A stretch of 32,000 nt of DNA from NCBI RefSeq assembly GCF_014297275.1, contig NZ_JACOQK010000001.1, positions 1,453,584 through 1,485,583 of the forward strand, given 5' to 3'. A program made the position numbers and the translations under genes. This document shows, in pieces, positions 1 through 32,000 of this stretch. The stretch's first letter is position 1. Each line of letters starts with the position of its first letter. Below the pieces are notes generated by a model. It saw only the letters and a program-made list of their open reading frames with translations. It ran no database searches and was not told the DNA's origin. This stretch comes from Clostridium facile (GTDB lineage: Bacteria > Bacillota > Clostridia > Oscillospirales > Ruminococcaceae).

Positions 1-1176
1 GTAGTATGTTTGATTCTATATTTCATCCAAGGTCTTACCAGTGGCTTTGGCATTAAATTAGGACAGTTCTTCGGAGCCAAAAATAAAATGCAAATGAAAC
101 GCAGTGTTGCTACTTCTATTTTGCTATCCATTCTGTTTACCATTTTTATTACTATTATCAGCTGCTCCCTAGCCCACCCAATAATGGGATGGATCCATAC
201 ACCAAATGATATTTATCAAATGGCTTATGACTATATGTTTGTTATCATGCTTGGAACAGGAGCGACGGTATATTACAATTTAATTTCCAATATTTTAAGA
301 GCATTGGGAGATAGTAAAACACCACTGTATTTTCTAATTTTATCCTCTATTCTAAATATTATATTAGACTATATATTTATCGTCCCATTCGGATGGGGAG
401 TAGCTGGCGCTGCTTATGCTACTGTATTGTCCCAACTTGTTTCGGCTATTTTATGTACCCTGTTTGCTTTGAAAAAGTTTGATATCATGCATTTACAAAG
501 TCAAGATTGGAAAATTACAAAAGAAGATATCTTTTCCCATTTAAGAATTGGATTTCCTATGGGCTTCCAGATGTCAGTTATGTGTATTGGACTATTAGCG
601 ATGCAATCTGCTGTAAATAGCATTGGAACCAATGCCATTGCAGGATATACCGCAGCTACAAAAATGGACCAAATTTCCGTATTAATCAATAACGCATTTG
701 GCATTGCTATTTCAAACTATGTGGCACAAAACTATGGAGCTGGGCTGGTTGCAAGGATAAAAAAAGGCGTCCTTGATTGTTTTATTATGACAACCATAGC
801 CAATATTCTCATTGCTGGATTAATGTTATTGTTGCAGCCATGGGTAGTTCCCTTATTTGTAGAAAACCCAAATCCAGAAATTTTTATGTACGCAAAAGAT
901 TATTTATTTGTTGTAGTCCCCTTTTATATTCTGTTGGGGATTTTAATTACTTACCGTTCCGCAGTACAAAGTATTGGCATTACATGGGGGCCATTTATCG
1001 CTTGCATGATTGAACTGGTAATGCGTGTTTCATGTGCCTTGGGATTAGTATATCTTTGGGGATATAAAGGAGTTTGTTTTGCTACCCCAATGGCATGGTT
1101 AGGCGCAGTTGTATTCCTATTACCTGTATATTTCAAGAATATGCGTTCTCTTTCCACAACTGTAAATTTAAAATAA
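1..1176 (+). CDS. MATE family efflux transporter (N-terminus lies outside the window)
   Basis: The frame is open from base 1. About 390 aa of polytopic membrane protein with MATE-like sequence (GLTSGFG..., ALGDSKTPLYF, YATVLSQ) and a duplicated multi-TM pattern. Stop at 1174-1176. Confidence 0.8.
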   Translation, partial: VVCLILYFIQGLTSGFGIKLGQFFGAKNKMQMKRSVATSILLSILFTIFITIISCSLAHPIMGWIHTPNDIYQMAYDYMFVIMLGTGATVYYNLISNILRALGDSKTPLYFLILSSILNIILDYIFIVPFGWGVAGAAYATVLSQLVSAILCTLFALKKFDIMHLQSQDWKITKEDIFSHLRIGFPMGFQMSVMCIGLLAMQSAVNSIGTNAIAGYTAATKMDQISVLINNAFGIAISNYVAQNYGAGLVARIKKGVLDCFIMTTIANILIAGLMLLLQPWVVPLFVENPNPEIFMYAKDYLFVVVPFYILLGILITYRSAVQSIGITWGPFIACMIELVMRVSCALGLVYLWGYKGVCFATPMAWLGAVVFLLPVYFKNMRSLSTTVNLK

Positions 1177-1316
1177 AAAAGAGAACTACGATAGCGCTCT
1201 TTATAATATTAATTCTATCAGGTATACCAATATCATATAACATTCTATACAACTATTGAAAAACAATATTTGCTATGATAGGCTATATAATAAACGAAGA
1301 ATTAAAGGAATTTACA

Positions 1317-2219
1317 ATGGAACATAAGCGATTTTTTGGACATTTAACAGCATTATTTACAATTATCATATGGGGAACTACCTTTATTTCTACAAAAATC
1401 TTATTAGTAGATTTTACACCAATCGAAATATTATTTTTTCGGTTTGTATTGGGACTAATCGCGTTGGTAATTGCCTATCCACGACGTTTAAAATTAACTG
1501 ATGGAAAACAAGAGTTACTTTTTATAGGAGCTGGGGTAACCGGTGTAACCTTGTATTATTTGCTGGAAAACATTGCTTTAACTTATACAATGGCTTCTAA
1601 TGTAGGTGTTATTGTTTCTATTTCACCATTTTTTACGGCAATTTTATCTCATTTTTTCTTGAAAGGTGAAAAATTAAAAATAAACTTTTTGATCGGTTTT
1701 ATCGTAGCTATTACTGGAATCTGCTTGATTAGCTTTCCGGATTATTCTGATGTACACCTAAATCCGATTGGGGAGATATTAGCGATTTTAGCTTCCTTTA
1801 TTTGGTCTATATATTCCATTCTCACTCGAAAAATTAGCATGTATGGATACAATACGATACAAACAACCAGAAGGACGTTCTTTTATGGGACTGTATTTAT
1901 GATACCAGCGTTATTTTTCTCGGATTTTAAATTTGACCTTATCCGTTTTTTCAATCCCACCTATCTGGGCAATATTTTATTTTTGGGTTTAGGGGCTTGT
2001 GCGCTTTGTTTTGTCAGCTGGAATTTAGCAGTAAAACAGCTTGGTGCTATTCAAACAAGCGTTTATATTTATATGGTTCCAGTGGTTACTATTGTTACAT
2101 CTTTTCTTATTCTGCACGAAAACATAACTTGGATCACTATCTTAGGCACATGCTTAACATTAACCGGCCTTGTTATCTCAGAAAGCCAACATTTTTTAGC
2201 AAACCGAAAAAAACACTAG
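1317..2219 (+). CDS. EamA/DMT superfamily permease
   Basis: About 300 aa with roughly 10 hydrophobic helices in two EamA-like halves. ATG at 1317 sits 7 nt after AAAGGAA; the upstream in-frame ATG at 1275 lacks an RBS. Confidence 0.8.
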   Translation: MEHKRFFGHLTALFTIIIWGTTFISTKILLVDFTPIEILFFRFVLGLIALVIAYPRRLKLTDGKQELLFIGAGVTGVTLYYLLENIALTYTMASNVGVIVSISPFFTAILSHFFLKGEKLKINFLIGFIVAITGICLISFPDYSDVHLNPIGEILAILASFIWSIYSILTRKISMYGYNTIQTTRRTFFYGTVFMIPALFFSDFKFDLIRFFNPTYLGNILFLGLGACALCFVSWNLAVKQLGAIQTSVYIYMVPVVTIVTSFLILHENITWITILGTCLTLTGLVISESQHFLANRKKH

Positions 2220-2230
2220 TTACGAAAAAA

Positions 2231-2257
2231 CTCCCTGAGTAAATTCAGGGAGTTTTT
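2231..2257. terminator. Rho-independent terminator, bidirectional geometry
   Basis: Perfect 8-bp stem CTCCCTGA/TCAGGGAG (2231-2238 / 2245-2252) with a 6-nt loop. A-run upstream and T5 downstream. Lies between the convergent EamA and ybaK genes. Confidence 0.8.
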
Positions 2258-2392
2258 CTCTTTTTCACTTGATAAGGTAGTTTCTAATGAGAATAAAAAT
2301 ATTATTTTAAAGGAACTAAATTTTATCTATTTCGATTACATAATATGGTAGGATTTCTGTTAGAAAATCAATTACTGCTCCAGTAACCAAAA

Positions 2393-2881
2393 TTACTTTT
2401 TGGTAATATCCGCAAAACTAGCGCCAATTAATCTTGAAAGGTCGGTTGGAGAAGTTTCTACTTGATATCCAATCTTTCCTCCACTATAAATCATCGTGTC
2501 TAAACTTTGTGCAGTAGAGTCGATTACAGTGCGATACTGTTTTTTCATTCCAATAGGGGAACATCCTCCTCTAATATAGCCAGTTATCTTGTTGATTTCT
2601 GCTACATGGATCATTTCCACTGACTTTTCTTCCACAGACCTTGCCGCAGCTTTTAAATCTAGCTCTGCTACTACTGGAATTACAAATACAAAATAATCTT
2701 TACTATGTCCTCTTGTCACCAAAGTTTTAAACACCTGTTCCAAAGGTTGTCCAAGTTGTTCAGCAACTGAAACCCCATCTACTGCCTCGTTCCCTTTATG
2801 GGAATATGTATAGTGTCGATACGGAATATTTGCCTGGTCTAAAATACGCATTACATTGGTTTTATCATTCTTTTTTGCCAT
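2393..2881 (-). CDS. ybaK: Cys-tRNA(Pro)/Cys-tRNA(Cys) deacylase, YbaK/EbsC family
   Basis: N-terminus MAKKNDKTNVMRILDQANIPY and the GGCSPIG motif are typical of YbaK/EbsC trans-editing proteins. I chose the ATG at 2881 because it retains the conserved KTN-MR N-terminus. It overlaps the nhaC stop by 17 nt. Confidence 0.8.
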   Translation of the reverse strand: MAKKNDKTNVMRILDQANIPYRHYTYSHKGNEAVDGVSVAEQLGQPLEQVFKTLVTRGHSKDYFVFVIPVVAELDLKAAARSVEEKSVEMIHVAEINKITGYIRGGCSPIGMKKQYRTVIDSTAQSLDTMIYSGGKIGYQVETSPTDLSRLIGASFADITKK

Positions 2882-4160
2882 TATTTTTGATAACCTTCTT
2901 TCCAAAACAGATAAATAGAATTGCGCTAACACCCATTAAAACAGGGTAATATAAATTTGGTAAAATATCCGTTGGATGTAGGGATGCTAACGAAGCAGCT
3001 GTCAACAACTGTGCTCCGTACGGGAGGATTCCCTGTATCACTGAGGTAAAAATATCTAAAATAGAAGCTACCCTTTTCGGAGGTATTTCATATTCCTCTC
3101 CAATTTCCTTTACAATCCCACCGGCCATTACAATCGCTACGGTGTTATTCGCCGTACAGACATCGACAGCAGCGGAAATTCCGGCAATCCCCAATTCTGC
3201 CCCTTTTCTTCCTCTAAAGCATTTTCGGATGGCATAAATTAAGAACTGAATCCCTCCATTTTGCCTCACTAAAGCTACCACTGCAGCAACCACCATGGAA
3301 AGGATAGAAATTTCATACATGGATTCTATACCAGAACCCAGAGCCTCAAACATTCCTAAAAAATCAAACTTTCCTGTTGCCAGTCCAACAATGATAGATA
3401 CCCCGATACCGGAAAACAATACAATAAATACATTAAAGCCAATTAACGCCCCAATTAAAACTACCAAATATGGTAAAATCTGAAATATATTGTAACTCAT
3501 GTCCCCTGTAACAACATAGGTACTATGAAAAGTACGTGATACTAAGATGATAATGGTAACAATTGCCGCTGGCAGGACGATTAAAAAATTCTGTTTAAAT
3601 TTATCCTTCATTTCACAACCTTGTGTCCGTACTGCAGCAATGGTAGTATCTGAAATCATAGAAAGGTTATCTCCAAACATGGCCCCACATACTACGGCTC
3701 CTACCGTTAAAGCCAATGGAAGATTGGTTTTTTCTGAAATACCAACCGCGATTGGTGTTAAGGCAGTAATTGTTCCTACCGAAGTCCCCATAGAAAGAGA
3801 GATAAAGCATCCCACTATAAAAATACCCACTACAGCCAAATTAGGAGGGATAATAGAAAGGCTAAAATTTACGGTGCTATCTGCCCCACCAGCAGCTTTT
3901 ACAATACCAGAAAAAGCTCCAGCTAATATAAAGATAAACACCATGGTAATAATTGTTTCATCTCCGGCGCCTTTGCAGGCTGTTTCAATCTTTTTTGCCA
4001 ATGGGAGCGACCTGTTTTGAAATAGTGCTACTACCAATGCCACTAAAAAACCAACCACAGCAGGCATAATATAAAAATCTCCTGTAATGATTCCTGTACC
4101 TACAAAAATAATCAAAAAGATGCCAATTGGCAACAATCCTAAAACATGTCCTTTTTCCAT
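2865..4160 (-). CDS. nhaC: Na+/H+ antiporter, NhaC family
   Basis: 431-aa polytopic membrane protein. The N-terminal LLPIGIFLIIFVGTGI...GDFY and internal GAFSGIVKAAGG segments resemble the NhaC family. AGGAGA RBS upstream of the ATG at 4160. Confidence 0.75.
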   Translation of the reverse strand: MEKGHVLGLLPIGIFLIIFVGTGIITGDFYIMPAVVGFLVALVVALFQNRSLPLAKKIETACKGAGDETIITMVFIFILAGAFSGIVKAAGGADSTVNFSLSIIPPNLAVVGIFIVGCFISLSMGTSVGTITALTPIAVGISEKTNLPLALTVGAVVCGAMFGDNLSMISDTTIAAVRTQGCEMKDKFKQNFLIVLPAAIVTIIILVSRTFHSTYVVTGDMSYNIFQILPYLVVLIGALIGFNVFIVLFSGIGVSIIVGLATGKFDFLGMFEALGSGIESMYEISILSMVVAAVVALVRQNGGIQFLIYAIRKCFRGRKGAELGIAGISAAVDVCTANNTVAIVMAGGIVKEIGEEYEIPPKRVASILDIFTSVIQGILPYGAQLLTAASLASLHPTDILPNLYYPVLMGVSAILFICFGKKVIKNNGKKE

Positions 4161-4173
4161 AAAAATAATTCTC

Positions 4174-5001
4174 CTATTTTAAATTGGATTGATATACGAA
4201 TAAATGGAACTCTACTGTAACCGTCAATTCCTTTAAGGAAGCTAAACGTTGGTAATCTTCTATAGATGTTTTATAGTAATAAGGGGTCATTTTAAACAGG
4301 GAATCTATCAATTCTGGTTCTTCCAGATGTATTGGATAGCATAAATGCTGTTGCTCAATCAAATGGAATCCTTGCAGTATTGTGTCTTTTACTTCATTTT
4401 TATATGGTTGTTGGTATACTGCCTGTTTTAGTTCCCATAAATGTTCTTTTCCAGGAACAGCCAATATCATATATCCATCTGGCCGCAAAACACGCAATAG
4501 TTCTTCCCCACAATAAGGGGCAAACAAATTAAATACACCGTTACAGCTATGATCATCTACTGGAAGATGAAACGCACTGGCTACTGCATAATTAATCGCT
4601 TTATTCTGTTTAGCAGCCTTGTCCAACGCAAATTTAGAAATATCAATCCCTGATAAAGAAACCTGAGTTTGATTATGATTAAGATGGCGCTGTATTTGAT
4701 TGGTATAATATCCTTCCCCGCATCCAACATCCAACAAAATATCACTATTTTGGAAGTATTGTTCTGCTATTTTACAAATTAGTTCTGCCAGTGGCTGATA
4801 ATACCCTTTGGATAAAAAATTACGACGTGCAGCAACCATTAATTTATTGTCCCCTGGCAATTTTGAATGCTTACTATTGGGTAGTAATAAATTGACATAT
4901 CCGCTTTTAGAGCGGTCAAATACATGCCCCTTGGGACAATAATATTTGGCGGGGTCCTGTTGTAATGGCCTTCCACAGCATGGACATAAAAATATACTCA
5001 T
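4174..5001 (-). CDS. rlmA: 23S rRNA (guanine-N1)-methyltransferase, RlmA family
   Basis: N-terminal Zn-ribbon CPCC...CPKGH. Motifs GYVNLL, PGDNK.M..ARR.FL..G.YQPL and the SAM motif LDVGCGEGYY are colinear with E. coli RlmA as I recall it. Confidence 0.85.
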   Translation of the reverse strand: MSIFLCPCCGRPLQQDPAKYYCPKGHVFDRSKSGYVNLLLPNSKHSKLPGDNKLMVAARRNFLSKGYYQPLAELICKIAEQYFQNSDILLDVGCGEGYYTNQIQRHLNHNQTQVSLSGIDISKFALDKAAKQNKAINYAVASAFHLPVDDHSCNGVFNLFAPYCGEELLRVLRPDGYMILAVPGKEHLWELKQAVYQQPYKNEVKDTILQGFHLIEQQHLCYPIHLEEPELIDSLFKMTPYYYKTSIEDYQRLASLKELTVTVEFHLFVYQSNLK

Positions 5002-5092
5002 AATAATAGTCCTTTTTTAAAATCTTAATTTCGAGTACTGTTGTTTCAATTTAATCTTCTGATCATGATAAACAGCTATTTAAATCAGATTT

Positions 5093-5121
5093 ATTATAAC
5101 ATATTTTGAAATGAATTCCAA
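5093..5121 (-). promoter_or_regulatory. Sigma-A-type promoter for rlmA-nhaC-ybaK
   Basis: The minus strand reads TTGGAA, a 17-nt spacer, then TATAAT with an extended TG (TGTTATAAT). About 85-nt leader to the ATG at 5001. Confidence 0.5.
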
Positions 5122-5282
5122 TGAAATCATGTATTACCAAAATTATGATAATTTTTTGTCAATCATGCAAAAAATCAAATCTTTTTATTGTTAAAATTGC
5201 CATACTAACCCATAAAATAACATTAAAATTTATGGATTTCATTGTTTATTATGAACACTTTCTTATAATCTGCATATTTCAA

Positions 5283-5310
5283 TTGTTTCTTAAAAATATC
5301 ATGCTATAAT
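5283..5310 (+). promoter_or_regulatory. Sigma-A-type promoter for the GT2 synthase gene
   Basis: TTGTTT, a 16-nt spacer, then TATAAT with an extended TG (TGCTATAAT). About 115-nt leader to the TTG start at 5432. Confidence 0.45.
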
Positions 5311-5431
5311 ATTTTTTGATCTTGAATATCTTTGTTGTGTTAAACTATGCTACGTTAAAATGGTATTAAAAATTTATTGTAAGCAAAACAAAATAACGCT
5401 ATTGTTTTAGAGGATATAGGGGGAAGTTCTT

Positions 5432-6691
5432 TTGCTTAATTTTATTCAAAATTTCAATTTGGTAATTATGATAATATTTACAGTATGCTATGCATACCAA
5501 TTTTTTTATGCTTTTTATGCTTTATTCAAAAAGCCAAAACAATATGATGCTACAAAACAACACAGTTATGCTGTGATTATTTCGGCTAGAAATGAAAGCG
5601 CTGTAATTGCCCAGTTAATCAGAAGTATTCGGCAGCAAAAATATCCGGCAAAACTCATTGATATTTATGTAGTAGCCGATAACTGTACCGATAATACGGC
5701 CCAAATTGCCCGTGAAGCTGGCGCGATTGTATATGAACGTTTTAATACACAACAAGTAGGAAAAGGATATGCCTTAGATTATATTTTTAAAATTATCCAT
5801 AATTCTTCTAAAGCAGATGCATATGAAGGATATTTTGTTTTTGATGCAGACAATCTGTTAGATGAAAATTATATCGCAGAAATGAACAAAGTATTTGATA
5901 ATGGTTACCGCATTGTAACCAGTTACCGGAACTCTAAAAACTATGATACTAACTGGCTATCCTCTGGTTATTCCCTATGGTTCTTAAGGGAATCAAAATA
6001 CCTAAATAATGCACGTATGATGTTGAATACAAGTTGTGCAATTTCTGGCACAGGATTCCTTGTTCATCGTGATATTATCATTAAAAATAACGGCTGGAAG
6101 CACCATCTTTTAACAGAAGATATTGAGTTCTCAGCAGATAATATTATTCAAGGAGAAAAAATTGGTTACTGTGGCACTGCTGTATTATATGATGAACAGC
6201 CAACTACATTTAGACAATCATGGAATCAAAGACTGCGTTGGGCAAAAGGATTTTATCAAGTATTTGCAAGATATGGCGGTGGATTGTTAAAAGGCATTTT
6301 CAAAAATCACAGTTTTGCTTGCTTTGATATGTTTATGACGATTTCTCCAGCAATGTTTGTTTCTTTATCCAGTATTGTAATGAATGCCGTCTTCTTAATC
6401 TGTGGGTTATTATCCCCAGAATCATCTCAAGCAATTATTACAACAACCTTAACTTCATTAGGAGGAACACTTTTAAACTTTTATTGTATTTTCTTCTTCT
6501 TTGGTGGTTTAACTTTAATTACAGAATGGAAAAAGATTTATGCAAAACCTGTTAAAATAGTTCTATCCCTATTTACATTTCCTTTATTTATGTTTACTTA
6601 TATTCCAATCGCATTGGTTGCCCTATTTAAAAAAATCGAATGGAAACCAATCGAACATACTGTTACGAAATCCATTGAAGATGTACAATAA
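5432..6691 (+). CDS. Membrane-embedded processive family-2 glycosyltransferase (PgaC/IcaA/cellulose-synthase-like polysaccharide synthase)
   Basis: TTG start 7 nt after AGGGGGA. One N-terminal TM helix plus a C-terminal cluster of TM helices. GT-A motifs FVFDADN (DxD), TEDIEFS (TED) and QRLRWAKG (QxxRW, the hallmark of processive synthases). Confidence 0.8.
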   Translation: MLNFIQNFNLVIMIIFTVCYAYQFFYAFYALFKKPKQYDATKQHSYAVIISARNESAVIAQLIRSIRQQKYPAKLIDIYVVADNCTDNTAQIAREAGAIVYERFNTQQVGKGYALDYIFKIIHNSSKADAYEGYFVFDADNLLDENYIAEMNKVFDNGYRIVTSYRNSKNYDTNWLSSGYSLWFLRESKYLNNARMMLNTSCAISGTGFLVHRDIIIKNNGWKHHLLTEDIEFSADNIIQGEKIGYCGTAVLYDEQPTTFRQSWNQRLRWAKGFYQVFARYGGGLLKGIFKNHSFACFDMFMTISPAMFVSLSSIVMNAVFLICGLLSPESSQAIITTTLTSLGGTLLNFYCIFFFFGGLTLITEWKKIYAKPVKIVLSLFTFPLFMFTYIPIALVALFKKIEWKPIEHTVTKSIEDVQ

Positions 6692-6693
6692 CC

Positions 6694-6728
6694 ATAAGCC
6701 ATCAGTTTTCCTGATGGCTTATTTTTTT
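6694..6728 (+). terminator. Rho-independent terminator after the GT2 gene
   Basis: Perfect 12-bp stem ATAAGCCATCAG/CTGATGGCTTAT with a 5-nt loop, followed by a T7 run. Confidence 0.85.
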
Positions 6729-6748
6729 ATCATATTCATCTAACACGC

Positions 6749-6777
6749 AACGCAAACAAAATGATTTGCGTTGTTTT
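6749..6777 (+). other. Second perfect hairpin/palindrome (backup terminator or operator)
   Basis: AACGCAAA (6749-6756) and TTTGCGTT (6765-6772) with an 8-nt loop, followed by GTTTT. Confidence 0.35.
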
Positions 6778-6976
6778 ACTTATATACAAAAATAATTCTT
6801 ACAAAGAACACTTCTGTTTTTTGTTTAAAACTACAATATCATTTCGATAAGAAATCTGATAGAATAAATTTTAGTAAATTTTTTCCTGTTATAGGAAGAT
6901 ACAGATTTATTTTACCATTTCAATGAAAAATAACGGGCAATTTTTGCTTGGAACTGGAAAGGAGCAGAAAGAGAAA

Positions 6977-9900
6977 ATGAAAAAAAGAGTTAAATTTATG
7001 AGCCTATTGTTAGCCGGATGCTTATGCCTCCAATGTACAGGCATGGTTTCGTTCGCAAAATCAGAAACATCGGGAAACCAATTATGGTTTGATTTTCAAA
7101 CGCCACCAGACAGCAGTAAAACCCGTCCGCTATGGTTTTGGAATACCGAACTGGATGAAATGACGCCAGAAAAAGTGCGAGAACTTGTTCGGGAATCCTA
7201 TCAACAAAGCGGATATAATGGCTTTGGAATTTTACCAAACTGGATTAGCCAATATCTTTCGGATAACTATTTTGAGTTGTACGAAGCTGCATTGGATGAG
7301 GGAAGCAAATATGGTATGCAGTTCTCACTATATGATGAAAATGGTTTTCCCAGCTATAACGCTGGAGGATTATTGGAAGAAAATTATCCTGAGCTGACTA
7401 CAAAACGTTTGGATAAATTTGAACAGGATGCTTCCAACGGTGAAAAAGTTTATTTATCCCTTCCAGAAGGAAAACTAATGGGTGCAGTTGCGATGAATAT
7501 GGATACAATGGAACGGATTGATATCAGCGACCAAGCTACAATTGTTGATCCTCCTCCATTCAGCCCAGATACCCAGCCTCTGGGGGTTTCCGCTTCTTCT
7601 ACCTATAGTGTAACCAGTGGTTACGAAGCTAGCAAAGCGGTAGATGGTGAACTCTCTACTAGATGGAACGCAGAATCCTTATCCGGTGGTGGTGAGTATC
7701 TGCAAATCAATTTTGGAGAAGAAAAAACCTTCGATTCTGTCAAAGTATATGAAGATAAACTGGAAGAACTACATAGGACCAAAGACTATTCCATCCAATA
7801 CTGGGATATAGCTGAAAATAGGTGGAAAACTGTTGCCACTGGAACTAAAATTACCGATCAGGGTGCAACCCACAGCTTTGAGCCTGTTACTGCCCAATTA
7901 GTTCGCCTTTATATCAGAAATATTACACAGGATAGCGCTTCTATTAGCGAGTTCCAAATTTTTAATGGAAATCAACAGTTAGAAGTTCCTCCTACCCCAC
8001 TTGTTCCAGAGAAAGCTGGATATTCCGCTTCTTCTGTTTATGAAATCGAAGCAGGTTATGAGGCTGATAAAGCATTCGATGGAGATATGACAACCCGTTG
8101 GAATGCAGCTGCCCGGGGTACAGCGCCCCAATGGTTAGAGATTTCTTTTGGGGAAGTCCGGAATGTAAACAAAGCAGTTTTATATGAAGATTTGGACCGT
8201 ATTACCTCATTCCATTTACAATACTGGAATGGTGATTCCTGGGTGGATTGTGCTACAGGTTCTACAATTGGTTCAGCTGGGCTTACCTTAAATTTTGACT
8301 CTGTCCAAACTACAAAAATGCGTTTATTAATGGACGGATTAAATGGAATGAGCCCAACTATCTGGGAAATAGAACTTTATGATGGCAATACAAAAATTCA
8401 GATTAATGAAGATCAACAGCAGCCAGAAAGTTCTCATTTGGAATATACTGTCCCAGATGGAAGCTGGAAAGTAATGGCCTTTATGTGCGTAAAAGACGGC
8501 AACAATGGCATGGATTATTTAGACGCCGATTCTGTACGTGCCTTTATCGATATTACCTATGAAGAATACTATAGCCGGTTCCAAAAATATTTTGAAAATG
8601 GTACCATTACATCCGCTTTTTATGACGAACCAACTTTCTGGCCTTGGCCGGGTACTACTCCTTATGGTGCGGAAGGAGCGCGTTTATGGACACCAGAATA
8701 TAACAAAGCTTATGAAGAAACCTTTAACGGTGAAAGCCCTGTGTTAAATTATCCTGCTTTGTGGTATGAGATTGGTAAAGACACCGACGAAGCAAGAAAT
8801 AAGTTGCAATATGTACGTACCGAGCTGTTCGCAGAAAATTATATTGGACAGATTGCGGACTGGTGTGACGACCATGGAATCGACCTGATGGGACATATGT
8901 TATTGGAAGAATGGGTCAATCCAGTCGGACTTCATGGTGATTTGATGAAAGTGTTTAAAGACCAGCAAATTCCTGGTGTGGACGTTATTGGCAGCTATGG
9001 CTACACCCAAGAAGCTTATAAAATTATATCTTCTTCTGCCAACAATTGGGATAAAGGAGTGGTAATGTCCGAATCATTTGGAGCCATGGGAGAAAATATG
9101 GATAAAAATATCTTACATAAATCTTCTATGGACCAGTACGCAAAAGGAGTTAATATGATTATTCCACATGCTATCTGGTATGATAACATCAACCATGTTG
9201 ATGCTCCACCTGAACTTTCCTACCGTAATGAACGATATCGTGAAGAATTGCCAATCTATAATAACTATATGGGAAGGTTAAATACCATGTTGCAAGATGG
9301 TAGGCATGTTGCGGACATTGCCATGCTTTATCCAATCGATTATTTAGAATCCAGCTTTATCTTCAATGGTGACGCAAATAACCCTTCTGACGCAGACTAT
9401 ATGCGTGTTGGGGAAACTTTATCCTTAACTGCTCGTCGAGATTTTACTTATTTGCATCCAGATATTATTGATGAAAGATGTTCTGTAGATGGAGACACCT
9501 TCCATTTAGAAAATGAAACCAACTATGAAGACTATAAAGTTTTTGTAATTCCAGGTACCAAGGTAATCAGCCTTTCCAATCTGGAAAAAATTAAAGATTT
9601 CTACGATAATGGCGGAAAAGTAATTGCTACCACCCAACTCCCTTATCGTGGAATCGAAGACAGCGAAAATGAACAAGTAATTTCTATTATTAAAGAAATG
9701 TTCCAGGTTGATCCTGTTACAGGGCAATCCTTGGCATCTTCTACGGGGGAATACACCAAAAATACCAATGCGGCAGGTGGTACAGCATATTTCATTCAAA
9801 CTGGATTTGAAACAAAACTGCAAACTGTTTTAGATGATGCTCTCCCAACCTATGATGTGGAAATTGACCAGGTTCCAGCTATTTCTGGCGGTAATTTAAG

Positions 9901-10207
9901 CTACATTCATAAAGTAAAGGATAATCAGGACATCTACTTTATCGCAAATTCCAGTGATACTGCTATGAATATAACCGTTTCACTGCGTGGAGAAATGGAA
10001 CAGCCAATGCTGTGGGACCCCATGACAGGAACAAAACAAGCAGCAACCTTTACAGTAGAAAATGGTATTACAAAAGTTCAATTGAGCTTAACTGGAATAC
10101 AATCTATGTTTATTGTAGATGAAACCCAACCGGTGGTAGAAGAAACAGATAAATCGATATTACAGACAGTCATTCAGTATGCGGAAAACGCAAAAAAAAA
10201 CGGATGA
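6977..10207 (+). CDS. Secreted multidomain glycoside hydrolase with two CBM32 (F5/8 type C, discoidin) domains. The enzyme-bearing part of a frameshifted ~1,400-aa surface protein.
   Basis: ATG at 6977 lies 13 nt after GGAAAGGAG. The signal peptide MKKRVKFMSLLLAGCLCLQCTGMVSFA contains a lipobox-like LAGC. The N-terminal RPLWFWN...GFGILP...LYDENGFPS..AGG resembles the GH106-like 'glycosylhydrolase jelly-roll' group from memory (family not verified). There are two discoidin units. The ORF stops two codons after an A9 run. Confidence 0.85.
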   Translation: MKKRVKFMSLLLAGCLCLQCTGMVSFAKSETSGNQLWFDFQTPPDSSKTRPLWFWNTELDEMTPEKVRELVRESYQQSGYNGFGILPNWISQYLSDNYFELYEAALDEGSKYGMQFSLYDENGFPSYNAGGLLEENYPELTTKRLDKFEQDASNGEKVYLSLPEGKLMGAVAMNMDTMERIDISDQATIVDPPPFSPDTQPLGVSASSTYSVTSGYEASKAVDGELSTRWNAESLSGGGEYLQINFGEEKTFDSVKVYEDKLEELHRTKDYSIQYWDIAENRWKTVATGTKITDQGATHSFEPVTAQLVRLYIRNITQDSASISEFQIFNGNQQLEVPPTPLVPEKAGYSASSVYEIEAGYEADKAFDGDMTTRWNAAARGTAPQWLEISFGEVRNVNKAVLYEDLDRITSFHLQYWNGDSWVDCATGSTIGSAGLTLNFDSVQTTKMRLLMDGLNGMSPTIWEIELYDGNTKIQINEDQQQPESSHLEYTVPDGSWKVMAFMCVKDGNNGMDYLDADSVRAFIDITYEEYYSRFQKYFENGTITSAFYDEPTFWPWPGTTPYGAEGARLWTPEYNKAYEETFNGESPVLNYPALWYEIGKDTDEARNKLQYVRTELFAENYIGQIADWCDDHGIDLMGHMLLEEWVNPVGLHGDLMKVFKDQQIPGVDVIGSYGYTQEAYKIISSSANNWDKGVVMSESFGAMGENMDKNILHKSSMDQYAKGVNMIIPHAIWYDNINHVDAPPELSYRNERYREELPIYNNYMGRLNTMLQDGRHVADIAMLYPIDYLESSFIFNGDANNPSDADYMRVGETLSLTARRDFTYLHPDIIDERCSVDGDTFHLENETNYEDYKVFVIPGTKVISLSNLEKIKDFYDNGGKVIATTQLPYRGIEDSENEQVISIIKEMFQVDPVTGQSLASSTGEYTKNTNAAGGTAYFIQTGFETKLQTVLDDALPTYDVEIDQVPAISGGNLSYIHKVKDNQDIYFIANSSDTAMNITVSLRGEMEQPMLWDPMTGTKQAATFTVENGITKVQLSLTGIQSMFIVDETQPVVEETDKSILQTVIQYAENAKKNG
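7586..8383 (+). repeat. Tandem protein-level duplication: two CBM32/F5-8 type C carbohydrate-binding domains
   Basis: Unit 1 (about 7586-7966): ASSTYSV..GYEASKAVDGELSTRWNA...QYW...VRLYI...ISEFQIF. Unit 2 (about 8018-8383): ASSVYEI..GYEADKAFDGDMTTRWNA...QYW...MRLLM...IWEIELY. Confidence 0.8.
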
Positions 10208-11123
10208 ATATACCAATGCAATCCCATCTGTCAAAGATAGTTTTGACAAGGCTTTGACCGATGCGAAAGCAATCAATGATAATGATTCCGCAACCCAGGA
10301 ACAAATAGACACAGCATGGAGAACATTATTGAATGAAATCCATAAACTAGGATTTCAAGTAGGTGATAAAACAAAACTGCAAGCACTGTATGATGAAATG
10401 AGCAAAGTAGACCTAGACGATTACAAAGATGGTGTATCCAAAGAGAATTTTGTAAAAGCATTAGAACAGGCAGCAACAGTGTTGGCAGACCCAAATACAA
10501 TGCAAAAAGAAATTGACAAAGCATACGACGAACTGGAAACAGCATATAGCCTGTTAGAAAAGGCAGCAGATAAAAGACAACTAAAAGCATTAATCGAAGC
10601 GACAAAAGAATATCAACAAGAAGAATATACAGAAAATACCTGGGGAATCTATGCAGAAGCGAAAGCAAAAGCAGAAGAAGTCTATAACAATGTAGACGCA
10701 ACGCAAGAAGAAATCAATGAAGCAGCAGATAACCTGCTAGCAGGAATGCTACAATTGAGATTCAAAGCGGACAGCTTATTAGAGGAAGTAGTGGAAGAAG
10801 CAAAAGGAATCGATTTAAGCCAATATACAGTAGAAAGCGCAGCAACCTTCCAAGTACTGTTAGCAGAAGCCCAGGAAATGTTAAACAACAATGACCTAAG
10901 TAAAGAAGATGAAGGGACAATTAATGCAAAAGCAATGGAACTGAAGGCGGCACAAAGCAAACTGGAACCAATAAGGACAGCAGGAAGTGAAGCGACCCAA
11001 ACCGTACAAGAAAGCGCAACACCAAAAGCAGATGCAGCGAAAACAGGGGATGTTGTTTCAATCACAGGATTAGGACTATTGATATCAGGAATCAGTTTAC
11101 TCATTTTACGCAAGAAAAAATAG
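10179..11123 (+). CDS. FIVAR-like helical repeat module plus C-terminal sortase-type sorting signal. It is +1 out of frame with the upstream glycosidase ORF and probably not independently translated.
   Basis: Four helical repeats of about 65 aa with ATQE(Q/E)I(D/N).A motifs. The C-terminus is AAKTGD + VVSITGLGLLISGISLLIL + RKKK. There is no SD before the ATG at 10179 and no signal peptide. It overlaps the upstream ORF by 29 nt. Confidence 0.7.
   Translation: MRKTQKKTDEYTNAIPSVKDSFDKALTDAKAINDNDSATQEQIDTAWRTLLNEIHKLGFQVGDKTKLQALYDEMSKVDLDDYKDGVSKENFVKALEQAATVLADPNTMQKEIDKAYDELETAYSLLEKAADKRQLKALIEATKEYQQEEYTENTWGIYAEAKAKAEEVYNNVDATQEEINEAADNLLAGMLQLRFKADSLLEEVVEEAKGIDLSQYTVESAATFQVLLAEAQEMLNNNDLSKEDEGTINAKAMELKAAQSKLEPIRTAGSEATQTVQESATPKADAAKTGDVVSITGLGLLISGISLLILRKKK
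10192..10200 (+). repeat. A9 homopolymer at the frameshift point of the glycosidase gene
   Basis: gcg gaa aac gca aaa aaa aac gga tga. There are nine consecutive A. Deleting one A joins the two ORFs as ...AENAKKTDEYTNA... Confidence 0.95.
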
Positions 11124-11215
11124 CTATAAAATGATTTTATGAAACCATATTTCCAATATTTCTATTGAAATGTTTCCATCATCTAATGCACATTTTAAGC
11201 AAAAATAAGGTATAC

Positions 11216-11248
11216 AAAAACGCACCTGATAAAACAGGTGCGTTTTTT
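11216..11248. terminator. Bidirectional rho-independent terminator
   Basis: AAAAA + CGCACCTG (11221-11228), loop ATAAAA, CAGGTGCG (11235-11242) + T6. Lies between convergent genes. Confidence 0.85.
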
Positions 11249-11428
11249 ACTGTTTTTATAAAATCTTCTGATCGCCATACAAGTAGGAAGAAATCGACTT
11301 CTAATCATTTTATTAAAAATATAGTCAAAATTAGTATCCATTAGATGTAGAAAAAATTTTTTATCCATTGAAATAGGTTATTGCCATGGTAAAAGAAATT
11401 TTCTATTGTAAAAAGGAGCCAATTAGAA

Positions 11429-12667
11429 CTACGATTCCGCTTTATTTTTACGGATGATTGTGCCAGTCTGTAATACTCCCTGATAGGGGATTTTAAATTT
11501 CATCATTGCATGGCAGGCGGAATCTACCAATTGGTTTTCTTCATCAAAAATCTGACTGATTACCATCTCAAAAGGTTTTTTGCCCGGCTCCAATACCTCT
11601 ACGGTATCCCCAGCCAAAAATTTATTTCTTTGGGTGCAATACGCAAATTCACCATCTGTACGGTCCACAATTGCCACAACATCAAAATTTCTCAAATAGC
11701 CACCATTTTCATAATACTGTCCATCTTCAGGACGGCCAAGCAAAAATCCTGTGTTATATCTGCGATGGCTCACTTTGCAAACCTCATCCAACAGCCAAGG
11801 TTCCAACTGGAAATGTTCTGGATCCCGCTGATATTGATCCAAGGCAATCCGATAAGCATTGGTAATAACTGAAACATAATAAGAGGATTTTGCCCTTCCT
11901 TCAATTTTTAAACTAGTAACACCAGCTTGTGCCAACTGGTCAATATATTCAATCAAACAAAGATCTTTGGCATTTAAAATATAGCTCCCTTTTTCATCCT
12001 CAAAAATCGGAAAATACTGGCCTGGGCGTTTTTCTTCTACTAAATGGTATCCCCAACGGCAAGGCTGGGCGCATTCTCCCCGGTTAGCGTCCCTGTCAAC
12101 TAGATAATGAGACAACAAACAACGGCCAGAAAAAGACATGCACATAGCGCCATGTACAAAAACCTCAATTTCCAAATCAGAAGGTGTTTTTTCTCGAATG
12201 GTACGGATATCGTCAATACTTAATTCACGGGCTAAAACAACACGTTTTGCTCCCATACGATACAGCTCATTGGCAGTACGGTAATTAACAATCCCTGTCT
12301 GCGTAGACATATGAACTTCAACTTCTGGTGCATACTCTCTTGCCGCCGCAAAAACCCCCATATCCGCAATAATAAAAGCGTCCACACCAGCATCCCGGGC
12401 ATTTTTCAAAAACTCCGGCAGCTGGTCTGCTTCCTCATTTGTGGGAACTGTATTACAAGTTAAATAGACCCGTACACCATGTTCATGGGCATAATCTACT
12501 GCTTTTTTTAACATGGGAAAATCAAACTTTGCGGATACCGCACGCATGCCAAATTGGGATCCTCCAAGATATACTTCATCCGCACCAAAACGGATTGCTG
12601 CAACCAAACGTTCAAAATCCCCCGCTGGAGACAATAGTTTTGGAAATGATTGATTTTGATTGTTCAA
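11429..12667 (-). CDS. Peptidase U32 family protein (probable TrhP/YrrO-like RNA hydroxylation factor)
   Basis: U32 signature EVFVHGAMCMSFSGRCLLS. TTG start at 12667 lies 7 nt after AAGGGGGA, immediately downstream of the mltG stop. The annotated upstream ATG at 12745 would overlap mltG by 64 nt and has no RBS. Confidence 0.85.
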   Translation of the reverse strand: MNNQNQSFPKLLSPAGDFERLVAAIRFGADEVYLGGSQFGMRAVSAKFDFPMLKKAVDYAHEHGVRVYLTCNTVPTNEEADQLPEFLKNARDAGVDAFIIADMGVFAAAREYAPEVEVHMSTQTGIVNYRTANELYRMGAKRVVLARELSIDDIRTIREKTPSDLEIEVFVHGAMCMSFSGRCLLSHYLVDRDANRGECAQPCRWGYHLVEEKRPGQYFPIFEDEKGSYILNAKDLCLIEYIDQLAQAGVTSLKIEGRAKSSYYVSVITNAYRIALDQYQRDPEHFQLEPWLLDEVCKVSHRRYNTGFLLGRPEDGQYYENGGYLRNFDVVAIVDRTDGEFAYCTQRNKFLAGDTVEVLEPGKKPFEMVISQIFDEENQLVDSACHAMMKFKIPYQGVLQTGTIIRKNKAES

Positions 12668-12681
12668 AAACGAAATCCCCC

Positions 12682-13938
12682 TTATATTAAACCGGCTTTT
12701 TTCAGGTTTTGATTGTGTTCTTCTAATGTTTTTGCATAAAAACATTCTTTTGTTTCAATATTAGCACAGAAATAATAATAATCTGTAGTTGCAGGATGTA
12801 AGACAGCCTGGATGGCATCAATTCCCGGATTACAAATTGCCCCTGGGGGTAAACCAGGTGTAACGTAGGTATCATACGCCTCCGCAATAGCATCCGATGT
12901 TCCTTCTGATTTTAAATTCCCTGAAATTTCCTTCGCATAACTTTTAGTAGGATCACATTCCAATTTCGGGTATTGGTCAGAATTATGGATACGGTTCATT
13001 AGAACAGATGCTATTTTTGGCATATCCTCTATACTTCCAGCCTCAGCCTGGACAATAGAAGCCAATGTAATCACTTCATCCAAACTAAATTCGGAGGATT
13101 TAATCTGTTCATAAAGGTTTGCTTCTTGCATATGTTCATCAAATGCCTGTAAAAACTTACGCGCAACAGATTCTGCATCCTCATTTTTAAAGAAATTATA
13201 GGTATTTGGAAAAGCATATCCTTCCATCACATGATATTTAGAATCATTCTTTTCCTCTGTGAGCATATCCTGATAGGCAAAGTCAAACGAATTCTCCTCT
13301 AAAGCCCGCAAGAACTGGTCTCCATCACAAACGCCGTTCGTTTCTAATAAACGCACAATTTCATCCAAGGTAGAACCCTCTGGAAAAGTAATTTTTATCA
13401 CATTCGGATTTTCTGATGGCACCATATTCAATTCTTCAATAATCGCGTCATAGTCCCATTTTGCGCTAAAACTATGGACTCCCGCCTGAAATCCAGAACC
13501 TTCTCCACGCATTTTTACTACAAAGCGGAATAACCATGGTTGATCAATGATACCTTCCTCTTTTAGTAATTTGGAAATTTGCGCAGTAGTAGCACCGGAA
13601 GGAATTTCAATATCTGCTGATATCGCTGGTTTACTCAAGGCAAATACATCGTTAAAACCTGTTAAAATGGTGAATGCAAGCCCAATAGAAATGATAATAA
13701 TTATTCCGGCTACTAAAAATCCTGTCCACTTTTTTCCTTTTTTCTTCTTTTTCACTGATTTACGGCTTGGCTGTTCTATTGAGTTTTTTTCTTCCTTTTC
13801 TGCTAAAAACTCTTTATCAGAAGTACTGCTAAAAATCACTGTATCATCTTGTATATCTGAAGCAGACACTGTCGAAATTTCCTGTTCTTTTACTGGTTCT
13901 TCCGTTATTTTTTGTTGATCCTTTTCCTGTTCTGACAT
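12682..13938 (-). CDS. mltG: Endolytic murein transglycosylase MltG (YceG-like)
   Basis: Acidic/lysine-rich N-terminus, a single TM helix (WTGFLVAGIIIIISIGLAFTIL), a YceG-like body with ASIVQAEAG, and C-terminal DYYYFCAN. AGGAGGG RBS. Confidence 0.9.
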   Translation of the reverse strand: MSEQEKDQQKITEEPVKEQEISTVSASDIQDDTVIFSSTSDKEFLAEKEEKNSIEQPSRKSVKKKKKGKKWTGFLVAGIIIIISIGLAFTILTGFNDVFALSKPAISADIEIPSGATTAQISKLLKEEGIIDQPWLFRFVVKMRGEGSGFQAGVHSFSAKWDYDAIIEELNMVPSENPNVIKITFPEGSTLDEIVRLLETNGVCDGDQFLRALEENSFDFAYQDMLTEEKNDSKYHVMEGYAFPNTYNFFKNEDAESVARKFLQAFDEHMQEANLYEQIKSSEFSLDEVITLASIVQAEAGSIEDMPKIASVLMNRIHNSDQYPKLECDPTKSYAKEISGNLKSEGTSDAIAEAYDTYVTPGLPPGAICNPGIDAIQAVLHPATTDYYYFCANIETKECFYAKTLEEHNQNLKKAGLI

Positions 13939-13948
13939 GGATTCCCTC

Positions 13949-14545
13949 CTATTTATTACTACTTTTTTCTAGGTGCTTCTTAAATTTTTCTGTTACCAGC
14001 CATTGTACTGCCCTATCATATTTTCCATGAGGCAAAGATGGGTGTAAACAGCTGGAATAACAAATTCCAACTGTAGTTCCATCATACTGGTTTAAAAACC
14101 GGTCATAATATCCTTTTCCATACCCTAAACGGAAGCCGGATAAATCAAAAGACAAACCAGGAACAATACAAAACGAATTCGGAAATTGGTTTAAAATATA
14201 ACAATTTTGTTTTGGCTCTAATACAGAAAATGTTCTAGGTTCTAAATCCTCCATGGATTGTATTTCACAAAAATCCATCAATCGGGTTCCATCAATACAA
14301 CGAGGCACAACCACTCGTTTGCCTGTACTCCAAGCATGTGCCATCAACTGATGAGTATCCACCTCTATTTCAGTGGAAACAAACGTAATCAACATATCCG
14401 CCTGTTGATATTGCTTTAATGAAATGACCCTTTCAAAAATATCATTATCCTTTTTTTGTTTCATCTGTGGGTCCATGGTCCGCCGGATTTGTTTATATTT
14501 TTGGCGGAGCTCCTGTTTTATTGGGCGAATATCCTGTTTTACCAT
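13949..14545 (-). CDS. 5-formyltetrahydrofolate cyclo-ligase (MTHFS)
   Basis: About 198 aa with the N-terminal K..LR......R pattern, VVVPRC, and the GYGKGYYDRFL motif typical of the family. Its start overlaps the DJ-1 stop (ATGGTAA). Confidence 0.85.
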   Translation of the reverse strand: MVKQDIRPIKQELRQKYKQIRRTMDPQMKQKKDNDIFERVISLKQYQQADMLITFVSTEIEVDTHQLMAHAWSTGKRVVVPRCIDGTRLMDFCEIQSMEDLEPRTFSVLEPKQNCYILNQFPNSFCIVPGLSFDLSGFRLGYGKGYYDRFLNQYDGTTVGICYSSCLHPSLPHGKYDRAVQWLVTEKFKKHLEKSSNK

Positions 14546-15075
14546 TGTACCTGTTGAGCCAGAATTTCGGCTTTCTCCTTACCCAAAAGCTGTTCTACTA
14601 AAGCAAAACTAAATTGTTGAGCGGCCCCAGCCCCACGGGAAGTAATAATCGTACCGTCCACACAGACTGGTTGATTTTGGTAGTTCGCTCCGATTAAATC
14701 CGGTTCAAATCCTGGAAAACAGGTTGCTTTTTTTCCTTGCAACAAACCCTTATGTCCCAAAATACTTGGAGCTGCACAGATTGCACCAATTATGTGATGG
14801 TTTGCTGTACAAACATCAATTGCCTGTTGGACAATCTGGTTTTTCTCTAAATTTAAAGTACCTGGCATACCACCTGGCAGTACAATCATTTCAATCTGGT
14901 CAAAATTCACTTGATCTGGAGTAATATCCGTATGTACCATAATCCCGTGAGATCCGGTCACAATCTGCCCCGTCACCCCAACAGAGCATACTTCAACTCC
15001 AGCACGGCGGAGATAATCCAATGGAGTTAACGCTTCCACTTCCTCAAAACCTTCTGCTAAAAATAAGTATACCAT
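14539..15075 (-). CDS. DJ-1/PfpI (ThiJ/YajL-like) family protein
   Basis: MVYLFLAEGFEEVEAL...LPGG..G and the nucleophile-elbow IGAICAAP. The RBS AAGGAGGA overlaps the GNAT stop. Confidence 0.85.
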   Translation of the reverse strand: MVYLFLAEGFEEVEALTPLDYLRRAGVEVCSVGVTGQIVTGSHGIMVHTDITPDQVNFDQIEMIVLPGGMPGTLNLEKNQIVQQAIDVCTANHHIIGAICAAPSILGHKGLLQGKKATCFPGFEPDLIGANYQNQPVCVDGTIITSRGAGAAQQFSFALVEQLLGKEKAEILAQQVQW

Positions 15076-15088
15076 GATAAACTCCTCC

Positions 15089-15910
15089 TTAATCTAACAT
15101 TGTATTCATATAAAACTTTGTCCAATCAATATCACAAGGCCGTAAAATGCGTGCCAAACCATAAAGCCTTGTATTTCCTGGAAAAGACACTTCTGCCTTT
15201 TTTACATCCGCAAACTCACAAATGGCAGACAGGTCATTTTCTAAGCTTTCCTCCTGGGAGGAAATTTCCTGTACCCACAACTTCCTTTTTTCTTTATAAT
15301 ACACAGCATAAGAGCTGGTTGTTTCAGTTTCAATTTTGGTAACAAATCCGCCCGCAATCTTTACCTGTTGATAGATTAAAGCAATCATCTCCGGACTATG
15401 TTCCAAATAACTGGAATGGTTACGTTCATATTCTAATTTCATCTGAACAAATTCTTGTTCTGATAAAGGGGATAAAATAGAAGCTGTGCTTTTTGCTGGG
15501 TATTCTTTTTGTCCAATCAGGATTGGTGTTGTAAAATCCTGTTTTTCATAGAAATCTACCAAGCTTTTTGTCTGGGGAATTAACAGTGAAGCGACTTTTC
15601 CTTCTCTTGCCGCAAAATCACAGGCATACTCAATCAAACTGTGCATATACCTACGCCCCTGATATTCTGGCAAAGTGGAAGCAGCATAAATATAAAAAGC
15701 TGGATATCGGTTACCATTGGAAACTAAAGTAATATCAATCATATCCAACATCGAAGAAACGGTTCCATCCGATTCCCGCATAATTAAAGTTTTGGCAACT
15801 TCCCCGCGATGTTCGTAATAAGATTGGATATAGCTATCTGGGTCGCTAAAACATGCCATCCAGATTGCCTGTAACGCTGGAATATCTTGTTTGGTTGCAA
15901 ATTCAATCAT
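15089..15910 (-). CDS. GNAT family acetyltransferase with a C-terminal extension (Eis-like architecture)
   Basis: The N-terminal MIEFATKQDIPALQAIW and QGRRYMHSLIEYA (acetyl-CoA loop-like) are GNAT features, and there are about 130 extra C-terminal residues. ATG at 15910 lies 7 nt after the DUF2156 stop and is preceded by AGGTGAG. Confidence 0.7.
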   Translation of the reverse strand: MIEFATKQDIPALQAIWMACFSDPDSYIQSYYEHRGEVAKTLIMRESDGTVSSMLDMIDITLVSNGNRYPAFYIYAASTLPEYQGRRYMHSLIEYACDFAAREGKVASLLIPQTKSLVDFYEKQDFTTPILIGQKEYPAKSTASILSPLSEQEFVQMKLEYERNHSSYLEHSPEMIALIYQQVKIAGGFVTKIETETTSSYAVYYKEKRKLWVQEISSQEESLENDLSAICEFADVKKAEVSFPGNTRLYGLARILRPCDIDWTKFYMNTMLD

Positions 15911-15917
15911 TCTGTTC

Positions 15918-16814
15918 TCACCTAACTGCAACTGCATTGCATTTTTCTTCTAATAATGCTGGATAATAAGAGAGCTTTGCTTTGCGCAATCCTTCCGCAC
16001 CAGTATCATCTTCACGGTTGATATATTGATAATCTTGACAAGTATTTTTTACAAATTGTTGGTTGATGATTGGATAAGCTCCCTGAATCTCAGACATCGC
16101 TTTTTCAATATGGACCACAAAGGTATCAGAATTTAAAGGTTCCCCCATACAATAGGCAATCACTTCTCCGTCCACACGGATTAATCCACCTTTTAATCCT
16201 AGTGCATCAAAGTGCCGAAATGCCTGCGCAACAGCACATTGCTCGCTTAATTTTTCATCATCCATTAAGCAGTCATTCACAGCACACCAACGTTTGTTCA
16301 TCTGTCGGCATTCTTCTTTATTTTCCGGTGTAATTGGTTCATATGACCATCTACCCTCATTATTTTCCAAAAAACGGTTAATATGATTCCGCTTAGAATG
16401 AAGTTTTTTTCCAGAAAGAGTAGTTAATTTCTCGGTGAAATAAATATAATCAAAATAATCCCTAGTTTCGGTAAACTCAAATTTTCCTGGGAATTCCTGT
16501 TCCAGCTGTTCCTGTGCCTGTTTGTTGACACTGTGAAGATAAAACGGCTGCCCCAACTGGACTGAATATTCTTCCATTGCTTGGATTACCGGCCGTAACT
16601 CCCCTTTACCTGGCGGAAATAAAAAGCTGATTTTTCCGTCTACCATTGACCCAACAATTAATCTATCCCCGACGCGGGCGATTCTGGTTTTATAAATAAA
16701 TTTCCATAAAAACATGGTGGAAAAACTATACTCACATCCGCGGAAATCCGAATAAGAAAGTAATTCATCCACCCAAGGTTTGTCCGTTAACTCAATCTCT
16801 TTTAATTCCAACAT
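15918..16814 (-). CDS. Standalone DUF2156 protein (homolog of the aminoacyl-tRNA-dependent C-terminal transferase domain of MprF/aaPG synthases)
   Basis: Pattern EYSFSTMFLW......R....L.......F.FPPG...DYIY....L..LSGKKLHSKRNHINRF....W.YE.I matches my recollection of PF09924 standalone members. ATG at 16814 lies 8 nt after the tmk stop. Confidence 0.7.
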   Translation of the reverse strand: MLELKEIELTDKPWVDELLSYSDFRGCEYSFSTMFLWKFIYKTRIARVGDRLIVGSMVDGKISFLFPPGKGELRPVIQAMEEYSVQLGQPFYLHSVNKQAQEQLEQEFPGKFEFTETRDYFDYIYFTEKLTTLSGKKLHSKRNHINRFLENNEGRWSYEPITPENKEECRQMNKRWCAVNDCLMDDEKLSEQCAVAQAFRHFDALGLKGGLIRVDGEVIAYCMGEPLNSDTFVVHIEKAMSEIQGAYPIINQQFVKNTCQDYQYINREDDTGAEGLRKAKLSYYPALLEEKCNAVAVR

Positions 16815-16821
16815 AATACCC

Positions 16822-17484
16822 TTACTTTCCAATGATTCTTTTGATTTGCTCCGAAATAGTTTCAATTGTATAGGGTTGTTGGCTATCGCTACAAGGAATC
16901 ACCGTCCAACCCAATTTTTCTGCTGCGTACAAAGCCGCTTTCCGGCAGTTTAATAAATAATTCAGATTGCTTTCATGAATATCTTTTTTCGAGTTATCCC
17001 CTTGATAACGGGCGCTCAATAATTTCTGGGATACATCCGGATGCATATCCAAATATAGGATTTGGTCCGGACGTGGAAGCCCCAATTTATCATATTCATA
17101 ATCCTGCAACCAATCCAAAAAAGAGTCCCAATCTTTTTCCTGCAATTTTACCATCTGATGGATTGCATTGGAACTGACATAGCGGTCACACAAAATTAAT
17201 GTTCCCCTTTGATAATCTTTTCCCCAGTCAGTCAAATAGCTGATATACCGGTCTGACGCATAAAATCCAGCAGCACCATAGGCGTTGATATCCTCTGGAT
17301 TGTTAGAAATTTCTCCATTCAGGTACATTTTTACCAATTCGGATGACCTACTGTTATAATCAGGAAATGTAACCTTCCGCACTGGAATTCCTTTGGATTG
17401 AAAATACTCTGCTAACAATGCTGTTTGAGTAGCTTTTCCACTACCATCCAAGCCATCAATTACGATTAAGTGTCGTTCTGGCAT
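16822..17484 (-). CDS. tmk: Thymidylate (dTMP) kinase, eukaryote-like type I flavour
   Basis: P-loop IDGLDGSGKATQ, a FPD..S..S......YL segment, the CDRYVSSN (DRY) motif and GLPRPDQILYLD. Its start codon overlaps the DUF896 stop (TAATG). Confidence 0.75.
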   Translation of the reverse strand: MPERHLIVIDGLDGSGKATQTALLAEYFQSKGIPVRKVTFPDYNSRSSELVKMYLNGEISNNPEDINAYGAAGFYASDRYISYLTDWGKDYQRGTLILCDRYVSSNAIHQMVKLQEKDWDSFLDWLQDYEYDKLGLPRPDQILYLDMHPDVSQKLLSARYQGDNSKKDIHESNLNYLLNCRKAALYAAEKLGWTVIPCSDSQQPYTIETISEQIKRIIGK

Positions 17485-17720
17485 TACTTATCTTGCTCCT
17501 CTTTTTGTGCTTGTTTCAATTTTTCTGGAGTAACATCATTTCCCTGTTCGTCCACCACTTTAATTCCCATCAACTGTTGTTTAAAACTTGCACGGAACAT
17601 TTTTAAATATTCCTGGCGCAGTTCATTCCGCTCCACCAGTTCCGCAGGGGTTAAATCTCGCTCTTTCGCAGTCCTTGCCAATTCATTAATTCGGTTTAAA
17701 ATCTCTTGATACCGTTCCAT
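17484..17720 (-). CDS. DUF896 / UPF0291 (YnzC-like) small helical protein
   Basis: 78 aa. I.RINELA...KERDLTPAE..ER..LRQEYL..FR...K..L..I.VVD..GNDVTP is the typical YnzC-family pattern. It starts 1 nt after the thyX stop. Confidence 0.8.
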   Translation of the reverse strand: MERYQEILNRINELARTAKERDLTPAELVERNELRQEYLKMFRASFKQQLMGIKVVDEQGNDVTPEKLKQAQKEEQDK

Positions 17721-17721
17721 A

Positions 17722-18501
17722 TTATTCTTCCCCGCTTTCCTGCTTTAATTGTTCAAAATAGGCCTTTACTTCTGCCATTTTTCCACAGGACATTTTTCCT
17801 TCTGGACATTTTCCAGTTAAGCAGGATGGTCCTGCATTCCGGAACAATGCTGGGGCAACCTGATAAACCAACCGCAGCATTTCATTGGCAACCGCACGGA
17901 TTTCCCACTGAGCACGATTGCAGCAACGATGATGGAAAAAATTCATCAAACTACGAGCATTCATGGTTAAAATCATTTTGGTATCACAGGCGTTGGGTAG
18001 AACAAAACGGGCGTCTTCAATCGCTTTTTTTTCTGCTTTGGAACGAGCCTGTTTTTCTGTGCATCCTTGTTCTAAAAATTCCTGGTAATGCTTTTGCGCT
18101 AAAAGATCAGCCAAGGCATGATAGTTCTCCATATCCTGTTCCATTGCTTTTATAAAAATCTCTTTTGCCTTTGGATCAGCCTCAATTTCAGGAGGTGTTA
18201 CATATTCAAATTGATTTTCTTTTACATAGCGTTGGCTTTGCACACTGTAAGATGCTAAACGGTGACGAGTAACCTGCGCCAAAAATGCACGAGATACCCC
18301 TTCGATTCCAAAGGTAAAGCTGACATGTTCAATAGGGCTCTCATGCCCCATGCTAGATAGCATGTCCACAAAATCCCTGGCTTTTTCTTCGGTTAACCCG
18401 TCATAAACCTGATCAATCCCAATGGGACTATAACAGAGTTTTGCAGCACAAGCTACAGTTTTTTCTGGGTTTGGTGTATAAGAAATCAACTGGACCTTCA
18501 T
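17722..18501 (-). CDS. thyX: FAD-dependent thymidylate synthase ThyX
   Basis: ThyX signature [14 protein letters not shown] and downstream R..AQWEIR. Carries a C-terminal Cys-rich extension [17 protein letters not shown]. Confidence 0.9.
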
Positions 18502-18577
18502 GTAAAACGAACCCCCTATATTGTACTATCTCCATTGATTGTGGCACGAAATTGTATAATATGCCAATTGTTCTTTT

Positions 18578-18606
18578 ATTATAGCAAATTATATCAATAA
18601 AATCAA
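18578..18606 (-). promoter_or_regulatory. Strong sigma-A-type promoter of the thyX operon
   Basis: The minus strand reads TTGATT, a 17-nt spacer, then TATAAT with an extended TG (TGCTATAAT). It lies directly downstream of the preceding terminator. About 68-nt leader. Confidence 0.6.
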
Positions 18607-18618
18607 ATATACAGAGAT

Positions 18619-18666
18619 AAAAAACAGGCGGTTCCCTCTGGTATAAAACCAGAAGTTTACCGCCTG
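18619..18666 (-). terminator. Rho-independent terminator after the Cys-rich protein gene
   Basis: Minus strand: CAGGCGGT...ACCGCCTG outer stem with an inner CTGGT/ACCAG pairing, followed by T6 (A-run 18619-18624 on the plus strand). Confidence 0.8.
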
Positions 18667-18677
18667 AGTTGATGGAA

Positions 18678-19481
18678 CTATTTGCCGCATTCTCCACAAT
18701 CACTGCTGCAATCATCAATGCGGGGTGGGAAAAATTGATCCACTGGGAATTGAATTTTTTCAAAGATGTCGCAAGGACTATCTGATGTGGTGGTGCATTC
18801 CTTATCTGGAATACAAAAATCATAAACAGGGATCATCATTTGTACTTGGCGTTCCAACTGGATAATGGAAAACAAGCCAATTGTCACAGTAACCATCCTT
18901 TGTGGTAATACACATTCAAAGGAACCTTCAAATTGTTTGCATACACAGTTTGGAACGGAAATACAACAATCCAGGTTTGGTTCTGGGCAATCACACAAAT
19001 CACAGGAAAGCAACATAGGCTGTGCCACCTGCAAACGTGCCTTTGGAAGGTATTTTGGCGCAATATAATCCTGTTCATTCTGATCGTTAGTAAATACTTT
19101 TACACTGCCTTCGCTGCCATATAAGATTACTTTTTTGTTCGCTGTTGCCAAACCGCACACAGCTGTCGGCGGATTAACCGGAGATGTATAGGCATCTAAC
19201 TGAACCAAGAAAAAATATGTGATGTCCACCGAATAAAACCCTTTGTTAAACGGTACCGGCTCAACCGATAAATAGGCGCTGGCAACATCCACGTTTTTTG
19301 CTTTTACTGTGTAAGCAGTATCGATAATAGGCTGGGTAACATCAGTAAAATACACCCTTAAGTCAGCAAGACAATCCTTATCTCCACAGGAATCGTAAAT
19401 CCTTGCGGCATCGATACAAACGGCTTCTTTAAATTCGTCAGAATTTCCACAGCCAAATGTGCCAAATTGATTTTCTGCCAT
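18678..19481 (-). CDS. Uncharacterised cysteine-rich protein (267 aa, 19 Cys, no signal peptide)
   Basis: ATG at 19481 sits 6 nt after a perfect AGGAGG. The N-terminus has C-x-...-VCIDAARIYDSCGDKDCL, there is a central CDLCDCPEPNLDCCISVPNCVC cluster, and the C-terminus is DDCSSDCGECGK. I recognise no family. Confidence 0.8.
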   Translation of the reverse strand: MAENQFGTFGCGNSDEFKEAVCIDAARIYDSCGDKDCLADLRVYFTDVTQPIIDTAYTVKAKNVDVASAYLSVEPVPFNKGFYSVDITYFFLVQLDAYTSPVNPPTAVCGLATANKKVILYGSEGSVKVFTNDQNEQDYIAPKYLPKARLQVAQPMLLSCDLCDCPEPNLDCCISVPNCVCKQFEGSFECVLPQRMVTVTIGLFSIIQLERQVQMMIPVYDFCIPDKECTTTSDSPCDIFEKIQFPVDQFFPPRIDDCSSDCGECGK

Positions 19482-19539
19482 AAGAATCCTCCTATAATAA
19501 AATGATATTGAGGTATACCTCGGAAGCAATTGCTTACTA

Positions 19540-19566
19540 TATCATATGTGAAGGATTCAAAATTGT
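19540..19566 (-). promoter_or_regulatory. Sigma-K-like promoter candidate upstream of the Cys-rich gene
   Basis: The minus strand reads AC, 16 nt, then CATATGATA. This matches the short B. subtilis sigma-K consensus AC-N16/17-CATAnnnTA. It lies about 60 nt upstream of the ATG. Confidence 0.3.
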
Positions 19567-19583
19567 GCTAAAATCCAGCTAAG

Positions 19584-19778
19584 TTATAGCCCTGCTCCAA
19601 AAATTTGATTGATATAATCGTGCATTTCCTGTTTGCTGTGAATACTGTGCGTATGGTCAATAATAGCGGCTTGTTCTGGCTTGGATAAATCCACAAATTT
19701 TTTCATTGCGTCTGTGTTTTGTGCCAATGCCATTCCCAAACCCATTGGTAAATCTTTTAAATTGATTTCTGATTTCAT
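19584..19778 (-). CDS. Small hypothetical protein (64 aa, predicted helical)
   Basis: GAGGTG RBS 7 nt before the ATG. The sequence MGLGMALAQN..AM..F..L....Q..I......I.SK.EM...I looks like a conserved small Firmicute protein type, but I cannot name a family. Confidence 0.65.
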   Translation of the reverse strand: MKSEINLKDLPMGLGMALAQNTDAMKKFVDLSKPEQAAIIDHTHSIHSKQEMHDYINQIFGAGL

Positions 19779-19826
19779 AACAAATCACCTCAAAAATAGC
19801 ATACCACTTTACATTTGGTTTATGCT

Positions 19827-19855
19827 ATAATACAAGAAAAAGCTTTTCTTATCAA
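19827..19855 (-). promoter_or_regulatory. Sigma-A-type promoter for the 64-aa ORF
   Basis: The minus strand reads TTGATA, a 17-nt spacer, then TATTAT. Its -10 box overlaps a plus-strand TGCTATAAT extended -10 (19823-19831) facing the pncA-like gene. Confidence 0.5.
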
Positions 19856-19871
19856 GAATGGAGGTATTGGA

Positions 19872-20399
19872 GTGAAAAAATTATTAATTGTGGTGGATTA
19901 TCAAAAGGATTTTGTCAACGGAAGCCTGGGCTTTCCAGAAGCTGAACAGTTGGAACAGCCTATTTATGAAAAAATAAAACAATACCATCAGGAAAACCAA
20001 GATGTCCTATTTACATTTGACACCCACCAGAAGAACTACCTGGATACAAAAGAGGGCAAATATCTCCCCATAGTCCATTGTATTCAACATACAGAAGGAT
20101 GGAAACTATTTGGAAAAGTAGCAGAAGAAAAACAGGAGAAAGACGCTGTTATTTTGAAACCTAGCTTTGGCTCCTTAGAGTTGATTTCCTTTTTACAGCG
20201 TGGAAACTATGAAGAAATTGAACTGGTTGGAATCGTCTCTAATATCTGTGTCATCTCCAACGCAATTTTGGCAAAAACAGCTTTACCAGAAGCAGAAGTA
20301 ATTGTGGATGCGCACTGTGTTGCCAGCAATGATAGCCAATTAAATCAAGCTGCTTTACAGGTGATGCAAGGGCTACAAATACAGGTAAAAAATTTATAA
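19872..20399 (+). CDS. pncA: Isochorismatase-family cysteine hydrolase, nicotinamidase/pyrazinamidase-like
   Basis: GTG start 7 nt after GGAGG. Catalytic-triad context: VVDYQKDF (Asp), ILKPSFG (Lys), VSNICV (Cys). Metal-site-like FDTH...VHC. Confidence 0.65.
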   Translation: MKKLLIVVDYQKDFVNGSLGFPEAEQLEQPIYEKIKQYHQENQDVLFTFDTHQKNYLDTKEGKYLPIVHCIQHTEGWKLFGKVAEEKQEKDAVILKPSFGSLELISFLQRGNYEEIELVGIVSNICVISNAILAKTALPEAEVIVDAHCVASNDSQLNQAALQVMQGLQIQVKNL

Positions 20400-20450
20400 A
20401 CCGATCAAAACTCCATCCAGCAAAAAATTACTTGAAATCCATCTATATCG

Positions 20451-20489
20451 AAAAAAGCCTATTATTGCAAATAACAATAATAGGCTTTT
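20451..20489. terminator. Bidirectional rho-independent terminator
   Basis: A6 + GCCTATTATTG (20457-20467), a 7-nt loop, CAATAATAGGC (20475-20485) + T4. Lies between convergent genes. Confidence 0.85.
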
Positions 20490-20492
20490 ATT

Positions 20493-22775
20493 CTATTGCT
20501 GATTTATTTGGAATAGTAATTCCCCATCCTGTTCGGAAAGTTCAATTGATGTTAACACTTCATCTGTGTTGGTAATCATAATATTCGCGATTCCATCTTC
20601 TACTTTTTTACGGATAGTTTTCCGTAATTCACGAGCGCCAAAACGAGCTCCATCCGACTGTTTGGTCAAGTAAACAACCGCTTTTTGGTCATAATGGAAT
20701 TTGATGTATTTTTCTGCCAATACTTCTTTCAATTCGTCCAACATTAAGCAGGCAATTTTTTCCATATTCTCCTGGGTTAGGTGGTGGAATACCACAATTT
20801 CATCCACACGGCTCATAAACTCAGGACGCAAGAATTCAGACAAAGCTCGGATTGCTTTTTCCTGATCCACCTGGTCTTCCGTTTTATTAAAGCCTGCCAC
20901 ACCAGTTTTGGTGCTAGAACCAGCATTGGAAGTCATTACAATGACTGTGTTTTCAAAGTTTACAGTCCTACCATGGGAATCTGTTACCTTTCCTTCATCC
21001 AGAATCTGCAACAGGATATTCATCACATCTGGATGAGCTTTTTCAATCTCGTCAAATAAAATGACAGAATAAGGGCGACGGCGTACTTTTTCGGTCAACT
21101 GGCCAGCATCGTCATACCCCACATATCCTGGAGGGGAACCAACCAACCGGGAAACAGCGTGTTTCTCCATGTATTCGGACATATCCAAACGGATCAATGG
21201 ATCAACCCCGTCAAATAAAGTAGATGCCAACACCTTTACCAGCTCTGTTTTTCCCACACCAGTTGGACCAACAAAAATAAACGATGCTGGACGGCGGCGC
21301 TTACTCAATTGGGCACGATTCCGTTTGATTGCTTCCGCTACCAGTTTTACTGCATGGTCCTGCCCGATCACTTTGGATTTCAGTTCATCTTCCAATGTGG
21401 TCAAACGTTTAATATCATTCTGCTGAATTTTATTTGCTGGAACACCTGTCCATAATTCTACCACCCTTGCCACATCTTCCATGGTAACACGGATGTTCAT
21501 TACCTTTGGCTCCAACTCTTTTAAATGTTCTTTTACTTTACTGATTTCGGATTTTACGTTGGCAATCCGTTCATAATCAGGGTTTTCTGTTTCAGATGAT
21601 AAATCTTCCTCTTCCTGGTACAGCTCTTTTAACTGTTTGTTCAAACGGTCATATTCCGTCAACTCTTTACAGCGTAATGAGCGGCATGCACAGGATTCAT
21701 CCAACAAGTCAATCGCTTTATCTGGCAGAAAACGGTCTGTAATATATCGTTCGGAAAGTTCCACCGCACTGCGGACAATTTCAGGGGATACCAGTACCCT
21801 ATGATGTAATTCATAGTATTTTTTAATCCCCATTAAGATGTCAACAGTTTCGGAAATCGTAGGTTCATCCACTGTAACTGGTTGGAAACGGCGTTCCAAC
21901 GCGGAATCATTTTCAATGTGTTTCCGGTATTCATTAAAGGTAGTGGCACCAATCACCTGGATTTCCCCACGGGATAATGCTGGCTTCAAAATATTGGCGG
22001 CACTCATGGAACCTTCAGAATCCCCCGTTCCCACTAAAGTATGCACTTCATCAATAAACAAAATAACATTGCCAGCTTTTTTTACTTCGCTGATCAATCC
22101 TTTGACACGGCTTTCAAACTGGCCACGGAATTGTGTACCAGCCACTAACGCTGTCATATCCAGCAAATAAACCTCTTTGTCAGCCAAACGGAAAGGAACT
22201 TCTTTGGCTTCGATTTTCTGGGCAATCCCCTCCGCAATTGCTGTTTTACCAACACCAGGTTCCCCAATCAAGCAAGGATTGTTTTTGGTACGGCGGGATA
22301 AAATCTGAGTTACACGATAGATTTCCCGATCCCTTCCAATAATATTATCCAGTTCCCCATTGCGGGCACGTAAATTTAAATTAGTGCAATAAGTAGTTAA
22401 ATATTTATATTTTTCTTTCTTTTTCTTTTTGGATTTTTTATCCTTATCGGAACCATCTTCTTCCGTGTCCTCATCCTGTTCAGCAGGTACTGCCATTTCA
22501 TTTCCATTGACATTGCCAAACATTCCACTGACAAATGGATTCATGACATCCGCTCCACCTGGCTCAAAGTCTTCCTCCATCATGGTCATTAACTGATTGC
22601 TCATGTTTTCAATATCATCATCTGTAATTCCCATTTTTTCAGTCATCTCTTTAATTTGAGGGATGTTTAGCTCTTTCGCACATTTTAAACATAACCCTTC
22701 ATTAATTGTCTGACCGTTTTCCTGACGGGATACATAAACAACAGCCATTCTTTTTTTGCATCTGCTACAAATCAT
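20493..22775 (-). CDS. ClpC/ClpA-type double-AAA+ unfoldase with an N-terminal CxxC...CxxC zinc ribbon in place of the Clp-N repeat domain
   Basis: Two Walker A motifs ([25 protein letters not shown]). Short coiled-coil middle region. ClpP-docking-like loop GVAGFNK. The N-terminus is MICSRCKK...GLCLKCAKE followed by an acidic then lysine-rich linker. AAAGGAGA RBS. Confidence 0.85.
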
Positions 22776-22927
22776 GTTGATCTCCTTTTATCGTAAAGTG
22801 TGAACCACACAAAATACAACCCCTCTTTTGGGATAACAAATACCATTATGCACTGGATAAAACAGAAATTCAAGTAATATATTATGAATAAATACCGAGT
22901 TTATGAACTTACTGCAATAAAAATAGA

Positions 22928-23629
22928 TTAAAAGAAGTGTAATGGGTTAAAACGGTAAAACATAGCAAATAAATAGGTAGACTCTATTTGCTGGGTATTC
23001 AGCCAGCCTAAACTGTCGTGGGTAAAGAGAATAATAATCTCACAAACCATTGCCAACAACAATAAGTAAACACCTGCCTGAAATACGCCAACACAGCCGC
23101 CCAACAAACCATTCACCGTGCCAATGACCGGTATATAGTTGATAGTCACCGCTATTTTTAAAATAATATGAACTAACAGCCTACAAACAGCAAACAAAAT
23201 GACAAATAAAATACACTCTAATAAAAAAATGGTAGCAGGGCCCAAAAACTGGTCTACCAGATCTTGTGCTATCGAAGAGGCACTATCCCCCAAATGGGAT
23301 GCCATATAGTCCGAAGCTGTTTGCCCCTGAAACAGGATTCCATTTAAAAAGCCGGGTATTTTATCTGAAATTTGGTTGACGGCAGCTTGTAATTCCTCTA
23401 CACTGCCTGCACTAGCCAGTTGTTCTCCAACCTTCTCAATCATTCCAGATCGAAGCCAACGTTCAAATACCATGGGGGCAAATAGCTTTCCCAACCAGGT
23501 AGCTGCCAAAAGGGAAATGATATATCCACCTAACGAAACAATAGAAGCCACTAGCCCTTTCCGGTATCCAACCCAAACACATAAACAAAGTAGCCCTATT
23601 ACAAAGCAATCCAAAATAATACTGGTCAT
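22928..23629 (-). CDS. cvpA: CvpA family membrane protein
   Basis: 233 aa with 4-5 TM helices. The N-terminus ILDCFVIGLLCLCVWVGYRKGL is typical of CvpA. TAGGAGG RBS overlaps the upstream stop region. Confidence 0.75.
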   Translation of the reverse strand: MTSIILDCFVIGLLCLCVWVGYRKGLVASIVSLGGYIISLLAATWLGKLFAPMVFERWLRSGMIEKVGEQLASAGSVEELQAAVNQISDKIPGFLNGILFQGQTASDYMASHLGDSASSIAQDLVDQFLGPATIFLLECILFVILFAVCRLLVHIILKIAVTINYIPVIGTVNGLLGGCVGVFQAGVYLLLLAMVCEIIILFTHDSLGWLNTQQIESTYLFAMFYRFNPLHFF

Positions 23630-23642
23630 ATTTGGCCTCCTA

Positions 23643-24779
23643 TTACAACGAACTGCATTCTAACTTGGAGGTACTCACTCCATATACAGTATTGTTTTTT
23701 CCGATAATGCGGCTAACCACAGCCTGGTCTTCAATAGAACCCTTTAACTCTAATTTCATGTTGTATTTTTGTACCTGTTGGTTGGTCAATAAATAAACAT
23801 AGTTTCCATCTGTGTCCAAATCTCGGATTTGATCGTTGATTGTCGTCTCCGCTACCGTCCCTCCATTGGAATCCAATACTGTTAATTTTTGGTTATCTTT
23901 TACTTCTTCCCCCTGCAGCACAACAGTATAGCCCGATGTATTTACATAATATTTTAAATCTTTTGAAAAATCGTAACTAGAAATCTGGCTTCCATTACCA
24001 TCCAATGTGACGACCGCAGTATCCGTCACCATCTGTATTTTCCCACTGGATTTGACAACAACGGATACGGCCATTCCCTGTTCCATCGTCTGCTTAAAAA
24101 TTTCCTGCTCTTTATCAAAGTCCAATTTAATCAGCTCTGACTGCATAATACCGGACTTTGTGTTTACCGCTGTAAGGACACAGCCTTTCCCTGAGCCAGT
24201 AAAATCAAGGGAGGTTACCAGTGCTTCTGCCGAATACCATTTATATACTTCCTGACCAGTGGAATCATAAACCGTTAGCCGACACTGATAACGGTCATCC
24301 TGGGTTATAATCGCTATATTGCCATTGTCCGCAATTTCTCCAAACAGAATTTTTTGCTCTGTCGATAAATCAAAAATAGTCCCTGATTTATTCGCCACCA
24401 TAAATTTTGTTCCACTAATATCATAAATCAGGATCCGTTTAGAAGAAGATTTAATACTTGGATTAAAATAACCATGCTGAACGGTTTGCAATGTTCTTCC
24501 TTTGGCACTGTATAACATGTATTCTTTATCTGTTAGCAGCGCAACATTACTGCCACACATGGTAAAGCCTTTTATAGCATCCCCTTTTAATGAGACAGGA
24601 AAACTGGTGTTTTTCTGCTCTGCCACCCCTTGATCTACAATGGAATTTTGATAAGAACGATATATCATCCATCCGCCAAGAACAATAAAAATAATAAATA
24701 AAAAAAACAGCACACGTCTTAGCAGAACCTTTTTGCGCCTTTTTTTTCGATAATCTTCTATGTTCTTAACACGTGCCAT
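23643..24779 (-). CDS. N-terminally membrane-anchored hypothetical protein with a repetitive beta-rich ectodomain (DUF5711-like by recollection)
   Basis: Basic N-terminus (RKKRRKK), one TM helix, then about 330 aa of alternating beta-strand-like repeats (..Y.S.G..L...., D.NG.....). AAGGAGAA RBS. Family assignment is uncertain. Confidence 0.6.
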   Translation of the reverse strand: MARVKNIEDYRKKRRKKVLLRRVLFFLFIIFIVLGGWMIYRSYQNSIVDQGVAEQKNTSFPVSLKGDAIKGFTMCGSNVALLTDKEYMLYSAKGRTLQTVQHGYFNPSIKSSSKRILIYDISGTKFMVANKSGTIFDLSTEQKILFGEIADNGNIAIITQDDRYQCRLTVYDSTGQEVYKWYSAEALVTSLDFTGSGKGCVLTAVNTKSGIMQSELIKLDFDKEQEIFKQTMEQGMAVSVVVKSSGKIQMVTDTAVVTLDGNGSQISSYDFSKDLKYYVNTSGYTVVLQGEEVKDNQKLTVLDSNGGTVAETTINDQIRDLDTDGNYVYLLTNQQVQKYNMKLELKGSIEDQAVVSRIIGKNNTVYGVSTSKLECSSL

Positions 24780-24980
24780 TTTGTTCTCCTTGTACTAAAA
24801 TTTTGCTAACCATTTTATATGGTATCAGCAAGGGCACTACATCCTCATAAATGGTATTTTGTTTTTACTCATTTTCGATTTATGATTCATACTGTCCCTA
24901 CAGTTTGTATGATTAATTTTATTTTATTGGATATACATTGCGCTTCCATGAATATAGTCTTAATATCTTGGTTCATATCG

Positions 24981-25715
24981 TTAATAAAAAATCCGGTTTA
25001 AATACAACCCTCGGGCTGGCGCTGTCTTTCCAGCTAAGCTTCTATCCTTCTTTTGGATGATTTCTGGAATCTGCTCTGGTTGGATTTTTCCTTCGGATAC
25101 AAATAACAGTGTTCCTACCATAATCCGCACCATATTATATAAAAACCCATCTCCTCGAAAAACCAGCTTGATCAAATTTCCTTCTTGCTCTACTCTGGCA
25201 TCGAAAATCGTCCTAGTTTTATCTTCCACATCGGTATGCAAAGCACAAAAAGCAGAAAAATCATGGGTTCCTAGCAAATATTGCATTGCTTGCTGAATAC
25301 GCTCTATCCGAAGTGGATAGCGGTAATGGTATACCATATCCTGCAAAAAAGGGTTGCCATATTCCGCGTTCCAAATTTGATAAACATATTCTTTTCCTGT
25401 ACAGCTGTACCGGGCATGAAAATCCAATGGGGCTTCTGAACACCCCAACACCACAATATCATCTGGCAGAGATGTGTTCATTGCCCGCTGTATATTGTTA
25501 CAAGGAATTTTAGACTCGGTTTTCATATGGAAAAAATATTGGTTGGCATGTACTCCAGTGTCTGTCCGGGAACATCCGGAAATATCCAGGCGTTTCTGAA
25601 AAAGCCTTTCAATACTATCCTGTACTACCTGCTGGACAGTAATTGCATTCTGCTGTACCTGCCATCCATGATAGCGACTTCCATTATAAGAAATTTCAAA
25701 TAAAAGGTTTCTCAT
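24981..25715 (-). CDS. truA: tRNA pseudouridine(38-40) synthase TruA
   Basis: Motifs YNGSRYHGWQVQ and the catalytic GCSRTDTGVHA. 244 aa. Conserved position after ecfT. Confidence 0.9.
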   Translation of the reverse strand: MRNLLFEISYNGSRYHGWQVQQNAITVQQVVQDSIERLFQKRLDISGCSRTDTGVHANQYFFHMKTESKIPCNNIQRAMNTSLPDDIVVLGCSEAPLDFHARYSCTGKEYVYQIWNAEYGNPFLQDMVYHYRYPLRIERIQQAMQYLLGTHDFSAFCALHTDVEDKTRTIFDARVEQEGNLIKLVFRGDGFLYNMVRIMVGTLLFVSEGKIQPEQIPEIIQKKDRSLAGKTAPARGLYLNRIFY

Positions 25716-25724
25716 AGTGATCCT

Positions 25725-26537
25725 TTAAAAAAATGATGGTACAAATAAATTTAAACAAATAATAACGGCAATTAATAGCACCATAATAATGTAACATCCG
25801 AAATCCACTTTAGAGTATTTCAACTGTTTTAATCTGGTCCTGCCTTCCCCACCATGATAGCAGCGGGCTTCCATTGCCATAGCCAGTTCCTCTGCACGTC
25901 GGAAAGCGGAAATAAATAACGGAATCAAAATTGGAATCAACGCTTTTGCTCTTTGCAGCAGATTTCCACTTTCCATATCCGCCCCCCTTGCCTTTTGGGC
26001 ACACATGATTTTATCCGTTTCCTCAATCAAAGTAGGGATAAACCGCAAAGCGATTGTCATCATCATCGCCAGTTCATGAACTGGAAAATGGAGTTTTTTC
26101 AATGGCCGGAGTAGATGTTCAATCCCATCGGTCAATGAAATCGGTAATGTGGTATACGTCAATATGGATGACCCCGCAATCAGACATAAAATCCGGATTG
26201 CCATAGTAATTGCGGTTTTAATTCCTTTCCCACTAATGGAAAAAATCCAAAATTTCACCAACGGATCGCCCGAAACAAAAAACATGTTTAAAATAGCCGT
26301 AAAAATCAAAATTGGAATAATTGGTTTTAAACTTTTTAAAATCATTTTTACTGGAATACGTGCAATTCCATACAAAAATAGTGTAAACCCAATAGTTAAA
26401 ATATATCCAATTGGATTATCAATCAAAAACAGCAACACGATATAAACAAATGTTAAGATAATTTTTGTCCTGGGGTCGGCACGATGTACAACCGAATTCC
26501 CTGGAAAGTATTGTCCTATGGTAATATCTTTCAGCAT
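25725..26537 (-). CDS. ecfT: ECF transporter transmembrane (T) component EcfT
   Basis: 270-aa membrane protein with the D.R.K N-terminal pattern and ARGAD...R.EELA.AMEARC coupling helices. Its start overlaps the ecfA2 stop (ATGCTGA). Confidence 0.9.
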   Translation of the reverse strand: MLKDITIGQYFPGNSVVHRADPRTKIILTFVYIVLLFLIDNPIGYILTIGFTLFLYGIARIPVKMILKSLKPIIPILIFTAILNMFFVSGDPLVKFWIFSISGKGIKTAITMAIRILCLIAGSSILTYTTLPISLTDGIEHLLRPLKKLHFPVHELAMMMTIALRFIPTLIEETDKIMCAQKARGADMESGNLLQRAKALIPILIPLFISAFRRAEELAMAMEARCYHGGEGRTRLKQLKYSKVDFGCYIIMVLLIAVIICLNLFVPSFF

Positions 26538-27397
26538 AATTCGGTTCCTTTCTTCAACGCTCTCAACAATTCTTCCTTTGCCTGTTCTACTGTATAAATA
26601 TTGGTGTTGACGTCAAACCCTTTTTGGCGCAACTGGTAAAACACCTCAGACAACTGTGGTACAGAAAGCCCCATTTCTTTGAGCTGTTCTATTTTAGAGA
26701 AAACTTCATCCACAGTATCATAGGCAAATAATCTGGAATTGTTCATAACTAAGACTTTAGAAGCGTATTGCGCCACATCTTCCATGCTGTGGGAAACCAA
26801 CAGGATCGTATTCTGTTCCTGGCGATGGTATTCCTGAATCTGCCCCAAAATCTTCTTCCGTCCTTTTGGATCAAGCCCCGCTGTAGGCTCGTCCAAAATC
26901 AACACCTTTGGACGCATGGCAATTACCCCAGCAATGGCTACACGGCGTTTCTGTCCACCGGATAGTTCAAATGGGCTTTTTTCCATATAGCTTTTAGGCA
27001 GCCCGACGAACTTAGCGGCTTCTTGTACCCGTTGGTCAATTTCTTCTTCCGATAACCCCATATTTTTTGGACCAAACGCAATATCTTTTGCCACTGTTTC
27101 TTCGAATAACTGATATTCTGGATATTGGAACACCAGACCAACCTTAAAGCGGACTTGGCGCAGCTTGGATTTATCTGCCCAGATGTCCTCCCCATCCACA
27201 TATACTTTTCCGGAAGATGGGGCGAGCAAACCATTTAGATGCTGAATCAAGGTGGATTTACCAGAACCAGTATGGCCAATTACTCCGACAAACTCCCCTT
27301 GCTCAATCTCTAAATTAACATCGTCCACCGCGACTTTTTGCTGTGGTGTTCCTGTATTGTAGGTATACACAAGATGTTCTGTTTTAATAATTGCCAC
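26531..27397 (-). CDS. ecfA2: ECF transporter ATPase EcfA2
   Basis: Walker A GHTGSGKST, signature LSGGQKRRVAIA, Walker B LILDEPTAGLD. GTG start at 27397 lies 8 nt after GGAGGG. The longer ATG-initiated ORF would overlap ecfA1. Confidence 0.9.
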   Translation of the reverse strand: MAIIKTEHLVYTYNTGTPQQKVAVDDVNLEIEQGEFVGVIGHTGSGKSTLIQHLNGLLAPSSGKVYVDGEDIWADKSKLRQVRFKVGLVFQYPEYQLFEETVAKDIAFGPKNMGLSEEEIDQRVQEAAKFVGLPKSYMEKSPFELSGGQKRRVAIAGVIAMRPKVLILDEPTAGLDPKGRKKILGQIQEYHRQEQNTILLVSHSMEDVAQYASKVLVMNNSRLFAYDTVDEVFSKIEQLKEMGLSVPQLSEVFYQLRQKGFDVNTNIYTVEQAKEELLRALKKGTELC

Positions 27398-27401
27398 CGT
27401 C

Positions 27402-28244
27402 TTAACCCTCCAATAACTTTGATAAGATTGCCACACATTGCTGCTCTGTCAATACATCTTCCGGTACATCAAAGCCATCTTTGCGCAGCTCATACATGAG
27501 TTCAGTTACTTGAGGGACATCCAACCCCACCTGTTTTAATTGTTCTACATGGCGGAATACCTCGTTTGGCGTTCCATCCAATAAAATCTCTCCATTGTCT
27601 ACCACAACCACACGGTTCGCTAAAACCGCTTCTTCCATGTAATGGGTAATATGGACAATGGTTGTCCCCAATTCACGGTTTAACTTTTGGATTGTTTCCA
27701 GCACTTCTCGCCGCCCTCTTGGGTCCAACATAGCAGTAGCTTCATCCAATACAATACAATCCGGCTGCATAGCGATAATCCCGGCTATCGCAACACGCTG
27801 TTTCTGTCCGCCGGACAACTGATGTGGGGCACGGTTGCGGTATTCGTACATTCCCACCGCCTTGAGGGAATAATCTACCCTACTTCTGATTTCTTCCGGT
27901 GGTACTCCTAAATTCTCAGGGGCAAACGCCACATCTTCTTCCACTAAGGTGGCTACAATCTGGTTATCTGGATTTTGAAATACCATGCCAACCCGCTGAC
28001 GCACGTCAAACACCAATTCTTCCTGAGAAGTATCAATTCCCTCCACATATACTGTACCGCTGGTAGGGATCAATATGGAATTAAAGTGTTTGGCAAGGGT
28101 GGATTTTCCAGAACCATTGTGCCCTAAAACAGCTATAAATTCCCCTTTACGGATTGAAAGGTTCATCTGTTTTAGCACCTGGGTATTTTGTTCTTCCCCT
28201 TGGTATTCAAAACACAAATCTTTTGTTTGAATCATTTCATTCAT
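27402..28244 (-). CDS. ecfA1: ECF transporter ATPase EcfA1
   Basis: Walker A GHNGSGKST, signature LSGGQKQRVAIA, Walker B IVLDEATAMLD. AGGAGAA RBS. Confidence 0.9.
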   Translation of the reverse strand: MNEMIQTKDLCFEYQGEEQNTQVLKQMNLSIRKGEFIAVLGHNGSGKSTLAKHFNSILIPTSGTVYVEGIDTSQEELVFDVRQRVGMVFQNPDNQIVATLVEEDVAFAPENLGVPPEEIRSRVDYSLKAVGMYEYRNRAPHQLSGGQKQRVAIAGIIAMQPDCIVLDEATAMLDPRGRREVLETIQKLNRELGTTIVHITHYMEEAVLANRVVVVDNGEILLDGTPNEVFRHVEQLKQVGLDVPQVTELMYELRKDGFDVPEDVLTEQQCVAILSKLLEG

Positions 28245-28269
28245 AAGGTTCTCCTAGTTGAACTCCTGT

Positions 28270-28308
28270 CCGCCTGAAAAGCCAGGTCGGGCGGTTTTGA
28301 TTGTAACA
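28270..28308 (-). promoter_or_regulatory. Candidate extended -10 promoter (TGTTACAAT) plus leader hairpin upstream of ecfA1
   Basis: The minus strand reads TGTTACAAT (28300-28308), followed by an imperfect GC-rich hairpin (about 28270-28294). No convincing -35. Confidence 0.3.
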
Positions 28309-28313
28309 TTTAT

Positions 28314-29180
28314 TCAGATTTCATTTACCGCGATCGCAGTAGAACCGCAAGGCAACACAAAGCCAGAATTGCTCACTGGTAACCCGATTTCATCCGCTGT
28401 AATAGAACGGAACCGGGTTCCCACTGTTGTTCCCAACAGATAGCTCATAACAGAAGGGGATAACCCTGTGGTATAAGAATTTAACGCAAAGAAAAGTGGC
28501 TGGTCGGATAATACCTGGGAACACAGGTTGAGCAAATCATAAATTTTATCTTCCAGTTTCCAAACTTCACCGCCTGGCCCTCTTCCATAAGAAGGTGGGT
28601 CCATAATAATGGCATCATATTTTCTGCCACGGCGGATTTCCCGCATCACAAATTTTTCACAGTCATCAATAATCCAACGGATTGGCCGATCAGACAACTT
28701 GGATAAAACGGCGTTTTCCCTTGCCCAAGAAACAATCCCTTTTGAGGCGTCTACATGGCAAACAGAAGCTCCCGCTGCTGCGCAGGAAAGGGTTGCCCCA
28801 CCGGTATAGGAAAACAGGTTTAATACCTGGATTGGCCGCTCACTTGACTGAATGAGTTCCCGAAAATAATCCCAGTTAACAGCCTGTTCTGGAAATAGTC
28901 CCATATGTTTAAAGCCAGTGGGTTCTATTTTAAAACGCAACCCTTTATAAGAGATTGTTTTTGGGGATTGAATGGGCTTTAAAAATTCCCAGGAGCCGCC
29001 CCCACTATTGGAACGATGATAATGAGCATGTATCTGGTTCCAGGAAGGATGCTGATGTGGAGTATGCCAAATCACCTGTGGATCTGGACGAATAAAGAAC
29101 TCTTTCCCCCAACGCTCCAATTTTTCTCCGTTGGAAGTATCTATAATTTCATAATCCTTCCAATCCGCTGCAACTCTCAT
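28314..29180 (-). CDS. Class I SAM-dependent RNA methyltransferase (RlmI/RlmK-like catalytic domain, no PUA domain)
   Basis: The SAM-binding VLNLFSYTGGATLSCAAAGA and DPPSYGRG motif are typical of the PF10672-type methyltransferases. ATG at 29180 lies 7 nt after AAGGGAG. Confidence 0.75.
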   Translation of the reverse strand: MRVAADWKDYEIIDTSNGEKLERWGKEFFIRPDPQVIWHTPHQHPSWNQIHAHYHRSNSGGGSWEFLKPIQSPKTISYKGLRFKIEPTGFKHMGLFPEQAVNWDYFRELIQSSERPIQVLNLFSYTGGATLSCAAAGASVCHVDASKGIVSWARENAVLSKLSDRPIRWIIDDCEKFVMREIRRGRKYDAIIMDPPSYGRGPGGEVWKLEDKIYDLLNLCSQVLSDQPLFFALNSYTTGLSPSVMSYLLGTTVGTRFRSITADEIGLPVSNSGFVLPCGSTAIAVNEI

Positions 29181-29202
29181 CTGCATACTCCCTTCTTACT
29201 CA

Positions 29203-30552
29203 TTAAATTCTGGACTCGATTAAAGATACAATTTCCTTTGCGATATTTGTAATTTCCTGATGGTCTTTTCCTTCTACCATCACACGGATAATTGGTTCTG
29301 TACCGGATGGACGAACTAAAATTCTGCCATCTTTCCCTAAGGCATCATCCTTATCCACAATCATCTGTTTTAAGTCTTCATCTTGGTTAAACTTATCTTT
29401 CGCTACTGCGTCCGCTTGTACGCTCAACAGTACCTGTGGGAATCGTTCCATAATAGAAGCCAGCTCAGACAAAGATTTTCCTGTGCGTTTCATAATGCTC
29501 AACAATTGTACTGCGGAAAGTTGTCCATCCCCGGTAGAAGCATAATCGCTGAAAATAATATGTCCGGATTGTTCCCCACCTAACACATGACCATTTTGAC
29601 GCATATTTTCCAGTACATAACGGTCACCTACCTTGGTGGCAACGGTCTTGATACCCTCTTTTTCAGTAAAGTGGAAAAAACCTAGGTTAGTCATCACAGT
29701 AACTACTGCGGTGTCATTTGCTAGGCAACCACGTTCTTTCATATCCTTAGCGAAAATGGCAATCATTTTATCGCCATCCACATCATCGCCGTTTTCGTCA
29801 ATCGCAAGGCAGCGGTCCGCATCTCCGTCAAAGGCAACTGCTGCCTGGCAGTTATGTTCCATCATATAGACACGCAAACTCTCCATATGGGTAGAACCAC
29901 AACGGTCGTTGATATTTTCCCCATTTGGTTCCGCATGGATAATCACTGGATCCGCACCTAAACTGCGGAACAATAAATCAGCGGTTGTGCTGGCACTACC
30001 ATTCGCGCAGTCCACAGCAATCCGTAACCCTTTCAAATCCCCATCAATACTGCTTGCAATGTGGCTGACATAGTCATGGACAGCGGAACGGCGCTGGAAT
30101 ACTCTACCCAATTCTACCCCTTGTTTCAATGGAATTTGATCAGGGGTGTCCAAAATTAAAGCTTCAATCTCATTTTCAATCTCATCAGACAGTTTATAGC
30201 CTTGGTTATTAAAAATTTTAATTCCATTAAATTCCACCGGATTATGGGATGCAGAAATCATAATCCCAGCGTCACATCCATATTTTCCCACCAAATAAGC
30301 AACTGCGGGGGTAGGAATTACACCGATTAAGGTGACATCCGCACCTACAGAACATAAGCCAGCTACCAGTGCAGCTTCCAGCATTTTGGATGAAATACGG
30401 GTATCCCGCCCAATCAAAATCATTGGCTTTTCTTCTTGGCTATGCCGTGTCAATACCACTGCCGCAGCACGTCCAATCTGCATTGCTAATTCACAGGTTA
30501 ACTCGGTATTTGCGATTCCTCTCGCACCATCTGTTCCAAATAAACGACCCAT
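29203..30552 (-). CDS. glmM: Phosphoglucosamine mutase GlmM
   Basis: MGRLFGTDGARG N-terminus, phosphoserine loop ISASHNPVEFNGIK, metal loop FDGDADR, GGEQSGH. Confidence 0.95.
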   Translation of the reverse strand: MGRLFGTDGARGIANTELTCELAMQIGRAAAVVLTRHSQEEKPMILIGRDTRISSKMLEAALVAGLCSVGADVTLIGVIPTPAVAYLVGKYGCDAGIMISASHNPVEFNGIKIFNNQGYKLSDEIENEIEALILDTPDQIPLKQGVELGRVFQRRSAVHDYVSHIASSIDGDLKGLRIAVDCANGSASTTADLLFRSLGADPVIIHAEPNGENINDRCGSTHMESLRVYMMEHNCQAAVAFDGDADRCLAIDENGDDVDGDKMIAIFAKDMKERGCLANDTAVVTVMTNLGFFHFTEKEGIKTVATKVGDRYVLENMRQNGHVLGGEQSGHIIFSDYASTGDGQLSAVQLLSIMKRTGKSLSELASIMERFPQVLLSVQADAVAKDKFNQDEDLKQMIVDKDDALGKDGRILVRPSGTEPIIRVMVEGKDHQEITNIAKEIVSLIESRI

Positions 30553-30588
30553 ATGTAATCTCTCCTATTCGAATAATCCATTTTCTAT

Positions 30589-31623
30589 TTATATTAATGT
30601 TTGCTGTCCATCTTGGCTGATTCCAAGATGCTGGTACGCCAATGAGGTGACACATCTTCCACGAGGAGTACGGGACAAAAAGCCCAACTGCATCAAATAA
30701 GGCTCATAAACATCCTCAATAGTAACCGCTTCTTCCCCCAAAATAGCAGCTATGGTTTCTAACCCAACTGGTCCACCATTGTAGTTTTTAATCATGGTAG
30801 TTAGCATCCGGCGGTCCAATGGCTCCAGACCCAGTTCATCAATCTCTAATTTTTGCAGGGAGGAATCTACAATTTTTTTGGTAATCACGCCATCTCCCAA
30901 CACCTGGGCAAAATCACGAACACGTTTTAGTAAACGGTTGGCGATACGAGGCGTACCACGAGAACGCTTTGCCAGTTCCAAAGCCCCATCCCTTTCACAA
31001 GGAATTTCCAGCAGGCTGGCGCTCCTCATAATAATTTCCGAAAGCTGTTCTTCATTGTAAAGTTCCAGCCGTAAAATAACGCCGAATCGGTCACGCAACG
31101 GAGCGGTCAATTGTCCCGCACGAGTTGTAGCACCTACCAGTGTAAATTTAGGCAAATCAATGCGGATAGAGCGGGCAGCAGGCCCTTTGCCTATGATAAT
31201 ATCCAACGCATAGTCTTCCATGGCTGGATACAATACTTCTTCTACCGCCCTGGAAAGCCGGTGGATCTCATCAATAAACAACACATCATTTTCATTCAAG
31301 TTGGAAAGCAACGCCGCCAAATCCCCTGGTTTTTCAATAGCCGGACCCGAGGTGACACGGATATTGACGTTCATCTCGTTGGCGATAATCATAGACAAGG
31401 TGGTTTTTCCAAGCCCAGGAGGTCCGTATAACAAGACATGGTCCAAAGGTTCCCCACGTTGGCGGGCCGCTTCAATATAAATACTCAAATTTTCTTTTGC
31501 TTTGTCCTGGCCAATATATTCTTTTAAGGTTTTCGGACGCAACGTAAACTCTACATCCATATCTTCTGGAGAAAAATCCGGTGTAGTAATCCGGCTTTCA
31601 AAATCCGTTTCACGGTCAAACAT
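30589..31623 (-). CDS. ruvB: Holliday junction branch migration helicase RuvB
   Basis: LRP..L.EYIGQ, Walker [10 protein letters not shown], Walker [10 protein letters not shown], sensor GATTR. Confidence 0.95.
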
Positions 31624-31644
31624 ACTGATGTTCTTTTCCTCCTT

Positions 31645-32000
31645 TTATCGAATGGTAGCCAATGCTTTTAATCCAACCCGAATCATATCTTCTACAGAAG
31701 TTGACGGGTCAATTCCAGCAAGTGCCTGGGCAGCTTCTGATTTAGAATATCCTAACACCACTAATGCGCTAATAGCTTCCGCCACATTTCCAGCATTAGT
31801 AGGCAGTTCAATTTCTTTTCCAGCTACTACACTACTGGATAACTGCTCTTTAGAAATTTTATCTTTCAACTCCAACACAATTCGTTGTGCTGTTTTTCCA
31901 CCAATCCCTTTGGATTTTGTTAAAGATTTGCTGTCACCAGAAGCAACACACAGCGCAAATTGGGATGGGGTTACATTGGATAAAATAGATAATGCCGCCT
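31645..32000 (-). CDS. ruvA: Holliday junction DNA-binding protein RuvA (C-terminal about 118 aa; the 5' end lies beyond the window)
   Basis: The frame stays open to base 32000. My hand translation gives ...SKGIGGKTAQRIVLELKDK... (HhH domain II) and the domain III tail LGYSKSEAAQAL. Confidence 0.9.
   Translation of the reverse strand, partial: AALSILSNVTPSQFALCVASGDSKSLTKSKGIGGKTAQRIVLELKDKISKEQLSSSVVAGKEIELPTNAGNVAEAISALVVLGYSKSEAAQALAGIDPSTSVEDMIRVGLKALATIR

What the first reader, a model, noticed from the sequence alone, without database searches (positions are those of the whole stretch)
10179..10207. An A9 homopolymer uncouples a ~1,400-aa surface glycosidase from its repeat stalk and cell-wall anchor
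**What the sequence shows.** The glycosidase ORF (6977-10207) ends ...QYAENAKKNG* two codons after nine consecutive A (10192-10200). The following ORF (10179-11123) is in the +1 frame and overlaps by 29 nt. It has no Shine-Dalgarno sequence and no signal peptide. Yet it encodes four FIVAR-like helical repeats and a C-terminal sorting signal (AAKTGD, hydrophobic helix, RKKK), which is only meaningful on an exported protein.

**Effect of tract length.** Removing one A gives ...KSILQTVIQYAENAKKTDEYTNAIPSVKDSFDKALTDAKA.... This seamlessly completes a FIVAR-like unit that begins in the upstream ORF. As written, the enzyme would be exported without its stalk and anchor. With A8 or A11 it would be wall-anchored.

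**Possible explanations.**
- A homopolymer sequencing or assembly error.
- Slipped-strand phase variation between released and anchored forms.
- RNA-polymerase slippage on the A9 tract, giving both isoforms from one gene. A/T tracts of about 9 nt are known to support transcriptional slippage in bacteria.
Basis: partly seen in the sequence, partly recalled or inferred. Interest (0 to 1): 0.7.

Follow-up and report, generated by a model that had tools for sequence, protein, structure and literature searches.

The report
One-strain frameshift splitting anchored glycosidase
A gut bacterium's gene for a wall-anchored sugar-cutting enzyme is split by one extra A in a run of A's, but only in this one genome assembly, so it is an ordinary strain-private mutation or sequencing error rather than an evolved switch.

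Summary
A9 lies at 10192-10200. The glycosidase ORF (6977-10207) stops two codons later. The +1-frame ORF (10179-11123) carries the remaining FIVAR repeats and a C-terminal sorting signal. Deleting one A gives exactly the junction (AENAKKTDEY) of intact 1382-aa proteins from near-identical Massilioclostridium coli genomes. The window is 'Clostridium facile' NSJ-27.

At DNA level, 11 related loci all have 8 nt here: eight A8 and three AAAAACAA. None has A9. A distant homologue keeps the AENAKK peptide but encodes it AAG AAG. The tract is therefore a by-product of codon usage, not a conserved slippery site.

Programmed slippage and evolved phase variation are unsupported. What remains is a strain-private +1 A. 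It is either a real slipped-strand mutation or a consensus error of a long-read-only (inferred PacBio RSII) assembly. I cannot separate these without reads (about 50:38).
- For real: 69 of 70 other homopolymers agree with a relative, the tail has a second private lesion, and the closest relatives carry independent, certainly real disruptions of this gene.
- If real: the enzyme is secreted unanchored, like natural tail-less homologues, with incidental partial rescue by RNA-polymerase slippage.

Low interest.

The parts
6694..6722 (+). Terminator-like hairpin ending the upstream GT2 gene. Marks the 5' limit of the glycosidase transcription unit.
   Evidence: 12-bp stem, T-run.
6977..10207 (+). 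ORF A: 1076-aa glycosidase part (an alternative upstream ATG lies at 6923). It holds a signal peptide, 2 x F5/8 type C domains, a GH106-like catalytic module and the first 17 residues of FIVAR repeat 1. It ends AENAKKNG*.
   Evidence: Identical to MBC5787589.1 / WP_186996484.1. An AAAGGAG Shine-Dalgarno lies 12 nt before ATG 6977.
6977..7057 (+). Predicted Sec signal peptide MKKRVKFMSLLLAGCLCLQCTGMVSFA | KSE.
   Evidence: By reading (basic n-region, hydrophobic core, small-x-small site). The equivalent N-termini of P0002 and P0003 end AAA|D and TQA|Q. No predictor was run.
10192..10200 (+). A9 homopolymer: the frameshift site, with one A more than in every related locus.
10148..10361 (+). FIVAR repeat 1 (DKSILQTVIQYAENAKK|TDEY...HKLGFQV). 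It spans the frameshift and is complete only when one A is removed.
10179..11123 (+). ORF B: 314-aa out-of-frame continuation holding the rest of FIVAR 1, FIVAR 2-4, a linker and the sorting signal. Its ATG is an out-of-frame accident (cAG TAT GCG in the intact gene). It has no Shine-Dalgarno and no signal peptide.
   Evidence: Identical to MBC5787590.1 / WP_186996485.1.
10770..10775 (+). Site of a second window-private lesion: an in-frame 3-nt deletion (GAC AAG AGC -> GAC AGC). It removes the K of the 'ADKS' motif that opens FIVAR repeat 4.
   Evidence: The K is present in all 10 compared alleles and in 23 of about 37 tail-bearing homologues.
11034..11120 (+). C-terminal sorting signal: AAKTGD, hydrophobic segment VVSITGLGLLISGISLLIL, then RKKK.
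   Evidence: for coordinates. TIGR01167 scores 13.9 bits, below the 15.9 cut-off. The pattern [SAN][AP]KTG[DE] + TM + basic tail is conserved in P0002, P0003, P0009, P0022, P0024, P0027.
11216..11247 (+). Strong intrinsic-terminator-like hairpin ending the transcription unit. No terminator lies between ORF A and ORF B.

Best explanation
Positions 6977-11123 are a single gene. It encodes a secreted GH106-like glycosidase with two discoidin domains, a four-repeat FIVAR stalk and a sortase-type C-terminal anchor.

In this one isolate ('Clostridium facile' NSJ-27, conspecific by sequence with Massilioclostridium coli), an ordinary A8 run has gained one A by slipped-strand mispairing. The run arises only because Ala-Lys-Lys-Thr is encoded GCA AAA AAA ACG. 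I take the change to be a genuine, recent, non-programmed frameshift in a weakly constrained accessory gene that is also decaying in the strain's closest relatives.

**Inferred consequences.**
- The main product is a 1076-aa enzyme that is exported but lacks stalk and anchor. It is equivalent in extent to the natural tail-less homologues and is therefore released.
- ORF B is not translated on its own.
- Because A9 is a known slippage-prone length, a minority of transcripts (A8 or A11) probably still give the full-length anchored protein. This would be an accident of the mutation, not an evolved device.

**Shown:** one gene, a private +1 A, no conservation of the tract, and independent lesions in relatives.

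**Inferred:** that the extra A is in the DNA rather than only in the assembly, export and release of the truncated enzyme, and partial rescue by slippage.

The confidence of 0.5 is for the full statement, including that the A9 is real. The core claim (one gene, strain-private, non-programmed +1 A, whether mutation or artefact) I hold at about 0.9.
For: **One gene.**
- Intact 1375-1400-aa proteins at 99% identity exist (P0001, P0124, P0126, P0127). P0124 has the exact repaired junction.
- 59-64% orthologues (P0002, P0003) are also fused.
- FIVAR 1 spans the junction.
- Terminators bracket the unit and none lies between the ORFs.

**Private and non-programmed.**
- 11 of 11 related loci have 8 nt at the site.
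- P0022 encodes the same AENAKK peptide as AAG AAG.
- No downstream RNA structure is predicted (z = -0.65).

**Real rather than artefact.**
- 69 of 70 homopolymers of 6 nt or more have the same length as in L001 over 21 kb.
- The other runs of 8 lie in intact ORFs.
- Coverage is 427x.
- A second private lesion lies 580 bp downstream in the tail. It is a non-homopolymer 3-nt deletion of a conserved K.
- The strain has a real private branch of 3 synonymous SNPs in 8.5 kb.
- Its nearest relatives (identical GT2 neighbour) all carry a different broken allele, with delA at the equivalent of 9946 plus GAA->TAA at 10866. This allele is seen in about 7 independent assemblies.
- This sub-lineage has Y714H and D598E at positions that are Y in 114/119 and D in 111/119 homologues.
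- pN/pS is 0.19-0.45, against 0.04-0.09 for flanking genes.

**Truncated enzyme plausible as a soluble form.**
- Many natural homologues of 1030-1090 aa end at ...LFLVEG, about 25 residues before this stop.

**Slippage at A9.**
- Baranov et al. 2005 (PMC1088944) describe 9A/9T runs as slippage-prone, and T. thermophilus dnaX A9 gives about 50%.
- C. rodentium tssM1 A11 shows about 20% rescue (PMC4256274).
- A9/T9 runs are depleted in the window, 1 found against 5.8 expected.
Against: - The assembly is almost certainly long-read-only: 2 contigs with N50 2.74 Mb in a species with five rRNA operons. The paper's methods give PacBio RSII + HGAP with no short-read polishing.
- Homopolymer indels are the dominant residual error of such assemblies (PMC12007338).
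- The A9 is the longest homopolymer in the window and is seen in no independent assembly.
- The window's private differences inside the 4-kb gene are two indels and no substitutions. That is the error signature of long reads.
- The platform for this particular strain is inferred, not stated.
- No read, RNA or protein data were available.
Confidence: 0.5

Rival explanations
1. Assembly artefact. The strain has A8 and an intact gene, and the ninth A is a consensus miscall of a PacBio-only (HGAP/Quiver) assembly at its longest local homopolymer.
For: - Long-read-only assembly is inferred.
- Homopolymer indels dominate long-read errors and fragment genes.
- A9 is found in this assembly only, whereas 8 of 11 relatives, including near-identical alleles, have A8.
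- The window has no private substitutions in the gene, only indels.
Against: - Coverage is 427x.
- 69 of 70 other homopolymers of 6 nt or more match a relative over 21 kb. No other gene in the 32-kb window is broken.
- The accompanying private 3-nt deletion is not at a homopolymer, so it is unlikely to be a consensus error. It shows that this tail really has changed in this strain.
- PacBio-solo bacterial assemblies can be error-free (title of PMC7363880).
Confidence: 0.38
2. Slipped-strand phase variation. The poly-A tract is a contingency locus that reversibly switches the enzyme between wall-anchored (A8) and released (A9) states.
For: - The gene encodes a surface protein and the tract is in the coding sequence.
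- A8/A9 runs are mutable.
- One OFF-anchor allele is observed, in the window.
- Released and anchored architectures both exist in the family.
Against: - Only 1 of 12 alleles deviates.
- 3 of 12 alleles have the tract interrupted (AAAAACAA) and remain in frame, including the type strain.
- The peptide is kept with AAG AAG codons in P0022, and P0002 and P0003 have no KK.
- Other lineages lose the tail by non-reversible lesions, a delA in an A3 run and a nonsense codon.
- The tract length is at the low end for hypermutable poly-A.
Confidence: 0.07
3. Programmed transcriptional slippage, or +1 ribosomal frameshifting, on A9 yields a fixed ratio of released and anchored isoforms from one gene, as in C. 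rodentium tssM1 or T. thermophilus dnaX.
For: - A9 is a proven slippage-prone length in several bacteria.
- The stop lies 2 codons after the tract.
- Both products would be sensible proteins.
Against: - The out-of-frame arrangement is not conserved in any of 11 conspecific loci or in orthologues.
- The break lies inside FIVAR helix 1, not at a domain boundary.
- There is no stimulatory RNA structure or upstream SD-like element.
- A second private lesion in the tail suggests relaxed rather than maintained function.
Confidence: 0.04
4. Two genuine genes: a secreted enzyme and a separately expressed FIVAR/anchor protein.
For: GenBank and RefSeq annotate them as two CDS.
Against: - ORF B has no Shine-Dalgarno and no signal peptide, and it starts inside a FIVAR repeat.
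- Its ATG is out of frame in the intact alleles.
- No homologue has a stand-alone tail gene.
Confidence: 0.01

Closest known systems
Citrobacter rodentium tssM1 (A11) and Yersinia pseudotuberculosis tssM3: transcriptional frameshifting giving two length variants (Gueguen et al. 2014, PMC4256274)
   Same: The gene is interrupted just after a poly-A run. The truncated product lacks a C-terminal domain needed for attachment or interaction. RNA-polymerase slippage can restore the frame in about 20% of products.
   Different: - There, the interrupted state was re-sequenced, both forms were shown to be needed, and a second species uses the same site.
- Here the A9 state is unique to one assembly, unverified, and absent from all relatives.
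Thermus thermophilus dnaX A9 and Shigella mxiE T9 programmed transcriptional slippage; the S. aureus mapW 9A candidate (Baranov et al. 2005, PMC1088944)
   Same: A 9-nt A/T run in the sense strand lies at the junction of two frames. mapW is likewise a Gram-positive surface-protein gene split at 9A.
   Different: In those cases the arrangement is conserved or functionally shown. Here the comparative test for conservation fails.
'Savior' slippage on frameshifted poly(A) genes in endosymbionts (Buchnera, Blochmannia; cited in PMC3017870 and PMC5009743)
   Same: A non-programmed frameshift mutation at a poly-A tract is partly rescued by polymerase infidelity. This is the mechanism I infer if the A9 is real.
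   Different: Those genomes have many such tracts and degraded repair. This is a single locus in a free-living gut Firmicute.
Gene-fragmenting homopolymer indel errors in long-read-only assemblies (e.g. Kastor paper, PMC12007338)
   Same: A single-base length error at the longest local homopolymer splits one gene into two annotated CDS. It is private to one long-read assembly.
   Different: Apart from this site the assembly shows no homopolymer discrepancies over 21 kb, and coverage is very high.
LPXTG / (S/P)PXTG sortase-anchored, FIVAR-stalked glycosidases of Firmicutes (e.g. LnbX, HypBA2 and ZmpB-type C-termini hit by NCBIfam)
   Same: The architecture is signal peptide, catalytic module, FIVAR repeats, then xxKTG + TM + basic tail. 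The tail hits the C-terminal FIVAR regions of LnbX, ZmpB and HypBA2 models.
   Different: - The motif is AAKTG, not LPXTG, and falls below the TIGR01167 cut-off.
- The catalytic module is only distantly GH106-like and its substrate is unknown.

Membership tests
Programmed transcriptional-slippage recoding site | Sense-strand A or T run of about 9 or more at the junction of two overlapping frames whose fusion gives a sensible protein | tested here: met
   A9 at 10192-10200. The A8 or A11 read-through gives the full FIVAR/anchor protein.
Programmed transcriptional-slippage recoding site | The out-of-frame arrangement and the tract are conserved among relatives | tested here: not met
   0 of 11 related loci have A9. 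Three have an interrupted tract, and P0022 encodes the same peptide with AAG AAG.
Programmed transcriptional-slippage recoding site | mRNA tract-length heterogeneity exceeding that of the DNA, and both protein isoforms present | not testable with these tools
   No RNA or proteome data.
SSR-mediated phase-variable (contingency) locus | Hypermutable repeat inside or upstream of a surface-protein gene | tested here: met
   An A8/A9 run lies inside a signal-peptide plus sorting-signal protein gene.
SSR-mediated phase-variable (contingency) locus | ON/OFF tract lengths recurrently polymorphic among strains or populations, with the tract maintained | tested here: not met
   Of 12 alleles, 8 are A8, 3 are AAAAACAA and 1 is A9 (a singleton). 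The tract is absent in homologues.
SSR-mediated phase-variable (contingency) locus | Within-culture length heterogeneity and reversible switching | not testable with these tools
   No reads available.
Long-read homopolymer assembly error | Indel private to one long-read-only assembly, at a long homopolymer, breaking a gene that is intact in close relatives | tested here: met
   The platform is inferred from contiguity and the paper's methods.
Long-read homopolymer assembly error | Other homopolymer discrepancies or broken genes nearby (general error signature) | tested here: not met
   69 of 70 homopolymers of 6 nt or more agree with L001. No other split gene is seen in 32 kb.
Long-read homopolymer assembly error | Reads or independent sequencing contradict the consensus | not testable with these tools
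   Neither the repaired protein nor the A9 products occur in any other assembly.
Sortase-anchored (LPXTG-type) surface protein | N-terminal Sec signal peptide | tested here: met
   MKKRVKFMSLLLAGCLCLQCTGMVSFA|KSE by inspection. Homologues have equivalent N-termini. No predictor was run.
Sortase-anchored (LPXTG-type) surface protein | C-terminal LPXTG-like motif, hydrophobic segment and basic tail | tested here: inconclusive
   The motif is AAKTGD + 19 hydrophobic residues + RKKK. TIGR01167 scores 13.9 bits against a cut-off of 15.9. The [SAN][AP]KTG[DE] pattern is conserved in six homologues and resembles the clostridial (S/P)PXTG motif (own knowledge).
Sortase-anchored (LPXTG-type) surface protein | Cognate sortase encoded in the genome | not testable with these tools
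   No sortase was found among the window ORFs scanned here or the neighbouring genes with precomputed Pfam hits. The rest of the genome is not available.
GH106 (alpha-L-rhamnosidase family, Pfam PF17132) | Significant match to the family model | tested here: met
   96.1 bits against a cut-off of 29, covering profile positions 231-742 of 743. There are weak PDB sequence hits to the GH106 structures 5mqm and 6q2f.
GH106 (alpha-L-rhamnosidase family, Pfam PF17132) | Equivalog-level identity to a characterised rhamnosidase | tested here: not met
   NF049897 scores 48.6 bits against a cut-off of 1300. Substrate is unknown.
FIVAR repeat stalk | Tandem ~70-aa FIVAR domains | tested here: met
   The fused tail has 4 stretches at E = 1.3e-19. 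The repeats align with an (A)DKxxL start motif.

The most novel reading that the evidence does not exclude
The A9 is real and the A8/A9 tract acts as a simple switch or rheostat. It would work by DNA slippage between generations and RNA-polymerase slippage within a cell, and would set the ratio of released to wall-anchored glycosidase in a human gut commensal. The recurrent, independent loss of the anchor in other M. coli lineages would then reflect selection for the released form, not decay.
Probability: 0.07. Interest if true: 0.5.

Novelty: already known. Interest (0 to 1): 0.15.

Why it matters
**Practical consequences.**
- The record's two CDS (WP_186996484.1 and WP_186996485.1) should be read as one frameshifted gene. 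The 314-aa 'FIVAR domain-containing protein' is not a real stand-alone protein.
- This is a worked example of why a homopolymer frameshift in a long-read-only genome should not be interpreted as recoding or phase variation without comparative or read evidence.

**Biological interest.** This is modest. Within one gut species the same anchored glycosidase gene exists as an intact allele, as an allele broken in three pieces, and as this A9 allele. The enzyme or its anchoring is therefore dispensable in some hosts.

If the A9 were verified and shown to give both isoforms, it would be a further instance of the tssM1 type of rescue, in a Firmicute surface enzyme. It would be a new member of a known kind, not a new mechanism.

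Tried and rejected
1. Scans of genome contigs and metagenome contigs for the tract flanks, with a variable-gap pattern and then an exact 32-mer, found nothing.
2. Exact look-up of ORF B in the contig index found nothing. Exact look-up of the repaired protein, with or without the private K deletion and from either start, also found nothing. No independent assembly of this allele exists.
3. Look-ups with the neighbouring U32 peptidase and GT2 proteins, meant to find closer relatives, returned only loci already seen or 3-piece alleles.
4. A downstream frameshift-stimulating RNA structure was sought. Folding of 10201-10300 is not better than shuffles (z = -0.65).
5. A lipoprotein signal (LAGC in the signal peptide) was considered and rejected, because P0003 lacks the Cys and all have an AxA-type site further on.
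6. pN/pS among alleles shows weaker constraint than in neighbouring genes, but not neutrality. It does not decide between a real change and an artefact.
7. Structure prediction and fold search were not used. They would not bear on the question.
Full report
**1. Observation**

- Nine consecutive A occupy 10192-10200. This is the only A9/T9 run in the window, against 5.8 +/- 3.9 expected from dinucleotide shuffles.
- The upstream ORF runs from ATG 6923, or from 6977, which has an AAAGGAG Shine-Dalgarno and is the start used in GenBank. It ends ...QYAENAKKNG* at 10207.
- The next ORF (10179-11123) is in the +1 frame, overlaps by 29 nt, has no Shine-Dalgarno-like motif in the preceding 20 nt and starts MRKTQKKTDEY... 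with no hydrophobic segment.
- Deleting one A gives a single 1399-aa protein (1381 aa from 6977). Adding two A also restores the frame.

**2. What the gene encodes**

- ORF A has two F5/8 type C (discoidin) domains and a Glyco_hydro_106 match above threshold (96.1 bits against a cut-off of 29).
- It is far from the NCBIfam rhamnosidase equivalog (48.6 bits against 1300). PDB sequence matches to the GH106 structures 5mqm and 6q2f are weak and C-terminal only. It is a GH106-like glycosidase of unknown substrate.
- ORF B is FIVAR repeats plus AAKTGD, a 19-residue hydrophobic stretch and RKKK.
- The fused tail contains four FIVAR units that each open with an (A)DKxxL motif. The first unit matches the Pfam profile from position 1 to 70 only when the ORFs are joined; ORF B alone gives 12-70. 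The break therefore lies inside helix 1 of a domain, not between domains.
- The sorting-signal pattern [SAN][AP]KTG[DE] + TM + basic tail recurs in six homologues. It scores just below the TIGR01167 cut-off.
- Terminator-like hairpins lie at 6694-6722 and 11216-11247, and none lies between the ORFs.

**3. Source of the window**

- ORF B is identical to MBC5787590.1 / WP_186996485.1, and ORF A (from 6977) to MBC5787589.1 / WP_186996484.1. Both come from 'Clostridium facile', on a 2,737,302-bp contig.
- This is strain NSJ-27 of the hGMB biobank, accession JACOQK000000000: 2 contigs, N50 2,737,302, 427x (PMC8140505, Table S6).
- The paper sequenced genomes either by PacBio RSII + HGAP or by 150-bp Illumina + SPAdes, and mentions no hybrid polishing.
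- The conspecific type strain has five rRNA operons (PMC5310180). A 2.7-Mb contig therefore implies the long-read route. This is an inference; the table does not list the platform.

**4. Comparative evidence**

It contains intact 1375-1400-aa proteins from Massilioclostridium coli:
  - WP_159427383.1 (type strain), junction AENAKTTDEY.
  - WP_270739726.1, junction AENAKKTDEY, exactly the predicted repair.
- I fetched DNA for 11 related loci: two isolates, one MAG, and ENA and Logan metagenome contigs.
- At the tract, eight loci read AAAAAAAA and three read AAAAACAA. None reads A9. The tract length does not toggle.
- In P0022 (52% identity) the peptide YAENAKKSDEF is conserved but encoded GCA AAG AAG. 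The closest orthologues in other species (P0002, P0003) have no KK at the site and are single fused proteins.
- The A-run is therefore a by-product of AAA codon preference in a 39% GC genome. It is not a conserved slippery element.
- Folding of the 100 nt downstream is unremarkable (z = -0.65).
- These results remove the support for programmed slippage and for an evolved contingency locus. They also refute a two-gene reading.

**5. Real mutation or assembly error?**

For an error:
- The assembly is long-read-only.
- The A9 is the longest local homopolymer.
- It is private to this assembly.
- Inside the 4-kb gene the window's private differences are two indels and no substitution.
- Homopolymer indels are the main residual error of long reads (PMC12007338).

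For a real change:
- Over 21 kb aligned to L001 (99.3% identity), 69 of 70 homopolymers of 6 nt or more have identical length.
- The other three runs of 8 lie in intact ORFs, and no other gene in the window is split.
- Coverage is 427x.
- The second private lesion (GAC AAG AGC -> GAC AGC at 10772/10773) is not at a homopolymer, so it is probably genuine. It removes the K of the ADKS motif that opens FIVAR 4. That K is present in all other alleles and in most tail-bearing homologues.
- The strain has a true private branch of three synonymous SNPs in 8.5 kb.
- Its nearest relatives are those with an identical GT2 neighbour and a nearly identical glycosidase sequence. All carry a different disrupted allele: deletion of one A in GCAAAT at the equivalent of 9946, plus GAA->TAA at 10866. 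Gene callers report this as three pieces of 996/1014 + 301 + 81 aa. It is seen in about seven assemblies from several studies, so it is certainly real.
- That frameshift removes about 65 conserved residues of the catalytic module's last domain, so it is gene decay rather than mere release.
- The window and the 3-piece sub-lineage share Y714H (Y in 114/119 homologues) and D598E (D in 111/119).
- pN/pS among alleles is 0.19-0.45, against 0.04-0.09 for flanking genes.

A weakly constrained, locally decaying gene with a mutable A8 run is a likely place for a genuine +1 slip. I put a real mutation at about 0.5 and an artefact at about 0.38. Only reads or re-sequencing can decide.

**6. Mechanism if real**

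- The enzyme keeps its signal peptide and its complete catalytic module.
- Natural homologues of 1030-1090 aa without any tail end at ...LFLVEG, about 25 residues before this stop. The truncated product should therefore fold and be released.
- ORF B's ATG is an out-of-frame accident (cAG TAT GCG), so the tail would not be made on its own.
- A9 is the length at which many bacteria show selection against A/T runs. T. thermophilus dnaX slips about 50% at this length (PMC1088944), and an A11 run rescues about 20% of C. rodentium TssM1 (PMC4256274).
- Some A8 or A11 transcripts, and hence some anchored full-length protein, are therefore expected. This is inference from other organisms. In my reading it is incidental 'savior' slippage, not design.

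**7. Comparison and novelty**

- The nearest known cases are tssM1, dnaX, mxiE and mapW for slippage, the endosymbiont poly(A) rescues, and the well-known gene-fragmenting errors of long-read assemblies.
- The locus meets the structural criteria of a slippage site, namely the run and the overlapping frames. It fails the conservation criterion, which was tested here.
- It is a frameshifted gene of a familiar kind, so I score novelty as 'already known' and interest at 0.15.
- The most novel reading not excluded is a functional released/anchored switch. I give it about 7%.

Noticed in passing
Equivalent of window 9946 and 10866; loci L004-L010, L015-L016 (e.g. L004 3014-7161): A common 'three-piece' allele of the same glycosidase gene. 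One A is deleted in GCAAAT (...DIYFIAIPVILL*) and there is a GAA->TAA nonsense codon (...FQVLLA*). It occurs in about seven independent assemblies, including MAG GCA_003151015.1. The gene is genuinely decaying in the window strain's closest relatives.
   Followed up: yes
window 10772/10773: A window-private in-frame 3-nt deletion (AAG) removes the conserved K of the 'ADKS' start of FIVAR repeat 4. With the extra A, it is one of only two private changes in the 4-kb gene.
   Followed up: partly
window 1-21127 vs L003 (GCA_900095865.1) and L001 (GCA_027723205.1): 'Clostridium facile' NSJ-27 is 99.1-99.4% identical over 21 kb to Massilioclostridium coli genomes, including the type strain. It therefore looks conspecific, with 'C. 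facile' a probable later synonym. The hGMB paper names C. methylpentosum as nearest relative and gives 48.02% G+C. The window is 38.9% G+C and M. coli is 39.97%.
   Followed up: partly
window 8768-8770 (D598E), 9116-9118 (Y714H); also P0124 residue 588, P0127 residue 1004: Each M. coli allele carries a replacement at a near-invariant family position. The window and 3-piece lineage have Y714H (Y in 114/119) and D598E (D in 111/119). P0124 has P588L (P in 119/119). The type strain has R1004H (R in 102/119). This suggests relaxed constraint on the enzyme across the species.
   Followed up: partly
window 10346-10364: A tight cluster of 7 substitutions within 19 nt distinguishes L001 and L002 from all other alleles in FIVAR 1. 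It looks like a small recombination or gene-conversion tract between repeats.
   Followed up: no
L003 148-2670 vs L001 507-2669 (upstream of the window): A TIR_2/DUF6273 gene is a single 720-aa ORF in L001 but is split into 640 + 169 aa in the M. coli type strain. This is another strain-specific gene disruption nearby.
   Followed up: no
Protein family: The same discoidin + GH106-like catalytic module is coupled in different taxa to no tail, FIVAR plus sorting signal, dockerin, Big_2 arrays, extra discoidin/CBM modules, or a T9SS C-terminal domain (PF18962). This is a clear case of anchor-module swapping.
   Followed up: partly
P0133, P0134 (cluster members): Two short public 'proteins' in the cluster end or begin in sequences that look like translated Nextera adapter (...LLYTS..., ...KMCIRDS...). 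They appear to be artefacts of untrimmed metagenome contigs.
   Followed up: no
whole window: A9/T9 runs are depleted (1 found against 5.8 expected from dinucleotide shuffles). This is consistent with selection against slippage-prone runs in this organism.
   Followed up: partly

Follow-up and report, generated by a model that had tools for sequence, protein, structure and literature searches.

[quoted passage not shown] We propose, with a probability of roughly 0.8, that the protein belongs to the CsxA family as a structural component of the outer spore envelope, in an exosporium-like or outer-coat lattice layer. The proposal draws on the homology to CsxA, on a distribution that follows the sporulation proteins SpoIVA and SipL, and on a conserved sporulation-type promoter; together these support the spore coat or exosporium role that had been suggested from the sequence. 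A large family of “hypothetical proteins” is thereby tied to CsxA, the sole exosporium scaffold of clostridia with an assembly that is understood.

The gene and its product

The open reading frame, which starts with ATG and ends with TAG, is a real, conserved, monocistronic gene (Table 1). The strong ribosome-binding site before the MA(E/D) start is kept across the orthologues, and because these begin at the same residues behind the same strong site, the ATG, and not an upstream TTG, is the true start. A consensus terminator scan 3′ of the gene gave no match; the hairpin emerged by folding of the 76 nt past the stop codon (ΔG −27.4 kcal/mol, z −5.73), and none of 200 shuffled sequences was equally stable. 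Since folding yields this hairpin followed by U6, the gene has its own terminator. It is present as a single copy in its own 2.74-Mb genome.

The protein contains 19 Cys residues, at positions 11, 22, 32, 37, 109, 160, 163, 165, 172, 173, 179, 181, 190, 223, 229, 237, 258, 262, and 265. They make up 7.1% of its residues, versus 1.7% in the other window ORFs of at least 200 aa. Direct reading of the translation shows an N-terminus without a hydrophobic segment, from which we conclude that the protein has no export signal. The protein is thus Cys-rich, apparently retained in the cell, and predicted to be a product of the mother cell. An earlier reading of the DNA (the sequence-only reading) had described an AGGAGG ribosome-binding site, a terminator of the gene's own, 19 Cys (about 7%) in three clusters, and no export signal. 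Each of these features was found again: the site lies 6 nt before the ATG and is alike in the orthologues, the recount of Cys gave the same number, and the three clusters are all present as quoted, with one additional Cys at residue 109.

Table 1. Features of the CsxA-like gene and its flanking signals, in positions of the window.
Feature	Position	Strand	Basis
CsxA-like Cys-rich protein gene, 267 aa, 19 Cys	18678..19481	minus	ORF and translation; CsxA-family homology
Sigma-K-type promoter motif (predicted): AC (19565-19566), N16, CATATGATA (19540-19548)	19540..19566	minus	Sequence and orthologue conservation
Ribosome-binding site AGGAGG	19488..19493	minus	Sequence; 6 nt 5′ of ATG
N-terminal motif KEAVCIDAARIYDSCGDKDC, codons 18-37	19371..19430	minus	A1 and A2 invariants; hhalign
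Central Cys-rich loop, codons 160-190, 8 Cys	18912..19004	minus	A1 column Cys frequencies 0.3-0.6
C-terminal signature VTVTIGLFSIIQLERQVQMMIPVYDFCIPDKEC...PCDIF...FFPPR, codons 196-254	18720..18896	minus	hhalign; HMM matches; reciprocal match
Intrinsic terminator: interrupted 16-bp hairpin, then U6	18619..18666	minus	RNA folding

Downstream of the gene, a thyX-DUF896-tmk... string is served by a sigma-A-like promoter of its own; upstream lie a 64-aa ORF that is unconserved and matches nothing in Pfam, a gene of the isochorismatase family, and one resembling clpC. A conserved operon was considered and rejected: synteny with thyX/tmk, which are housekeeping genes, was seen in 12–16 of 80 related loci, and the upstream neighbors were not conserved. 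No conserved partner gene was found across these 80 loci, and we conclude that the window gene has no functional partner beside it.

Homology to CsxA

A protein search with the 267-aa sequence returned 2301 clusters (90% identity) at E ≤ 1e-3. All are about 260–290 aa long and all are labeled “hypothetical”; they come from Oscillospiraceae, Ruminococcaceae, Acutalibacteraceae, and “Clostridia”, both metagenome-assembled genomes and isolates. A GTDB scan with one genome per species gave at least 596 loci/species, among them the genera Merdimmobilis, Pseudoruminococcus, Neglectibacter, Massiliimalia, Anaeromassilibacillus, and Acutalibacter. Searches of Pfam, NCBIfam, and PDB sequences with the protein itself found no match (Pfam at E ≤ 10, in a copy without PF27077), and Pfam scans of six relatives returned noise only. 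The same NCBIfam and Pfam copies match CsxA no better than the window protein. In precomputed annotation, PF27077 is present on all CsxA homologues and on 4 of the 120 listed members of the window family, and is absent from the cluster of the window protein itself.

The sequence-only reading could assign the protein to no named family and had proposed sensitive profile searches. Such searches gave a near full-length link to CsxA, and the protein can therefore be placed in the CsxA family. A profile of the window protein's family (A1, an alignment of 40 sequences) was searched against 399 sampled Clostridia genomes and had matches in 218, strong in many families and followed by a weak tail. Five weak matches were taken for inspection. 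They are Cys-rich proteins of 213–293 aa with the architecture of the window protein, carrying VCIxVPKVFDQCxxxxC near the N-terminus and ITLGxFIIVKxExVVQLLIPxYGYC...C..F...FP near the C-terminus. One of them, matching A1 at E 3e-9, is called “exosporium protein CsxA” by NCBI (Clostridium, MULTISPECIES; Clostridium sporogenes/botulinum), and its identity as CsxA rests on these NCBI names. A related Acetivibrio protein bears the UniRef name “SipL SPOCS domain-containing protein”.

For profile comparison, an alignment of the CsxA family (A2) was built. The hhalign comparison of A1 with A2 gave a probability of 98.4% (E 4.3e-15) over 207 columns, pairing residues 18–257 with residues 25–262 of CsxA. 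Comparison with a single CsxA sequence gave 96.4% (E 1.4e-9) and supports the C-terminal block. In the reverse direction, the A2 profile, run over the whole genome that carries the window in six frames, had the window gene as its sole match (E 3.5e-10). Six Cys pairs are aligned between the window protein and CsxA (C22/C29, C32/C39, C37/C44, C223/C231, C229/C237, and C237/C244), and the core Cys residues of CsxA that are invariant or near-invariant in A2 (C29, C39, C44, C231, and C244) all have counterparts in the window family. The two families thus have two non-Cys motifs and five to six Cys in common, and their Cys content is equal (6.5%). The hhalign probability, the reciprocal sole genome match, and the aligned Cys establish homology with CsxA at the level of sequence. 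BLASTP of the window protein against CsxA gave 23% identity over 256 columns and 35.8 bits, which explains why ordinary BLAST annotation never joined the two families.

The similarity might alternatively be a compositional artefact of two Cys- and beta-rich proteins, the window protein then having an unrelated function in sporulation. The low pairwise identity and the failure of the curated models (NCBIfam and the Pfam copy without PF27077) to match either protein would agree with this. However, the signature blocks consist mostly of residues other than Cys (KEAVCI..RIYD; ITxGLF.IV..E..VQ.MIP.Y.FC; FP..FFPP) and occur in the same order at both ends, the profile matches are reciprocal and unique in whole six-frame genomes, and a bridge between the families is formed by intermediate relatives at E values from 1e-25 to 1e-8. 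We therefore give almost no credence to an artefact and regard the window family, on the evidence of its sequences, as a divergent, unannotated, and widespread subfamily of the CsxA family outside the genus Clostridium.

Conservation within the window family is concentrated at the two ends of the protein. In A1, C22, C32, and C37 are invariant inside KEAVCIDAxRIYDSCxDKDCL, and C223, C229, and C237 are conserved at 85–97% (C223 and C237 at 90% or more). The number of Cys per protein ranges from 9 to 25, and the central and C-terminal Cys differ in number and place. Codons 196–254 form the best-conserved block in common with CsxA, and it is there that the A1 HMM matches on CsxA and other distant relatives fall. 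The loop of codons 160–190 is set apart because it varies among the relatives, and not by model confidence (pLDDT about 80–95 as block means). By analogy with the CsxA model (bioRxiv 10.64898/2026.09.03.749163), this loop is a candidate region for cross-linking of a lattice.

Distribution among sporulating Clostridia

The relation of the family to sporulation was examined in an evenly drawn sample of 61 Clostridia genomes, 49 of them SpoIVA-positive and 48 with SipL. The family was present in 36 of the 49 SpoIVA-positive genomes (30 strong and 6 CsxA-like weak matches) and in none of the 12 SpoIVA-negative genomes, and SipL shows the same pattern; since relatives are not independent, the distribution is given as counts alone. 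The family thus tracks SpoIVA and SipL. The sequence-only reading had named, as contrary to a spore role, homologues mainly in non-sporulating lineages and a match to an enzyme family. Among the sampled genomes of non-sporulators none had a homologue, and no such enzyme match was found. Because the family is missing from 13 of the 49 SpoIVA-positive genomes, it is a lineage-variable component of the envelope and not a core or essential part of sporulation.

A conserved sigma-K-type promoter

The motif upstream of the gene stands in the context GCAC-AA...N16...CATATGATA, and its 3′ end is 58 nt before the ATG. The −35 element “AC” and the −10 element “CATA---T” fit the sigma-K consensus known from studies of the B. 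subtilis regulon. The pattern AC-N16/17-CATAnnAT was found in 54 of 73 orthologue upstream regions (74%) versus 3 of 246 controls (1.2%), and the strict Bacillus sigma-K form AC-N16/17-CATAnnnTA in 15 of the 73 versus none of the 246; the controls were the upstream regions of other RBS-supported ORFs at the same loci. The sigma-K-like motif pointed out in the sequence-only reading is thus conserved among orthologues and rare elsewhere at these loci. Genome-wide, nine RBS-supported ORFs, the window gene included, carry the motif at a suitable distance, and one of the eight others matches the YtaF sporulation-membrane-protein model at 81 bits, below the curated cut-off of 149.6. An intact sigK is present in the genome; at 298.7 bits it lies barely over its curated cut-off of 298.65.

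These results suggest that the window gene carries a conserved sigma-K-type promoter and that its transcription may depend on sigma-K. The −10 elements of sigma-E and sigma-K promoters resemble each other, so the assignment to sigma-K is less than certain, and sigma-E may be the factor involved.

The promoter and the distribution also bear on an alternative along lines raised in the sequence-only reading: a cytoplasmic protein that binds metal, resembles metallothionein, or senses redox state, with its Cys as ligands and no part in spore structure. The 19 Cys include CxC, CC, and CxxC spacings, and metal binding by the invariant C-x9-C-x4-C is conceivable in principle. However, no metal-cluster, zinc-finger, or redox family was matched in Pfam, NCBIfam, or PDB, most Cys positions vary among the relatives while five to six are conserved, and the homologue CsxA has been shown to form disulfide-linked arrays. 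A sporulation-type promoter and a distribution confined to sporulators likewise speak for a spore protein, and we consider a metal- or redox-based function highly improbable.

Predicted structure

The AlphaFold2 (AF2) monomer predicted from A1 is of moderate confidence (mean pLDDT 75.7), with values above 90 over most of residues 31–120 and 151–210. The model is essentially all-beta, and its high pLDDT over residues ~31–120 agrees with the beta-rich middle region described earlier from the sequence. The first and last strands are unusually long (residues 20–44 and 195–218), a feature of the model that is compatible with strand exchange between subunits, as a resemblance only.

A Foldseek search of the monomer against PDB found nothing at E ≤ 0.001; the top matches (actin-capping protein, SecB, and secretins), with TM-scores under 0.2, were dismissed as noise. 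The SPOCS model PF12673 (DUF3794) gave no Pfam match to the window protein at E ≤ 10. With hhalign, neither 30 SipL proteins nor 87 SipL repeat units taken separately reached a probability of 1% with A1; A2 likewise showed no similarity to the 87 units, and no sequence-detectable SPOCS structure was found in PDB. A SPOCS fold of the window protein would thus be carried over from the AF3/Foldseek result reported for CsxA in a preprint (bioRxiv 10.64898/2026.09.03.749163).

Orthologues split by recombinase elements

The window's own gene is intact, whereas many genomes from at least four coded GTDB families have the gene split, with the break at profile positions ~150–165. At least seven genomes have it interrupted in the same codon region by elements of 1.4–12 kb. 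In one genome (G036), the half-genes share a strand and are separated by 9.1 kb; this stretch contains a 279-aa ORF, genes for two proteins with SLH domains, and, abutting the 3′ half, the gene of a serine recombinase of 283 aa (Resolvase and Recombinase domains). In each of the seven further split loci inspected, an orthologous recombinase (49–58% identity) adjoins the 3′ half. Where a contig carries both halves, the gap ranges from ~1.4 kb (the recombinase plus a single small gene) to ~12 kb.

Two to three codons are present in both half-genes (..PKAxV[D/E]V / [E]VVDPI..), and joining the halves at this overlap restores the family consensus in frame; even crudely joined, the split genes align to the family profile at E ~1e-87. 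By manual reading, the crossover falls within the ..V-[D/E]-V.. codons, with the exact dinucleotide not fixed. An automatic junction search picked chance k-mers and was discarded.

Elements that break up sporulation genes until their excision in the mother cell are known: skin in sigK, SPbeta in spsM, gin in gerE, and yin in yabG (PMC4191935, PMC5595907, PMC10747680). The elements in the split orthologues have the same anatomy, and this match supports, independently of the evidence above, that the family works in the terminally differentiated mother cell. The split variants are apparently undescribed in the literature searched. They also provide a new system in which programmed gene reconstitution during development can be studied.

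Discussion

For many gut commensals that are strict anaerobes, spores are the means of surviving oxygen and of moving between hosts. To our knowledge, next to nothing is established about what the outer spore layers consist of except in Bacillus, C. difficile, and C. sporogenes. Our study provides a candidate spore-surface lattice protein for gut bacteria of the Oscillospirales type and indicates that the CsxA family reaches well beyond the genus Clostridium; in the literature searched, no paper connects CsxA to Ruminococcaceae or Oscillospiraceae.

We infer the timing of expression, the oligomeric state, the formation of a lattice, and the layer formed as follows. Late in sporulation, the sigma-K RNA polymerase of the mother cell would transcribe the monocistronic gene from the AC-N16-CATATGATA promoter, as the conservation of the motif suggests. 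To judge from the sequence, the strong ribosome-binding site would allow abundant synthesis in the mother-cell cytoplasm, and the product would not be exported. The beta-rich core would then fold, with the N-terminal (E-x-VCI...YD-x-C-x4-C) and C-terminal (ITxGxF..VQ[ML][ML]IPxY[DG][FY]C) strands shared with CsxA, and the five to six core Cys conserved as in CsxA may pin this fold. By homology with CsxA, subunits may interlock through beta-strand exchange into trimers, and the trimers into a two-dimensional lattice around the forespore. The variable Cys loop (160–190) and the C-terminal CxxxCxxC tail could finally form cooperative disulfide cross-links, giving a highly resistant layer.

With an identity to CsxA as low as 23%, the protein may have taken on a different function, in a coat or parasporal layer or in morphogenesis. 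The protein would then be a CsxA-family morphogenetic organizer or a component of another layer (inner or outer coat, or CsxC-like parasporal or interspace crystals) instead of the outermost basal layer, a reading that overlaps our main proposal. The group formed by CsxA, CsxC, CdeC, SipL, and CotE has reportedly diversified into structural and morphogenetic roles (bioRxiv 10.64898/2026.09.03.749163), and no collagen-like or glycosyltransferase gene lies beside the window gene. On the other hand, a Cys content of 7.1% fits the structural, cross-linked class of these proteins, unlike that of the Cys-poor organizers, and a separate SipL (three DUF3794 repeats and LysM), encoded next to SpoIVA at C1:173-175 kb, is available for the morphogenetic role. 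The genome also encodes one collagen-repeat protein (462 aa, C1:1881538-1882926, ~409 kb away). Its gene, the only one of its kind in the genome, has a sigma-K-like AC-N17-CATATGGTA upstream, which suggests that a BclA-like nap protein may exist and is compatible with a hairy nap. We consider a role in another layer or as an organizer less likely, and favor a structural lattice protein of the outer spore envelope.

A bolder suggestion, for which we would offer clearly less than even odds, is that the window family, and not CsxA proper, is the main self-assembling, disulfide-locked lattice protein of the outermost layer in much of Clostridia, dominant in Oscillospirales-type gut commensals, with its production gated in several lineages by developmental excision of a small serine-recombinase element at one fixed codon region. 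If this is true, the family would add an as yet unreported target to sporulation-specific gene reconstitution.

Comparison with known systems

The sequence-only reading had invoked the logic of CdeC/CotY/CotZ-type spore layers. The general part of this idea, a structural Cys-rich protein of the spore, is supported by the CsxA homology, the distribution, and the promoter, while homology to CotY/CotZ/ExsY is absent. These Bacillus proteins are likewise Cys-rich and assemble by themselves in the mother cell into disulfide-linked hexagonal arrays. However, they are not homologous to the window family, and their model PF10612 (Spore_coat_CotZ) gave no match at E ≤ 10. They are described in the literature as analogous, with a different fold.

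CsxA reportedly has the fold of SipL, SpoVID, and CotE (SPOCS, DUF3794, PF12673). In contrast, the window protein has no detectable sequence or profile similarity to these proteins, and SipL and CotE are Cys-poor organizers. A likeness, by description, is seen with CsxC of the C. sporogenes parasporal layer, CdeC of C. difficile, and CsA/CsB of C. sordellii, which are Cys-rich, made in the mother cell, and predicted to be beta-rich, trimer-forming scaffolds of cross-linked spore layers. They are tied to CsxA through the predicted fold and not through sequence (bioRxiv 10.64898/2026.09.03.749163).

CsxA itself, in C. sporogenes/botulinum a protein of 299 aa and 25 Cys, self-assembles into a disulfide-linked hexagonal array that forms the exosporium basal layer (PMC7333573). 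When CsxA is deleted the exosporium is lost, and the protein has been modeled as a trimer of intertwined subunits whose fold resembles SPOCS/DUF3794 (bioRxiv 10.64898/2026.09.03.749163). The window family, which no source has named and which shares only ~23% identity with CsxA, occurs in Oscillospirales-type gut bacteria, that is, in another order than Clostridium sensu stricto. The window protein is without the N-terminal FIPRPGxVNKQGxLPDP extension of CsxA, and its gene is not clustered with collagen-like or glycosyltransferase genes, near which csxA is often, although not obligatorily, located. Against these differences stand a near full-length homology (hhalign 98.4%) between proteins of similar size (267 versus 293–299 aa), a Cys density of ~6.5–7%, and the absence of a signal peptide in both. 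The two families have in common the N-terminal E-x-VCI...[FY]D-x-C-x4-C and the C-terminal ITxGxF..VQ[LM][LM]IPxY[DG][FY]C..PC..F, five to six aligned Cys, and a variable Cys-rich central loop and tail.

Results and Discussion

In at least four coded GTDB families, orthologues of the CsxA-like gene were found in two pieces that break within one fixed codon region (L129 in genome G036, shown in the table; other split loci L130-L135 and L120/L125). At split loci with both halves on one contig, the halves were 1.4-12 kb apart. A serine recombinase of approximately 283 aa, orthologous among the elements, adjoins the 3' half of the gene, and the cargo varies between a single small GAF-like gene and two SLH-domain proteins. 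The split halves could be joined in frame, restoring the family consensus. The element looks like a new sporulation intervening element of the skin/SPbeta/gin type; no description of it was found in the literature searched.

Positions of the features discussed (G000, the C. facile genome; C1, contig; L-codes, loci with local coordinates)
Feature	Position	Strand
Split locus L129	G036:C1:30800-42609	
N-half of CsxA-like gene	L129:10971-11555	-
C-half of CsxA-like gene	L129:1490-1885	-
Serine recombinase	L129:1854-2705	-
Putative 64-aa ORF	window 19584-19778	-
Its sigma-70-like promoter, TTGATA-17-TATTAT	window 19827-19855	
Motif-bearing ORF	G000:C1:2425602-2426156	-
Motif-bearing ORF	G000:C1:200831	+
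Motif-bearing ORF	G000:C1:1140611	+
Motif-bearing ORF	G000:C1:911092	-
Collagen-triple-helix repeat protein, 462 aa	G000:C1:1881538-1882926 (L136:1039-2424)	+
SipL homologue (504 aa), then SpoIVA	G000:C1:173064-175302 (L081)	same strand

A distant family member, L124 (G311:C37), has 384 aa with 37 Cys, and its long, low-complexity C-terminal tail of (DR)n/CDRDRDRD takes the Cys-rich tail to an extreme.

The putative ORF directly upstream of the C. facile CsxA-like gene had no Pfam match and a counterpart in none of 80 related loci. Downstream of the CsxA-like gene, at a distance of about 7 kb, lies a U32 peptidase gene (window position ~11429). In C. sporogenes, the csxA cluster has zapA on one side and a U32 peptidase gene on the other (PMC7333573); the proximity in both organisms may be a coincidence.

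Across the whole C. facile genome, the sigma-K-type motif AC-N16/17-CATAnnAT occurred on only nine RBS-supported ORFs. Besides the CsxA-like gene, these include one that encodes a YtaF-like sporulation membrane protein and three whose small products have no family match, all four being candidate late mother-cell genes. The single collagen-triple-helix repeat protein of the genome (Pfam Collagen, E 7e-33) is a candidate for a BclA-like "hairy nap" protein; its gene carries AC-N17-CATATGGTA directly 5' of the RBS and is located approximately 409 kb from the CsxA-like gene, not beside it.

The C. facile SipL homologue contains three DUF3794/SPOCS repeats with a LysM domain at the C-terminal end, and sipL is located immediately upstream of spoIVA. 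In C. difficile, the gene order is spoIVA-sipL, the reverse of that in C. facile.
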